The notes under the pieces were generated by a model. It was not told the DNA's origin. It saw only the letters and a program-made list of their open reading frames with translations, and made no database searches. From a virus (taxonomy: Duplodnaviria > Caudoviricetes), in the IMG/VR virus record IMGVR_UViG_3300033075_001021: a stretch of DNA of 64,000 nt. The stretch is one strand, 5' to 3'. A program made the position numbers and the translations under genes. Shown piece after piece: positions 1 through 64,000 of the stretch; positions within the stretch are counted from its first letter, which is position 1; each line of letters starts with the position of its first letter.

Positions 1-353
1 AAAGCGGAAAGCTTAGTAGTGGAACACATGGGGTTAGTTTTGATTGTGGAAGGTCGCCAAAGGATATTGACTATAATCTTTGGGAAACAACTGTTTCACA
101 GTTAAAAATTGATAAGATTTTTCCACGTGGACTATACATGCCATGTGTTTTTGAAACAAAAACGTTTATTGATTCTGGTATGTACCCAGAAGGAAATATA
201 TATAGAGGTGGTGTTGGAACACTTGACGGCTTTATTAAAAGTGGTGATGCTTATTATTTCGATGATATTCTTGAAAAGAAATACGGAATGCGGCACATTA
301 CTGTATTTGATTCCTTAGTGTACCATATTCAAGAAGGAGAAAAAGATTCATAA
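1..353 (+). CDS. 5'-truncated ORF, probable glycosyltransferase C-terminus
   Basis: Frame of 138..353 is open back to the window start; sits directly upstream of the GT cluster. Confidence 0.5.
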   Translation, partial: SGKLSSGTHGVSFDCGRSPKDIDYNLWETTVSQLKIDKIFPRGLYMPCVFETKTFIDSGMYPEGNIYRGGVGTLDGFIKSGDAYYFDDILEKKYGMRHITVFDSLVYHIQEGEKDS

Positions 354-1153
354 TGATTTCAATTATATTACCATATTATAATAGAAAGCCGCTTTTATTA
401 AAAACACTACAAAGTTTTGAACATTTTTATCGTAATAAAGATATTGAAGTTATTATTGTAGATGATGGGTCCAGTGAAGAGCATAGACTTGATGAACATC
501 AATTTAATATAAAGACTAAAATTATTCGAATAGAAAATAAGAATGGTATAAACCCATGCTATCCTTATAATGTTGGTGTAAGACATTCAAGCGGTAACAT
601 ATTGATTTTGAGTTCGCCAGAAACTTTCCATACTAAGGATATGTTTAAGATAACAAATAATTTCAACGGGTTAAATAACAATACTTATTTATTATTTTCT
701 GTTTTCTGTATTACACAAAATGATATGATAAATGAAGTTTTAACAGAGCCAGATTTTAATCTAGTAGCAAATAAGATGCGTAATAACATACCAAAATTTT
801 ATTCATATCTTGGTGAAAACGGATATCCGTTTAATAATAATTTTGGTTCTTGGTATCTACATGGTCAAATAAGACCTAGTGGTTTAAATTTCTTTACAGC
901 AATTACAAGAGAAAAGTACTACGATATGTCTGGCTTTGATGAAAGATTTAGATTTGGAACTGGATTTGATGATGACGAATTTAAAAATCGTTTAATTGAA
1001 ACTGGAACAAAATTCATTTATTATGATGATGCTGTGGCAATTCATGTTAACCATGAGGTTGTTAACAACTCACAACCAACAACGAATCAAATTGTATATC
1101 AAAATTCAATGATAAACAAATATCAAAAAAATGACCAATGGGGAAGACTTTAA
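353..1153 (+). CDS. Family 2 glycosyltransferase
   Basis: ISIILPYYNR..EVIIVDDGS N-terminus; GFDERF..G.DD.E motif. Confidence 0.9.
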   Translation: MISIILPYYNRKPLLLKTLQSFEHFYRNKDIEVIIVDDGSSEEHRLDEHQFNIKTKIIRIENKNGINPCYPYNVGVRHSSGNILILSSPETFHTKDMFKITNNFNGLNNNTYLLFSVFCITQNDMINEVLTEPDFNLVANKMRNNIPKFYSYLGENGYPFNNNFGSWYLHGQIRPSGLNFFTAITREKYYDMSGFDERFRFGTGFDDDEFKNRLIETGTKFIYYDDAVAIHVNHEVVNNSQPTTNQIVYQNSMINKYQKNDQWGRL

Positions 1154-2190
1154 AAATAGGACAAATAGTATCCTTTGGTGTTGGGGGTGCCGATAAGTGT
1201 GCATTAAATTTAGTTAAGGGGTTATTAGCACTAAATGAAGATATTGAAATAACTGTATTTTATAACATATATTCTCACCCAAGACAGGATGAGCTATTTA
1301 CAAACCCATCTAGGTTTCAAGACTATACGCAGCTACCAATTAAATTAATTGAGTTTAGTGATGTCTCTGAGTTAAACCAGTATGATATTGACATTTTAAA
1401 CACACATAGGTCGGGTGATGATAATTGGTTTTTACCAAATTTCGAATCAACAGACTTTAAATTTAAAGTTGTTGAAACAAACTTTCATGGGTATAATCAA
1501 ACCAAATCTGATTTTAGGATTTATCCATCAGAAGCAATTTTAAACCATTTAAAGCCTTGTTCTATCCCATATACAATAATTCCAAACCCTATATATAAAA
1601 AAATGACGGATGAGAATTTTAAACGTGAATACGGAATCGAAAATAAATTTGTTTATGGGAGAATAGCTAGACCAGATGGTAATATTTATCTCAATACAAA
1701 TTTAGCCGCATATAAACAAATTGAATCAGAAGACACAGTTTTTGTATACGTGGCTCCAAATGCAATGGCTAGGACAGATGCTAAAAATCTTGAAATTAAA
1801 AATATAATTTTTGTGGACCCAACTTCAGATGAATTTACTGTTTCTAAACTTTATAATACATTTGATGTGTTATGTCATAGCAACCTTCTTGGGGAGACAT
1901 TTGGTAATACAATAGCCGAAGCTATGATACACGGTAAACCAGTCATAACACATGTTGGCCGTGTAAGTTGGCCACAAGCACATAGGGAACTTGTTGGTGA
2001 TAAAACAGAGTTATTTATTACTGAGGATATTACAAATAAATATGCGAATTTAATGAGGCAATTAAAAGATGATAAGGCTTATTATAATGAAATCTCAAAC
2101 TATTTAAAAACTAGGGCAGATAATCTCTATAATTATGTAAGTGTATCTAGGAAATATCTTGAACTATATAAAAGATTATTAAATGAGTGA
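1138..2190 (+). CDS. GT-B (GT4-like) glycosyltransferase
   Basis: GGADK N-terminal motif; GETFGNTIAEAMIHGKPVI. Confidence 0.88.
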   Translation: MGKTLKIGQIVSFGVGGADKCALNLVKGLLALNEDIEITVFYNIYSHPRQDELFTNPSRFQDYTQLPIKLIEFSDVSELNQYDIDILNTHRSGDDNWFLPNFESTDFKFKVVETNFHGYNQTKSDFRIYPSEAILNHLKPCSIPYTIIPNPIYKKMTDENFKREYGIENKFVYGRIARPDGNIYLNTNLAAYKQIESEDTVFVYVAPNAMARTDAKNLEIKNIIFVDPTSDEFTVSKLYNTFDVLCHSNLLGETFGNTIAEAMIHGKPVITHVGRVSWPQAHRELVGDKTELFITEDITNKYANLMRQLKDDKAYYNEISNYLKTRADNLYNYVSVSRKYLELYKRLLNE

Positions 2191-2830
2191 ACAATTAGAA
2201 ATATCACAAGCTGAATTTTTACACATTATTGCCAATTTTTTTCCAGATAATGAAATTAAAAATATAATGGAAATCGGGTCATTAAACGGCAATGATTCAC
2301 GTCTGTATAAATCCAGATATCCGAATGCGAATGTATATTGTATCGAAGGCTTAAAAGAAAATTTTGACCTATACATCAAGGATTCTACTGAGCTGATTCC
2401 AATCAATGTTATTGTTACAGATTTTGATGGTACGATTTCATTCCATAAAAAAAATGTTAACGGTATTCATAGCATATATAATCGTGGAAACGCATACGGT
2501 ACGGAAGTACTATCAAATCAAACATGTAAAACATTTAATACTATTTGCAACGAATACAACATACCAAATATTGATGTTATTAAAATAGATGTTGAAGGCG
2601 CAACATTTGAAGTTCTATCTGGTATGAAAGAAAAAATTAAAGACATAAAAATAATGCATATTGAAACCGAGTCAATACCATTTTTTGAAGGGCAAAAGTT
2701 ACACGATGAAGTTGTTAATTATTTAACTGCAAATGGTTTTGAATTAGTTAAAATGACAAGCGTAAACATAAGCGGTGGGTTTCAACATGACTCTATTTGG
2801 ATTAATAAAAATGCACATGGAAAAAATTAA
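2183..2830 (+). CDS. FkbM-family SAM methyltransferase
   Basis: MEIGSLNG motif; IDVIKIDVEGA.FEVL. Confidence 0.88.
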   Translation: MSEQLEISQAEFLHIIANFFPDNEIKNIMEIGSLNGNDSRLYKSRYPNANVYCIEGLKENFDLYIKDSTELIPINVIVTDFDGTISFHKKNVNGIHSIYNRGNAYGTEVLSNQTCKTFNTICNEYNIPNIDVIKIDVEGATFEVLSGMKEKIKDIKIMHIETESIPFFEGQKLHDEVVNYLTANGFELVKMTSVNISGGFQHDSIWINKNAHGKN

Positions 2831-3740
2831 AAGGGGATGGTTAGTAAACGATACTTTAACCTGTATACCTGGCACAAAAACTTTTTGGCACGACTTATTA
2901 GACTGGATACCAAATCTAGAAGACAAATGCAATGGTCACACATCATTCCCAATTTTAGCATCTAAAATTGAGAGTGAAGGCCAAATCACACCACCAGACT
3001 ATATCATTAGGAATGCGACATACTTTAGAAGAATTAATCTTCCAGTAAAAACAATCAGTTTATTACAAGATTTATCCCCAGATAATCCAATGCAAATTGA
3101 TGTATGCAATAATTCAGACATTGTTGTTTATAACTCACCATATACTAAAGCACATTACGAAGGAAAAATCACATCAAAATCTGTCATGATTCCACTTGGC
3201 GTCGATTTTAATAAATTTACACCACATAATAAAAGCTATGCCGAAGAGCTTGGGGTGTTACCAAATTCAATTCTATTCATCGGCGCCGCAAATAATCACC
3301 CCAAAGGGTTTGATATTATGTTAGATATCATCAACAATACCGACTATAATTTCTGTTTAGTGATGAAGGATGGGTATCAAATAAACAATCCTAGGGTAAA
3401 GGTTTTTAATAGGATTGACCATGATTTATTGGTTAAGGTAATAAACTCATGCGAACAACTTGTTTGTACGTCTAGAGTTGAAACACTTCACCTAGCTGGT
3501 GTGGAAGCAGCTGCTTGTAATTTACCGTTGGTCACCTCCAACGTTGGAATTTATTATAATTCAGAAAATGGAATTTGGGGTCGAAACGTAAAAACGTTTA
3601 ATCCTCAGGATTTTATACAAGAAATCAAATTCGTTAAAGAAAATCTTCACACATTCTCACCAAGACAACACTTCTTAAATCTTGGGTTAGATATTGATAG
3701 CTGCAAAAAAAATTGGTTGAATCTTATTGACAATTTGTAG
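2817..3740 (+). CDS. GT4-like glycosyltransferase
   Basis: IPLGVDF, KGFD, ETLHLAGVEAAACNLPLV; ATG at 2817 preferred to the non-ATG start in the ORF track. Confidence 0.8.
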   Translation: MEKIKRGWLVNDTLTCIPGTKTFWHDLLDWIPNLEDKCNGHTSFPILASKIESEGQITPPDYIIRNATYFRRINLPVKTISLLQDLSPDNPMQIDVCNNSDIVVYNSPYTKAHYEGKITSKSVMIPLGVDFNKFTPHNKSYAEELGVLPNSILFIGAANNHPKGFDIMLDIINNTDYNFCLVMKDGYQINNPRVKVFNRIDHDLLVKVINSCEQLVCTSRVETLHLAGVEAAACNLPLVTSNVGIYYNSENGIWGRNVKTFNPQDFIQEIKFVKENLHTFSPRQHFLNLGLDIDSCKKNWLNLIDNL

Positions 3741-3760
3741 GAAATCAATATATTGGACTC

Positions 3761-4333
3761 ATGCAAATTAAAAGAGTCAATCTCCACAGTTGGATACAAC
3801 ACAACACCAATGGTTCAAATACTGTTGTTGAACTTGGTGCAATGTTTTTTGAAAAATTAAAACACGTACATCCAAGCGTTAAAACAAAAGTTGGTATAGA
3901 AATCTGGGAACCATATATTAAGTCTGAAGTAGACCACTTTGGTGTACCTGTAATTAAAGATTGTATTAAAATCCATGGAAGTGTTTTAGATTATAAAGAA
4001 CTTCTATCTGGATATGAACTTGATACAGCAATGATTATTGATGTTTTAGAACACTTTGATAAGGAAATAGCCTTTAAATGGATTGAAGACCTTAAAACAG
4101 ATTTCAATAAAATCATGCTAATGGTTCCAGCGGGTTATTTTCCACAAGAAGTTGACCATTCTGGCTTTAATGCTGATGAATATCAAAAACACAGAAGCTC
4201 ATGGTATCAAGAAGATATTGAAAAACTTGGATTTCAAGAAGTAGTTTTAGACCCAAATTTTCACTCTAATCCAGAACTGGTGGCTAATAAAATGGACACA
4301 GGATGTTGGTTTTGTGTCTGGACTAAAAACTAA
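3761..4333 (+). CDS. Class I SAM methyltransferase-like protein
   Basis: VVELGA motif; DVLEHF motif. Confidence 0.65.
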   Translation: MQIKRVNLHSWIQHNTNGSNTVVELGAMFFEKLKHVHPSVKTKVGIEIWEPYIKSEVDHFGVPVIKDCIKIHGSVLDYKELLSGYELDTAMIIDVLEHFDKEIAFKWIEDLKTDFNKIMLMVPAGYFPQEVDHSGFNADEYQKHRSSWYQEDIEKLGFQEVVLDPNFHSNPELVANKMDTGCWFCVWTKN

Positions 4334-4336
4334 ATT

Positions 4337-5296
4337 ATGAAGGAAAAAATCTTACTTGTTGGCGGCGCTGGCTATATTGGTGGTTTGACCTGCGACCATT
4401 TAATCAATGCTGGTTTTGATGTAACAGTATATGATAATCTTCTATATGAAAATAGATATTTAAAAGAAATACCATTTGTATATGGTGATATTAGAGATAC
4501 ACAAAAACTATACGAAGTATCAAAGGATTATGACATTATTGTATTAATGGCTGCGCTTGTTGGTGACCCAGCATGTAGTGTTGACCCAATCCTAACAGAA
4601 GAAATCAATTACAAGGCGATTAAAGATTTTTGTGATGTTGTATTGCCAAACAAACACTTGGTGTTTATGTCAACATGTTCCGTATATGGCGCACAAGATG
4701 GCTTATTAAACGAGGATAGCCCAACAAACCCACTTTCATCATATGCCTCAACTAAACTAAAAGCTGAAGAACACGTATTAAAACTAGGTGGAACGATATT
4801 TAGATTGGGTACTGTCTTTGGACTTGGTGATACATATTCAAGATTAAGAATGGACCTTGTAGTCAATGTTTTGACAATGAAAGCGGTTAAAACTGGTACA
4901 ATAACAATCAACGGTGGTGAACAATGGAGGCCAATAATTGCAGTAAAAGATATTGCTGGATATGTAACTGAAGCATGTCAAGAAAAATACGCTGGTGTAT
5001 ATATTTTATCAAAAGAAAATGTTGTAATCAGAGAGCTTGGTGAAAAAATTGCCAAGTTAGTACCTAACACAGAAGTTAAATACACTGAAATTTCTTTTCA
5101 AGATGCAAGAAACTATAAAGTTGACAATACAAAATCATTAAATACATTTAAGTATAAACCAATGGTTAGTGTTGAAGACGAAGTAACAAGAATGGTCAAA
5201 CTATTCCAAGAACATAGAGTAGAGGACCCTGAAGATAAAGTTTATCATAACGGTGCCTTTCTAAAAAATAAAAAAGAACAAAATCAATTAATATGA
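4337..5296 (+). CDS. NAD-dependent epimerase/dehydratase
   Basis: GGAGYIG, STCSVYG and YxxxK (YASTK). Confidence 0.92.
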   Translation: MKEKILLVGGAGYIGGLTCDHLINAGFDVTVYDNLLYENRYLKEIPFVYGDIRDTQKLYEVSKDYDIIVLMAALVGDPACSVDPILTEEINYKAIKDFCDVVLPNKHLVFMSTCSVYGAQDGLLNEDSPTNPLSSYASTKLKAEEHVLKLGGTIFRLGTVFGLGDTYSRLRMDLVVNVLTMKAVKTGTITINGGEQWRPIIAVKDIAGYVTEACQEKYAGVYILSKENVVIRELGEKIAKLVPNTEVKYTEISFQDARNYKVDNTKSLNTFKYKPMVSVEDEVTRMVKLFQEHRVEDPEDKVYHNGAFLKNKKEQNQLI

Positions 5297-5715
5297 GTGA
5301 ATTAATTACAACATATATTGGCGGGATTTCAGTTGATGATAGAGGTCAATTACGTTTTGTGAATGATTTTAATTTTGAAAACGTAAAAAGATTTTATCAA
5401 GTAGAAAACCATAGACAAGGCTTTATAAGAGCATGGCATGGCCACAAAAAAGAGGGTAAATACGTTTATGTTGCCGCTGGTACTGCACTTGTAGGTGTCG
5501 TAAATATGGATACTGAACAAGTTAGCAAATTTATTTTAAGTGCAAAGCAACCAAAGGTATTATACATCCCACCAAATCACTATAACGGATTTAAAAACCT
5601 CGAAGAAAATACGTCGGTTATTTTCTTTTCAACATCAACCCTAGAAGAAAGCATGGGTGACGACATAAGAATGCCACACGATAAATGGAATATCTGGGCA
5701 GAAGATTTTAGATAA
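5293..5715 (+). CDS. RmlC-like cupin (dTDP-sugar epimerase/isomerase)
   Basis: DDRG, RAWHGH, LYIPP..YNGF. Confidence 0.8.
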   Translation: MSELITTYIGGISVDDRGQLRFVNDFNFENVKRFYQVENHRQGFIRAWHGHKKEGKYVYVAAGTALVGVVNMDTEQVSKFILSAKQPKVLYIPPNHYNGFKNLEENTSVIFFSTSTLEESMGDDIRMPHDKWNIWAEDFR

Positions 5716-5720
5716 ACATT

Positions 5721-6539
5721 ATGAAAATTTACATTTTAGGTGCTAGCGGAATGCTAGGAAAATACGTTTCAAAATACTTAGGGCAAAAATATGCCGTAAT
5801 TGAAGTTAACAGAGACGCCATTGATGCTAGCACAGTAACGAAAGAATCGTTAACAGCAAAATTATTTCACCTTGGCGCTAGAAAGGGTGATGTTATAATA
5901 AATTGTATCGGAACAATTAAACCAAGAGTTGACGAACTTGGTGATACGAATGCCATTATTGTTAATTCAGTATTTCCTAGAATACTATCAAAAGCCTCTA
6001 GAGAACTTGGTTTGAATATGATTCACCCAACAACAGATTGCGTATATTCTGGGTTAAAAGGCCAATATGTCGAGACAGACCAATACGATGTTAGCGATGT
6101 ATACGGAATGTCAAAAGCCATGGGCGAACCATCTGATTGCACAGTAATTAGAACATCCATTATTGGTGAAGAGGTTGGACAAAAACGTTCACTAGTTGAG
6201 TGGGTTAAATCAAACGCAAACGGGGAAGTTTTTGGGTTTACCAACCATTATTGGAATGGTGTAACGTGTTTGCAATTTGCAAAAATTTGCGAAGAAATCA
6301 TCAATAAATTTCTTTACTGGCACGGTACTAGACATTTTCATTCAAATATCGTAAATAAAAAACAACTAGTAGAAATAATTAGTAATGTTTATGGTTTGAA
6401 TATAAAAGTAAATCCAAAAGAAACAACTACAATGTGTGATAGAACACTTGGAACACTTTACAGCATGGGTATATCAATACCAACCCTTGAACAACAAATA
6501 ATCGAAATGAAAGAATTTTCAAGTATTTTATATAGCTAA
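5721..6539 (+). CDS. RmlD-like dTDP-4-dehydrorhamnose reductase
   Basis: GASGMLG, TDCVYSG, YGMSKAMGE. Confidence 0.85.
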   Translation: MKIYILGASGMLGKYVSKYLGQKYAVIEVNRDAIDASTVTKESLTAKLFHLGARKGDVIINCIGTIKPRVDELGDTNAIIVNSVFPRILSKASRELGLNMIHPTTDCVYSGLKGQYVETDQYDVSDVYGMSKAMGEPSDCTVIRTSIIGEEVGQKRSLVEWVKSNANGEVFGFTNHYWNGVTCLQFAKICEEIINKFLYWHGTRHFHSNIVNKKQLVEIISNVYGLNIKVNPKETTTMCDRTLGTLYSMGISIPTLEQQIIEMKEFSSILYS

Positions 6540-7492
6540 TGGGATTAACTGAATGGTTACGAAATAAGGTGGCGGCATTATCAATTGCATTGTCAAACGT
6601 TGAGAAAAACACATTCTCTCAAGGTAAAGACACTTTTGCTCAAGATACACATCATGTTCAAAGACATCAACAAGGAACACTTGCTGATGCACTTGTACAT
6701 GGTGAAGTCACACAAGAAGTTAAGAATTTACGTTGGAGAACTTATAAAATTCTTAAAGCGTCAAAGGGTCTATCATTGAGTTTTGATAAAACAGATGATG
6801 ATGGTGATGAATGGTATAATGTAAAAAAAGTAGAGCAGACAAGACTTTTAAACAAAGTTGTCATGGATTTATATGACAAATATCCATTAGAATTGGTTGT
6901 TTTAAATGAAGAAACAAAACTGGGGGATATTAATTCAATTACCGAACATTTTAAGGATTATTCAGAACCAATAAAAAATAAAAACGACAAGGGTGAAGTT
7001 GTAAGTGCAACGCATGGTGAAATCTCGGCAAATGAATTTTTTATTTCTAATAAAGGTGAGAAACCAATTCAAATTGGGCGTACAATATTTCCTAAATTTT
7101 ATTTAGAAAGATACACCAAAAAAATGAATGTTAGAAAAATAAACGATACGGAGAAACTATTAGAGTTTTACATTAGCAAATATCCAAACGAATACGATAG
7201 AACAAACAATTTATTTATCAAGCAAGTTGAAAAAGTTATGAATGACAACCCACAAAAAGCTAACTTTTTAGAAATTAATAATGTTGAATTTATTAGCGAA
7301 CAAACATTGGGGTGTGATGATTTTCTTTATTTTAACTATGAAATAAAGAAATTCGATAAAATAATTGAATTTGATGGGCACTACGTAATTAAATTTATTG
7401 CAACCGTTATTAATGACGGTGAAGATGTACTTTTAAAATATGTTGAACCAGAACTTGAAGAAAAATATATTAATAAAGAACGGAAAACTTAA
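6539..7492 (+). CDS. Hypothetical phage protein
   Basis: 317-aa ORF, start overlaps the upstream stop. Confidence 0.75.
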   Translation: MGLTEWLRNKVAALSIALSNVEKNTFSQGKDTFAQDTHHVQRHQQGTLADALVHGEVTQEVKNLRWRTYKILKASKGLSLSFDKTDDDGDEWYNVKKVEQTRLLNKVVMDLYDKYPLELVVLNEETKLGDINSITEHFKDYSEPIKNKNDKGEVVSATHGEISANEFFISNKGEKPIQIGRTIFPKFYLERYTKKMNVRKINDTEKLLEFYISKYPNEYDRTNNLFIKQVEKVMNDNPQKANFLEINNVEFISEQTLGCDDFLYFNYEIKKFDKIIEFDGHYVIKFIATVINDGEDVLLKYVEPELEEKYINKERKT

Positions 7493-7523
7493 CAAGTTTC
7501 CGATATTTATATAAAAAACCTGC

Positions 7524-8390
7524 ATGAATAAAAAATCATCAGAGAAGAAAACGAGAGGAAAAAGAGTAAACACGTTATCAGCTTCATCAGAAAATACTCA
7601 CCAAGTAAATTACGGTATTGATGTATCAACCCTAATTCATTTTTACGACAATTTTAAGTGTAAAAATAAGACTCAAAAAGAATTCTTAAGTCTAATTAAT
7701 AAGAAAGAATTTGTGATTGCTTCTGGGCCAGCTGGTGTAGGTAAATCCTATGTCGCCATTGCAAGAGCCCTAGAATTAATTAAGGACCCATTAACACCAT
7801 ATAAAAAGCTTATTATTTCAAAACCAGCAGTGGAAGCGGATGAACATCATGGTTTCACACCAGGCGACCTTCGTGAAAAAATGGAACCATACGTCTCATC
7901 AACATTAGATATTATTGATGAATTAATTGGTAAAATCAATAGATTAGCTTTAGAAGAGAACGGGTTTTTAATTGTATTACCATTGGCGTTTATCAGGGGT
8001 AAATCTATCAATAATACTGTTTTGGTAATGGAAGAAGCCCAGAATATGACACCAAGGCAAATGAAAACCCTAATGACCCGTATTGGTCATGATAGTAAGT
8101 TTATCATATCTGGTGACTTAGACCAGTCAGATAAATTTAAAAACGTGACAGACAGTGGTTTATATGACGCTATTAAAAGACATAAAAATATTGAAGAAAT
8201 TGGGTTTATTGAGTTTAACGAAGATGAAATTGTAAGAAATCCAATTATTACAAAAATACTCTTGAATTACAAACCGAAACCCGTCGAAGTGCCAACCTCA
8301 ACACAAAAAACCCTTCTAGTTGAGGGTAAAAATCATAAAAAAACCAAAAAAGAAAGTATTTTTCAAAAAATACTAAACTTATTCAGATAA
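7524..8390 (+). CDS. phoH: PhoH-family ATPase
   Basis: GPAGVGKS Walker A, FIRGKS, EEAQN, SGDLDQSD. Confidence 0.93.
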   Translation: MNKKSSEKKTRGKRVNTLSASSENTHQVNYGIDVSTLIHFYDNFKCKNKTQKEFLSLINKKEFVIASGPAGVGKSYVAIARALELIKDPLTPYKKLIISKPAVEADEHHGFTPGDLREKMEPYVSSTLDIIDELIGKINRLALEENGFLIVLPLAFIRGKSINNTVLVMEEAQNMTPRQMKTLMTRIGHDSKFIISGDLDQSDKFKNVTDSGLYDAIKRHKNIEEIGFIEFNEDEIVRNPIITKILLNYKPKPVEVPTSTQKTLLVEGKNHKKTKKESIFQKILNLFR

Positions 8391-8428
8391 TTACTTGACT
8401 TATAGTCATTTTTAATTAAAATTGTTTC

Positions 8429-9031
8429 ATGAGAATAGGAGTTTCAATCAATGAGGTCCTAAGGGACTTTCTTAGCCAATTAACGTACACCTATGACAAG
8501 TACATGGGTGCTTCAAACATCAAGGAAGGTGACATCAAATCTTTTAACCTATTGGAATATTTTCAATTTAAAGATATTGATGAGCTTAATAAATTCATTT
8601 ATTTAGAAGCACCGTTAGAAATATTTGGTCATGCTGACCAAATGTCAGATGGAATCATGATTCACTTTAATAATTTCTTAAGTGATATTAAGGACGATGG
8701 CGAACATCAAATTGAGCTTGTTAGCAAAGAAGCTGATAAAAGCATTCCATCAACTTTTTTCTTTTTGTCTAAAACTGGCTGTAAAGCCGACAAAATTAGA
8801 TTTGTCAATAACGCAATTAAAGAATGGGATGGTGTCGACATTCTAATTACAGCTAATCCAGATGCACTAAAAAATAAACCAAGCGGAAAGATTAGTGTTA
8901 AAATTAAAGCTTCATACAACGAAGATGTAAAAGCTGATTTTGAGCTTGATTCAATTTTGGATTTTATTAAAGACGAATCTTTAAGAAATAAAATCCTAAA
9001 CACCGAAATAACAACATACGAAGAAATTTAA
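8429..9031 (+). CDS. HAD-fold nucleotidase-like protein with degenerate catalytic motif
   Basis: MRIGVSINEVLRD resembles IGxDxDxVLxD with the aspartates lost; TTGACT-N17-TAAAAT upstream. Confidence 0.55.
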   Translation: MRIGVSINEVLRDFLSQLTYTYDKYMGASNIKEGDIKSFNLLEYFQFKDIDELNKFIYLEAPLEIFGHADQMSDGIMIHFNNFLSDIKDDGEHQIELVSKEADKSIPSTFFFLSKTGCKADKIRFVNNAIKEWDGVDILITANPDALKNKPSGKISVKIKASYNEDVKADFELDSILDFIKDESLRNKILNTEITTYEEI

Positions 9032-9034
9032 ACT

Positions 9035-9388
9035 ATGCTAGAATTTGGAGATGCAATCTTTTACATCGATTTAAAAGCTTTTGATAAAGCAATCACCGTA
9101 GTCAACGGAAAGACAGAATCTGTAACAGACACTGAAGAAAAAACAACCATGGATGAGAATGGTAAATTAAAACTCCTCGAAAAATATTCAAGGACAACAC
9201 CAAGGTCTAAAGAAATTGATGCGACGAAATATGATTTACTTAAAACTCTTTTAGAGTATATTATTGATTACGACGAACTTTCTGACGATACACTAGGGGC
9301 CGATAGAGCATTAGCTCAGACTCCGTTTCCCTTTAAATTAGCATTTAACACTCTATATAACGAAGGTATAATAAAAGAAAAAAAATAA
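9035..9388 (+). CDS. Hypothetical protein
   Basis: 117-aa ORF in operon. Confidence 0.7.
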   Translation: MLEFGDAIFYIDLKAFDKAITVVNGKTESVTDTEEKTTMDENGKLKLLEKYSRTTPRSKEIDATKYDLLKTLLEYIIDYDELSDDTLGADRALAQTPFPFKLAFNTLYNEGIIKEKK

Positions 9389-9391
9389 GAT

Positions 9392-10510
9392 ATGGAAGAA
9401 CAAAAAAAACAAGTTGAACAAATCAACGGCCTAATCGAAAAATTGGAAAAAAAAGATTTTGGGCTGTACTTCTTCACACTAGATACCAAGGGTAACCCAA
9501 CCGCTGGTATTGCAAACATTTACGAACACGTTAAATTACTTAATGAATTGGGTTATAAGGCATACATTCTTCATGAAAAGAATGATTATAAACTAAAAGG
9601 TGATGAAACTGGAATGGGAATTTCAGATTGGCTTGGAGAAGAATATGCGGAACTTCCGCACATTTCTATTGAAAGTCAAAATCTTAATATTACCCCAACC
9701 GATTTTATTATAATCCCTGAGGTATTCTCAACCATTATGGACCAAGTTAAAGGGTTTCCGTGTAGAAAGGTCGTTCTTAGCCAAAGCTATGATTATCTAT
9801 TGGAGCTTTTACCCATAGGTAAAAGATGGGATTTAGATTATGGTTTTAACCATGTTATTACCACTAGTAACAGACAAGCTTCCTACATTAGAAGTCTTTT
9901 CCCGATGACAAGAGTTCACACTATTCCAGTATCAATCCCTGAATACTTTAAACCTAATGACAAACCAAAAATTCCTGTAATTACCCTTCATACAAGACAT
10001 CAAGGTGACGCTGCTAAAATTGCTAAAGCATTTTATTTACAGTTCCCTATGTATAAGTGGATTACATTTAAAGAACTTCGTGGTCTTCCAAGAAGAACAT
10101 TTGCTGAAGAACTTCGTAAATCATGTTTGTCTGTTTGGATTGATGACCCAGCTGGATTTGGAACATTCCCATTGGAGGCAATGGAATGTGGTACACCAGT
10201 AATCGGTAAGGTTCCTAATATGGTTCCAGAATGGCTAGAAACAACAGACGAGCAAGGAAATTTGGTTGTTAAGAACAATGGTATTTGGACCAATACAACT
10301 TTAAATATTCCTGAACTTATTGCAACATACATTAAAGTTTGGTTGGAAGATTCAATTCCTTCTGACTTAACAGAAGCAATTAAAGAATCAACAGGACAAT
10401 ATACATCAGAAAAACAAAAAGAAATTCTAGCACAGGTATATGGCGAGTTGATTGAGGAAAGAAAACAAGAATTTAATAACATGCTACCAAAAGTAGAAGA
10501 AAAAGCTTAA
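9392..10510 (+). CDS. GT-B glycosyltransferase
   Basis: GIANIYEHV..L; FGTFPLEAMECGTPVIG. Confidence 0.8.
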   Translation: MEEQKKQVEQINGLIEKLEKKDFGLYFFTLDTKGNPTAGIANIYEHVKLLNELGYKAYILHEKNDYKLKGDETGMGISDWLGEEYAELPHISIESQNLNITPTDFIIIPEVFSTIMDQVKGFPCRKVVLSQSYDYLLELLPIGKRWDLDYGFNHVITTSNRQASYIRSLFPMTRVHTIPVSIPEYFKPNDKPKIPVITLHTRHQGDAAKIAKAFYLQFPMYKWITFKELRGLPRRTFAEELRKSCLSVWIDDPAGFGTFPLEAMECGTPVIGKVPNMVPEWLETTDEQGNLVVKNNGIWTNTTLNIPELIATYIKVWLEDSIPSDLTEAIKESTGQYTSEKQKEILAQVYGELIEERKQEFNNMLPKVEEKA

Positions 10511-10514
10511 TATC

Positions 10515-10554
10515 ATGGGAGAAAAAAACAAATATATCGGTAATACTACCAGTT
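10515..10554 (+). pseudogene. Orphaned 5' end of the GT2 gene at 11289 (MGEK / TNISVILPV, one extra A)
   Basis: KTNISVILPV vs KTEISVILPV, 9/10 aa identical with 6 synonymous codon differences. Confidence 0.75.
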
Positions 10555-10593
10555 TTTTGTTAAAATGATATATTTATATATAAACAATCGATT

Positions 10594-11286
10594 ATGATTA
10601 TATATAAAACAACAAATCTTGTTAATGGTAAATTTTATATTGGTAAGGATGAAAAAAATAACCCGAATTATTTAGGTTCGGGTAAAATTTTAAAAATAGC
10701 GATTAAAAAGTATGGTACTGAAAATTTTAAGAAAGAAATTCTTGAAGAATGCAATAACAAAAAAGAACTAAATGAAAAAGAAAAATATTGGATAACCACT
10801 TTATCAGCAACAACTCTTGGATATAATATTGCAGAAGGTGGGACTGGTGGTAAAACAAAATTTAATACAACACATGTTTATCAATTTAATAAAAACGGTG
10901 ATTTTATAAAAGAATGGAATTCGGCAGCTGAGGTTGAAAGAACATTGGGTATTGACCAATCAGCGGTAATAAAAGCATGTAAAAGAAAATTGTTGAGTGT
11001 TAAGGGGTTTATGTGGTCATATGAAAATAATATAAAATCATTTTCTGATACAAGAAAAATTAAAATTTTACAATACGATAAAAATGGTTGTTTTATTAAA
11101 GAATGGGATTCAATTGTTGATGTTAAAAAAGCATATGTAATATGTGATAGACATATCCAATTAGTTCTTGATAAACCAAATAAAACAGCAAAAGGGTTTA
11201 TTTGGCTAAGAAAAAAAGAAAAGATAATAGATAAAATTGAGGTACCAAAATCTGGATATTTCAATAATAAAAATGCTAAAAAATAA
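10594..11286 (+). mobile_element. Free-standing GIY-YIG homing endonuclease with NUMOD1-like repeats
   Basis: IIYKTTNLVNGKFYIG, YLGSG, GYN; two VYQF.K.G.FIKEW.S repeats. Confidence 0.9.
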
Positions 11287-11288
11287 TT

Positions 11289-12098
11289 ATGGAAAAAGAA
11301 ATAAAAAAAACTGAAATTTCTGTGATACTACCCGTACACGACCTAAACGAAGAAACAAAACCAATGTTTCAAATTGCTGTAAAAAGCGTTGAACTACAAA
11401 AAGTTCAACCAGATGAATTGGTAATTGTTGTTCCGAAAGACAGCGAAGTTAGTAAATACGTGAAATCAATTGACTATGCTACCTTATCAGATAAAATAAC
11501 CATTGTTGAAAATGATGGTGCAACCGACTTCTGTTCACAAATGAATTTGGGTGTTAGTAAAGCTAAATCTGACTGGGTTTCATTATTGGAGTACGATGAC
11601 GAATATGCAAATATTTGGTTTAAGAATGTTGTCGAATATCGTGAAGCATACCCCAATTATGAAATTTTTATGCCAATCATTATTGACACTGATGCCGATG
11701 GTGGTTTTATTGGGCTTACCAATGAAGCAGTATGGGCACAGAGTTTTTCTGATGAGTTAGGTGTACTAGATTTAAATGCACTCCTTACATACCAAAACTT
11801 TAACATTGATGGTATGGTTATCAAAAAATCGTTATTCGAAGACTTTGGTGGATTTAAATCAAACATTAAATTAACATTCATTTATGAGTTTTTGTTAAGA
11901 ATGGCATTTAAGGATGTTAAGATTACAACAATCCCAAGATTTGGATATAAGCACGTTAACCAGAGGCCAAATTCATTATTTTCAAATTACAGAAATGAAA
12001 TGGACGCTGTCGAAGCAAAGTGGTGGCTAGCACAAGCTAAGAAAGAATACTATTTTGATAAAGATAGAAAAATAACATACATGAAACCAACGGTATAA
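11289..12098 (+). CDS. Family 2 glycosyltransferase
   Basis: ISVILPV N-terminus; LLEYDD. Confidence 0.82.
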   Translation: MEKEIKKTEISVILPVHDLNEETKPMFQIAVKSVELQKVQPDELVIVVPKDSEVSKYVKSIDYATLSDKITIVENDGATDFCSQMNLGVSKAKSDWVSLLEYDDEYANIWFKNVVEYREAYPNYEIFMPIIIDTDADGGFIGLTNEAVWAQSFSDELGVLDLNALLTYQNFNIDGMVIKKSLFEDFGGFKSNIKLTFIYEFLLRMAFKDVKITTIPRFGYKHVNQRPNSLFSNYRNEMDAVEAKWWLAQAKKEYYFDKDRKITYMKPTV

Positions 12099-12826
12099 TG
12101 ATTAACAAAAGAGGACGCAAAAGAAAGAATGAAATGTATTTTGGTCCCGATGAAGAAAAAGCCGTTAATGATTACCTAGCTTCGACAGATGACAAAGAAA
12201 GAAACATGATTTACAATCAGTGGTTAAAAGAACCACTTGATAAAATGATTGAGTCAATCATTAGAAGATATAAGTTATACAGAAAGGGTGAAAGCTTCGA
12301 GGATTTACATAGCGACACCCTTTCTTTTCTTATGACAAAAGCTCATAAATTTGAAAACGCAAGAGGTAAAAAGGCTTATTCTTATTATGGAACAATCTGT
12401 AAACACTATATTTTAGGACTTTTAATTAAGGACGAAAAATATACTAAACAAACTGCTTCATATGAAGATATATCGTCCGACCTAGAAGAACGTAAAGAAC
12501 TGAGTTACGTAATTGATAAAGATGAGATTGTGATGGATGAGTTTTTAAAAAAACTCGTCGACGGTATAAAGGAAGAACTTAACGATGAAAATCAACCAAC
12601 CAAAAAGAAACTCAACGAAAATGAAAGGAAGGTTGGGGAATCACTTATCGAAATTCTTCAAAATTGGGAAACAGCATTTAACACCATGGACGGTGGACCA
12701 AAATACAACAAAAACTCAGTTTTAGAAACCATGAGAAACTACACCAATTTGTCAACAAAAGACATCAGATTGGCAATGAGAAGGTTTAAAGACCTATATG
12801 AGTTCCTAAAACATCAAGATTTTTGA
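12098..12826 (+). CDS. Phage sigma factor, gp55-like (late transcription)
   Basis: Region-2-like F....GKKAYSYYGTICKHYIL; helical; lies just ahead of virion genes. Confidence 0.65.
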   Translation: MINKRGRKRKNEMYFGPDEEKAVNDYLASTDDKERNMIYNQWLKEPLDKMIESIIRRYKLYRKGESFEDLHSDTLSFLMTKAHKFENARGKKAYSYYGTICKHYILGLLIKDEKYTKQTASYEDISSDLEERKELSYVIDKDEIVMDEFLKKLVDGIKEELNDENQPTKKKLNENERKVGESLIEILQNWETAFNTMDGGPKYNKNSVLETMRNYTNLSTKDIRLAMRRFKDLYEFLKHQDF

Positions 12827-12868
12827 TAAAAAAATGCATTTAAAGGTATTTATAGTAAACTAATACTT

Positions 12869-13255
12869 ATGCCTAGAAAGAAAAAACAGGATGTTAAAGT
12901 CAATGACGTTGAAAGCCTTGAAGGGTTAATGCAAGAAACCTACAACGACGCATGTCTACAAATTAACGATGCTCAACGTACAATTAACGAATTGTCAACT
13001 AGCGCAACACCACAAGATGTTGAAGACGTTACAAAAATTGCAAAAGAAAAGGGTGGTCTTCTAAAGGTTAAAGATTCTGCTATCAGAATCAAACTTGAGC
13101 TAGCTAAATTGCAAAGCGACATCATTAAAAACAGAGGTGATGCAGAATCCGCTATTCAAGAAAGAACCGATGGTAAGGCATCATTAAGTGACTTTAAGTC
13201 AATCAGAGAAATGCTAATGAATGATAAAGACCTAAACGGTGCTGTTGAAGAATAA
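12869..13255 (+). CDS. Hypothetical coiled-coil protein
   Basis: 128 aa; TATTTAT motif upstream. Confidence 0.7.
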   Translation: MPRKKKQDVKVNDVESLEGLMQETYNDACLQINDAQRTINELSTSATPQDVEDVTKIAKEKGGLLKVKDSAIRIKLELAKLQSDIIKNRGDAESAIQERTDGKASLSDFKSIREMLMNDKDLNGAVEE

Positions 13256-14685
13256 TGGATATATTAAATCAAAAAAGGGAAATTTTTGGCAACATTGCCG
13301 CAGATAAAACTTTAACACAAGGACTTCCACAGTTAAAGACCACCTCTTCCATGCCATCAATCAATAACGATGGTGATTCAATTACATTACTATGCGATTT
13401 ACTTAAATCGCTTGTTGGTTCAGAAAAGATGGAAGAAATTGTTACGAACACACTAATATATAGTATCAATGACATTGAAAACGAAATCAAGAAAGAATTA
13501 AAACTTGAATTAAAATCAATTGTTAGTTGTGGCGTTAACCCATCATTACCAGATTATATAAAAACAACTGGTATCAAATTTCCAGTAAATAAGGTAGACT
13601 ATTTTGGTCTCATGTTTACAAACCCAAGGTCAATTGTTGGTCAACTCGTATATAACGATGTTACACCAACATTAATTGATAGCTCGGACTTCAATACATT
13701 TCTATACCAAACAATTCAATTAGATGGTCAAGCCGAAACATGGCCACAATATGCTGGCTCCACAACACCAATTTTAAATGTAAGATTTAGGTCCTTAGCC
13801 AGCGGCGGTGACCCAAACAATACTATCACCGTTAAATCAGCATCATCTTTTAACGGGACATTAACCGATTTTAATAATCAATTTATTGATAGTATTAAAA
13901 TATTTAACACCGAAAAAATAGTTTCACGGGTTATTGATTTAATATTTGGCACGGTATCAAAGAATTCAAATAAATCAATTAAACAATTAGAATTAGAAGA
14001 ACGAATTAATACTGTTATTAAAAAAATTATCTACACTGATTCTAATACAATCATTGATGATACAACATTCTCTTTCACCAACGACGAAAATAGGGCAAAT
14101 GAGTTTGCCGCAAATATGAGGAAAAAGGGTGAAAAACAATTTGAAACCTCAACCAAAGTTACTAGTAGTATTCCATTGAATTCGCTAACCACAATGAATA
14201 CAAATGTTGGTAGTGCCACAAATGAGATAATCAAAAAAGAAGAACTTACAAAATCATTAAAGTCAATGAGTGATAGTGTTGCATCAAGTGCAACCGAAAG
14301 CTCAGACCAGAAAAGTTTAAAACTCGGATTCATTCAAGAACTCATCAATTATCTAACACAGACAATTGTTATGGGTATCTTGGCACCAAAAATCATTACA
14401 ATTTTTTTAATCAATTTTAAGATTGTATACGGTCCGAATGCAACATTCAATGACCCGATTGATTTTTTAAGAAAGAATAAAAACCTAATAAGGGCTATAA
14501 CCAAAAGAGTAGCTGGGATAATAATAAGCGCATTACTAAGAGCCGTTTTAAAAGAAATAACAATTTTAGTTGCTGATGCAATTAAAAAAAGACTTGAAGA
14601 CAAAGCAAAGTTAAATTTAAAACAGCTTTTGAGTTTAGTTGGTGTGCCACAAGATGTGATACAAAAAATAAGGAACCTAGAATGA
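13255..14685 (+). CDS. Putative virion structural protein
   Basis: 476 aa, T/S/N-rich, in operon with the baseplate gene. Confidence 0.55.
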   Translation: MDILNQKREIFGNIAADKTLTQGLPQLKTTSSMPSINNDGDSITLLCDLLKSLVGSEKMEEIVTNTLIYSINDIENEIKKELKLELKSIVSCGVNPSLPDYIKTTGIKFPVNKVDYFGLMFTNPRSIVGQLVYNDVTPTLIDSSDFNTFLYQTIQLDGQAETWPQYAGSTTPILNVRFRSLASGGDPNNTITVKSASSFNGTLTDFNNQFIDSIKIFNTEKIVSRVIDLIFGTVSKNSNKSIKQLELEERINTVIKKIIYTDSNTIIDDTTFSFTNDENRANEFAANMRKKGEKQFETSTKVTSSIPLNSLTTMNTNVGSATNEIIKKEELTKSLKSMSDSVASSATESSDQKSLKLGFIQELINYLTQTIVMGILAPKIITIFLINFKIVYGPNATFNDPIDFLRKNKNLIRAITKRVAGIIISALLRAVLKEITILVADAIKKRLEDKAKLNLKQLLSLVGVPQDVIQKIRNLE

Positions 14686-15122
14686 GCGATATAAACAAAA
14701 AGACAGAGGCACCGATTGACGGTGGTGTTAGTTCAATACAAAATGTTATTGATGTTATATCAGCCGCATTTAAAGCGCCAAAACAACCAGTTACACCATT
14801 ACCGCCACCGTTACTTTTAATTGGTGGTAAACAAAGGTCTGGTGTAACCCCTAGTGAAATTGCTTCTAGAATAATCGCTAGACAATCTGAGGCTGGATTA
14901 ATTGTGGGGAATGTATATGAAGATGGCCCAAATACAGCTGAAGCAATGGAATTAATCAGAGTTGAAGAAATTATAAACTCATTGTTAACCGAAGGTAAAA
15001 TTGAAATTGTAATTCCACCAGGTGTAAGGGTTATGACCGTTGGTACTGGTAACCTAGGTGCCCCAGTTGTTTCACAAGGTGCTACAACAGATATTGCCGT
15101 TGGTTACGGTGTAATACGTTAA
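14682..15122 (+). CDS. Putative baseplate/structural protein
   Basis: Pro/Gly-rich; ATGA overlap with upstream gene. Confidence 0.5.
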   Translation: MSDINKKTEAPIDGGVSSIQNVIDVISAAFKAPKQPVTPLPPPLLLIGGKQRSGVTPSEIASRIIARQSEAGLIVGNVYEDGPNTAEAMELIRVEEIINSLLTEGKIEIVIPPGVRVMTVGTGNLGAPVVSQGATTDIAVGYGVIR

Positions 15123-15132
15123 TATTTTTATT

Positions 15133-15330
15133 ATGACAAATGAAGTTATTAATCATAATGATTTAGAAGATATGTCAAACAATGAGATATTGTTTGAAAT
15201 AAAAAAAATGGAAGCCGACCACGAAGCATTAAAATTAAAAATGCTTAAGGATTATGATAAGCTGGTTGATATCGAGAAAAGATTTGACCGTGCTAATCAA
15301 ATATTGGTTAAAAGATTAAAGGGAGAATAA
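15133..15330 (+). CDS. Small coiled-coil hypothetical protein
   Basis: 65 aa in operon. Confidence 0.6.
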   Translation: MTNEVINHNDLEDMSNNEILFEIKKMEADHEALKLKMLKDYDKLVDIEKRFDRANQILVKRLKGE

Positions 15331-15331
15331 T

Positions 15332-16294
15332 ATGCCAGTTGAAAACGCTTTTGGTACAAATTTACCACCAGTTACCGCTAATGTAACAATCAAGACAATA
15401 CAAATTGGACGTGTTGTTAGTATTGATGATAATGATGCGTTGGGTAGAATTAAAGTCAGAATTCCTGGTCCTACAAGCGTTGGTGGTGATGCTGATTTAC
15501 CACTTGAGCAAATTCCTTGGTCATACCCAATGGTACCAAAATTTTTTGGTGTAACACCAAAAGTAGATGAAGCGGTTTTCGTAATGGTTTTCAGCCAAGA
15601 TAAACTTCACAGTGATAGACTCTACTTTGGCCCAATTATTTCACAATACCCAAATTTAGATTTTGAGTCTATTGACGATAGGGCATTAACCCCATTCACA
15701 TTCGCCCAAATCCCACCAAAAGTAAATTACCAAAGAATTGGTCAGTTAAACGGTGTGTTTCCAAAAACAGATGATGTGGCGATACAAGGTAGATATAATA
15801 CCGACATCATTCTTAGAAGAAATGAAATCCTAATTAGAGCTGGTAAATTTGTGACCAGTAAACCAAATGATAATAACCCATATCCATTTGAATTCAATAC
15901 TTCAACACAAGGTTTTATTCAAATAAGGAATGACATTCCGCTAGAGCCACCAAAAAAGCAGGGTGAGCAAATGAGAGGAAGCGTAGCAAATATCATGGCA
16001 AATAAAATCAATCTTCTAGGATACATTGATAGTGACCCAAGATTTAATATAAATCAAATCGACCAACTTAGTAACGATGAGATTTTAAACATCCTTAAAA
16101 ACGCACACCCATTACCATTTGGTGACGTTTTGGTGGAATACCTAAGACTCTTTAAAACAGCCTTCATAAATCACGTACATAACAATAATGGGCTCAAACC
16201 AACTGGTACTGGAGATAAATCCGTGGCCAATTTTGTTAAACAAGCTGAAGCGCTAGAGAATGCAATGTTATCGAAAAACATCCGTATTAATTGA
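15332..16294 (+). CDS. Baseplate hub/spike protein (gp5/gpV-like N-terminal OB fold)
   Basis: GRVVSIDD..LGRIKVRIP..W..P; C-terminal HxH (NHVH). Confidence 0.72.
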   Translation: MPVENAFGTNLPPVTANVTIKTIQIGRVVSIDDNDALGRIKVRIPGPTSVGGDADLPLEQIPWSYPMVPKFFGVTPKVDEAVFVMVFSQDKLHSDRLYFGPIISQYPNLDFESIDDRALTPFTFAQIPPKVNYQRIGQLNGVFPKTDDVAIQGRYNTDIILRRNEILIRAGKFVTSKPNDNNPYPFEFNTSTQGFIQIRNDIPLEPPKKQGEQMRGSVANIMANKINLLGYIDSDPRFNINQIDQLSNDEILNILKNAHPLPFGDVLVEYLRLFKTAFINHVHNNNGLKPTGTGDKSVANFVKQAEALENAMLSKNIRIN

Positions 16295-16323
16295 TATTCT
16301 AGGATATTTATTAGTAAAAAGAA

Positions 16324-17727
16324 ATGGTAATTAGGACATTTTTCGATAAAAACAATACCCTTATAAAGAACAGCTATTTGAACACTGGTAGAAACCCAGT
16401 TGCCGAGTTATTTTATGGCGGTACTGACGGTGAAAACAAATACAGCCGCTTTATTTTTCATTTTGATACTGATAGATTGGTTAGTCTCTATACTGGGGGA
16501 ACGTTTACCGATTTGTCCAAATTAAAGCACACGCTTAAGCTTACAAATACAGCATCTTTTAACTACGACCTTTTAAATGGAACCATGGGGAACAAGTGTA
16601 GGGCTTGTTCATTTGACCTTATTGTGTTCCCAGTAACTCAAAATTGGGATGAGGGGGTTGGATATGATTATGAACAGTGCGACCTGCTTATTGGAAATTA
16701 TGCTATTTCAACAGGCCCCTCAAATTGGGGATATTCAAGAACTGGTGAATATTGGGATAATGGGCCAGGTACGTATTCAGGTAACCCAACCGTAATTGCG
16801 ACCCAACATTTTGATTTAGGAAATGAGAACATGGAAGTTGATATTACAGACTATGTTAATGGTATTTTGACAGGAAATACAAACTATGGTTTAGGTGTAG
16901 CCTATTCTAGACCATTTGAGTTAACCAGCACCGTTTCACTTCAATATGTGGGTTTCTTTACTAGACACACACAAACGTTCTATGAGCCCTATATTGATAC
17001 CGTATACAGTAATCATATCGTTGACGATAGAAACAATTTCTTTTTAGACAAACCAAATAAGCTTTACCTATATGTAAACTTAGCTGGTAACCCAACAAAT
17101 TTGGATAATTTACCATCTGTTACAATTAATGATGAAAATGGAGACGTTGTTCAAGTTTTTGAATCTAGCGCCGTCACACATGTAACCAAAGGGGTATATT
17201 CTATCGATATTACGATTCCAACCACCAGTTCAAGCCAAAAAGGACACTTGTACAGTGACGTTTGGTCCGATATTGTCGTTAATGGTGTTTCTAGGCCTGA
17301 TATAAGCCTCGAATTCCAATTAATGGATAGTTTTGAGTATTTCAATATTGGGGCCGCAGATTCGCTTCCAAAAAGCGTAGCGGTGAATGTAGCTGGTATT
17401 AAGAATCAAGAAAGGATAAAACGTGGGGATATTAGGAAGGTTTTGGTTTCAACAAGAATACCATATACCGTAGAACAGACACAGAATATTACGGGATTAA
17501 AATATAGACTTTATGTCAAAGAAGGAATGAATGAAGTAACCGTGGTCAATTTTCAACCAATTGAAATGGCAAGTAATTACAATTACTTTTTAATCGATAC
17601 ACAAAGCTTAATTCCAAATACTTATTATTTAGACGTGTTATGCGAATCTAATTTAGAGGTGACAACCCTAAAAGATGTCCTTAATTTTACAGTAATAAGT
17701 GATTCTAATTTAAGAATGTCACAATAA
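16324..17727 (+). CDS. Putative beta-rich virion structural protein
   Basis: 467 aa, beta-strand-rich; TATTTAT upstream. Confidence 0.55.
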   Translation: MVIRTFFDKNNTLIKNSYLNTGRNPVAELFYGGTDGENKYSRFIFHFDTDRLVSLYTGGTFTDLSKLKHTLKLTNTASFNYDLLNGTMGNKCRACSFDLIVFPVTQNWDEGVGYDYEQCDLLIGNYAISTGPSNWGYSRTGEYWDNGPGTYSGNPTVIATQHFDLGNENMEVDITDYVNGILTGNTNYGLGVAYSRPFELTSTVSLQYVGFFTRHTQTFYEPYIDTVYSNHIVDDRNNFFLDKPNKLYLYVNLAGNPTNLDNLPSVTINDENGDVVQVFESSAVTHVTKGVYSIDITIPTTSSSQKGHLYSDVWSDIVVNGVSRPDISLEFQLMDSFEYFNIGAADSLPKSVAVNVAGIKNQERIKRGDIRKVLVSTRIPYTVEQTQNITGLKYRLYVKEGMNEVTVVNFQPIEMASNYNYFLIDTQSLIPNTYYLDVLCESNLEVTTLKDVLNFTVISDSNLRMSQ

Positions 17728-18071
17728 TGAAAGGTTTTATCAAAAATAGGGTTAGACAATTGTTACATGAGCAAATGATTGATGGTCAAGAAATGAATCC
17801 ACACCTACAATCACTATGTAATACAATGACAGTTAGTAACTACAACGAAGTGTTGGGGCGAATAATTGCCGCGATTGGACCTCAGGATAAAAACCCTGAA
17901 TTATGGGCTAAGATTGAACAACCCCTCAAAATGCTAAAAATGGCAAACTTTGAGCTAAATAAAGAAAAACAAACTAGCAATATGACAGGTGATTCCGTTG
18001 CTGATGAAGCTGACACATATTGGGCGACAATTCAATCAACCCTATGCGAACAAGGAAGCGATTTTCAATAA
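17727..18071 (+). CDS. Hypothetical protein, possibly head-internal
   Basis: N-terminus MKGFIKNRVRQLLHE. Confidence 0.6.
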   Translation: MKGFIKNRVRQLLHEQMIDGQEMNPHLQSLCNTMTVSNYNEVLGRIIAAIGPQDKNPELWAKIEQPLKMLKMANFELNKEKQTSNMTGDSVADEADTYWATIQSTLCEQGSDFQ

Positions 18072-18079
18072 TCAGTTTT

Positions 18080-18484
18080 ATGAAAAAGTTTTTTAATATA
18101 TTATTATCGGACAGTAACAAAATCTCCACAAAGCGATTTATTGGACTGTTATGTCTTGCTATGTTTATAGCTTATGGTATTGTTGGTTTAATCAAACCAT
18201 TCAACGAATATTTCTGGATATTTTATGTTAGTTTATGCACTATCACTATTTGGATAGCATTTAAATTCATGTCAGCTGAGAAGATTCTTAAATACGATGT
18301 TATTGGTAAACTATCAAAATTTTCACCAATCAAAGATGCTGTATATGATGCTATCGTAACTGAAGATGAAATTGATGATGCTATTCAACCAGATGTTTTA
18401 AAGGGTAAAAATACTGGAGAATTAACCAAAAGAGAAAAGAAATTACTAGGGTTAGGTGACGAACCAGAAAATAAGGGTGAATAA
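18080..18484 (+). CDS. Membrane protein with two TM helices
   Basis: Two hydrophobic segments after STKRF; ATG at 18080. Confidence 0.65.
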   Translation: MKKFFNILLSDSNKISTKRFIGLLCLAMFIAYGIVGLIKPFNEYFWIFYVSLCTITIWIAFKFMSAEKILKYDVIGKLSKFSPIKDAVYDAIVTEDEIDDAIQPDVLKGKNTGELTKREKKLLGLGDEPENKGE

Positions 18485-18488
18485 ACAC

Positions 18489-18517
18489 TTGACAAATTAA
18501 AAATGTTTTAGTATAAT
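18489..18517 (+). promoter_or_regulatory. Consensus sigma70-type promoter
   Basis: TTGACA-N17-TATAAT. Confidence 0.8.
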
Positions 18518-18519
18518 TA

Positions 18520-18533
18520 TATTACGTTAACTC
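18520..18533. repeat. Left arm of 14-bp long-range inverted repeat
   Basis: TATTACGTTAACTC is the exact reverse complement of 20477..20490. Confidence 0.85.
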
Positions 18534-18622
18534 CGTATTGGCTTCGACCATGAAATGGTTTAGAGTTGTCACGGCAACAAAGAAGTTAGTACATAATAAC
18601 AAACAATTAAAAGTTAATTAAA

Positions 18623-19510
18623 ATGAGACAAACAATCACTGGGCCAAGTGCGCCCATGGCTGCGATTTGTATTAACAAATCCAGACTAAAAACTTATCAC
18701 AAAGACAAAACCCCTACTTTCTACTTAGAGAAGGGTCAAGAATTTCAGATTGAATTATTCAATCCTACTTCAGACACAATTCTTGCTAAAATCCAATTAA
18801 ACGGTAATCAAATTTCACAAGGCGGTCTTGTACTTAGACCAGGTGAACGTGTATTCCTTGAACGTTATCTTGACGTGGCCAAAAAATTCAAATTCGACAC
18901 CTACGAAGTAGCTAACACAGCTGAAGTAAGGGAAGCGATTGAAGATAATGGTGACTTTAAGGTAGAATTTTACAGAGAATCAAGACCAGTATATTCATAT
19001 GGTTCTACAATTACTTTAAAAAACGATGTGCCATTTACCTACACTGACAACAATTCTACAGGATATAGAGGAATTAATCACACGTCACTTGGTACAACTG
19101 GAGGAAATCCACTTAATTTAACTGGGCTAAATGCGTCATTAAACGCAACACCAATTAGTTCATACTACAACACTGGTGGCGCAACATGCTATTCTTCAGA
19201 TGTTACGATGGATAGCTTTAATAGCGCATCACTAAGCGAACAAGCCGCACCAACCAAATCTTTAAGGTCTAGAAGTAAAACCATTGAAACTGGACGTGTA
19301 GAAGCTGGTAGCGGTTCAAATCAAAAATTGGAATATGTAAGCAAATCATTTGAATACTGGCCATTCCATACAGTTGAATATAAACTTTTACCTATTTCAC
19401 AAAAGGTAAATACTGTTGCTGACATCAACGTTAAAAGATACTGCACAAATTGTGGTAAAAAATCCGACAAAACAGATAAATTTTGTTCACAGTGTGGTAA
19501 TAAATTATAA
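18623..19510 (+). CDS. Hypothetical protein with C-terminal zinc ribbon
   Basis: CTNCG..FCSQCG. Confidence 0.8.
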   Translation: MRQTITGPSAPMAAICINKSRLKTYHKDKTPTFYLEKGQEFQIELFNPTSDTILAKIQLNGNQISQGGLVLRPGERVFLERYLDVAKKFKFDTYEVANTAEVREAIEDNGDFKVEFYRESRPVYSYGSTITLKNDVPFTYTDNNSTGYRGINHTSLGTTGGNPLNLTGLNASLNATPISSYYNTGGATCYSSDVTMDSFNSASLSEQAAPTKSLRSRSKTIETGRVEAGSGSNQKLEYVSKSFEYWPFHTVEYKLLPISQKVNTVADINVKRYCTNCGKKSDKTDKFCSQCGNKL

Positions 19511-20365
19511 AGATAAAAAATCTTTCCAACCTAACCAAACCCCTCTTCTTCTAAAATATGTTGAGGGGTTTTTTGGTATTCCAGTTGGTTTATTAAGTTT
19601 AATGTATTCTTTAAATGTTGTTGAATTTAAATTATACTTTGATAATATTTTTTTACATTCGTCATATGAGTAAAATATTTCGTTTTTAACCCTAGTATAT
19701 GTGTTACCTAAAAAATTATCCCATGAAACCCATCCATTATTTTTATATGTTAGTTGAGGATTAACGGGTAGATTATTAACCCTAGCATAAACGTACCAAT
19801 CTCTAATATTGTTAAATTTGTTTTTATGTGCTATCTTTTTTAAGACATTATATGAAATTGTATGTTTATTATTTTTAATGTTTTTTGTATTAAAAAAATC
19901 ACCCCATGAAACCCATCCATTATTTTTAAAAACACTGTCAGGTCTTTTTGGTATATTTAAATGACTATTTAATTTAAAATATTCCCGCCACTTTTTTTCA
20001 CTATCTATTTCTGGTATGTTATTCACTCTCCATTGTCTAACATCATCAAGTGTTAATTTGTACCTTTTACCAGAATGCCCATCCCCACCTTCAGATATAT
20101 TTGTCAGGTTATCAAATTGCCTAATCCAATATTTTTCTCTTTCGGCCCAACTATTTTCATCTGATTCTTCTAAAATTTGTATATTAATGGTACCACCACT
20201 ATTTAAAACTTTTCGAATCCAATTATTTTTATGTGTTATCACACCACGTTTAGCTGCTGATAAATGGTCATTTTTTCTAATTTTTGGTCTATAAGATTTT
20301 CCAACATATCTTATAACACCATCTTCTGCACATAACCCATAAATAAATATTTTATTTGTTTTCAT
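19505..20365 (-). mobile_element. Free-standing GIY-YIG homing endonuclease with GWVSWxxFL repeats
   Basis: FIYGL..IRYVGKS..R..H; REKYWI; three GW.SW..F repeats; own TATTTAT upstream. Confidence 0.85.
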
Positions 20366-20402
20366 AAAATTCTTTATAATAAATATGTGGTAATTAACAA
20401 AA

Positions 20403-20465
20403 AACTGTGGTGCCAAGCAAAAGCCAGAATTTAAATTCTGTCCTAGTTGCGGCGCTAAAGCATAA
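20403..20465 (+). pseudogene. Orphaned 3' end (zinc ribbon) of gene 18623
   Basis: NCGAKQKPEFKFCPSCGAKA* vs NCGKKSDKTDKFCSQCGNKL*, same length, 10/20 identical. Confidence 0.85.
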
Positions 20466-20476
20466 ATAATAAACTA

Positions 20477-20490
20477 GAGTTAACGTAATA
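20477..20490. repeat. Right arm of 14-bp long-range inverted repeat
   Basis: GAGTTAACGTAATA. Confidence 0.85.
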
Positions 20491-20518
20491 AAAAAAGGTG
20501 GAATCTTCCACCTTTTTT
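20491..20518. terminator. Bidirectional intrinsic terminator
   Basis: AAAAAAGGTGGAA-TC-TTCCACCTTTTTT between convergent units. Confidence 0.85.
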
Positions 20519-20909
20519 ATTTTGGGTATCTTATCATACTATCCATAAATTTAAAATCTTTATTTCGGCCCTTATTTGGCACAAAACCAAACTTTTTATA
20601 AAATGTTAATAACACACTCATTGGTGTTTCTGTGTTTGCTGGTGTCAATGTACATAATAATTTGTACTTATCACATAGTTGAGTAATCTCTGACATTAAA
20701 GCGCCACCTAAACCCCTTCTTCTTTCTGTTTTGTTTGGTATTTTGATTGATGCAATATGAATTGATTTCACATCCCCTCTTAAATAAATCCAACAAATCA
20801 TTCCTTGACTTTCATATTTTCGAATTATAGCGTCAAGCTCATCTTGAATTTGAAACTTCAATCTGTCTTCCTCTTGACCCATTAATTCGAATATATGTCC
20901 AATTTTCAT
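20517..20909 (-). CDS. GNAT-family acetyltransferase
   Basis: RRRGLGGALM; FYKKFGF. Confidence 0.8.
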   Translation of the reverse strand: MKIGHIFELMGQEEDRLKFQIQDELDAIIRKYESQGMICWIYLRGDVKSIHIASIKIPNKTERRRGLGGALMSEITQLCDKYKLLCTLTPANTETPMSVLLTFYKKFGFVPNKGRNKDFKFMDSMIRYPK

Positions 20910-21139
20910 AAGTTATTATCTATTTCTTTTAATATGGTTTCCCAAAGGATTCTATCATCATACTCACATACTATACCCTTTCCATTTTTTAAATAGAATT
21001 CGATATTATATCTATAAAGATTATTATCATCAATCCATGACTGTATGCCTAGGTATTCATCTATTTTTATACTTAGGTGTAATACTAGATTAATGTAAAT
21101 CTTAAAGTATTTACATGTCTTTTTTGTTGTAATATTCAT
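20906..21139 (-). CDS. Hypothetical protein
   Basis: 77 aa; ATGA overlap with next gene. Confidence 0.55.
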   Translation of the reverse strand: MNITTKKTCKYFKIYINLVLHLSIKIDEYLGIQSWIDDNNLYRYNIEFYLKNGKGIVCEYDDRILWETILKEIDNNL

Positions 21140-21144
21140 TTATA

Positions 21145-21246
21145 TTAAAGACCTTTAATCTTTTCGATTAACTTCTTAATATCAACAAACTTACCTACCA
21201 AAAAACCAGCGATAAATGCAATTATTGTCATACTAATAAATATCAT
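21145..21246 (-). CDS. 33-aa single-TM peptide, below the ORF-track cutoff
   Basis: MIFISMTIIAFIAGFLVGKFVDIKKLIEKIKGL. Confidence 0.5.
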   Translation of the reverse strand: MIFISMTIIAFIAGFLVGKFVDIKKLIEKIKGL

Positions 21247-21443
21247 ATAATAAAACAAAAAACTAAAGAGTCGAACCACCTAATTTCCACATCATATTAA
21301 TAACCAATTAATTAATTAATTAATTATGTCAAGTAAAGTATAAATATTAACGCTGATAAGAGCGATACGGATATTTATTTAATAGACATACAGTTTGTCT
21401 AAAGGGGTTATTAACCCATAACATTAAAATAAATTTATTTTAA

Positions 21444-21629
21444 ATGAACAAAATCATTAAAGAAAATGATGAAAAATATTTCATCACTTGTGGTGACTGT
21501 AACACTCATTTTGAATATACTATAACAGATGTTAAACCATTTACTGGATGGGTATTAGGTAAAATATCTGATTATGTTATATGTCCAAAGTGCAATAAAC
21601 AAGTAGACCACATTAAGGGCAAAATTTAG
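21444..21629 (+). CDS. Small zinc-binding protein
   Basis: CGDC...CPKC. Confidence 0.6.
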   Translation: MNKIIKENDEKYFITCGDCNTHFEYTITDVKPFTGWVLGKISDYVICPKCNKQVDHIKGKI

Positions 21630-22299
21630 ACCCTTTAGAAAGATTATCTGGCCACCATAGTGGTTGCAGATTATTCAACGCCCAACAAGCTTTAAACTCT
21701 GGGTCATCAGGACTTTCGAATTTAAAGCTTGACATTGGGCGAATATGGTCTACATGCCATTGACCATAATTATCCCATGTCATCCCATCAACAAATTGTT
21801 TTTCCAAGTGCTGCATTAATTCCTCTATTGTATAACCAAGTAATTCAAATGTAGAACGATATTTAGCAACATTAGCTTCTTTAAGACATGTATAAACGGC
21901 TGTTCTTGTTCTAGCTGCTAATCTATATTTTGGGTCCTCAGCACGACGCTTACGTTCGTATTCACGTTTGTATATATTTACATGTTCTTTATTCTTTTTA
22001 CGCCATTCAGTATGTTTTTCACGTAAATACCCCCTATTTTCATTAGCCCATTCTTTATATGATTTACTAATTTCTTTTTTATTTTTACTATAATAACGTT
22101 TATTGGCCTCACTTTTACCACCAATATTACGTCTTCCTGATGTATTAAATATAACGCCATTTTCTCTAAGTGTTCTAATTATAATAGTTTTATGAATACC
22201 CATATGTTTACTTATTGTTGTACAACCCAATAAGTTTTCATTATACATTCTTAAGCATTCATCTATTTGTTCTTTTGTTAATTCGATTTTCTTACTCAT
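21613..22299 (-). mobile_element. HNH-type free-standing endonuclease
   Basis: GMTWDNYGQWHVDHIRP..NLQPLW..DNLSKG; N-terminal HTH and charged helix. Confidence 0.8.
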
Positions 22300-22346
22300 A
22301 ACTATAAATATACTAATAAAAGATTAAAAGGTCAAGTAATACAAAT

Positions 22347-22376
22347 AAAAAAGGTGAGAAAAATCTCACCCTTTTT
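22347..22376 (-). terminator. Terminator after major capsid gene
   Basis: GGTGAGA/TCTCACC stem with A and T tails. Confidence 0.8.
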
Positions 22377-22394
22377 ATTATATAGATAGTTTTA

Positions 22395-24287
22395 TTATCT
22401 AAGTTCAGCAACATTGAATGTTGGAACACCATCGACACGTACATGGCCGTAAAAGCGGTTATTCACAACTTTTTTAGCGTAACGAGTCATGATACCTTTA
22501 ACTGGAGCAAAGTTGAAAGGATTGTACATAGTTGGGGTCAACTGAAGAGGTACATACGGAGCGTAAATGTAACCAGTGTCCAACAATGACTTACCTTTGT
22601 GACCAACAATTACTGAGTAAGCTGGTGCATATGGGTCACGATATACTTGATATCTACCGCTTAATGTACCGATTCTTTCAATACCCATGTTGTATTGGTC
22701 TTGCTCTGGGTTAGCATCACTTACGTGGAAATACTCAAGGTCATCGAATACAGCTGAAATTTCAGAAGATACAACGATGAAGTTTGCACCACCACGAAGA
22801 GTTGATTTGTGGATTTGAGCTGAAAGTTGGTTAACTCTAGTAATAAGAGTTTGGTTCCAGTCTTTCTGAGTGTATGGGCTAGCAGCAGAAGAAGCTTTTC
22901 TCCAACCGTTGTAGTCCCAACGTAATTGCCATGCAGCAGCTTTACGTAAGTCTCTCAAGATTTCTCTATCGATTTCAGCAGCAACCTGCTCAGACAACAT
23001 AGCTGTTAATTCAGCTTCTGCGTCGATATTGTGGAATGCGCTTACGTCTTGAGCCAATTCAGGAGACCAAGTAGCTCTTAATTTTCTTTCTTCAACAGCT
23101 ACAACAACTTCATCAAGTTTGAATGAAACTTCACCAAGTTCAGTTTCAAGTTCCAATGAAGCGTATTCAGCCCATGCGAATACATATGCTGGGTTAGTTG
23201 TTAAACCAGATACAGTACCTAAGATACCACCAGTTGTACCAGTAGCACCAACGTAACCGTCATAAGTAGCTGTACCAGCAGCAGCTGTACCAGAAGCAGT
23301 AGTACCTACTGGGTGACGAAGGTCAAGCTCAATGTACATAAGACCATTAGGGGTAGTTAAAGTACCACCTGGGCCGTTTTGTACGATACCTTTACCGTAT
23401 TGTTGAGTAACGATACGAAGAGGAACCTCGCCACCAGCAGCGATGATTACGTTACCATCTGGGTCTTTAATTGCGTTTGTAGTAGTACAAATCAATGAAG
23501 CCAAGAATGATTCAGTATCCATGTTGTTACCATCAGGACCAGTCAATACTTCACGGCCATTTGCTGAACCAGCACCGCCAGTGAAACCTGAAAGACCGAT
23601 GATTACGCTTCTTACAGTACCATCAGTAGCCAAAGGCAATACTGAGCTAGCAGAAGCAACAGACAATGAACCGTCATTACCGAATGTATAAGCATTCAAA
23701 GAAGACATGTTTATTGTCTTGATAGTAAGAGTACCTTTTGAGTTATCGAACATACCGTCATTGTAGAAAATGTCGTATAAGTTCTTAGCCATCCACTGAG
23801 TCAATGGAGTAGATGCTTTTGTTACAGCAACTGGCAAAGCAGCAGCAGTAGCAACACCATCGTGTTCACCGTTAAGACCAGTGTGAGCAGAGAAAGTTGT
23901 ACCATATGGAGTGGTAGCGTAGTCGTTACCAGCAACACCAGCAGAGTTAACACGGCTAGAAGTTTGAGGTACGAAATAGAACAATTTACCGATTGGCATG
24001 TTCATAGCTTGAACAGACACGATGTCGTTAGCAAGCAATTTAGAGAATACACGTCTTACGATTGGGAACACTACAGTTTCGAAAGAACCTGAAGAGTTAG
24101 CAGTAGTAGACTCATTCAAAAGTTGAGAAGCTTGGTTCTCATACAATTGAGCAATGTTCTCTTTTACGTGGCCTTTAAGACCATCAAGGAAACCAAGGCT
24201 ATCCCATTTTGCTTGGGTCTCTTTACGGATTGCCTTCATGTGGTTCAATCCAATGTTTCCAACTTGTCCAGAAGTTAATAAATTCAT
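22395..24287 (-). CDS. gp23: Major capsid protein, T4 gp23-like
   Basis: FPIVRRVF, VQAMNMPIG, RKLRATWSPELAQD, EIDREI, GYIYAPYVPL, GIMTRYA; start at MNLLTSG. Confidence 0.96.
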   Translation of the reverse strand: MNLLTSGQVGNIGLNHMKAIRKETQAKWDSLGFLDGLKGHVKENIAQLYENQASQLLNESTTANSSGSFETVVFPIVRRVFSKLLANDIVSVQAMNMPIGKLFYFVPQTSSRVNSAGVAGNDYATTPYGTTFSAHTGLNGEHDGVATAAALPVAVTKASTPLTQWMAKNLYDIFYNDGMFDNSKGTLTIKTINMSSLNAYTFGNDGSLSVASASSVLPLATDGTVRSVIIGLSGFTGGAGSANGREVLTGPDGNNMDTESFLASLICTTTNAIKDPDGNVIIAAGGEVPLRIVTQQYGKGIVQNGPGGTLTTPNGLMYIELDLRHPVGTTASGTAAAGTATYDGYVGATGTTGGILGTVSGLTTNPAYVFAWAEYASLELETELGEVSFKLDEVVVAVEERKLRATWSPELAQDVSAFHNIDAEAELTAMLSEQVAAEIDREILRDLRKAAAWQLRWDYNGWRKASSAASPYTQKDWNQTLITRVNQLSAQIHKSTLRGGANFIVVSSEISAVFDDLEYFHVSDANPEQDQYNMGIERIGTLSGRYQVYRDPYAPAYSVIVGHKGKSLLDTGYIYAPYVPLQLTPTMYNPFNFAPVKGIMTRYAKKVVNNRFYGHVRVDGVPTFNVAELR

Positions 24288-24312
24288 GGTTAGATTATTT
24301 TTTTGTTTTTTG

Positions 24313-25701
24313 TTATCTGTTTTCAACTCGCTTAATCAAATCTTTGATTCTTTGAGTAGAAGGGTCAACATACGCAGTAGCTTCATTAAGTTGTTTTGAG
24401 CTACTTGTAGTTACCTCTTTAATTATTTTGTTTTCTACCGATTCATTAATTGGCTTTCTAGTTGCCAATTCATTAGCGATAGTTTTGTATAACCTTTTTG
24501 ATTCTTTAAGGTTTGTAACCTCATCGTCGAATCTTTTGATGATTTCTTTTTTCTCATCTTTGGTAGTTGAGTGTTCCATAAACAACTTAGTTACATAACT
24601 AAGATTTGAATTGAATACAACTGTTTCCACCAACATATTTCTGAACTTCTTAAGCGCTTTTCTGAATTCTTCATTTTCAGCCTTAAGTTGTGCAGCTTCA
24701 GTTAATAACGTTTTGTACTTAGCTTCCGCTTCAGAAATGACCTTTTTAGATGATACAGATTCTTTTACAGATTTTGGATTTTCAGCTGCGCCGATTGAAC
24801 CGCCAGTTGTTTTGTTACGGTGGTTACCCACGCTCATACCAACACCAACAGCAATTTTTTCTTCAACAACATCTTCATCTTCTTCTTCGTCTTCCTCTTT
24901 TACCATCTCTTCGTCTTCTTCAGACTCTTCTTTAACCATTTCTTCGTCTTCTTCGGATTCTTCGTTAACAACTTCTTCGTCGTCCATAGCGATTTCATAC
25001 ATCATTTCGTCTTCGAATTCTTCAGAACCGTCATTGCTAATAGCAACTTCGTCTTCAAAGCCTTCTGAACCTTCTGAACCTTCTTCACCACCAATAGCAA
25101 CTTCGTCGCCACCAGCCATGTCATCAAGTCCTTCAAGTCCTTCTTCAGATTCATCCCCGATGCCTAAATCATTCTTTTTAATGATATATTCACCTGGTTC
25201 TGAAATGTTTACATGTACTTCGTCACCTACAACTTCGATTTCGTCTTCACCGCTAAGCTTTTTGTAGATTGCGATAACATCATCATCTGATGCACTTGTC
25301 ATATCTATTTCGTCTCCACCAAACGCATCATCTGCGTCCATTCCCATTTCTTGGTCATCTTCTGGACCAACTTCAGGAGCGTCAATAGCGTCATCAGAAT
25401 CATCAGAATCGGTTTCTGGTTCGGTTTCTTCTCCACCTTCTTCATCCCCTTCTGGTTCAGCGTCTGATTCGTCATCAGAACTAGCCTCATCTTCTTGGTC
25501 GTCAGATTCAGGAGCAGATTCGTCATCCTTTACCTCTTCTTCTTCGTATAACCCCTCTTCTTCGAGTGACTCTTTCACCATACCATCAATTTCTTCTCTC
25601 GCAACGGAGCGAAGTATTTCTTTGGTGTTGGCATTTAAAGCTTCTTGGATTTTTTGAACGTCCAACAAAGCTTCTTCATAGATAGATTTTTTGTCTGCCA
25701 T
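24313..25701 (-). CDS. Prohead core scaffold protein
   Basis: Very acidic with a coiled-coil C-terminus; lies between protease and capsid genes; tandem EESEEDEEMVK repeats. Confidence 0.75.
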   Translation of the reverse strand: MADKKSIYEEALLDVQKIQEALNANTKEILRSVAREEIDGMVKESLEEEGLYEEEEVKDDESAPESDDQEDEASSDDESDAEPEGDEEGGEETEPETDSDDSDDAIDAPEVGPEDDQEMGMDADDAFGGDEIDMTSASDDDVIAIYKKLSGEDEIEVVGDEVHVNISEPGEYIIKKNDLGIGDESEEGLEGLDDMAGGDEVAIGGEEGSEGSEGFEDEVAISNDGSEEFEDEMMYEIAMDDEEVVNEESEEDEEMVKEESEEDEEMVKEEDEEEDEDVVEEKIAVGVGMSVGNHRNKTTGGSIGAAENPKSVKESVSSKKVISEAEAKYKTLLTEAAQLKAENEEFRKALKKFRNMLVETVVFNSNLSYVTKLFMEHSTTKDEKKEIIKRFDDEVTNLKESKRLYKTIANELATRKPINESVENKIIKEVTTSSSKQLNEATAYVDPSTQRIKDLIKRVENR

Positions 25702-25830
25702 TTTTGTTATCTGTTTTGTTTTTATTACTTATAGTAAATAATAAAGTGAGGTTCACCCACTTACATAATAAATATATCTTTTTTTAAGAAAAACCATTTT
25801 TATAGGTAAAAAAATAAAAATTTCTTGTAT

Positions 25831-26532
25831 TTACCCCAATAAAAACTTATCTAAAGATTCGTTCAGATTAGTTTTCTTTGCAGAAACACTTTCAACGTAT
25901 GGCCTAGCTTCAGCTTTATCCTTAAACATCCATGAACCTGGCGTACTTGGAGCTGTTACAATATCCCAACAAATTAATTCAAAATCATCTTGTACAATAA
26001 AATCCCCTTTGACTTCCTTCAAGGAACCAACGCCCCTTGATGATACGCCAATCATATAGTTTTGCTGTAAGAAATGTGCTACTAAATCACCCTTTGTTGA
26101 AACAATACCAAAATTTATAAAACCTTTGGTCATTGGAATTTCCATCTTACCCATCAAGGTGTGACCTTCCCACCATGTTTCAATTATATTGTGTGAAACT
26201 CTGTCACCAGAGATTACGCTGGACTCTGGGTGGTCCAGCTCACCAAGCGCTCTTCTATGGCGAATTGCTTCTTGGTATATTTCATTTTGACGTACAAGTA
26301 TTTCTTTTGGATAGATTCTACCGTTACGATTCTTAACGCCGAACTTTTGTAATACGACATAAACAATTAAACTATCAGTATCATGATGTCCTAATTCTAT
26401 TTTTTTAAACTCTCTAATTAGAGCTTTATTTCTTGGTTCTTCTGGTGAAATATATCCAGCATCATGCTCAATTAAAAAGCCTGTTCCTGTTTCCCCAGCT
26501 TTCAAAATTTTTAATTCATCGTATGTCGCCAT
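25831..26532 (-). CDS. gp21: Prohead protease, T4 gp21-like
   Basis: NRNGRIYP, GELDHP, VSH, GVSSRGVGS, D.V..PS. Confidence 0.93.
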   Translation of the reverse strand: MATYDELKILKAGETGTGFLIEHDAGYISPEEPRNKALIREFKKIELGHHDTDSLIVYVVLQKFGVKNRNGRIYPKEILVRQNEIYQEAIRHRRALGELDHPESSVISGDRVSHNIIETWWEGHTLMGKMEIPMTKGFINFGIVSTKGDLVAHFLQQNYMIGVSSRGVGSLKEVKGDFIVQDDFELICWDIVTAPSTPGSWMFKDKAEARPYVESVSAKKTNLNESLDKFLLG

Positions 26533-26615
26533 ATCAATAGTTATTACAATAAATATGTGATATAACGAAAAAAGCCCCAATATTAGTTGAGGCTTAATTG
26601 TTTAATTAACTTGTC

Positions 26616-27059
26616 TTACTTTTTCTTCTTATAAAACTTAAAATGCCTTTCCCTATCAAAGACATCTTTAATCACTTTTTGAATAACTTCTTCAATAAAC
26701 GGCCATAATGATTCAGAATTAACTGGAGTTTCATACTTTTGAAATAATGTAATCTCTAGGTTTGTAAAACTACGCTTTCCATATTTTACGCCAGACTCCC
26801 TTATATCAAAATCTACAATAACTCTATCTTTTATAAATGGGGTGGTAATATTGCTATCTAAAACATTATAAACTGTCTGTCGAACCCTTTTATCTATATC
26901 CTTAATAATTCGATTATAGTTAAAATCCTCATCAGACTTAGGTTGAGCCCAAGTGGAAACGTTAATATATAACGCTTTTGGACATTTGTTGTTTACACTA
27001 CCAAAAACTACATTATAGTTCTTGAATTGATTGATTTTTAATTCTTTACCTTTTTTCAT
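26616..27059 (-). CDS. Hypothetical protein
   Basis: 147 aa; TTGACA-N17-TATACT upstream (27103..27075). Confidence 0.7.
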   Translation of the reverse strand: MKKGKELKINQFKNYNVVFGSVNNKCPKALYINVSTWAQPKSDEDFNYNRIIKDIDKRVRQTVYNVLDSNITTPFIKDRVIVDFDIRESGVKYGKRSFTNLEITLFQKYETPVNSESLWPFIEEVIQKVIKDVFDRERHFKFYKKKK

Positions 27060-27105
27060 ACCTGGTTTTTTACAAGTATATGAAAAAAAAATGAAAGTGT
27101 CAAAT

Positions 27106-27696
27106 TTATTGTAAAACCCCTCTTTTAAGGAGTAAAATTCTTTGACATTTTGCTTTAATATCTAAAATGTCATCATCTGATAATTGAATATTATCAGCCG
27201 TGGAAATCAAAGACACACAACCATCTACCAATGAACTACCAAGTCTAAAATTCCATGCTTCTTTAATACCATACATTCTGTGAGTTATTTTAATCCCATC
27301 ATCGTGATAGTCGTCATCAATTACAACATACCCCTTCGGTGTTTTTTCTAACTCCACCAGCATACTGGCAACTAAACTACATGGAATGTTTTGAAATTCT
27401 AATATGATTGGCTTAGTTATTTCATCGGTTGATTCATTTCTCATCGTTGCGTTTTTAAAACCAAATCCAGCCAACGATGTTGTACCATTATGATATTCAA
27501 TCAAAGAAACCCTATTGAAACCATATGTACTTCTTAGCTCAAAAAGAACTTTGTTAATTTCATCATCAACTTCTAACCTTTTACCAAAACGATTTTTTAT
27601 TTTTCTATTCTTAATTTGTTTAATAATAGGTGAGCTTAATAAAAAAATAACCATTGTTCCGATAATAGTTCCTAATGCTTCATAGATTTTTTCCAT
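27106..27696 (-). CDS. Possible holin (one N-terminal TM plus soluble domain, T4 T-like layout)
   Basis: N-terminal TM helix; YHNG motif. Confidence 0.45.
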   Translation of the reverse strand: MEKIYEALGTIIGTMVIFLLSSPIIKQIKNRKIKNRFGKRLEVDDEINKVLFELRSTYGFNRVSLIEYHNGTTSLAGFGFKNATMRNESTDEITKPIILEFQNIPCSLVASMLVELEKTPKGYVVIDDDYHDDGIKITHRMYGIKEAWNFRLGSSLVDGCVSLISTADNIQLSDDDILDIKAKCQRILLLKRGVLQ

Positions 27697-28469
27697 TACT
27701 GTTTTAAATTTTCTTTTAATTCCATTATTTTACTCATCTTTTCAAGAAAATTTTCTTGCGTTATCTCAACATTTTCTAATAGTTTTGATTTAACTGATGA
27801 CAATTTTTCCTTTGGAGTACTAGAATCGGACAACAATGTATCAATTAAAACAACACACTCATTAACAAGTGTTGAGTAAGTTTCTTTTTTCTCGTCAAGC
27901 GATGAACTAATTAGTTTCTTTAAAACAGTTTTATCACTTTCGTTTAGGTTAGAATATTTTTCATTGTATTTTTCAACCATTAATTTTGCCAAAACACTAA
28001 CAGGTAAATCAATTGATTCAACAATAGCTTTTGATTTTTCTTTTTGAATGTAAGTACTAAGCTTTTTCAATTCTTCAGTAATTACATTTATAGTTTTTGG
28101 TTGTCTTTTTGTAAAAATTAACTTTGAGATTGACTCATGAATTTGTGACATATTGGTTTCTTCGTCTAACCTTGACTGAAAACTACCTAACATATCAACA
28201 AGCTTTTTGTTCTCAGTTAATATGTCTTTTGGGTTGTATTTTTCTAAGAGTTTAATGTTTTCAGAAACAAAAATGCTGGCCAATATTGCATCGTTCTCAT
28301 ATTTGGTTTCAATATTATTATAAACCAAAAACTGAGTTTTTAATATTTCACTTTCTTTAATCGCCTTAATATAACGCTTAAATAATACTTTAGCGGAATC
28401 ATTTTTTGTGACAATTCCTTCCACTAAAACACTATTAAAAACATTTTTTATTTTGCCAAAATTTTGCAT
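27696..28469 (-). CDS. Hypothetical head-module protein
   Basis: 257 aa, helical, downstream of portal. Confidence 0.7.
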   Translation of the reverse strand: MQNFGKIKNVFNSVLVEGIVTKNDSAKVLFKRYIKAIKESEILKTQFLVYNNIETKYENDAILASIFVSENIKLLEKYNPKDILTENKKLVDMLGSFQSRLDEETNMSQIHESISKLIFTKRQPKTINVITEELKKLSTYIQKEKSKAIVESIDLPVSVLAKLMVEKYNEKYSNLNESDKTVLKKLISSSLDEKKETYSTLVNECVVLIDTLLSDSSTPKEKLSSVKSKLLENVEITQENFLEKMSKIMELKENLKQ

Positions 28470-28513
28470 AATTTCAGTTTATAAATAAATATCAAAATTT
28501 TGGTAAAAAACAA

Positions 28514-30568
28514 TTAACTTCCAAGCATTTCGTCAATATCACGAATCATATTATTTACGCTCTCATTAATTTTTACGTTTTTATCGTAAATTTTGACATT
28601 TTCATTGGTTTTCTGCTCATGGTCAACGCCAGAAATTAATTTATTAATAAACCTATTTTGGTACCTTTCGGTTCTAGATTTAAGCTTTTCATTCAATTTC
28701 TTTTTCTCTTCCAATAAGAGCTTTTCCATTTTTTTGATTGTTTCAGCTGTTTGTTCTGGTGTTTCAGCTGTTTTTTCTTCAGCGGCACCCAATTCCTCAG
28801 CCGCACCAGTTTCACCACCAGCTTCAGTTGCAGCCTCACCACCAGCCACTTCTTCAGCTTCAGCACCTTCAGGACCACCAAAGTCCAAATCTTCTGGTGT
28901 TACGCCACCGCCACCAAAACCACCGCCGCCACCAACAGCGCCACCTGTTGCACCTTCCTCACCCTCTTGTGGTGGTGCACCGCCACCTTTAAGGGCCAAT
29001 TGGTAATCACCATAGATTCTATCAACGGTATCGAAAATACCAGTGTGTTTAATAACATTAGCCGTATTCTGCAATTCAGCAGCCGCAGCTTTTTCCATTC
29101 TTTGTTCGATGAAGTCTTGCTTAATTTCATTATCAGACCAACCTAAGATTTCTCTCTTAGCACGTGTCATTGACATAGGGGCAAAACCATTACCAATATC
29201 ACTAGTTGCATCTTTAAATAATGTAATTTTAAGCTGCAAGTGCTCAACTTTAAGCATTTCAGCTTGTGTTGACGGATTATTAAGGGTTAATGTAAAATTA
29301 TCAAGGTCATCTTCAAAACCCAACAAATACAAGTGTATAATAACAATTTTATTAAGTTCTTGTAACATAGCTTGTTGAATACGGTTAACCGTTCTTGAAA
29401 AACGAATATCTTGCAATGCAAGGTTTTTACCCTCACCAGTTGTTTCGTCAAAACCTAAAAATGGTTTTGGTACCCTCAATGCTGTAAACAATTTCTTTTG
29501 AAGATATTCAATATCAGCAATTTGGTCAAGGTTTGCAGCACCTGGCAAAGTATCAATTGGGCTAGGTGCATCTTCACTTCTAACAGGAATGAAGTAATCT
29601 TGGTCGTTAGATAATTGATTATATCTTAAATCAATCTGACCAGTTTGTGGGTCAATAACAGGAGTACGTTTAAATCTATTCGCAATTTCATTTACATATG
29701 CTTCAACGTCCTTGTCATCAATATTACCAACATAAATCTTATAAATTCTTCTTTCTGGGGCCCTTGTTACACGATAAACAAGCATAGCGTCTTCAGATAA
29801 AATAAGCTGCTTCCAAATTCTTCTAGCCTTTTCAAGCATTGAAGTACCATATGGTAATCTTCTATCATCACCTAATAATCTAAAGTGGGCCATTTGCCAT
29901 GAATTAAATTCAACATCACGCCCCCTCCAATAAAACTTAACCTTATCAGTTTGATAATCCTCATCAGTTCTTTGTGTCAACATATCAAATAACCCACCAT
30001 CACGTCGTTCCATTTCATAGTTAGGCATTTGTTTAGCACCAATAACACCATTTTTATCATCAATATTTAGATATACAAAATTATCACCATATTTACAAGT
30101 ATTTCTAGTCCACATTGGAAGAGATGTATGTATATCCAATCTATTAAATAAAAGGTCTTCAATAATGGTTTTTACTCTTTTTGAATCAGAATAAACATTA
30201 ATCATTCTACCGTTTGAATTTAATGTAGTAGATTCTTCCATCATAATATCTAACGCAGCCGCAATTTCTGGATAAAATTCCATAGCCTCAAAGTCGGAAT
30301 ATGAACCAATTCTAGTTGTTTCATAGTTAACCGCTTGTTGGAAAAGTCCGTTTTCAACCTTCCTCCACATGGAACCAAGATATTTGTTTTGCTGAGCTTG
30401 AAGCTTAGCCATTTCATATTCTTTCTTATCTTGGGTTTTTAAAAGAACTTCCTTACCAGCCTTATATCTAGGGACCTGTTGTTGAGGTTGTTCAACCTTT
30501 GTTTTAACACCATCTGGGCCTAAAATCATACCCAGTTTTTGGAAAATTGTTAAATTCTGTTTTGCCAT
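28514..30568 (-). CDS. gp20: Portal protein, T4 gp20-like
   Basis: EDAMLVYRVTRAPERRIYKIYVGN; IDTLPG; DIEYLQKKLFTALRVP. Confidence 0.95.
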   Translation of the reverse strand: MAKQNLTIFQKLGMILGPDGVKTKVEQPQQQVPRYKAGKEVLLKTQDKKEYEMAKLQAQQNKYLGSMWRKVENGLFQQAVNYETTRIGSYSDFEAMEFYPEIAAALDIMMEESTTLNSNGRMINVYSDSKRVKTIIEDLLFNRLDIHTSLPMWTRNTCKYGDNFVYLNIDDKNGVIGAKQMPNYEMERRDGGLFDMLTQRTDEDYQTDKVKFYWRGRDVEFNSWQMAHFRLLGDDRRLPYGTSMLEKARRIWKQLILSEDAMLVYRVTRAPERRIYKIYVGNIDDKDVEAYVNEIANRFKRTPVIDPQTGQIDLRYNQLSNDQDYFIPVRSEDAPSPIDTLPGAANLDQIADIEYLQKKLFTALRVPKPFLGFDETTGEGKNLALQDIRFSRTVNRIQQAMLQELNKIVIIHLYLLGFEDDLDNFTLTLNNPSTQAEMLKVEHLQLKITLFKDATSDIGNGFAPMSMTRAKREILGWSDNEIKQDFIEQRMEKAAAAELQNTANVIKHTGIFDTVDRIYGDYQLALKGGGAPPQEGEEGATGGAVGGGGGFGGGGVTPEDLDFGGPEGAEAEEVAGGEAATEAGGETGAAEELGAAEEKTAETPEQTAETIKKMEKLLLEEKKKLNEKLKSRTERYQNRFINKLISGVDHEQKTNENVKIYDKNVKINESVNNMIRDIDEMLGS

Positions 30569-30612
30569 AATTTGTTTTTAAAAAGATACTAGTTTTATTG
30601 ATAAAATAAAGA

Positions 30613-30861
30613 CTATTTTACATAGTCACATGCCACATATGCCAACCTTTTTGGCTCGGCTATATCAACAACTAGATTATACACATAAGTACAGTTCCAA
30701 TCTTCACCATTTGAATTTGCAGTAGCATTACAGAATCTTTGTGATTTCTTATTTCCAATACTACCACCAACGTTTTTAGTTACATTTTTCTCTGGACACC
30801 AAGTGTATAGATAATTATCATAGGTTTTTCGTGTGAAACAACCTCTCTTTTGGGCTCTCAT
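30613..30861 (-). CDS. Small Cys-rich hypothetical protein
   Basis: 82 aa between terminase and portal. Confidence 0.55.
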   Translation of the reverse strand: MRAQKRGCFTRKTYDNYLYTWCPEKNVTKNVGGSIGNKKSQRFCNATANSNGEDWNCTYVYNLVVDIAEPKRLAYVACDYVK

Positions 30862-30872
30862 AATTGTACGTT

Positions 30873-32660
30873 TTATCTTGTTCCACTAAACAACCACATA
30901 TATTGCCCTGTTGGGTCTTGCATATTTTTAGATACAATTGGGTTAAATTTAGGAGTTGCTGTTGCGGTTTTATGTCTATTTTGTTGTGAAACAAATCCGT
31001 TTCCACGTGGAACCTCTGGCTGAGCTGAAGGTGTAGCTGCTATCCAACTACCCAACATTGCTTTTGTTTGACGCTCTAATTTCTCAAGCTTTTTGAATGA
31101 ATGCTCAAGCACCCATAAACACATAGCTAATGCAAAAATTAAATCATCATGATAACCATCCATATGGTCAGGCCTACCATTTTTATAAACAAATGTTTTC
31201 ATTTCCGATGTCATTCTTACAGACCTAATTTTAACTTGATTCATTCTGATTTTTTCTTCAAAGTTTGCAATCATCGCAAGACGTATACTACTTACTTGAA
31301 GGCCTGGTATTTTATTGTCTTTTTTATATTGTTCGATTTGTTTTTGTTTACTTGAAAGAATCTTACTATTTGGCGTTTCATAATGTAAACGCTTATAATC
31401 AAATTCAAGAAGCTTTAATACTGTAGAAACACCCATACCACCAGTAATATCAACTACTGTATAGGCTTTATATAATTCACCATACTCTTCAACTAACTGG
31501 GCTAAAAGGTCTGGTTGTATCTTACCCTTATATTCCATAACTTCTTCCATGGTAGTGAAATCCAATATTACAATTGTCGATGAGTCCTCACCATCACCTC
31601 TTGATACGTCGACACCCATGATGTATTGATGACCCTCTTGAGGTTCTTCCCAAATCCATATTTTACCGTTTTCACCAGCAGTATATTTTGGGTCACAAAC
31701 ATTTTCTTTTTCATGCATTGCAATGTCAGCCTCACTAATCACATTACCACCAGAACCAATAAAGGATACATCCAACTCTTGAGCAATCATTCTAGCATCG
31801 TTGTTCATACCTAAACACATTTGCTCATACCATGTAGACGTTGGTTTATAATTAGCATCAATCATTCTTTTATATGAATCGAATGTAAATTCAATCTCTT
31901 CAATTACTTCATCACCTTTAATCCATCTCAGGTCTTTGTTGTAACGAAGGTCTTCATACCATTTCATCTCAACAATGTTAAAGTTATTATCACGTTCCTT
32001 AGCTTGTTTATAAGTTTCGTAATATAACTTATCCATACCATTTGGTGTAGAAATAAGCATGGCGTGACCACCAGTACCTAACGCTGTTAATGCAGCACCA
32101 AATACTTCAGCACCGTTATCAATATATGCGGCTTCATCCATCACAAGATACGTCGGAGTAAAACCCCTCAACGCATCTTTAGATGTTGCAACCGCTTTTA
32201 CACGACTATTATTAGGTAATCTGATTTCTTTTTTTGAATCCGTTATAAAAATACTTTTTGATTCATTTTTTTTATTACCGTAATATTCTGGCCCCCACAC
32301 CCATCTTGGTAATTGGGATAAAAAGTCTTTGATTTTTGCAAGGAATTCAAACGCCAATTCTTGTTTGTTAGCGATAATTAGTACGTTTTCTGGATTATCT
32401 TCATCAGAAAATGCTACTTTAATAGAAAGAAATGCGGCTGTAGTTGTAGATACACCCGCCTGTCTTGGTTTGGTTACAAGATTAAACCTATGTTTTTGAT
32501 ATGCTTGAATTATTTCTTTTTGTCTAGGGAATAATTTAAATGGAACAAACCCTTCTTGGGTTTTGTCAAATGTTTCTAAGTAAGTCTCAATAGCATAAAT
32601 TGGACTCGCTAAACACTTACCATATTCGGTTAATATTTCTTGTCTAGTTAACATACTCAT
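30873..32660 (-). CDS. gp17: Terminase large subunit, T4 gp17-like
   Basis: KPRQAGVST, VMDEAAYI, ISTPNG, GVDVSRG, HDDLIFA. Confidence 0.95.
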   Translation of the reverse strand: MSMLTRQEILTEYGKCLASPIYAIETYLETFDKTQEGFVPFKLFPRQKEIIQAYQKHRFNLVTKPRQAGVSTTTAAFLSIKVAFSDEDNPENVLIIANKQELAFEFLAKIKDFLSQLPRWVWGPEYYGNKKNESKSIFITDSKKEIRLPNNSRVKAVATSKDALRGFTPTYLVMDEAAYIDNGAEVFGAALTALGTGGHAMLISTPNGMDKLYYETYKQAKERDNNFNIVEMKWYEDLRYNKDLRWIKGDEVIEEIEFTFDSYKRMIDANYKPTSTWYEQMCLGMNNDARMIAQELDVSFIGSGGNVISEADIAMHEKENVCDPKYTAGENGKIWIWEEPQEGHQYIMGVDVSRGDGEDSSTIVILDFTTMEEVMEYKGKIQPDLLAQLVEEYGELYKAYTVVDITGGMGVSTVLKLLEFDYKRLHYETPNSKILSSKQKQIEQYKKDNKIPGLQVSSIRLAMIANFEEKIRMNQVKIRSVRMTSEMKTFVYKNGRPDHMDGYHDDLIFALAMCLWVLEHSFKKLEKLERQTKAMLGSWIAATPSAQPEVPRGNGFVSQQNRHKTATATPKFNPIVSKNMQDPTGQYMWLFSGTR

Positions 32661-32697
32661 TCCTATAAATATGTTAAAACATCAAAAAAAAGCCATT

Positions 32698-33723
32698 TTA
32701 CCAATGGTTGAAGTATTTGCGCCAATTGCAAACTGCCTTTTTACTTACTTTAGATAATCCCCATTTATTTAATATTTGAAGATTGAACATATCTAAAAAA
32801 TATGCTCGTGTTAATTTATCTGTGATATCTTTTGACGAAGTTGTTTTAGCTTTGTATAAAGGATTTAACCACGCTATTTCATCTGACCCAATAACTGGAA
32901 TACCTTCAGAGACCATATCAGCGGCAACAATATTAAATGTCTCATTGAATGAAACTTGTAAACCTAAATCCATTCTTGAAATAAGGTCTTTAAATTCATG
33001 ATGTGAATACCACCTGTGCTCAACTAATTTGTGGCGAGTTTGATTATCAAACAACGCCCTGATATTTTTTAGGGCGGTGTCACCCTTTTCAACCCTTTCT
33101 GAATTTATGTGGAAATAAATAGTTCTATCGATTTGGTTTCCAAAATCAATAGCAGCTACCGCTTGTATTAGTTGATTTTTCATCGGTCTAATAGCGCCAA
33201 AACAACCAATATCAATTTGGTCTTTAGTTAATTGTCTACGTTTTTTGTGAATTACGGGATAATAATTAGGAAGATAAACAAGATTTCTAACACCAACTTT
33301 TTTCAAGTCATCATACATTTTTACAGTATTTGGTGCAATCTTAATGTTGTAATCTAAAGCAATCTTATCGTATTCAAATATCCAAGTTATAGCATGACCC
33401 TCATTTGAAATAAATGGTATTTCGGAATGCAACCTAATAATCCATTCAACATTTGGATGTAACTTATGCAAAATCTCAAATTTTGTTGGAACTACCCATA
33501 TTGCCTCAATAATTACGTGCGTTGGTTTATACTTGCTTACTTCCCTATCAATGTCATTGTTGTCATTAACTTGAACTAAATGCGATTCAATACCAATCTT
33601 ATTTAGCATATCATTAACGAATGTTGCACTGTTAAATAAGCCTGAGTGAATTGCTCTTCCATCGTATGGAGTGTCATATAATTTTTTCTTTTTTAAGATG
33701 AATAGCACTTTGTGGTGACGCAT
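32698..33723 (-). CDS. GT-B glycosyltransferase
   Basis: GAIRPMKN; ETFNIVAAD..GIPVIGS. Confidence 0.75.
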   Translation of the reverse strand: MRHHKVLFILKKKKLYDTPYDGRAIHSGLFNSATFVNDMLNKIGIESHLVQVNDNNDIDREVSKYKPTHVIIEAIWVVPTKFEILHKLHPNVEWIIRLHSEIPFISNEGHAITWIFEYDKIALDYNIKIAPNTVKMYDDLKKVGVRNLVYLPNYYPVIHKKRRQLTKDQIDIGCFGAIRPMKNQLIQAVAAIDFGNQIDRTIYFHINSERVEKGDTALKNIRALFDNQTRHKLVEHRWYSHHEFKDLISRMDLGLQVSFNETFNIVAADMVSEGIPVIGSDEIAWLNPLYKAKTTSSKDITDKLTRAYFLDMFNLQILNKWGLSKVSKKAVCNWRKYFNHW

Positions 33724-33787
33724 AGAATCCTTTTCTAATAAATATCATACATTAAATCGATTAACAATTTTCTTTAAAAATATTTTC

Positions 33788-33816
33788 AAAAAAAAAAGCG
33801 CTCAATGAGCGCTTTT
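33788..33816. terminator. Intrinsic terminator
   Basis: AAAAGCGCTCA-A-TGAGCGCTTTT. Confidence 0.8.
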
Positions 33817-33817
33817 G

Positions 33818-35035
33818 TTATAAAAAATCTTCTACGTCTGTATCGTACTCCGTTCCATCCTCTTCAATACCCAATTCATTTAATGCGGAATGATACTCTT
33901 CTTGTTGAATATCTTGTTTAACCGTTTCAATAATATTCTTAATTATTCTCTTTCCTTCTTTAGTACCAGCCATGATTTCTTTCATTTGTGCATGAAATTC
34001 TCTTGCAGGTAACGCCGCTAATTCGGAATAAACGTGATGCTTTAAGTTAAAGTCATCTGGGTCGATGGCATCTGTAAATCTTTCCCATATAGCTGGACCA
34101 ATTCTCATATCCCAAGGCTCAGCTGCAACAAAATCTGCTTTATTTGTAACGTATTCGGTTAACTTTTTATCTTTTGGTAAACCGTGGGCTGATAACAATT
34201 CCATAACACCCTTAACAATTTCATGAACCAAAACAGGAAATACCATTGCTTGAGCGTGGATTTTAGCTTTTGGGTTTTTCTTTGACGGGTATTCAACTTC
34301 AACCACACCACCAGTTACTGCCTTTCCACCTTCTTCAAGGTTTGGAACCACATAATACATATAATCAGCCGCTGACATCATTTTATGATATTTGTTTGGA
34401 AGTCTTGGGTCCATATTAACCAAGTCTTCATCAACCATATGGAACATATGATTACATTTTTTTGCCGCACCTTGAGTCATAGCATTTAAAAATCTACGTT
34501 TGTAAACTTCTTCGTTAGCCCTTACAAAGTCATCATGTTTTTCAAATTCTATCCCTTCAACCGACATTGGTTTTGGATTCATTTTGGCACCCTTTAAACT
34601 AATTTTTGGGGTTAGTTCAGCAACTATCTCGACAACATCTTCATCCATGTCAAACTCTTCTCTAATCATTTTAATGGCCAATTCTTGAAGTTCTTTGGCG
34701 TGTTTAGCTTCTAACTCCATAGTATCATAAACCAATCCCATCATGCCTTTAATTGCTTCTTTTGAATCAATTTTATCTACATCAAAAGCCCTTTTATATC
34801 TCTTTTGAACTTCATCAAATCTTTTACCCAATATTTTTTGTTCAAAAGTATATTCATCATCTTCAGGAAATGCTGGATGGTTACCTAAAGAGTGTTTCCT
34901 CATTGCCAAATCTTGCTCTAATTTTGGGTGCATCCTTTCGGTTACACCTTCTGGATAGACGATAGACTCATTTAAAAGCTTTTTTGTTGTAGCTTTTATT
35001 AATGCCATTTCAGCTAATTTTTTAAAGTCTGTCAT
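33818..35035 (-). CDS. Hypothetical protein
   Basis: 405 aa; FPVLVHEIVKG zincin-like remnant. Confidence 0.75.
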   Translation of the reverse strand: MTDFKKLAEMALIKATTKKLLNESIVYPEGVTERMHPKLEQDLAMRKHSLGNHPAFPEDDEYTFEQKILGKRFDEVQKRYKRAFDVDKIDSKEAIKGMMGLVYDTMELEAKHAKELQELAIKMIREEFDMDEDVVEIVAELTPKISLKGAKMNPKPMSVEGIEFEKHDDFVRANEEVYKRRFLNAMTQGAAKKCNHMFHMVDEDLVNMDPRLPNKYHKMMSAADYMYYVVPNLEEGGKAVTGGVVEVEYPSKKNPKAKIHAQAMVFPVLVHEIVKGVMELLSAHGLPKDKKLTEYVTNKADFVAAEPWDMRIGPAIWERFTDAIDPDDFNLKHHVYSELAALPAREFHAQMKEIMAGTKEGKRIIKNIIETVKQDIQQEEYHSALNELGIEEDGTEYDTDVEDFL

Positions 35036-35036
35036 A

Positions 35037-36092
35037 TTATTTTAAATCTTTTACTTTTATTATTCTTCTCTCAGTAACTGTTTGTTGACCAGTTGCTGGG
35101 TTTTGTGTTGGCTTAGCTTCTTGTGCCAAACCCTTAATACCATTTATTAATTGAGATAAACGACTTGCTGAAACACCAACTTCTTTACCAAAAGCAATAA
35201 TCATTTGTTCTTGTGCTACTGGATTTTGTTGTATCCTACCAATTATTGATGGAGTTAATTTTGTTTTAACTAAATCCATTGCTTTTTGTACACTGGTCAT
35301 GACATTAGCTGGAACAACTTCTTGCTCATCTGTTGTTTCTTTCATTTTACGTTTTCCAAATAAAGCAGAATCAATATATTTTTTAAACTCTTTAATCCCC
35401 ATATAAGTCTCTTCTTCTGTCATTTGTGCTTTAGCTAACTCTTGAATGGTTTTGAATTTTCTAACCTTCCCCGCTTTTTCATTAACAATAAAATGTTTAA
35501 ACCCTTCAAAACTTGGGTTTTTACTATCCTTTTTAGTTTCTTTTGTCTTTTTTTCTTCAGGTATAGGATTTAATGTTGCAGCCTCTGGGCCTTCAGGCTC
35601 TTGAACACCTAATTCATTAATTGCTGATTTTGCAATGTTTTCAAATTCCTTAACATCATAGATTTTACAATTACCTGACTCATCTTGTTCGTCAAATGCA
35701 TAAACACCCATTGTAACTTTTCTATCTGGGCCCATGGCTCTAACCATTTGATAATTCTTACCATTGATTGTAAATGGTTTTGAATTCTCACCAGTACTTT
35801 CATCAACAACCTCAGATACATATTCTAATTTGATTGGTGATGTGTTACCCTCATCACCTTCATTAGTGACAACAACATCAACTTCTTTATCTTTTAGGCT
35901 ATCTAACGTTTTTTTAAGATTTTGTGGGTTGGTGTAAACACGTGCGTTTTTCTTAAATCCAGACGTAGATTTAGAACCTGTACTTGAAGTAGAGGTAGAT
36001 TTTGATGTAGAACTCCCTGCATTATCACTAGTTTGATAACTTTGAATACCGACATCTAATGCACCTTCTTGTATTTTAGTTTTGTTTTTCAT
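35037..36092 (-). CDS. Hypothetical protein, possibly head-associated
   Basis: 351 aa; IQE/INE-type motifs. Confidence 0.7.
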   Translation of the reverse strand: MKNKTKIQEGALDVGIQSYQTSDNAGSSTSKSTSTSSTGSKSTSGFKKNARVYTNPQNLKKTLDSLKDKEVDVVVTNEGDEGNTSPIKLEYVSEVVDESTGENSKPFTINGKNYQMVRAMGPDRKVTMGVYAFDEQDESGNCKIYDVKEFENIAKSAINELGVQEPEGPEAATLNPIPEEKKTKETKKDSKNPSFEGFKHFIVNEKAGKVRKFKTIQELAKAQMTEEETYMGIKEFKKYIDSALFGKRKMKETTDEQEVVPANVMTSVQKAMDLVKTKLTPSIIGRIQQNPVAQEQMIIAFGKEVGVSASRLSQLINGIKGLAQEAKPTQNPATGQQTVTERRIIKVKDLK

Positions 36093-36489
36093 AGTCTTTT
36101 GTATTACATACGAATGTTAGGTCTTTTTCATAAAGCTTAGCTTCAACCTCTTCGAGAGTTTCGCCAAATTTAAAACATAACCTATAATCTGGATAAGAAT
36201 CATAAGCGTTAATGTTTTCCCATGCAAGGGCAATCACCCCGTCAATCGCATCCCAAACAGCAAACGTATCGCTATTTTGAACAACATCTAATCTAAGCTC
36301 TGATTCCAATTTTCCCACGTGTTTTATAAAATTTTCGTGTGGGGGTTCGGGTCTACCAGAAGCTGGGAATGTATCCCAATCTTCACCATCAATATTTTTA
36401 GTTGAATCAGAAAAAAGAAATTCATAAATATAATTCCCCTTGTAATCTTTTCCAACTTGATTTACGTATATTAAATATAGGTTTTTCAT
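36076..36489 (-). CDS. Hypothetical acidic protein
   Basis: 137 aa in operon. Confidence 0.7.
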   Translation of the reverse strand: MKNLYLIYVNQVGKDYKGNYIYEFLFSDSTKNIDGEDWDTFPASGRPEPPHENFIKHVGKLESELRLDVVQNSDTFAVWDAIDGVIALAWENINAYDSYPDYRLCFKFGETLEEVEAKLYEKDLTFVCNTKDYEKQN

Positions 36490-37532
36490 TATCCGATATA
36501 CATATTTAATTCATAAGTACCGCTGTCCATTCTATAAATTTGAGCGTTAATCATTTTTTTTGTTGGTGCACCATTTATTGTTAACGGCATTCTAATTCTT
36601 TTTGTCTCTCCGTATGCTACATGTTGCACGTCAAACATCCCAAACTCAATTGGGTCGTAACCCCTAGCCATCGCATATTTTTCAATCTGAGATATTGCAG
36701 AATTTAATGTTTTATGATAAATTTCATAATCTTTCATTCCTTCACTTACCCCTTTTGGTTGTGTTTTTATACCAGGTGTTACATTTGGTAAAAATGGCTT
36801 ATTTTTTCTTGATGGTTTTGGTTCTGGTGTGGTCGCAGGTTTTGTTGCTGGTTTAACCTCAGGTTTTGTCGTTGGTTGTGTCATATCTTCGTTTTGTACA
36901 AAGATACGATTATTTTCGAACATATTCAAGTTTTCGGCAACCATTTTAGAAACTGGTTTTTTAGACCACATTTTGCAAGACCAATATTTAGGTGTTGTCC
37001 TGTCTTTAGCCTGTGAACATTTATGTCTAGCCCTAAATGACTTTCTTCTTTCTGGATTATCACGTTTGATTTCCATATTTGGGTCGCCAAAGTTAACCTT
37101 TACTACCTTACCTTTTTTATTTTTAACAAAGACCTTAAACTTTTTTACGTCCCCTTTCATTGGTTTACCCAACTTTACCGTTTTGCCTTTGTATTCGGCC
37201 TCATTCATCATCTCTACACCATCTTCGACACTACCATATTCGTCTTCATATCCAGCCTCAGTTTCACCATCAAAAGAATCCATTTCGTCCTCGCCAATAG
37301 TAGCGTTTAAAAAATGATAAACCTCTTCAATATCATCAGCTGCGGTTGCCATGTGGTCAGTGGCCCAATTGTGACCATCGGTTAAGATTTCATCTACTTT
37401 AGATGGGTCCATTTCTAACAAATGACCAATAGCTTCATGAATTGTTTTAAGATTATTGAAAAACATATAGTTTTTCATCTCAGGTTGACCTTCAACCATT
37501 TCGTGTAATTTTTTTGCTATTAAACCTTTCAT
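36489..37532 (-). CDS. Multi-module putative head-internal protein
   Basis: Contains the VNFGDP..RRKSFRARHKC..YWSCKMW module seen in T4-like phages. Confidence 0.7.
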   Translation of the reverse strand: MKGLIAKKLHEMVEGQPEMKNYMFFNNLKTIHEAIGHLLEMDPSKVDEILTDGHNWATDHMATAADDIEEVYHFLNATIGEDEMDSFDGETEAGYEDEYGSVEDGVEMMNEAEYKGKTVKLGKPMKGDVKKFKVFVKNKKGKVVKVNFGDPNMEIKRDNPERRKSFRARHKCSQAKDRTTPKYWSCKMWSKKPVSKMVAENLNMFENNRIFVQNEDMTQPTTKPEVKPATKPATTPEPKPSRKNKPFLPNVTPGIKTQPKGVSEGMKDYEIYHKTLNSAISQIEKYAMARGYDPIEFGMFDVQHVAYGETKRIRMPLTINGAPTKKMINAQIYRMDSGTYELNMYIG

Positions 37533-37533
37533 A

Positions 37534-38567
37534 TTATTTCTTAAGTTTATTAATCAATTTATTTTGTAACTTTAAAAAGTTTTCATCAATTGGAACACAA
37601 TTAGGTACTTCTTTACCATTTTTGGTCTTCATCCCCACTTGTTTATAACCTTTCCAACATGGCTTCATTTCATCAAGAATATCATTTGAACCTTCTTGAA
37701 ACATATTGTTTTTTGGTGGATTTTGCAACATAAAATCAGCCTCACTAACATTTAGTTTCTGGCCAGCATTATTTATTCCAGCCTTTACTTGGTCTAAAAG
37801 TTCTAGTCCTTTAATGCATTTTTCATTATCGTCTTCCCATTCAGTTTCAATTATATTGGCAAATTCTTCTGGTGAAACCTCTTCTTCATATGCAAACCAT
37901 CTAGATAAAATGTTTTTATCAAGCTCATCACCATTATTAAATCTATCAATAAGCGCTTGTTGTGGATTATGAACCGATACACCCTCAAATAAATTATCAA
38001 GGTCATCACCAGTTTCTTCAGGTGCTTGGTCTTGAGCATCATCAGGTGCAGCCTCAGGTGTTTCATCTGGAGCATCGGTTGGTTCTTCGGTATCAGAAGT
38101 CATTTCAGCATCTTCATCCCCTCTACCTGAACTCTTAACTTTTTTAATAATATCTTTTTGGTCTTCTGGGTTCATTTCAGCCGTATGTGTTGCTGATAAC
38201 AAAGAATTAATCGCAAACTTTTCCAATTCAAAGTCTGGTCCACCTTGTTCATCTTCGTATTTTCTTAAAGATTGACCTAATTTACCAGTAAGTTGTTCAA
38301 TGTATTTTTTTGGGTCGGAATCTTCATCCGCTTCAACACCAGCATCAAAAGGCTCATCATCAAATGGTTTATCATTTGATTGAGCTTGTTCTGGATTAGC
38401 ATCGGCACCACCTTCGGCACCAAATAAATTATCTGTAGAATTATCAGCACCGTTCATTTGTGCTGCGTCAGGAGTAGGAGTATCAGCTGGGGCTGGGGCT
38501 GTTTTGGCCCCAAGCTTCAACTTAAATTTTGTATCTTCGCTTATTTCAGCGTATAGACTTTTTTTTT
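37534..38567 (-). CDS. Downstream (-1 frame) part of a probable frameshift fusion protein
   Basis: Frame opens at an A9 run right after an in-frame TAA, with no ATG nearby; has a CWKGYKQVG..VPNCVP module. Confidence 0.65.
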
Positions 38568-39335
38568 ACGCGGAGCGGTAATGTAATCGATGATTCCATC
38601 CATTTCATTAATTGCTCTTTCTATTGACAGTTTTGGTTCAACTGGCTTTGCTTCAACAGCTTTTCTTTCGAACATCATGTCATCAATAGCTTGCATTTCT
38701 GGATTTAAATCTTCTTCTTCAAACTGAGCGCCAGCACGTACAGCTGCTAAATCAGCAGCATCAATTGCATTAGGGTCACCAGCTAAAGCAGCCATATCTT
38801 GCTGTCTTCCAGTTAACTCATCCATTATAGCTTCATTTTTTTCGAATGTTTCTGGGTTACGGTCTTGTTTATTAGCAGTTGCATAATAAACTTCTTTTCC
38901 TTTTTCAGGACCGTATTGAGCAATAAAGTTAGCCATGGCTTCTTTATCAAATTCATTCATTTCATAGCAATCACTTTCAAATACATTGATTTGACCAGAT
39001 TTACCGTATGCTTCATTAAGGCTGTTAAACTTAAGGTTTAAGTGCTTAATTGCTTTAGCATAAGTTGGATATGCTTCTTGTTTCTTGTTTTTTAAACCAC
39101 CAATGTAGGAGAAATCTTCAGCGACAAGCTTACCCTCTCTTTTTGTGGCGACTTTAATGTAGTATTCATGGTTTTCTCTAACGACACCATAAACATTACC
39201 GTCTGGGCCCATCTTGGTTAATTCAACAGAAGAGCGAGTCAAACTTTCATTAATAGGTGTAATCCCCATTAATTCTTTCATACGCTCATTTATTTCATTA
39301 CCTTTAAGGCCAACTGGGCTTATTCTTTCTTTCAT
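38541..39335 (-). CDS. Putative head-associated protein, upstream part of the frameshift fusion
   Basis: 264 aa ending PRKKKVYTLK; TATTTAT upstream. Confidence 0.75.
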   Translation of the reverse strand: MKERISPVGLKGNEINERMKELMGITPINESLTRSSVELTKMGPDGNVYGVVRENHEYYIKVATKREGKLVAEDFSYIGGLKNKKQEAYPTYAKAIKHLNLKFNSLNEAYGKSGQINVFESDCYEMNEFDKEAMANFIAQYGPEKGKEVYYATANKQDRNPETFEKNEAIMDELTGRQQDMAALAGDPNAIDAADLAAVRAGAQFEEEDLNPEMQAIDDMMFERKAVEAKPVEPKLSIERAINEMDGIIDYITAPRKKKVYTLK

Positions 39336-39367
39336 AAATCTTTGATTTTATAATAAATATCTTAATT

Positions 39368-39610
39368 TTACACAAAAATTGGTCCTTCTTGTCGATTATT
39401 AATCGTTTCACCCAACAAATAAACATTTGCTGTTGCACTAATACTTGTCACTTTTATTTTTATTGATGAACCTGCCCCCATGGTAACACTAACCCCATTG
39501 ATTGTTGGTGTAGCAGCCGCACCAGCATACACCTCAGTGTATGTATGTGCGCTGAAGTTTGCAGCACTTGCTGCAACTATAATTGAATGTATGTCATTTA
39601 ATAAAGGCAT
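39368..39610 (-). CDS. Small beta-rich hypothetical protein
   Basis: 80 aa; TATTTAT upstream. Confidence 0.6.
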   Translation of the reverse strand: MPLLNDIHSIIVAASAANFSAHTYTEVYAGAAATPTINGVSVTMGAGSSIKIKVTSISATANVYLLGETINNRQEGPIFV

Positions 39611-39644
39611 AAGATGATTTTATATATAAATATCAAAACAAACG

Positions 39645-39672
39645 AAAAAAGCACCGAAATTCGGTGCTTTTT
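39645..39672. terminator. Intrinsic terminator
   Basis: AAAAAAGCACCGA-AAT-TCGGTGCTTTTT. Confidence 0.82.
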
Positions 39673-39691
39673 CATTTTTAATTCTTATGGA

Positions 39692-40405
39692 TTAGGCAAC
39701 TACGTACTTAACCCCGTTTACAACTAACCAGTTGATTTCGTTGATGTTTACCTTTCTAAGGTTTGAACCTTTTCCATCGTCTTCGATATCCATGTCAATA
39801 ACATCGTAGAAACCATTTGCTGATGAGAATTGAACTTTATACCCCCTTAAAACCCTTTCTTCACCTTTTTCAACTGAAAAAATTGGGTTCTCTTGGATTT
39901 GTTTGAATGCTTCCTCAAGTGTTACCTTACCAGAACTAATGTTAGATAATGCGTCTTGGATTTGCTTATCCTTTGCTGCGTTATACGCTTTCTTAGTCAA
40001 TTCCTTACCCTTTTTGTTAAAGCATACAGATAACACTTGTGTTGAGTGAATGTCTGTCCAAAGGCTTCTAATGCCTTTTAATTTGACATCTCCTTCTCTA
40101 ACGGTTGAATCGGCTTCAAGCTGTCCTTTCTTCTTAGCCTCATCGATTTGTTTTTGTGTCCAGTGCTTATCTTCAACACCAACTTCAACTTCTTCAGTGT
40201 ATTGGTCGGCTGTTTGTAATAATTCGGCAACATACCTGTCATCCAAATTTACCTTCTGGCCAGATTCAAGGTGTTTGAATTGACGTTTACCGTTTTCTTG
40301 GCCTAAATAGACGTAATGGCTTTCTTCGCTAAATACGTCACCCACTTCAACCTCATTAAGGTTAATTGGTTTTCTTGTTACTTCTGTTTGTGTTTGTGTA
40401 CTCAT
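39692..40405 (-). CDS. Hypothetical protein
   Basis: 237-aa ORF. Confidence 0.75.
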   Translation of the reverse strand: MSTQTQTEVTRKPINLNEVEVGDVFSEESHYVYLGQENGKRQFKHLESGQKVNLDDRYVAELLQTADQYTEEVEVGVEDKHWTQKQIDEAKKKGQLEADSTVREGDVKLKGIRSLWTDIHSTQVLSVCFNKKGKELTKKAYNAAKDKQIQDALSNISSGKVTLEEAFKQIQENPIFSVEKGEERVLRGYKVQFSSANGFYDVIDMDIEDDGKGSNLRKVNINEINWLVVNGVKYVVA

Positions 40406-40416
40406 ATAAATTGTGT

Positions 40417-40632
40417 TTATTTTATTTTTTCACCGCACCTTAAAGGTGTTCCGTCTGAATTAAAAACTTGCATTGTCATCCCTCTTTTGAATTTGTAAAC
40501 AAACCCGTTTTCACATTCGATTTTATAATCAAAATGCATCCCGACTTCATACGGGTCTTTTTTACTTTCAAAGTATAACCCTATTGAAAAGGCTATAATT
40601 ACAAAAAGCACCAGCAATAAAAATTCTTTCAT
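40417..40632 (-). CDS. Small membrane-anchored protein
   Basis: N-terminal TM; TTGACT-N17-TATATT upstream (40685..40657). Confidence 0.6.
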   Translation of the reverse strand: MKEFLLLVLFVIIAFSIGLYFESKKDPYEVGMHFDYKIECENGFVYKFKRGMTMQVFNSDGTPLRCGEKIK

Positions 40633-40844
40633 ATCTCTGTGTTTTTAGTTTATATTAATATACTAAGAGATGCGGGAAAAGTCAATAGAATTATGTGATT
40701 TTTTAAGCTCTTTTAACCCTCCGTTTTCCTTTATAATTCGATGTAAAAAGATTACTCTTTTTCTCCAATATGTTTTTTCTAGTATGTTTGATTTTTCTAA
40801 CTTATATTTTGCCTTATGGTATTCTAATATGTACCGATTCATTA

Positions 40845-41066
40845 TTATATTTTTTTTATCTTTTCAATTGTACCGTCTTTCCAATGTTTTACAAGCCACC
40901 CATCTTTATCCATGTAAACCTTAGGTAACCCCTGTCCCCATGTATCGGCTTCTATTTGTTTTCTAAATCCCTCTTTAAATTCTGGAGAATTAAATAACTC
41001 CGACACCAAATCATTATCCTCAATCTCATCCAAAGATTTACAATCTTTTAATTTTTTCTTTTTCAT
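40845..41066 (-). CDS. Hypothetical protein
   Basis: 73 aa in operon. Confidence 0.55.
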   Translation of the reverse strand: MKKKKLKDCKSLDEIEDNDLVSELFNSPEFKEGFRKQIEADTWGQGLPKVYMDKDGWLVKHWKDGTIEKIKKI

Positions 41067-41070
41067 GTTT

Positions 41071-41445
41071 TTAATTTGAAAGTGGCGCTTTGATTGCTGG
41101 TTGTGATTGATAACATATCGTAATAATTAACCCTCTACTAACATTAAGTTCTCTTGCAACGGATGCCGACGTTAATTTTAATTTACTTACTAACATTTTA
41201 TCAACTATTAAATCAGAATTTTTTTCTCTATATCTATATAACATCCATTGTAATTCAAAAAATATAGAACCCCAATTAATGGTACCATCGTTGTTAATAG
41301 GTGTTCTTAATTTTAATGTTTTTCCAATAAACTCTTCGGAAATTCTTATGTCAGGGATTGCTTGTGAAAAATAAACAAAGTCATCATTAATTTTCTTACA
41401 ATAATCCCTATCCTCGGTTTCAGTAAATTGATTAATATCTATCAT
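41071..41445 (-). CDS. Hypothetical protein ending in a copy of the ThyA C-terminus
   Basis: YQSQPAIKAPLSN* vs ThyA YQSHPPIKAPLSN*; 21 identical nt. Confidence 0.7.
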   Translation of the reverse strand: MIDINQFTETEDRDYCKKINDDFVYFSQAIPDIRISEEFIGKTLKLRTPINNDGTINWGSIFFELQWMLYRYREKNSDLIVDKMLVSKLKLTSASVARELNVSRGLIITICYQSQPAIKAPLSN

Positions 41446-41449
41446 TTAT

Positions 41450-42184
41450 TTAATTTGAAAGTGGCGCTTTAATTGGTGGGTGGGATTGATAGTTTTCTAA
41501 TTGAAAATCAAACACGTTATAACAAGATATATCAGTTGGTAAAATATCTTTACATGGATTATGCAATATGTTTAATGTGGGTAACTCAAGAGATACTCTA
41601 GTAATCTGCTCCTTAGCCTGCTCAATATGATTTGAATACAAATGCACATCACCTAAACTACCAATTAGTTCATCTGGAATCATATTCACTTCCTTAGCAA
41701 TAATCTCTAACAACAAACCATAACTTGCTATATTGAAAGGTAAACCAAGAAATGTATCTACTGAGCGTTGGTTCCACATTAGAGAGATTGCTCTGGTTGG
41801 AATGTTATCATCATTTAATGATTTTTTCAATGAGTCCATTTCATCACTGTATCCTCCAAATGTAGAATAAAATTGTTCCCAATCATTTCTAAAGTTCCCT
41901 CTCTTACAACGTATTTCATATCTTTCCCATAATTTCAATTCTCTTGTATAAACTTGAAATCCATAATGACAGGGTGGGAGAACCATTTGGTCTATTTCAC
42001 CTACATTCCAAGCATTAACCATTAACCTACGGCTATCTGGATTTGTTTTGAGTTCGGAGATTAAGTTTGCTATTTGGTCAATACCTTTATTACCGAACTC
42101 ATTATTAAATTCTTTGTCTGTTTTCAATTTTTGTAAAAACTCTTCTTTTGTAAATGGGGTTCCGTCTTCGTGTTTATATTTCAT
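41450..42184 (-). CDS. thyA: Thymidylate synthase, C-terminal half
   Basis: IDQI, PDSRR, LPPCH, QRSVDTFLGLPFN, DVHLYSNH. Confidence 0.93.
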   Translation of the reverse strand: MKYKHEDGTPFTKEEFLQKLKTDKEFNNEFGNKGIDQIANLISELKTNPDSRRLMVNAWNVGEIDQMVLPPCHYGFQVYTRELKLWERYEIRCKRGNFRNDWEQFYSTFGGYSDEMDSLKKSLNDDNIPTRAISLMWNQRSVDTFLGLPFNIASYGLLLEIIAKEVNMIPDELIGSLGDVHLYSNHIEQAKEQITRVSLELPTLNILHNPCKDILPTDISCYNVFDFQLENYQSHPPIKAPLSN

Positions 42185-42456
42185 AACTTTATTTTTCTTT
42201 CTAATGTTGCTGGTTTTCCAGAAATGATTAAGTTCTTTTTTATACCCTCAAAAATTGTAATATCATCATAAGGACTTATAATATATATTATTTCAGTTTT
42301 ATCTTTATTTAATCCCACAGTTAAAGTCTGGTAAGGATGATATGAGTCATAAAATATATCAACTCCGTCAACTACACCTAATTTAACAATACCTTCCCAT
42401 TTCTTGTCGGGTTTAATAAATTCTGGCCCATTACAATCATACTTACTGTCTATCAT
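42181..42456 (-). CDS. Small protein with similarity to a gp23 C-terminal segment
   Basis: GI..LG...G....D.Y.P.....VG....YI..PY pattern. Confidence 0.55.
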   Translation of the reverse strand: MIDSKYDCNGPEFIKPDKKWEGIVKLGVVDGVDIFYDSYHPYQTLTVGLNKDKTEIIYIISPYDDITIFEGIKKNLIISGKPATLERKIKL

Positions 42457-42460
42457 ATAC

Positions 42461-43153
42461 TCAATTTATATAAAACCAATTTTTATATTTTTCTTTATGT
42501 TTCTCTGACCGACCCCTACCTTGTAATATCCATCTAACAGAAAATTCATTCATATTAATAAAGTCCGCAGCCGCTTTAGCGGATTCAAATTCAACACCAT
42601 CTATTGAACATCTCTTGTTTGATGTTGAAGGTAGTTTTTTTCCTTCATATTTTTTTAACTTATCGGTGTTTGCTTTATTTGATATATTTGAACCATTAAA
42701 TCTACCTTTTAACCATCCCCCCTCAACAATTTTCGGGTCATTGGGGAATGCTCGTAGATTTGTTCCGTCAGGTTTATGATACCATTTAGAACCCTTTATC
42801 TTTTCTCTACTAGCGTTTATCTGTGATTCCGATGGTTTGAACTTTTGCCATATTTCTAACATTTTATGTTTAGCATATTCATATACCCTTGAAGATGGTT
42901 TATATCTTTGTTGATTATCTGAATTACGGCACATTGACCAAAAGGCGTACCTTAAATCACTATTTTCTGGATACATTTCATGTAATAACCAATGAATTAA
43001 AAAATGTTCTCTCGCAGTTAAATCCACTAAATTATTTGGTTTATTAGTTCCATTCATACATTTTGGTATAATGTGATGTTTTTCAACATATCCTTCTAAC
43101 TTTCTGTTTTTTGCTCTCTCAATAAGGTCGTCGTGTATTTTTTTGTAGTCCAT
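42461..43153 (-). mobile_element. MobE-like HNH homing endonuclease
   Basis: YKKIHDDLIERAKNR..GYVEKHHIIPKCMNG..NLVDLTAREHFLIHWLL. Confidence 0.9.
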
Positions 43154-43201
43154 AATTACCATTGTTTACTATACATAAATATGGTAATAAATGGAAAAAT
43201 A

Positions 43202-43744
43202 CTACTTATCTTTAACTTTTTTCAAATAATCTTCATAAAGCTCATCATCAGATTTACCATTCCAATTACGCCAACCAGCCCCATACACGGGGCCTAGTTC
43301 ACCCCACTTCTTTGCAAACTCATCATCGGTTTTAATTTTATCAATAAATTCTTCCATTGTAAATTGACCATCTAGTTCAAAGGCAGATAAACCGTTTATT
43401 TCAGTTGGTTGAACTGATTTGATTTTAAAATCATGTGGGTTAGACGAAAACTGTGATTTGTTTAAATAATTCTTATAAGCATCTCCATTCCAAATATGAC
43501 ATTCATCTTCAATTAGTGATTTTATATTGGTGTCACCACGAAGAAACCAAAGCAATTCAGCTACGATACCCTTGAAGTACATTTTTTTGGTTGTAAGCAA
43601 AGGAAACCCATCTTGCATGTTATGACGAATTTGCCAACCAAAAATTGATTTGGTTCCAGTTCCAGTACGGTCTTTCTTACCGTCACCAAAACGAATAATA
43701 AAATCAAGTAATTCTCGATATTGTCTGTCTAAGTTATTTGCCAT
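43202..43744 (-). CDS. thyA: Thymidylate synthase, N-terminal half
   Basis: DRTGTGT, FPLLTTKK, ELLWFLRGDTN, LGPVYG..WRNW. Confidence 0.93.
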   Translation of the reverse strand: MANNLDRQYRELLDFIIRFGDGKKDRTGTGTKSIFGWQIRHNMQDGFPLLTTKKMYFKGIVAELLWFLRGDTNIKSLIEDECHIWNGDAYKNYLNKSQFSSNPHDFKIKSVQPTEINGLSAFELDGQFTMEEFIDKIKTDDEFAKKWGELGPVYGAGWRNWNGKSDDELYEDYLKKVKDK

Positions 43745-43881
43745 TTGAGTTAGTGTTTAAAATGTTGTTATATTCTTCAATTGTCAAGAATTGAGTATCT
43801 CCATTACTTACTTGAACAATTACGCCAGTTGGCTGTTCATCGCTTTCATCTTGAATCCAATTGATAAGCGTTATTTCAAAA

Positions 43882-44121
43882 TTATTCGTATTCATAGTCA
43901 ATGTTATTTTTGTATATCCACAAATGATTGTAAAGATTAAAAATTGTTAATTCAATTTGAAATGCTGGAGTATGTTCACCTAAAAACCTATCAAAATTAA
44001 TCTTAAATTCAAAAAAGGTAAATCCGTCAGAAAGCTTTCGTATTGGGGCAAATAGTTGTATTTCCCAAAGTAATTTCTTTTTTTTCCATAAGGTACCAAA
44101 CAATACAAGTCCGATATTCAT
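43882..44121 (-). CDS. Hypothetical protein
   Basis: 79 aa; start overlaps the stop of the orphan stub (ATGA). Confidence 0.55.
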   Translation of the reverse strand: MNIGLVLFGTLWKKKKLLWEIQLFAPIRKLSDGFTFFEFKINFDRFLGEHTPAFQIELTIFNLYNHLWIYKNNIDYEYE

Positions 44122-44198
44122 ATCTTAACAATTTTACAAGGTTTATTATACTTTTCACAAAGAGAAATGCTATGTTGTGTTCCACGTGAAATACCATT
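44118..44198 (-). pseudogene. Orphaned 3' end of the SLOG/YspA-like gene
   Basis: NGISRGTQHSISLCEKYNKPCKIVKI* vs DQKSKGTLHSINLAKELKKPIRIITF*. Confidence 0.82.
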
Positions 44199-44767
44199 TA
44201 TTTTATAATATTTTTATCTTTTAAATTAAGATATACTGAGCTAATCCAATGTATAAATTCATCGTGATGGTATTTGTTTTTGATGAAATTACATTTTGAA
44301 CAACATGGAACGACATTATCTAAATAATACCCTTTTTCGTTATCTAATCTGTCAATACCATTAAACTTATAAGGTCCATTTAATTTTTGTTTTTTAAACT
44401 CAAAAATAGGTTCAGTTCCGCAATAATAACAATCGGATTCAAAGATTTTAATCATCTCCTCATCGGTTAGATTAAAACTGATTCCTTTAAATTTTGCATT
44501 ATGCCTATAATTGTAAATCAATGCGTTTCGATTAGCTATTCCAAATGCTTTTCTCCTTTTTGCCCCGTAATCAATTTCTTTTTTTATACAACCACAACTT
44601 TTAGTATGGTTATTAACTACTTTAGATGCTTCTACTATTACTATATTTCCACAATCACATTGACACTTATATTTTTTTCTTTTATAAGAAGCTTTTGGCA
44701 TTACTTCAATAATCAATAATTTATTAAATTTTTTTCCGATTAATTCATCTTTCTTATTTTGTTCCAT
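44198..44767 (-). mobile_element. Free-standing HNH homing endonuclease
   Basis: CQCDCG..TKSCGC N-terminal module; CYYCG..GIDRLDN..GY..NVVPCC..CN..K. Confidence 0.88.
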
Positions 44768-44801
44768 TAGTATTACTTTAATAATAAATATAGCAATGGA
44801 A

Positions 44802-45143
44802 CTAAAAGGTTATAATTCGTATCGGTTTTTTTAATTCTTTAGCTAAATTAATTGAATGTAATGTCCCTTTTGATTTTTGGTCCCAAAATGCAATTACATA
44901 ATCAGCATTTTTGATGATATCTTCATTACGTATAAAGCCAGCTGATTTACCATATTTGTCCCATTCAGGTAGAAAGATAAGAGTATCTATGCCGTGTCTT
45001 TCAGCCCACTGTTCACCCATCTTATCAGCACCTTTGGCACCACCTGACACAACCAATTCGATTTGAAAAATCAATGGGTTCAATGTTTCATTTAATAAAT
45101 CAATGTCATTGAACCCACGACTCCCAATAATGGCTAATTTCAT
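44802..45143 (-). CDS. SLOG-family (YspA/DUF2493-like) protein
   Basis: IIGSRGF, VSGGAKGAD, GKSAGFIRN, AFWD.KSKGT. Confidence 0.85.
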   Translation of the reverse strand: MKLAIIGSRGFNDIDLLNETLNPLIFQIELVVSGGAKGADKMGEQWAERHGIDTLIFLPEWDKYGKSAGFIRNEDIIKNADYVIAFWDQKSKGTLHSINLAKELKKPIRIITF

Positions 45144-45370
45144 TATTTGGTCTTTTTTGATTTTACTGGTTTGCTTTTGGCCAACTTTTCAGCCAAGCCA
45201 TCTTTCATCAAAATCGCAACCAATGTTGAATGCTCTTTTGATTTGTAATAAATGGACTTTTCCCTGCGTCCATTAAAAAATGCCAATTGAGTATCTCTAT
45301 CAATGGCGTACCACAAATCTTCATATGGATTGTACCAGAAGATGTAGTTGTAAAGGTTCATGCTATTCAT
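45143..45370 (-). CDS. Hypothetical protein
   Basis: 75 aa in operon. Confidence 0.55.
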   Translation of the reverse strand: MNSMNLYNYIFWYNPYEDLWYAIDRDTQLAFFNGRREKSIYYKSKEHSTLVAILMKDGLAEKLAKSKPVKSKKTK

Positions 45371-45845
45371 GTTCTTCAGTTTTAGGTGTTAAAAAATTGT
45401 TAAGTAATGTTTGTATTTCTTGAAGTGTTTTGCTAAACAGTTCCAATGCTTCTTGTGTTGAATTCTTCCCAAGAGTAATCGCATCATCAACATGCACTGC
45501 GTATTTCATCTTGTCAATTAATTCTCGTCTTTTAGTCTCATAAAGCGCTTTTTCTTCTTTGGCTTTAAGGTCATCGGCTTCCTCAAGTATCTTAGTTGGG
45601 TCAACTTTCTCTAGCTTTTCAAAAGCATACTTTTTAATATGGGTATTGAATACTTGGCCTTGGCTTTCCGCAATTTCTAATCGCATATAGTCGGCTCTGG
45701 AGACACCTTTATATCGATATTTCTGACCTGATTTGAAAATGAGGTCTAAATCGTTAGATTCTGTGTTATACACGGAACCTAGTACATTTGAAGAATCATA
45801 TAATGCTTTTATAAGGCTATCTTTTTCAACTCTTTTTAATATCAT
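45363..45845 (-). CDS. KTSC-domain protein
   Basis: SSNV..YN...L.LIFKSG..YRY.GV....Y..L..AESQG..FN..IK. Confidence 0.8.
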   Translation of the reverse strand: MILKRVEKDSLIKALYDSSNVLGSVYNTESNDLDLIFKSGQKYRYKGVSRADYMRLEIAESQGQVFNTHIKKYAFEKLEKVDPTKILEEADDLKAKEEKALYETKRRELIDKMKYAVHVDDAITLGKNSTQEALELFSKTLQEIQTLLNNFLTPKTEEHE

Positions 45846-46078
45846 AATGTTGTTCTATATGTAATAATGTTATCTAAACTGTAAACCCGATTAGTCGTAA
45901 TAGTATTATCGTTCTCTGATTCAACATTAGATATAATCATAAAGTTACCTGTTAATGTCATTCTAGCATCCAAAAATTCAAGTCTTATACTTGAATTAGA
46001 CCTATTTAAAGAATCCATTAATAAATCTTTACCATTTATAACCAATTCGATTTTTTTATAGGCTATTGTTTCATTCAA
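45842..46078 (-). CDS. Hypothetical protein
   Basis: 78 aa, TTG start. Confidence 0.5.
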   Translation of the reverse strand: MNETIAYKKIELVINGKDLLMDSLNRSNSSIRLEFLDARMTLTGNFMIISNVESENDNTITTNRVYSLDNIITYRTTL

Positions 46079-46094
46079 TATTTACATTTTACAC

Positions 46095-46156
46095 AAAGAT
46101 ACAAATATTTATCGATATAGTCAAGTTGACAATAAAGAAATAAAATCGTATATTTG
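46095..46156. promoter_or_regulatory. Back-to-back host-type promoters
   Basis: + strand TTGACA-N17-TATATTTG; - strand TTGACT-N17-TATCTTTG (TAnnTTTG, Bacteroidota-like). Confidence 0.65.
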
Positions 46157-46169
46157 TAACATAATAGAC

Positions 46170-48683
46170 ATGAACCGTGAAATTTACCCAAAAGTCAAAA
46201 TTATCATCAATAAGGCAATGCAAGAAGCAAAAAACCTAGATGATATTAAAATAAGACCTGAACACATAACACTATCTATACTAAATGATGATAATGAATG
46301 TGTTGATGCTCTTAGGAATTTAAAAGTTGATACAACAGAAGTAGTGGAGAAAATTATTGACTTTCTTAGAAAGGCCGACTTAACACCAAGAGTATCACAA
46401 AGCAAAAGAGTTAGATTACCATTTTCAGATGAATCGAAAGAAATTATCAAAACTCTTGATAAAGAATGTGAAGCTATGAATGATAAGATGATTAACTTAG
46501 CACATCTTATGTTAGCAATATTAGCACATCGAACACCAGCAACTAAAATATTTTCAGAGTTCGGTGTAACATATAACAGTTTTAAAAAAACAATCATGGA
46601 AGACAACAACATCAAAAATGACAGAATCGACGACGATTTTAATGACGAATTTCCAGAAGAACAAGAACGCTTCAGAAGAATGAAAAAGAAAAACGAATCC
46701 ACCAAAACACCCGTTTTAGATAATTTTTGTCGGGACATTTCTAAAGCTGTTGAAAAAGGAACCATTGACCCTGTCGTTGGTCGTGAAAAAGAAATCAAAC
46801 GCATTTCACAAATCCTTTCAAGAAGAAAGAAAAATAACCCAGTATTGATTGGTGAACCAGGCGTTGGTAAAACATCTATCGTTGAAGGTCTAGCCCAATT
46901 AATTAAAGACGGAAATGCACCAAGAACAATTGCCAATAAAAAAGTTTATAGTTTAGATTTAGCTGCAATTGTTGCTGGTACAAAATATCGTGGACAGTTT
47001 GAAGAAAGGATGAAAGCTATCCTTGAAGAATGTAAAGGAAACCCAGACGTAATCCTTTTTATTGATGAATTACACACTATTATTGGTGCTGGTAACGCTT
47101 CTGGTTCATTGGATGCATCCAATATCTTTAAACCAGCATTAGCACGTGGAGAAATTCAAATCATTGGTGCGACAACCTTGGATGAATATCGTGAACACAT
47201 CGAAAAAGATGGTGCCCTTACCAGAAGGTTTCAACAAGTTCTTGTTGAAGAACCAACACTTGAAGAGACAAAAATCATCTTAAAAAACATCAAAGACAAA
47301 TATGAAAAACACCACAAGGTTCATTATACCGATGAAGCTATTGAAGAGTGTGTTAAATTGTCTGACAGATATATCATGGAACGTTCAATGCCAGATAAAG
47401 CAATTGATGTGTTGGATGAAGCTGGCGCTGCAACAAATGTAAGCCTTGAAAAACCACAATCTGTCAAAGACCTTGAACTTAAAAAAATCGAAATCCTCAA
47501 TAGAAAGAAAGAAGTTATCAGCAAACAAAAATATGAAGAAGCTGCTAAACTAAGGGATGAAGGTGCTAAGATTGATGAACAACTCTCAAACGCACTAAAA
47601 GATTGGAGTGCAAGGCTTGAAAAGAAAGTCACCACTGTTGGTGTTGAACAAATTTCTGAAGTGGTATCAATGATGACTGGTATCCCTCTAACCAAAATTT
47701 CAACCCAAGAAAGCAAACGCTTGATGAACCTTGATAAAGAACTAATGGGTCGGGTTATAGGCCAAGATGACGCTGTTACAAAAGTCGTTAAAGCAATCAA
47801 GAGAAGTCGTATTGGTATCAAAGATAAAAACAAACCCATAGGTTCATTCATTTTCTTAGGTCCAACTGGTGTGGGTAAAACCTATCTTGCAAAACTTCTT
47901 GCCGAACATGTTTTTGGTGATGAAGACGCACTTGTTAGAATCGATATGACTGAGTTCATGGAAAAACATACAATATCAAGATTAATTGGCGCACCTCCAG
48001 GTTATGTTGGTTATGAACAAGCTGGTCAATTGACTGAAAAAATTAGAAGAAAACCACACAGCGTTGTATTGTTTGATGAAATTGAAAAAGCACACGAAGA
48101 TGTTTTCAATATCCTTCTTCAAATAATGGATGAAGGTCACATAACCGATGGCCAAGGTAGAAAAGTAAACTTTAAAAACACTTTAATTATCCTAACCTCA
48201 AACGTCGGTGTTAAAGAACTTAGTCAATTCGGTACAAGTGTAGGTTTCCAAACATCCACTTCTTCAACCAATGAAGATGAAAGGGCAAAAACAATTATTG
48301 AAAAAGCACTCAAGAAAAAGTTTAAACCAGAATTCTTAAACCGTATCGATGAATCAATAATCTTTAACGGACTTAAAATGGAAGACATTCAAAAAATCAT
48401 CCACAAAGAAATTGAGAAACTTGAAGCGCGTATTGGTGAAGTTGGTTACAAAATTAAATTGAATAAAGCCGCTATTGAATTCTTAGCCAAAGAAGGTTAC
48501 GATGAAGAGTATGGCGCTAGACCATTGGCAAGAACCATTCAACGTTATGTCGAGGACCCCGTCGCCGACGAAATACTAAGCGGAAATGTTAAAGATGGCG
48601 ATGTAATCAAAATCATCTTTGATAAGACCAAAAATGAGATTGTCGTCAAATCAGATAAGACAGCCAAAGTCGAAGAAGAATAA
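46170..48683 (+). CDS. clpC: ClpC-like Hsp100 AAA+ ATPase
   Basis: Clp N-domain; GEPGVGKT and GPTGVGKT; UVR-like YEEAAKLRD; GYVG pore loop; VGF loop. Confidence 0.9.
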
Positions 48684-48687
48684 AGAT

Positions 48688-48710
48688 AAACCCCACTTTT
48701 TGTGGGGTTT
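48688..48710 (+). terminator. Intrinsic terminator
   Basis: AAACCCCAC-TTTTT-GTGGGGTTT. Confidence 0.7.
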
Positions 48711-48726
48711 GTTATATTTATGAGAT

Positions 48727-49128
48727 ATGAAAGCCACAATAAAAAAATTGTTAAATGAGCGATTATTGGATAAACATTCAGAAGAACAAGTTGCTCTTTT
48801 AAATGAATTTGTTGGATTTGCTGCCGATTTTTTGGGTATCAAAAAACCTAAAATAGTCTTACAATACGGACGTGATGGGTTAACAACTACCGCCGCTTAT
48901 GTTGACGGTAAAATACATGTATATGCAAAAGAAAGGGCGATTGTTGATATTATGAGGTCTATAGCCCATGAGATGACACATCTTAAACAAGACGTTGAAA
49001 AACGCTTAGAAAAGAAGGACCATATTAAAAATAATGCGGCTGGTTCACCAATAGAAAATGAAGCAAATGCCAAGGCTGGGGAAATAATGAGAAAATTTGG
49101 TGAAAATCACCCAGAAATATACATCTAA
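48727..49128 (+). CDS. HEXXH zinc-peptidase-like protein
   Basis: RSIAHEMTH..E.EAN. Confidence 0.7.
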   Translation: MKATIKKLLNERLLDKHSEEQVALLNEFVGFAADFLGIKKPKIVLQYGRDGLTTTAAYVDGKIHVYAKERAIVDIMRSIAHEMTHLKQDVEKRLEKKDHIKNNAAGSPIENEANAKAGEIMRKFGENHPEIYI

Positions 49129-50000
49129 TGAAAGAAGCGTTATTACAGAAAGCAAAAGAACTGGTTAACACAAGACCAATCAAAGGATATTCGGCTAAAC
49201 CACTTAAGGATGCTGCCAATACCGATATGACGTTATTTGCTCAGTATCTTTTAAACATTGCGGAACAAGCTATGGACCCAGCAAGCTTAAAAGCAACCAT
49301 TGAAACTTATACCAAAGATTTAGTTGACATAGCACGATTATTTGCTAAGGAAAATCATGCGCTTAATGAGGAAAAAATAAAGGGTGGTAAAGCAGATAAT
49401 TTATCAATTGATGATATCGCAAAAAAGTTTGACATCAATCCATCTAAAATTAGAAAAGAATTAGTCATGGGGGTGGAAGTTGAATTAGAACATACAGATA
49501 GCAGAACAACGGCCAAGGAAATTGCAATGGACCATTTATCTGAAATTCCAGATTATTACACCAGATTAAAAAAGATGGAAAAAGACGGAAGTAAGAAATG
49601 GACAACAGAATCAACTGTATTAATTAAGAAATTATTACATGAGGGGTTAAAATACAACGCCGCATCAACTTTGCTACTTGACTTTGGTTTTTTAATTTCA
49701 AATAATTTTAGTCAAATAACAAAAATGGGTAAAGATGCAACAGCAACCAAAGAATTAAATCTTATGATGCAGAACCTAAGAAAACCAATCATAAACGGTC
49801 AAAACTATTTTGAAATCACTAAAGATGTTAATTCAGTAATAAGAAATCCAAAAATGTTATCAGCTGTTCTAGGAAAAATAAGAGAGTTTTTAATATATAT
49901 TGAACCTAGAATACAAAAATTTGTTATTGATAATGAATTTAAAAAACATTGGTTGGAAAAAATCAATGGATTAAAATCCCTATATAGAAGTATAATTTAA
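49128..50000 (+). CDS. Multi-module protein containing a DUF5661-like segment
   Basis: GVEVELEHT..AKEIAMDHL.E.PDYYTRL. Confidence 0.65.
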   Translation: MKEALLQKAKELVNTRPIKGYSAKPLKDAANTDMTLFAQYLLNIAEQAMDPASLKATIETYTKDLVDIARLFAKENHALNEEKIKGGKADNLSIDDIAKKFDINPSKIRKELVMGVEVELEHTDSRTTAKEIAMDHLSEIPDYYTRLKKMEKDGSKKWTTESTVLIKKLLHEGLKYNAASTLLLDFGFLISNNFSQITKMGKDATATKELNLMMQNLRKPIINGQNYFEITKDVNSVIRNPKMLSAVLGKIREFLIYIEPRIQKFVIDNEFKKHWLEKINGLKSLYRSII

Positions 50001-50153
50001 ACCAATATATTCGTGACTAAAACATATACGTTTGTTATCAGCATAATGAGCATTGTAAACATTTTTATGTGTCACATCCTTTCTTAATTTTTTATTCTTG
50101 CTTGTTGGTTTCCATAAAGGCGAATGTTCACGGTAATAACCCATACGTGGATG
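49980..50153 (-). pseudogene. Orphaned 3' end of the GNAT gene
   Basis: 40/51 aa identical to the region starting HPRM in 50884..51045; no start codon. Confidence 0.92.
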
Positions 50154-50193
50154 CTTTTACTACTTTTCCACATATTTATTAATAAATTGCAAT

Positions 50194-50910
50194 ATGCCGA
50201 GAAGATTAACAACGCAACAATTCATTGAAAGGGCCAATAAAATTCATAATAACAAGTACGACTATTCAAAAACTAAATTTGTTAATAGTAAAACTAAAGT
50301 TATTATTATTTGCCCAATACATGGGGAATTTGAACAGTTTCATAACAAACATCTATCTAAAAAGGGATGCCCAAAATGCGGTTTTATATCAAGATGTAAC
50401 TTAGCAAGAAGTACTTCACATGATTTTATTACCAAAGCGATAAAAATTCATGGTGATAAATATAATTACGATAATGTTATTTATACAGGTAAAGAAAATA
50501 AAGTAACAATAATTTGTGAAAAACACGGAAGCTTTAATCAAACACCACATAATCATTTAGCTGGAAATGGTTGCCCACATTGTAGAGAATCAAAAGGTGA
50601 ACGTGAAATAAAACAATTTTTAATTGAAAATAATATTAAGTTTATACCACAAAAAAGGTTTAAAGATTGTCGTCACATATTACCACTACCTTTTGATTTC
50701 TATCTTCCTGAATATAATATGTGTATTGAATATCATGGTATACAACATTTTAAACCGAGAAGTAAATTTGGTGGTGAAATTGAATTTAAGAAAGTTGTTT
50801 TAAGAGATAAAATAAAAGTTGAATATTGTATAAAAAATAAAATAAAACTTAATATCATAAAATATAATGACAATCTTTTAGAATTACTTACATCCTATGT
50901 ACTCAAATGA
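50194..50910 (+). mobile_element. Homing endonuclease, DUF723-like zinc repeats plus EDxHD/Vsr-like nuclease
   Basis: Two IH..KY.Y..IIC..HG.F.Q..HL..GCP.C repeats; SKGE; LPFDFYLP..IEYHG.QH. Confidence 0.85.
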
Positions 50911-51363
50911 ACCACAAACCCTTTTATTATCTCCATAGTGATTGTTATAAATATTTTTATGTGTTATGTCTGTTCTTAATTTCTTATGTTTACTAGTTGG
51001 TTTCCACAAAGGTGAGTGTTCTCTATACCAAATCATGCGTGGGTGGGCCGTTCTAGAAAAGTAACGTAACCCCTGTTCTAAGTGAATCTGACCTATTGCA
51101 TCAGAAAACCTTACCCCAATACCCATTCCTTGAAAATCTGGCAAAATAACGGTCCTATGACCCCTCCAAGCGTTTTTCATGTTACCATTAGGTAAAGCAA
51201 GACTGGCACAAAACGCAACAACCTCATCATTCCAAACACCAACATAACATCTTGCGGCCTTATTGATATCTCCACTCAAATAATGATGGTCTTTAAACAT
51301 GGGCCAGATATGATGGCTTGCTGGATAAATCTCAATTTTGATTTCTGGACGGGCAAAAAAAAA
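50884..51363 (-). CDS. GNAT acetyltransferase domain, -1 frame continuation of the ABC ATPase
   Basis: RPEIKIEIY..W.MFKDHHYL; RTVILPDFQGMGIG. Confidence 0.8.
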   Translation of the reverse strand, partial: FFFARPEIKIEIYPASHHIWPMFKDHHYLSGDINKAARCYVGVWNDEVVAFCASLALPNGNMKNAWRGHRTVILPDFQGMGIGVRFSDAIGQIHLEQGLRYFSRTAHPRMIWYREHSPLWKPTSKHKKLRTDITHKNIYNNHYGDNKRVCGSFEYIGCK

Positions 51364-51953
51364 CCTTGGTGAAATTCACCAGTATCAGTGTCAATAACCC
51401 AATCTGGTTCCAACCATTCTAAGATATCACGATGACAAGTTGCTAATACAACATTATTGATATCGTTGTTTTTAATGTAACGTGATAATGATACACTAGC
51501 AGCCTTAGCAACGTTTCTATCAACGACACTACTAAATTCATCAATTACAGCATTTGATTCTAATTTACGAGCAACATCAGCCCTAAACTTTTCACCATTA
51601 GATAATACCTCGTATGGCTTATACCAAGAAGGAATCGTATTTAAACCGACAGCGCCCATTTTATTGATGGCTTCATCTGGTGATTCAAAATGTGAAATGA
51701 TTGGCAAATGATTGGACCAGATTGGTTTTTCTTCTTGACCAAAGTTTTTTAATAACGTTGATTTACCAGAACCACTTGAACCAACAATTACGCCTATCTT
51801 AAATTCTTTTGGGAGATTGATAGGAAGTTCCCATGGATAAAACTTTGACGTACCATCAAAAATACAATCAAAGGCTTTCTCACTAGCCTCAATAAATTTG
51901 TCTTTCTGGACAGTAGATGTTAAAGGAATGTTTGATTTGATGAGTTTTTCCAT
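51276..51953 (-). CDS. ABC-type ATPase domain
   Basis: GSSGSGKST, LSNGEKFR, IDEFSSVVDR, TCH. Confidence 0.87.
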   Translation of the reverse strand: MEKLIKSNIPLTSTVQKDKFIEASEKAFDCIFDGTSKFYPWELPINLPKEFKIGVIVGSSGSGKSTLLKNFGQEEKPIWSNHLPIISHFESPDEAINKMGAVGLNTIPSWYKPYEVLSNGEKFRADVARKLESNAVIDEFSSVVDRNVAKAASVSLSRYIKNNDINNVVLATCHRDILEWLEPDWVIDTDTGEFHQGFFLPVQKSKLRFIQQAIISGPCLKTIII

Positions 51954-52064
51954 GCAAATAATATATGCATGAATTGTAAAAAAATAAATGGTAAGTATGG
52001 AAAATACAAAGCTAGAGCGCATATTTCTTACGCTCTAGCCCATATTTTGTTCATCCAGAATGGA

Positions 52065-52265
52065 TTACTTAGATTTTGTTAATTTGTTAACTTTAGCTTC
52101 TAAAGCAGCAATTTTTTGTTCAAGAATCGCACTTTTGTTACCTTTAGATGCTTGTTCAGCTAACCATTCTTTCTTTTTGATGCTAACTGCTTCGCTAACG
52201 ATGTTATCGATTAAGTCGACCAAATCACCTTCAGAAATTTTAACTGTTTTCTTTACGTTTGACAT
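52065..52265 (-). CDS. Small coiled-coil protein
   Basis: KKTVKISE..L..I..IVSE N-terminus; hairpin downstream at about 52011..52039. Confidence 0.6.
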   Translation of the reverse strand: MSNVKKTVKISEGDLVDLIDNIVSEAVSIKKKEWLAEQASKGNKSAILEQKIAALEAKVNKLTKSK

Positions 52266-52349
52266 GTTCAATAGATTTTAAGAATTTTTTATCTTACTAA
52301 TAAATATGGGATTTTTTAGAAAAAGATAAAAAATTCTTATAACCCATTA

Positions 52350-52394
52350 TTAATGAGCGTATTTGTCACCACCATAGCTTGCTGCCCAAGCATC
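52350..52394 (-). pseudogene. Orphaned 3' end of the YkuK-like gene
   Basis: DAWAASYGGDKYAH* vs ESWAASYGGDRYCH*. Confidence 0.88.
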
Positions 52395-53160
52395 ACCTAA
52401 ATTTACAATTTTCAAAATGCCATCGCTTACCGTTTCCGATATCAACAACTTTATTACAGTATGGACATCTTGTTTTTGGTTGTTCTTTACCTTTATTATG
52501 TGCTTCCTTTCCTTTATTTGGATGTACATTTAAACGATAATATTCTTTTAATTTTTCAGATTGAATTTTATTTAATTCTGGGTTATTTTGTCTAATTTTC
52601 TTTTGTGTTTGCGATATTCTTTTCTTTTCTTCTTCTGATTTCGGCCCTGTTGAAACACCCTTATTCCACGCAGTTTGTTTTCCCTTAACACCTTTATTCC
52701 AAGGCACCCTACCCACAGATGGATGTTTAGTTTTTTTATACTTTTCTTTTAATGATATAGATATTTTTTGTTTTATTTCATTTGTTGGTGTATATGGTTT
52801 ACCATGATATATGACTTCACCGTTTTTATACCGTTCTTTTAATGTTTCTGAAATTTTAGTTTTAGAATCTTTTGATAATATACCATTACTCTGACCCCCA
52901 GTTTTTAGATTGTAGGTATCCTCACGATTAACCCAATTTTCGGTTACATATTCTTTTTCTTCCTGAAGTAATTCTTCTAATGAATTACAATATTTTAATA
53001 TTTCACGTTTAAAATTTTCCTTTCCGTATTTTTTTAACGCTCTTTTAAAAGCTAATCCGCTACCTAAATACCCGTCATCCAAGTTTTTAGTTTGATGAAT
53101 TCCAATGTAAACCTTATTGTTAATTAAGTTAGTCGTCTTGTACAAAATAAAATACTGCAT
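52393..53160 (-). mobile_element. Free-standing GIY-YIG (Seg-like) homing endonuclease
   Basis: ILYKTTNLINNKVYIGIH, YLGSG, YN; NUMOD3-like K.KIS and WNKG repeats. Confidence 0.9.
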
Positions 53161-53212
53161 ACTATTATTTTTAATAATAAATATGCAGCATCTTATAATG
53201 AGGATAAAAAAA

Positions 53213-53722
53213 TTAATGACAGTAACGGTCTCCCCCATATGAGGCGGCCCAACTTTCGGGCTTAATTTTGAACTCATATCCCATACCAAGTATGTAACCA
53301 ACAGCGTGGCTAAGAGCCTTGTTAGACTCCCACCTTGGGTCTGGATTAATGTCGGCGTGTATTTCCATCTTAACACCGTACTTTTCAAGGACAGGAGAAA
53401 TTTCGTATGCTACTTCAATAGACTTACCTACTTCCATAATCATTCTTTCATTAACACCTTCCTTGTCCTTCTTGAAGGTATTCATGTGGTAAGTAGCAGA
53501 GATTATCTTACCACCTCTACCCACAGATACACCATCGCCAAGATTCTCCCTAACAGTAATCAATATTACTGTCGCAAACTTATATCCTCTACCACTCCTT
53601 TGAGAGTCAGTACCTACGGAAATCCTTAATTCATGATTAAGGGCCATTTCTTCTTGAATCAAGTTGTCAAGATAATCGTTAATTGGCATGTCAATTTTTT
53701 TGCCAGCTCTTTCCCACTTCAT
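53213..53722 (-). CDS. RNase H-like YkuK-family protein
   Basis: VGTDSQ, EVGKS, EIHADIN, KP.SWAAS..D. Confidence 0.82.
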   Translation of the reverse strand: MKWERAGKKIDMPINDYLDNLIQEEMALNHELRISVGTDSQRSGRGYKFATVILITVRENLGDGVSVGRGGKIISATYHMNTFKKDKEGVNERMIMEVGKSIEVAYEISPVLEKYGVKMEIHADINPDPRWESNKALSHAVGYILGMGYEFKIKPESWAASYGGDRYCH

Positions 53723-53752
53723 AGTTTTTGCTTTTGTTTTATATTTATTGTT

Positions 53753-53938
53753 ATGAAAAAATTACTATTCTTCTTATTGTCAATAATACTGTTTAGCGCT
53801 TGTGTAACAGTTAAACCTACTACACCACCCCCAAAACCAACCGTAGTAATTTTAAAAAAAAGACATGTGCTTTTCTTTAATAAACACTACCGTTATTATA
53901 GACGAGTACAAAGAACAGAAATTATTATTATAAAGTAA
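53753..53938 (+). CDS. Small Pro-rich lipoprotein
   Basis: MKKLLFFLLSIILFSAC lipobox; TATTTAT upstream. Confidence 0.6.
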   Translation: MKKLLFFLLSIILFSACVTVKPTTPPPKPTVVILKKRHVLFFNKHYRYYRRVQRTEIIIIK

Positions 53939-53971
53939 AATGGCCCCCATTTCTGGAGACCATCATCATCT

Positions 53972-55384
53972 TTAAAACTTTGTTGAAGGAAGCAGCTCCC
54001 TCAACCTTTGATAATTTTCTTCTCCAATTTCTTCTCGTTTAATCGCAAGACGAAATAACGAGCCACCATTACTTTTATCCAAATATGCAATCTCAGATGG
54101 AATACTTTCAATCGGATTCCCCGTTAGATTCATAAATATTAGTTTTTTAAGCCCACCAATCTCTTTCGGTAACGACTTAATTCTGTTATTCGTCAACACC
54201 AACATCTCAAGATTTGAGAGCGAACCAATAGACGGATGCAACTCAACCAGCTTGGCACCAGTAATAATTAATTGGTCCAATTGTTTATACCTGCTAAGGT
54301 CTGGCAATCTTGGTATTTCCCTTGTCATAAATGTTATTGTCGGTGTTTCAGGTTCAATAAATTCAAATAAGCTTTCGCAAAATCCAAACTTAATTAATGC
54401 ATCCAAGTACTTGTTGTTGTCCAAACCGCTTTTACAGTCTTTAGCCATGGCCATCAATTCCTCATAAAAGAAATTAGATAATCCTTCGCTTTCATGAATT
54501 ACGGTTTCAAATATACTTACGTTACTTGAATTATGTCTATCCTTTATCTGATTACTCTCAAAGTGAATTTGATATATCTCTTGAGACTCTCCAGTAAAGA
54601 ACTTATTGTTGATTATTACATAAATATCCGACTTTTTACCATTAGGCTTTAATTGGTTGGTGTAACTGGTAAACATACTATTACCTGGTCTTGCCGTACA
54701 CCAGTTCGCAAATTTATTAAATACTGTCGCAGCATCAGTTGTTAATGGGATATAAAGCGTAAACTTTCTATCTCTCACGGGTATCAATGCACTACCAATA
54801 TTTACATATCGCTGTAACAATGATTCCATCTCAGTCGGGTCCCTTTCAATAAAGGGGTCAACCGCATCAAACAACTGTGATAACGATTTGTACTGATTAA
54901 TGTCTGTCGGGTCTTTAACATGCTTCAAAACATAAGACTTCTTACAAAACTCTTTAAACTTGTTCTTACGCTTATTTGCCTCAAACAATGAAATATAACT
55001 ATTTGCTTGTGGCAAATCTTCACTAATGAACCTAATTGCCGCTTGAATATCATTCTCTTTCCCACTCTTAAGCAATCTTGTAAAAACGTTCAACATCCAT
55101 TGAACACAAGATTTATTAGGTGTAGGGTCCGCAGCAATCACATCTGAAAAGACATCAAGACTAACAGATATGTTCCCCGTGGAACGTTCACCACCCTCTT
55201 TTAAGGGCGCAAAAGACATTATCGCTAAAAGTCTATCACCATTTTCATTGGTGTAAGCCTTGAATTCGTACCCGTCAGACTTCAGCTGATTGAATTTCTT
55301 ATCAATCTCATCTCCTTGAGTATCAAATACATCGAACTTTTTAGCCAAAAATTCTATCCTATCGGCAATTTTAGTTTCAATCAT
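53972..55384 (-). CDS. Protein with C-terminal leucine-rich repeats
   Basis: LxxLxLxxNxIxSLPxEI repeats; WCTA motif; TATATTTG upstream. Confidence 0.8.
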   Translation of the reverse strand: MIETKIADRIEFLAKKFDVFDTQGDEIDKKFNQLKSDGYEFKAYTNENGDRLLAIMSFAPLKEGGERSTGNISVSLDVFSDVIAADPTPNKSCVQWMLNVFTRLLKSGKENDIQAAIRFISEDLPQANSYISLFEANKRKNKFKEFCKKSYVLKHVKDPTDINQYKSLSQLFDAVDPFIERDPTEMESLLQRYVNIGSALIPVRDRKFTLYIPLTTDAATVFNKFANWCTARPGNSMFTSYTNQLKPNGKKSDIYVIINNKFFTGESQEIYQIHFESNQIKDRHNSSNVSIFETVIHESEGLSNFFYEELMAMAKDCKSGLDNNKYLDALIKFGFCESLFEFIEPETPTITFMTREIPRLPDLSRYKQLDQLIITGAKLVELHPSIGSLSNLEMLVLTNNRIKSLPKEIGGLKKLIFMNLTGNPIESIPSEIAYLDKSNGGSLFRLAIKREEIGEENYQRLRELLPSTKF

Positions 55385-55437
55385 ATTAATCAATACAAAA
55401 GCAAATATACAAATTTTTTTTCAAAAGTCCAAAAATA

Positions 55438-55779
55438 TTACATGAATCTTTTAAAGAAATCCTCATCCAAATATTCCTCAACTCTTTTTAAAAGAAATGT
55501 TACTAAAAAACTTAATTCGTCTTGGTTGTATCTAGACGCAATTTCTAGAAGTAAATAATTCGGGTCTTCCCCATCAGTCAAGCGATATTTTATCTCTTCA
55601 AAGTATTTACCATTATCTATTTGAAACAATTCTTTTATTATCAAATTATATGTTTCCCATCTTTCCTCTGTTTCCTCATTCATCTCAACCAATAAATTAT
55701 TGATTAATTTATTATACGCTTTATCTAAATTTGAGTTCTTACCTGACCCAGATTTTACAATGAAATCTATAAACGCCAT
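55438..55779 (-). CDS. Hypothetical protein, paralog of 55886..56206
   Basis: W.TYN.II.EL..Y.LTD..DPN. Confidence 0.7.
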   Translation of the reverse strand: MAFIDFIVKSGSGKNSNLDKAYNKLINNLLVEMNEETEERWETYNLIIKELFQIDNGKYFEEIKYRLTDGEDPNYLLLEIASRYNQDELSFLVTFLLKRVEEYLDEDFFKRFM

Positions 55780-55811
55780 ACGAATGTTTTTTAATAAATG
55801 TTATGATATTA

Positions 55812-55835
55812 CATAACGAAGTTAACTTCGTTATG
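55812..55835. repeat. Perfect 24-bp palindrome
   Basis: CATAACGAAGTTAACTTCGTTATG. Confidence 0.9.
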
Positions 55836-55885
55836 ATGATACTTAAAAAGTTGACATGTTGAAATTGATTTTGTTTGAAGAAACT

Positions 55886-56206
55886 TTAAAAGTTTTTTAT
55901 TTTTTCGTAAAGCCTTTGTAACTCTGGTGAACGATGTTTCACCTTTCTTAGAACCTCAATACACGCTTTGTTTGGGTCTAAATTATCTGTAAGTTTATAT
56001 TGTAATTCTTTTACTCTTAAATTATCTTTGATTGAATGCTTAAGCTCTAAAATAACTTGATTATACGTTATCCAAGCTTTCTTATCGGTTAAATTTCCAT
56101 CAGCCAGAGAATCGGTCACCTTATCTTCGTAAATGTGTTCCAAATGCGTTTCAAACTCACCATACTGAGATTTCAACGCTTCTCTTATTTTGGCTTTAAT
56201 GTCCAT
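55886..56206 (-). CDS. Hypothetical protein, paralog of 55438..55779
   Basis: WITYNQVILEL..YKLTDNLDPN. Confidence 0.7.
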   Translation of the reverse strand: MDIKAKIREALKSQYGEFETHLEHIYEDKVTDSLADGNLTDKKAWITYNQVILELKHSIKDNLRVKELQYKLTDNLDPNKACIEVLRKVKHRSPELQRLYEKIKNF

Positions 56207-56207
56207 A

Positions 56208-56546
56208 CTAATTCATTGATACATTCCTCGATAATTGATTACCTTTTAGTGTGCCAAACGCCCAATCTTTAATAACTTGTTGCGTAAAATCATCACTAGT
56301 GCCGTATTTCTTTTTCATGTATTCAAACAATTCCCCAGCACTTATTTGATTTCCGTCAACCACAACCTCAAACATCGGAACATCACGATATTCACCATCT
56401 TCACGTATAGCAGCAACCATTGGTTTGTAATTCTTTGACAAATCATTAACCATGGTTTTAACCATATTTTCATAAACAGAGTTTTCATTAAGATGCTCTC
56501 TTAATAAATTAAACTGCCTTTCTGTTATAATCATTTTAACACCCAT
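56208..56546 (-). CDS. Hypothetical protein
   Basis: KMIITERQF N-terminus; TATTTAT upstream. Confidence 0.65.
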   Translation of the reverse strand: MGVKMIITERQFNLLREHLNENSVYENMVKTMVNDLSKNYKPMVAAIREDGEYRDVPMFEVVVDGNQISAGELFEYMKKKYGTSDDFTQQVIKDWAFGTLKGNQLSRNVSMN

Positions 56547-56598
56547 ATTCATAAATATCTTGCAATAACAAAAAAGAGCTGCGGATGCAGCTCAATTT

Positions 56599-56913
56599 TT
56601 AAGATTTTAATTCCGCAATTTGCGCCTTTAGTGCGCTTTTTGAGGTTACCCCTTTAATTCGCTTAACCTCCTCTCCATTCTTAAAAAAGATGATTGTTGG
56701 TATACTTGAAACCATGAATTTTAATGAGGATTCTGGGTTTCCATCAACGTTTAACTTACCAACACTTACACCTTCTTCTTCAGATGCTAATTGGTCAATA
56801 ACTGGCCCCATCATTCTGCAAGGACCACACCATTCTGCCCAGAAATCAACTACTGCGATTTCATTTTGGGCCAAAACTTCATTTAAGTTTTTGTCTGTAA
56901 TTTCTAATGCCAT
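56599..56913 (-). CDS. trxA: Thioredoxin
   Basis: DFWAEWCGPC; SIPT; terminator-like hairpin at 56576..56593. Confidence 0.95.
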   Translation of the reverse strand: MALEITDKNLNEVLAQNEIAVVDFWAEWCGPCRMMGPVIDQLASEEEGVSVGKLNVDGNPESSLKFMVSSIPTIIFFKNGEEVKRIKGVTSKSALKAQIAELKS

Positions 56914-56956
56914 TGTTTTTTGTTTTAATATAATTATTGATTTATAAAAATAAATA

Positions 56957-57265
56957 TCAGTTAAAAGAGTTCTTGAAAAATTCAAACGATAATCTTACCA
57001 CATATTCAAGCTCAACGTACTTTTCCGTTAAAAAAAAATCGGCAATGTATTTTGTACTTTCTTCTGGTGTTAAAGCATAGATTTCCGATAAATAATCATC
57101 AATTTCATAGATTATGCGCAAATCACCCCTACTCAAGTCTTCCATTTCCATATTCGCCTTTAGCGTCCTACAAAACCCAATATATGTTGAATAATAGGAA
57201 TTTTTAAACAGCTCCAGCGATTTCTCACAAATACTTAAAAATATATAGTTGTCTAACCTGTTCAT
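56957..57265 (-). CDS. Hypothetical protein
   Basis: 102 aa. Confidence 0.5.
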   Translation of the reverse strand: MNRLDNYIFLSICEKSLELFKNSYYSTYIGFCRTLKANMEMEDLSRGDLRIIYEIDDYLSEIYALTPEESTKYIADFFLTEKYVELEYVVRLSFEFFKNSFN

Positions 57266-57291
57266 TTTATACCTAAACGCTATTTATCAGT

Positions 57292-57537
57292 ATGACTGAC
57301 ATTGAAAAAGATATGATGCTGAAATTTCTACAAAGAAATTACCCCACTCATAGGTTAAAACACAACATGCGGTTTAAAAGAACCATTGTCCTTGATGATG
57401 GACAATACTACTTCTTAAGCGATAAAGAACACCAAGCTAGGTTATTTTACAACCTTTTGGATACCCTTAGAATTATATTTTACCCTGACGAGGACCTAAA
57501 CCGCATCGTTGTAAAAGAATTCTTGCACCTAAAATAA
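57292..57537 (+). CDS. Hypothetical protein
   Basis: 81 aa; TATTTAT upstream. Confidence 0.6.
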   Translation: MTDIEKDMMLKFLQRNYPTHRLKHNMRFKRTIVLDDGQYYFLSDKEHQARLFYNLLDTLRIIFYPDEDLNRIVVKEFLHLK

Positions 57538-57687
57538 TCCTATTCTTAAAACTCAAAAGGACTGGCAAAATACCAATCCCGTAAATTATCGAGGGGTGCC
57601 CATCACCACAAATACCAAAAATATGTTTAAGAATTTCTACCATCTTTTTTTGCAACAAAGATACAAAAAAAAGATGAAAAATGCAAA

Positions 57688-58128
57688 TTAAAAACTCTGA
57701 ATTTCTATCGGCTTAACATCACCAAATTGTGACATTAAGCTTTCAGCCTTTTCTTGAACCTCAGCCAAACCCATCACAATCAAACTTAACGGATTAATCT
57801 TATTCGTCACCGTTTCAGCAATATCCCAAATTTCCAAGTCAAAGTTGTCGTCTTCACCACCAATAAGATTCTGGTCCCAAAGATTTTCAATGTTACGCCT
57901 AGCAACATCAACATCATTTTCAATTTTATCAAGTGCCTTTTGTATCTGGTCAATGTTTATACTACCAGACACAATATCTGACACAGATGCATTGATAACA
58001 CTGGAATACAGCTTATTTACCTCTTGTACTTTTTGGGAACAAAAGCTTTTGAATTGAGCTAAATACTCTTGCTGCTCAAGAACTAAACGGATTTTCGAGT
58101 ATTGGTTTTCGGTAATTCTTATCTTCAT
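57688..58128 (-). CDS. Hypothetical helical protein
   Basis: MKIRITENQY N-terminus; TATTTAT upstream. Confidence 0.65.
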   Translation of the reverse strand: MKIRITENQYSKIRLVLEQQEYLAQFKSFCSQKVQEVNKLYSSVINASVSDIVSGSINIDQIQKALDKIENDVDVARRNIENLWDQNLIGGEDDNFDLEIWDIAETVTNKINPLSLIVMGLAEVQEKAESLMSQFGDVKPIEIQSF

Positions 58129-58187
58129 AAAACGACGTTTTTAATAAATATTTGACTTATTCAAAAAATAAAGTTATATTTATTAAT

Positions 58188-58697
58188 ATGGCAAATTATA
58201 ATTTTAGAGAAGATATCATTCTTGGTGAAGAAGGCGAACAAGTTATGGTTAATGACCTTATCTCAATGGGCGCAACATATAACTCAAATAACAAAACTAA
58301 CACCCATGACGTAATTGTTACATTTAAAGGTAAAGACATTCGATATGAGTGTAAAACCGATTTTTTTGATGATACTGGTAATATGTTTATTGAAACAAAA
58401 TGTCGTGGCAATGCCGCTGGAATTGAAGTAACACAAGCTGACTGGTTTGTAACCTACTTCAAAAAATTAAATGAAATTTGGTACATTAAAGTTGACAAGC
58501 TTAAAAAAATCCTTACCGAACATGAACACAAAAAGGCTACTCAATGTGGTGATAACGGGAGCAACACCGAAGGAATCCTCTTAAACAAGAACATGTTTAG
58601 AGACGAATTTATTGTCAGAGACCCAATAAAACACGTAGAAATAATTAGAAGATGGCAAAAAAAGTATCAAAAGAAACTAAACTCGAAATCGAACTAG
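58188..58697 (+). CDS. PD-(D/E)XK nuclease-like protein
   Basis: GE.GE, D..., YECKTD, TGNMFIE, GI..TQAD. Confidence 0.7.
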   Translation: MANYNFREDIILGEEGEQVMVNDLISMGATYNSNNKTNTHDVIVTFKGKDIRYECKTDFFDDTGNMFIETKCRGNAAGIEVTQADWFVTYFKKLNEIWYIKVDKLKKILTEHEHKKATQCGDNGSNTEGILLNKNMFRDEFIVRDPIKHVEIIRRWQKKYQKKLNSKSN

Positions 58698-59227
58698 TCC
58701 CATCTACTTGCCACTACTCAAACGCTCGGACAATACTCAAAACAAAGCTATGGAACAAACTTCGTTTCATGGTATATGAAAGAGCTGAGCATAAATGTGA
58801 AATCTGTGGAGAAACTGGACTTGAACAAGGATATAACCACAAACTAGAATGTCATGAAATCTGGAAGTATGATGATACACGACTAATTCAAAAACTGGTT
58901 GGCTTGATAGCCCTTTGCCCATTATGTCACCAAGCAAAACATATCGGCAGGTCATTTGCCATGGGTAGACAAGATATTGCCATCAATAAACTAATGACAG
59001 TAAATAATTGGTCCGAAAAAAAGACACATGAAATAATTAGCGAAGCCTTTGAAATAAACAAAGAAAGGTCCAAACATAACTGGAAATTAGACCTCTCCTT
59101 GTTAACAAAACCACCCTATAATCTTGATATAAAACCGAAACCAATAAAGCGTGTCAAGAAAAAACCAGCCTTCAAAAAACGCAAAAAGAAAAAGACTAAG
59201 CTTAACTCAAGACCCAAAAGAAAATAG
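58652..59227 (+). CDS. HNH nuclease-like protein
   Basis: CEICG..ECHE.W..LIALCPLCH..KH. Confidence 0.75.
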   Translation: MAKKVSKETKLEIELVPSTCHYSNARTILKTKLWNKLRFMVYERAEHKCEICGETGLEQGYNHKLECHEIWKYDDTRLIQKLVGLIALCPLCHQAKHIGRSFAMGRQDIAINKLMTVNNWSEKKTHEIISEAFEINKERSKHNWKLDLSLLTKPPYNLDIKPKPIKRVKKKPAFKKRKKKKTKLNSRPKRK

Positions 59228-59228
59228 T

Positions 59229-59465
59229 TTACTTTTTTGTCTCCTTCTCAACAGTTTTTGTTTGCTTAAACAATAACCCACATAAAAGATACAGCGCCAA
59301 CGCTTGGAAATATGTTATTTCTGGTAACTTAAATAAAGCTGGCATCACATAATCCCAACACCACATTACTGGAAAGGCTAGGATAATACCAAACCCAAAC
59401 AACATAAAAATCAAGACACCAAATAAGGTTAATAACCCCGTCAAAAATTCTAATAGACTTTTCAT
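59229..59465 (-). CDS. Small membrane protein
   Basis: Hydrophobic; PVMWCW..LPEITYFQA. Confidence 0.6.
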   Translation of the reverse strand: MKSLLEFLTGLLTLFGVLIFMLFGFGIILAFPVMWCWDYVMPALFKLPEITYFQALALYLLCGLLFKQTKTVEKETKK

Positions 59466-59469
59466 ATTC

Positions 59470-60375
59470 TTAGTTTAAATTTTCAGCTTCAAGCTCAATC
59501 CTTGTCGTAATATCCGACAACTGAGCATAACGTTCAACAATATATGGGATAATGTCTAATCCCTCAGAAAAACGTATAATGTATTCATACACACCAATGA
59601 TTGTACCAGCTGTGATAACACCCGTTGTCGTAGATAAAACAATCAATGATGCCAATATCATAATCAATGACAAAACCTCCATGGAACCAAAACTATACGC
59701 ATCTTGATTTGACTTCTTAATGTCCAAATTACGTAGAGCGTTGTAATGATTCTCAATTGCCTCAGAATTCCCGCTAGATATAATATCAACTTGCTTCTCA
59801 AATTCATTATTATATCCAGTAGTCAATTTCATGATACGTTTACCAAAAAATCGACTAACAATAATTACAGGTAACAAAATGAATAAACAAATACATGTGA
59901 CATACCAACTATAAAAGAATAACATCACAACCGCCCCAATCACCGTAAACAACCCATACATCACATTGGCTAAATCATATTCTAGAAAATTTACAAATTC
60001 CTTGGCCAATACCGAATGAGCATTTAACTTTGATACATCTTTTTGCTGAATATCTTTAACTGATAAAAACTTGGTCACCAAATCCGTATAGATTTTAGTG
60101 TAAACCTTGGTGTCAAGCATTCGCCTAAACATGCTCACAAAAATCCTCACAAAATAAAATGAACAGAAAACAATAAATCCATAATAAGATTTATTAATCA
60201 AATCATCAACAGCATTACCCAATAAGTAGGGCGACAATAAATGGGATAGTATTTCAAGAGCAAATAAAAAATATGTGACAATAATGCCAACCTTATTTTT
60301 TAAGAATAGCTTACTTAAAAGACTAAATTTTTTATACCTGCTCATATTATTCATCAAGTCTAAAGCTCTCGTCAT
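59470..60375 (-). CDS. ABC-exporter-type transmembrane domain with no NBD
   Basis: About 6 TM helices, PYLLG.AVD, TAG. Confidence 0.7.
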   Translation of the reverse strand: MTRALDLMNNMSRYKKFSLLSKLFLKNKVGIIVTYFLFALEILSHLLSPYLLGNAVDDLINKSYYGFIVFCSFYFVRIFVSMFRRMLDTKVYTKIYTDLVTKFLSVKDIQQKDVSKLNAHSVLAKEFVNFLEYDLANVMYGLFTVIGAVVMLFFYSWYVTCICLFILLPVIIVSRFFGKRIMKLTTGYNNEFEKQVDIISSGNSEAIENHYNALRNLDIKKSNQDAYSFGSMEVLSLIMILASLIVLSTTTGVITAGTIIGVYEYIIRFSEGLDIIPYIVERYAQLSDITTRIELEAENLN

Positions 60376-60712
60376 TAATCATTTCACAAATAACCTTCTC
60401 AAGCTCCAGTTTAACTGGATAATCCATCTTTGTCACCAAAGATAAACTCCTTAACCGATATAGACTTATCATCGGCTCGTCAGTCGGTTTAGTCTTTTTC
60501 GGCTTTTGCTTAATCTCTTTAGGGGCCTCTTCAACAACAACTCCAGCCAATTGCTTGTATAATTCCTCAATACCAATTGACAAAATACCAGACTTCATCC
60601 CCTTTAATTTAAAGGTTATTTGCTGGTCAGCTGTGAGCGTTACTTGAACTTCTCGACCATCCACTTTTACTGTGGATTCACGTGTAATGTCTTTGTCTAA
60701 AATTGTTGCCAT
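60347..60712 (-). CDS. Hypothetical protein
   Basis: 121 aa. Confidence 0.65.
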   Translation of the reverse strand: MATILDKDITRESTVKVDGREVQVTLTADQQITFKLKGMKSGILSIGIEELYKQLAGVVVEEAPKEIKQKPKKTKPTDEPMISLYRLRSLSLVTKMDYPVKLELEKVICEMINDESFRLDE

Positions 60713-60715
60713 AAT

Positions 60716-61009
60716 TTATCGTAATTCAAATGTTATTTCGTTATCAATAAAACTTTTATCCAAATATATCGGAACCATCCAAGGTTTACCTTGATATATT
60801 TCCTTTCGCTCAGTCTTTAACGGAACACCGCCAACCGTACCTATCGACAACCCCCAGAATAAATTCTCATGCAATTCTTGAGGTAACGATTCCTTAAGTA
60901 ATATCTCACCTAGTCTGTGAAGCCCACCACTTTTAATGGCGGCTTCACGATGCTCAGGTGTTATCTTAATGGTTATCGGAAACAACTGTCGTATTTCCTT
61001 TGTAGTCAT
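60716..61009 (-). CDS. Hypothetical protein
   Basis: 97 aa. Confidence 0.6.
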   Translation of the reverse strand: MTTKEIRQLFPITIKITPEHREAAIKSGGLHRLGEILLKESLPQELHENLFWGLSIGTVGGVPLKTERKEIYQGKPWMVPIYLDKSFIDNEITFELR

Positions 61010-61026
61010 AACCTTAAAATTAAAAA

Positions 61027-61938
61027 TTAAAAATCAATGTTTCCTTGGTTCACGTTGAATGCAAAGATACCTAAATTATTCCACATTTCCAAAACTTGTA
61101 AACGGTCATCATAAACACATAACACATTGTACTTGTCTTGAAGATGCGTTTCATAGATTTCTCGCTTCACTACGGTATCTTTCCTTTGGTCATCCTTCGG
61201 GCGCATATACAATTCATCAAAATGAATATCATGAAACCTCAACCACTCTTGTGTCTCTTCTCTACATACCTCATCACGACCACTTACAAGAATTATCTTA
61301 CGCCCCAGATTCTTATGAAACTTTACTTGCTCAGCCACAATATTATTCACATCATCAACATAAACCCTTTTCCAATCAAATGGCCCACGCTTACCCATAA
61401 GAGCTAAAGTACCGTCAATATCAAATACCACGGCATCTTCTAATTCCGAATTGAAATCGGGAACCACCGCTGGACGCTGTTCAATCTTCTTCACAGGCTG
61501 AAAATCAAACGAATCAATGAGAACTTTATAACTCTCGTACATCTTCCTTATCACACCTTCACCAACCTTTGCCTCCCTTGAATTATCACGCTCGATAGCC
61601 TTATTCAAAGAAACGTCAAATACTTGATAGTCAATATCTGCTTGGTATTTAAACCGTTCAACAATCTCATCAATATACTTGCGCTTAAGATTGGTATTAT
61701 CTACAATGACATTCAATCTCTTCATAAGTGCCGATTCAATAACCTTAAAGGTCAACGACGTAATCATATCCTCAATCTTATTCTCACACATAGCAGCGTC
61801 CTTTAACATGCTCCTGAAGTCATCACGGTTAACCCTGACATAGTTTGCATGTTTACGTACATACTCCTTCGCCCATGTGGATTTACCACTGGCTGGAATA
61901 CCAATCAATATCAATATTTTTAAATTATCCTTTTTCAT
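61027..61938 (-). CDS. pseT: Polynucleotide 5'-kinase/3'-phosphatase
   Basis: GIPASGKST, NRDDFR, DNTN; DIDGTLA, SGR, YDDR. Confidence 0.92.
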   Translation of the reverse strand: MKKDNLKILILIGIPASGKSTWAKEYVRKHANYVRVNRDDFRSMLKDAAMCENKIEDMITSLTFKVIESALMKRLNVIVDNTNLKRKYIDEIVERFKYQADIDYQVFDVSLNKAIERDNSREAKVGEGVIRKMYESYKVLIDSFDFQPVKKIEQRPAVVPDFNSELEDAVVFDIDGTLALMGKRGPFDWKRVYVDDVNNIVAEQVKFHKNLGRKIILVSGRDEVCREETQEWLRFHDIHFDELYMRPKDDQRKDTVVKREIYETHLQDKYNVLCVYDDRLQVLEMWNNLGIFAFNVNQGNIDF

Positions 61939-62097
61939 TATTCAAAATTTCAAATCGGTCTTTAAAATCTTTCTCAGTAAACCAATTATCACAATTAACA
62001 CCCTTTTCGGTTAGTTTTGTTTGTGTAACCAAATAGGAATTTGTTGTTTTATTGATAACTGTTTCTATCTTACCCGTTTTTTTATCCTTGACTTTCA

Positions 62098-62412
62098 TTA
62101 CTTTAAGTTTTGTGAATCAATATATGCTTTAGACTTTGAACTGCCAATCTTAGCGTATAAATCATTCGGATGAAAACCAACAACAGCATGACCAGTCCTA
62201 TGATATTCCTCACACATCAAATGATGCGTTTCACATACTGTGATACCATTGCTTATTGCATAACCACCATTCGGCATGTCATGTCGGTCTGTGATATGAT
62301 GAACATCTAAATCAGTATCCTCCACACAAAATACACACTTGTGACCATCACGCTCCAAACATTTTTCGTTGAATTCTTTACGCCAACGCTTATGGTCTTG
62401 TTTCGCACTCAT
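62098..62412 (-). CDS. Small HNH protein
   Basis: RDGHKCVFC..VHHI..NGITVC..HH. Confidence 0.75.
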   Translation of the reverse strand: MSAKQDHKRWRKEFNEKCLERDGHKCVFCVEDTDLDVHHITDRHDMPNGGYAISNGITVCETHHLMCEEYHRTGHAVVGFHPNDLYAKIGSSKSKAYIDSQNLK

Positions 62413-62807
62413 TATAAAAGTTTTAAATGCCCCGTAATCTTATCAATTTCATCACTCCATGCTGGACCAATAGCACAACAAGTCTTGGTTGGAACACCAT
62501 TGAATTCGGTTGCACCAGCATCAACAATTAATGCCGATGTTAACTTTGCAGCCTTAGCCTTGTTAAAAATCTCCAACAACTCAGCCTCTGAATCAACACT
62601 CACACAAACCTTGGTGAACCTACCCTCAATCCAATCCTCCATAGCACTGTTGTCATCAAGCTTTAATACCATGGAATTTTCTTTTGGCATAAACTTCATG
62701 CTATCCAATACAGCTTTCATAGATGCATGGGCACCTTGGGCAACCATCTTACCCTTGCGCATGTTGAGGTCTTTCCTCATTACAATAACTTGTTTACTGG
62801 TTCTCAT
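62412..62807 (-). CDS. pth2: Peptidyl-tRNA hydrolase, Pth2 type
   Basis: KQVIVMRKDLNMRKGKMVAQGAHAS; DAGATE; IGP; IDKITGHLKLL. Confidence 0.92.
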   Translation of the reverse strand: MRTSKQVIVMRKDLNMRKGKMVAQGAHASMKAVLDSMKFMPKENSMVLKLDDNSAMEDWIEGRFTKVCVSVDSEAELLEIFNKAKAAKLTSALIVDAGATEFNGVPTKTCCAIGPAWSDEIDKITGHLKLL

Positions 62808-63012
62808 CGATTTCAAATGTTTTGATTCTTATTAATTTACCACAGTCATCACACACTTCAGCTGGCTCAATATAACCTATACGCCAAGACCAATTGGTAT
62901 CTATGATATGCTCATGTGGACATATTTCTCTAAGCTGTTTAAGCCCCTCTTCAGCTAATTCAATTTGAGTAAATAATTTATCACGCCTTTGTTTTATCTC
63001 TTCACTTGTCAT
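62794..63012 (-). CDS. Small zinc-finger hypothetical protein
   Basis: CPH...CDDCG. Confidence 0.55.
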   Translation of the reverse strand: MTSEEIKQRRDKLFTQIELAEEGLKQLREICPHEHIIDTNWSWRIGYIEPAEVCDDCGKLIRIKTFEIDENQ

Positions 63013-63023
63013 AATAGTAAACT

Positions 63024-63257
63024 TTAAAACCAAATTTTAATGCCTAATCCCCACATAAACGCTTTCTTTACATCATGTGGATAATAAATGTGTTTACCGT
63101 CTTCAACCATTACCGTAATTCCAAACAAAGCATCGTTAAATGCATCCATATTCAAATTAAGTTCTGGAACACTCTCAACCAGCTCCTTTATCTCATCACT
63201 GGTAAACCCATATTTGCTTTTATGTGAAAAGTTATCCACGATTTCATCAATTTTCAT
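63024..63257 (-). CDS. Hypothetical protein
   Basis: ATGA overlap with the ligase stop. Confidence 0.55.
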   Translation of the reverse strand: MKIDEIVDNFSHKSKYGFTSDEIKELVESVPELNLNMDAFNDALFGITVMVEDGKHIYYPHDVKKAFMWGLGIKIWF

Positions 63258-63892
63258 TTTGTCTTTAATTTGTTTGGTATTATAGCACTGAACATCCAAT
63301 GCTGGTCTGTTTGAACATGCTTTGGCCGTACCCATTTACCAACATTGGTCGAGAAATCATCAAAGTGAAACGAATCGACATTCCTAATGACATACCCCTC
63401 TTTTACATTTATGTCAAAAGATGTTGCCAAATTCTTCAAATACACTTCATCAAACTCCATGATGTCAATCACAGGAACTGTCCTCAAACCTAACATATCA
63501 CAAATATCTACCGTGTCTTCCCATGATAAACACTCATTCTTCTCATTCCAAACACTAAACACCATGAAATATGTCTCCAAATCCTCATAAAACAACGAAT
63601 GCTTGGCATATAAATTTTCACCACATATCCTCCAACCTTCAGGGATATCATTCCTAATCGACCCCCATAAACCTTTAACCCAATTCCTTGAATCATGATG
63701 CTTTGAATCAATAGAACGTGCATGTATCCTATCTGGATACATATTTGTATTCTCGCCATCCATCTTCTCAGTTATCACAATACGCTTACCAATAAAATGC
63801 TCCACATTAGGCATAAACTTGTCATCACTGGTCGAACCTAACGACCACGGTAAGTGATATGTCCTCGGATATTTGAAATATATCTGTTCCAT
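63254..63892 (-). CDS. ATP-dependent RNA ligase family protein
   Basis: KYPRTYHLPWS, TEKMDGEN, GEN, EGYVIR, KWVR. Confidence 0.85.
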   Translation of the reverse strand: MEQIYFKYPRTYHLPWSLGSTSDDKFMPNVEHFIGKRIVITEKMDGENTNMYPDRIHARSIDSKHHDSRNWVKGLWGSIRNDIPEGWRICGENLYAKHSLFYEDLETYFMVFSVWNEKNECLSWEDTVDICDMLGLRTVPVIDIMEFDEVYLKNLATSFDINVKEGYVIRNVDSFHFDDFSTNVGKWVRPKHVQTDQHWMFSAIIPNKLKTK

Positions 63893-64000
63893 AATACAAG
63901 TTTTTAAATGGGAGGGGGCTGGGGGTGGGCATTCGGGGCCGTCTGGCCATCACTTTCCCACACAAAACACCCTATAAAACACAAATATACGAACTTTATA

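Follow-up and report, generated by a model that had tools for sequence, protein, structure and literature searches.

How does a phage gene that is itself intact come to be followed by a second version of its own last codons, with the gene of a nuclease lodged between the two? The question is raised by an RNase H-like gene in a stretch of viral DNA of 64,000 nucleotides, analysed at its full length and called the window below. The window belongs to a T4-like myovirus, with genes for a gp20-type portal, a gp23-type capsid and a T4-type terminase, and BLAST against the cultured-phage records found no close cultured relative. All parts of the locus lie on the minus strand:

53722..53213, minus strand: RNase H-like host ORF, intact, 169 aa (from the translation)
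53258..53293, minus strand: final 36 nt of the resident gene before the junction (body sequence ..GMGYEFKIKP; from the conservation table)
53213..53257, minus strand: in-frame replacement end ESWAASYGGDRYCH, 14 codons plus stop codon, part of the cassette (from the tail comparison)
53161..53212, minus strand: spacer of the cassette, 52 nt
53184..53177, minus strand: promoter-like octamer ATATTTAT, 24 nt upstream of the nuclease ATG
52393..53160, minus strand: gene of a predicted free-standing GIY-YIG homing endonuclease, 255 aa, intact; ATG at 53160, TGA at 52395..52393
52350..52394, minus strand: displaced resident end (the relic) DAWAASYGGDKYAH, stop codon at 52352..52350, in no joined reading frame

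The C-terminus of the host ORF reads KPESWAASYGGDRYCH and is followed by its stop codon. The insertion point falls exactly between the codons of P155 and D156 (the KP/D junction), and the cassette, made up of the replacement end, the spacer and the nuclease gene, measures 863 nt (53257..52395). The swap left the host ORF intact, its tail of unchanged length and its stop codon at the homologous place. The first codon of the relic, GAT, overlaps the nuclease stop codon by two bases, and the interval 52350..53257 extends from the stop codon of the relic through the first base of the in-frame end. The two ends agree in 10 of their 14 residues and in 30 of 45 bases. This is beyond chance, because a mechanical scan of the whole window, in which each ORF end was compared with its own 3 kb downstream, returned the pair at E = 2e-6, while own-tail peptide matches in related loci reach just 4-7 of 14 residues.

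The preliminary description of this DNA had reported the two-tail layout, with this residue identity and with the second tail beginning inside the nuclease stop codon, and the ORF translations confirm it. It had also remarked that the swapped tail includes the conserved terminal Asp; D165 is indeed invariant among 19 homologues and present in both copies. Its reading of the locus, in which a co-oriented GIY-YIG cassette took the place of the gene tail, finds support in the nuclease-free relatives. These carry one tail each, rather than the pair of tails whose presence in relatives lacking the nuclease had been put forward as the observation that would speak against replacement. On the whole of the evidence discussed below, we consider it very probable that this T4-like phage carries a terminus-replacing homing element at the locus: an in-frame end precedes the nuclease gene, a displaced end lies behind it, and the displaced end is the one nearer to the relatives with an empty site.

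The resident gene is a member of the PF04308 family (RNaseH_like, YkuK/DUF458 type), which it matches in Pfam with 86.9 bits against a cutoff of 25, over profile positions 14-144 of 145; its product also matches phrog_11311 and is at most 36% identical to any protein in the cultured-phage records searched by BLAST. An AlphaFold model built from 19 homologues reached a pLDDT of 81, and a fold search with this model gave weak matches to RNase H1/HII, RuvC and Piwi proteins, with a TM of about 0.3. In the model, the last predicted helix corresponds to the swapped segment. Residues G142, Y143, G146, M147, G148, Y149, K152, K154 and P155 are invariant in the 19 homologues, as is D165. At the DNA level, the 36-nt block 53258..53293, which runs up to the insertion point, is nearly invariant across 48 alleles that lack the nuclease; we propose that this block may constitute the left half of a putative homing site.

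About 150 loci of the host gene were collected in three scans. The nuclease is present in seven carriers (the window, L101, L106, L117, L133, L158 and L200), all inserted at the KP/D junction. Six of them (the window, L101, L106, L117, L133 and L200) bear a relic, which begins 0-10 nt past the nuclease stop codon and has its own stop codon at its end; the seventh, L158, possesses the nuclease and no relic was found in it. No second tail was seen in nuclease-free loci, about 65-75 distinct contigs being examined. The closest relative of the window, L176 (88% aa identity), is nuclease-free and has a single tail. It aligns to the window from 56225 to 53229 and then again from 52394 onward, so that its single tail is covered twice. 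This working tail reads DAWAASYGGDKYAH and is identical to the window relic at 14 of 14 residues and 34 of 45 bases, all 11 differences being synonymous, whereas it matches the in-frame tail of the window at 10 of 14 residues and 30 of 45 bases. The same empty-site pattern is given by L019 and L160 (75% aa identity), whose working tail agrees with the relic at 13 of 14 residues, and by L113 when compared with L106 as L176 is with the window. Presence and absence of the insert thus alternate at a fixed site, with intact empty sites among close relatives. The sequences of the window and of every relative were assembled from uncultured or metagenomic material, and it might be argued that the two gene-end versions belong to two strains and were fused by the assembler. 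We regard such an artefact as scarcely conceivable: six independent contigs, which stem from different samples and differ in sequence, show this order of parts, each with a complete nuclease gene between the two ends.

Which of the two ends is the foreign one? The clearest answer is provided by L106 and the nuclease-free L113, whose gene bodies are 92.5% identical, with 28 of the last 30 body bases in common. The L106 relic matches the L113 tail at 37 of 42 bases, all five differences being synonymous, whereas the in-frame tail matches it at 23 of 42 bases, with 7 synonymous and 4 non-synonymous codon differences. The comparison goes the same way for the window against L160 (relic 34/45, in-frame tail 25/45), for L117 against L107 (34/42 and 22/42) and for L101 against L103 (34/45 and 22/45), a second neighbour of L101 giving 31 for the relic against 26 for the in-frame tail. 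It is equivocal for L133 against L128 (33/42 and 32/42). In L200, the polarity looks reversed: the in-frame tail has 44 of 45 bases in common with the tail of L206, which is nuclease-free, against an identity of about 83% for the gene bodies. There, either the relic arrived with the nuclease or a tail moved without it. Altogether, the relic is clearly nearer to nuclease-free neighbours in four of the six relic-bearing carriers (the window, L101, L106 and L117), one case being equivocal and one reversed. The in-frame end is foreign to the resident lineage. As the DNA contrast with L176 is small, the case for the window itself rests on the protein level (14/14 vs 10/14) and on the sister lineages. 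The codon differences between relics and neighbours are almost all synonymous (synonymous to non-synonymous 9:1, 5:0 and 6:1), which points to a recent insertion.

A different origin of the in-frame end may be envisaged, in which the tail was duplicated in place when the nuclease landed and the in-frame copy then diverged fast, for example by selection to escape cutting, without any import. This reading draws on lineage-specific features that both tails have in common (YGGD.Y.H in the window, YC.DH in L101, ADK.C in L106) and on the donor search: no donor of the window in-frame tail was found by a degenerate DNA search of viral contigs, and the nearest of all sampled tails matches it at 32 of 45 bases. 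Yet it would require that, between L106 and L113, whose gene bodies are so similar, the in-frame tail came to differ at 19 of 42 positions while the relic differs at 5 of 42, and the mostly synonymous nature of the differences looks like long divergence under purifying selection, not like escape. Moreover, the nuclease is scattered on the host-gene tree, so the cassette moves, and it takes the tail along. We therefore judge a local origin quite improbable and retain the import of the in-frame end.

The limits of the exchanged segment were looked for on both sides. Co-conversion into the gene body was considered and dropped: no drop of identity upstream of the junction is visible, and in the last 36 nt it would leave no visible trace because this stretch is conserved in all relatives. 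We also tried the idea that the relic reaches back into the last codons of the nuclease (KFR compared with KIKP); an ungapped comparison of five lineages gave no homology there. In the lineages compared, no homology was found upstream of the first codon of the relic (D/E), hence the cassette ends sharply at the KP/D junction.

The inserted gene is, by its sequence relationships and its predicted structure, a Seg-like GIY-YIG homing endonuclease. Its product matches the homing endonucleases of phrog_314 with E = 4.8e-43. In Pfam, the window copy scores 19.5 bits with PF01541 (GIY-YIG; curated cutoff 22.6) and 22.4 bits with PF19835 (SegE_GIY-YIG; curated cutoff 25), just below both cutoffs, while among the six orthologues five match PF01541 (best E = 1.5e-5) and all six match PF19835. 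Sequence searches of the PDB returned no match for either the nuclease or the RNase H-like protein, and a profile of the nuclease gave one weak match to I-TevI (E = 0.11). In cultured phages, DNA matches found by BLAST are limited to a 140-nt stretch within the nuclease domain. The three best Foldseek matches of the structural model in the PDB are to the I-TevI catalytic domain (1MK0, 1LN0), with probabilities of 0.99-1.0, a TM on target of 0.50-0.59 and 88-92 aligned columns. The pLDDT is 61-84 for residues 1-80 and averages 63 over the whole model, which appears to adopt the alpha/beta catalytic fold of GIY-YIG enzymes. Residues Y7, Y18-I19-G20, E68 and N84 are invariant in the six orthologues and align to I-TevI positions; the stretch of I-TevI that holds the catalytic Arg has no counterpart in the alignment of the nuclease, and this Arg was not placed. 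The overall build is modular: the N-terminus holds a catalytic domain resembling that of I-TevI, K.KIS..LK modules are repeated in the protein, and the C-terminal end, CPxC..H..C, is zinc-finger-like and conserved among carriers.

Is this nuclease still at work? The locus might be the scar of a past homing event, with an enzyme that is now inactive or domesticated and serves the phage otherwise or not at all. The nucleases at the equivalent site in the seven lineages are just 49-70% identical, with 57-70% for a set of six orthologues, no very recent transfer is visible between the sampled genomes, and the window copy falls under its Pfam cutoff, all of which would suit such a scar. Against it, the ORF is intact and of full length in all seven carrier lineages, with its catalytic-type residues and its zinc-finger-like end conserved; the relics are still open and nearly unchanged as proteins, which argues for recent insertions; and the nearest relative of each nuclease-bearing genome is without nuclease. 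We hold an old scar to be improbable.

The cassette appears to bring its own expression signal. The octamer ATATTTAT occurs 12-25 nt upstream of 19 ORF starts in the window, including 22 nt before the ATG of a second nuclease at 50194, and the spacers of the orthologous cassettes contain the motif too; spacer length is 47-54 nt in five of six nuclease-bearing loci and 85 nt in L158. Since the motif precedes many window ORFs as well as the nuclease, the cassette would use a promoter-like signal of the phage's own kind. A hairpin is predicted at 53196..53147 (-22.7 kcal/mol), spanning the motif and the nuclease ATG. Its role as a conserved control of the nuclease start was dropped: its arms are common to the window and L101 only.

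The relic, being intact, rightly placed and equal to the working tail of L176, could be taken for the true last exon of a self-splicing or otherwise spliced element, the in-frame tail then being a read-through of unspliced RNA. No Rfam family, group I and group II introns included, matched the region 49800..54000 on either strand at E <= 1. The 45 nt of the tail, the 52-nt spacer and the 768-nt ORF fill the insert and leave no room for a ribozyme core. In addition, the distance from the nuclease stop codon to the relic, and the frame of the relic, vary by lineage; the relic does not therefore extend the nuclease by read-through either. Splicing is to our mind a very improbable explanation.

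The second nuclease gene mentioned above belongs to a GNAT-like locus 2 kb away (50001..51300, minus strand), which is a second case of the terminus-replacement layout in the window:

51300..50884, minus strand: GNAT-like gene
50194..50910, plus strand: gene of a DUF723/phrog_559 endonuclease, antisense to the GNAT-like gene
50153..50001, minus strand: relic of the end of the GNAT-like gene, 51 codons, 40 of 51 identical

The insert at the GNAT site is absent from L176 and from most other relatives. The mechanical scan of ORF ends also recovers end duplications at the GNAT, SLOG and thyA genes of the window.

How the cassette at the RNase H-like gene spread may be read from the host-gene tree, a maximum-likelihood tree of 54 gene bodies with six carriers included. 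The presence of the nuclease needs six changes on this tree, which also contains four sister pairs of a carrier and a non-carrier with strong (starred) support; its distribution does not follow the host phylogeny. Because of these six changes, and because the relics match the resident lineage, the data point to repeated invasion rather than to one old insertion. The anatomy of the locus, its empty counterparts in relatives, the independent recurrence of the layout and the foreign nature of the in-frame end are direct observations, and they suggest the following course of events. In a co-infection, the nuclease would cut the nuclease-free allele at or near the conserved ..GGTATGGGTTATGAATTTAAAGTAAAACCA/GAYGC.. 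(the slash marking the junction). The nuclease-bearing genome would then serve as template for the repair of the break, with the gene body as the left homology arm and, presumably, the donor's relic and the DNA downstream of it as the right homology arm. The recipient would acquire a new in-frame end together with the nuclease gene, while its own end would pair with the donor relic and finish behind the nuclease as an untranslated relic. The host gene would remain whole, because the catalytic-type Asp is kept, and the site, split or respelled, would no longer be a target, which would confer immunity.

The preliminary description had further suggested that the nuclease targets a conserved motif near the gene end. 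Such targeting fits the data, since the insertion point is identical in seven lineages and lies right after the near-invariant 36-nt block, and the motif remains a candidate on these grounds. GIY-YIG enzymes of the I-TevI type can cut away from the insertion point. As to immunity, the in-frame tails depart from GCN TGG at tail codons 2-3 in all six cases examined, and these codons are kept in three of five relics and in roughly 45% of the empty alleles. This is a weak hint that the immunity determinant may lie at tail codons 2-3.

Is such an arrangement new? The closest counterpart is found in yeasts. In the WHO elements of Torulaspora and Lachancea (Coughlan et al. 2020, eLife, PMC7282813), the nuclease gene lies directly behind the host gene, and every homing event gives FBA1 a new 3' end, the former one staying downstream as a fragment. 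According to the model proposed there, the displaced FBA1 fragment acts as a recombination arm, the functional unit consists of the nuclease gene and the resistance-conferring gene end upstream of it, and the histories of the host gene's 5' part and 3' part disagree (PMC7282813). The window cassette has all those anatomical features; cleavage and allele specificity, which were experimentally shown for the WHO elements (PMC7282813), are what we infer here. The two systems differ in several respects: (i), the WHO proteins are intein-like LAGLIDADG/zinc-finger proteins and act in meiosis in a eukaryotic nuclear genome, whereas the window nuclease is of the GIY-YIG type and resides in a phage genome; (ii), just 14 codons are replaced in the window; and (iii), the window cassette shows no tandem pile-up of older relics, unlike the WHO loci. 

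A second parallel comes from the mORFs of fungal mitochondria, known from atp6 of Allomyces macrogynus and from the atp6, atp9, cox2 and nad3 hybrids of Glomus (PMC3630166, citing Paquin et al. 1994). Here the element carries a foreign C-terminus in frame and leaves the native C-terminus downstream, the native one being far nearer to that of related species than the inserted one (PMC3630166). The atp9 case even uses a GIY-YIG enzyme, as in the window. The mORFs reside in organelle genomes and several of them form in-frame fusions with the host gene; in the window, by contrast, the host gene is closed by a stop codon of its own, and the nuclease gene has a separate start and a separate promoter-like motif.

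Within phages, the nuclease itself is in familiar company: a free-standing GIY-YIG protein of modular, I-TevI-like build in a T4-like phage recalls the Seg and Mob endonucleases. To our knowledge, the Seg and Mob genes described are either intergenic or interrupt a gene, as in nrdA of Aeh1, and they have not been described with a replacement gene end and an old end left behind. In T4-type phages, these free-standing enzymes are agents of intronless homing, which spread when a nuclease-free genome is cut and flanking DNA is co-converted (PMC2790892, PMC2330249). The nearest phage precedent that we found concerns HEG-islands, in which small genes beside endonuclease genes are fragments of the neighbouring cargo genes; the authors suggest that such fragments are used as substrates of recombination when homing occurs again (Barth, Dunham & Seed 2023, PMC10055350). 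In the text read, this is a passing remark, in which neither an insertion point nor a replacement end is defined and the relic is not compared with the resident end, and it was the only hint of replacement gene ends in the phage literature searched. The layout is thus known from yeast and from fungal mitochondria and, in the phage literature searched, hinted at only. The cassette described here is real and well supported, and the comparative series that comes with it is unusually good, but the principle is not new.

It is tempting to speculate further, that terminus-carrying homing cassettes represent a general mode of homing in phages, as yet undescribed in the phage literature, and the counterpart of the WHO elements. 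The relic would then be an obligatory right arm and the imported end the immunity determinant, unrelated nuclease families (GIY-YIG and DUF723-type) would have adopted the same layout within this single T4-like lineage, and four or five genes might be affected in 64 kb. We advance this generalisation tentatively, giving it a little less than an even chance. In a sharper version of the same speculation, the relics would owe their perfect protein sequence to losses of the cassette, each of which would turn the relic into the working end again, and this would happen regularly.

By itself, the locus adds one more example to a layout that was known before from yeast and fungal mitochondria. Its seven carrier lineages and many empty sites form a natural series in which the target site, the changes that confer immunity and the need for the relic can be tested on plasmids. 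The layout also accounts for short ORFs without known kin and for sudden shifts of ancestry near the ends of phage genes, and calls for caution in annotation: the last codons of such genes may differ in history from the remainder. For the biology of these phages, the finding means that a selfish nuclease can live in a conserved phage gene without an intron or an intein, by bringing along a respelled version of the stretch that it displaces.

The layout of the RNase H-like gene cassette recurs 2 kb away (50001..51300), at the site of a GNAT-like gene whose end is present twice, the copies being identical at 40 of 51 residues, with an endonuclease gene lying between them. Among the contig loci of uncultured relatives that carry the RNase H-like gene, this insert is common to L019, L020, L018 and L002, and the site is empty in L176, L001 and most other relatives. 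Further duplicated ends, at the SLOG and thymidylate synthase regions (44127..45143; 41074..43744), came from a mechanical scan of the window, in which every ORF end was compared with its own 3 kb downstream.

Endonuclease gene at the GNAT site, and duplicated gene ends elsewhere in the window

50194..50910, antisense to the GNAT-like gene: DUF723/phrog_559 endonuclease gene, between the two copies of the GNAT end
ORF 45143..44802, match at 44189..44127: SLOG-family gene end with a second copy downstream (10/21)
ORF 42184..41450, match at 41112..41074: duplicated ORF end, thymidylate synthase region (11/13)
ORF 43744..43202, match at 42154..42083: further duplicated ORF end, thymidylate synthase region (13/24)

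The GNAT ORF (138 aa) and an ABC-type ATPase ORF (248 aa) overlap by 25 nt (50884..52022) and match one and the same family, phrog_11143. They are two ORFs in nearly all relatives and a single fused ORF of 362 aa in L006/L118. Either a programmed frameshift or an overlap of two separate genes could account for the pair.

At the RNase H-like gene itself, two relatives depart from the arrangement of in-frame tail, nuclease and displaced original end (relic). In L158 (3441..4420), an orthologous nuclease with three additional C-terminal residues follows the gene after a longer spacer (85 nt) and the relic is absent; this state may be either the ancestral intergenic arrangement or the outcome of a deletion that removed the relic. 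In the second case the polarity looks reversed: nuclease-free L206 (2650..2700) matches the in-frame tail of L200 (2351..3210) at 44/45 nt, and not its relic, with gene bodies that share ~83% identity. Perhaps a tail was transferred independently of the nuclease; alternatively, the L200 relic could stem from co-conversion with the donor's.

The spot between the RNase H-like gene and a 68-aa gene is a hot spot of gene gain and loss: most relatives (L004..L020, e.g. L011:4593..4754) carry there a 50-53-aa ORF (M.RYALKTK.GE...), which is absent from the window, L001, L002 and L019, and additional genes of unknown kind lie at this spot in L006 (247 aa, 4712..5455) and L008 (350 aa, 4535..5587). 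Elsewhere (55438..56206), a small gene of 113 aa adjoins a paralogue of 106 aa, with 41% identity over 39 residues.

The octamer ATATTTAT occurs 35 times across the whole window (for example at 7503, 10570, 16304, 28492, 39360, 44791, 50172 and 53184), and 19 ORF start codons have a copy 12-25 nt upstream on the coding strand. In this phage group it probably serves as a promoter element that gives very short leaders.
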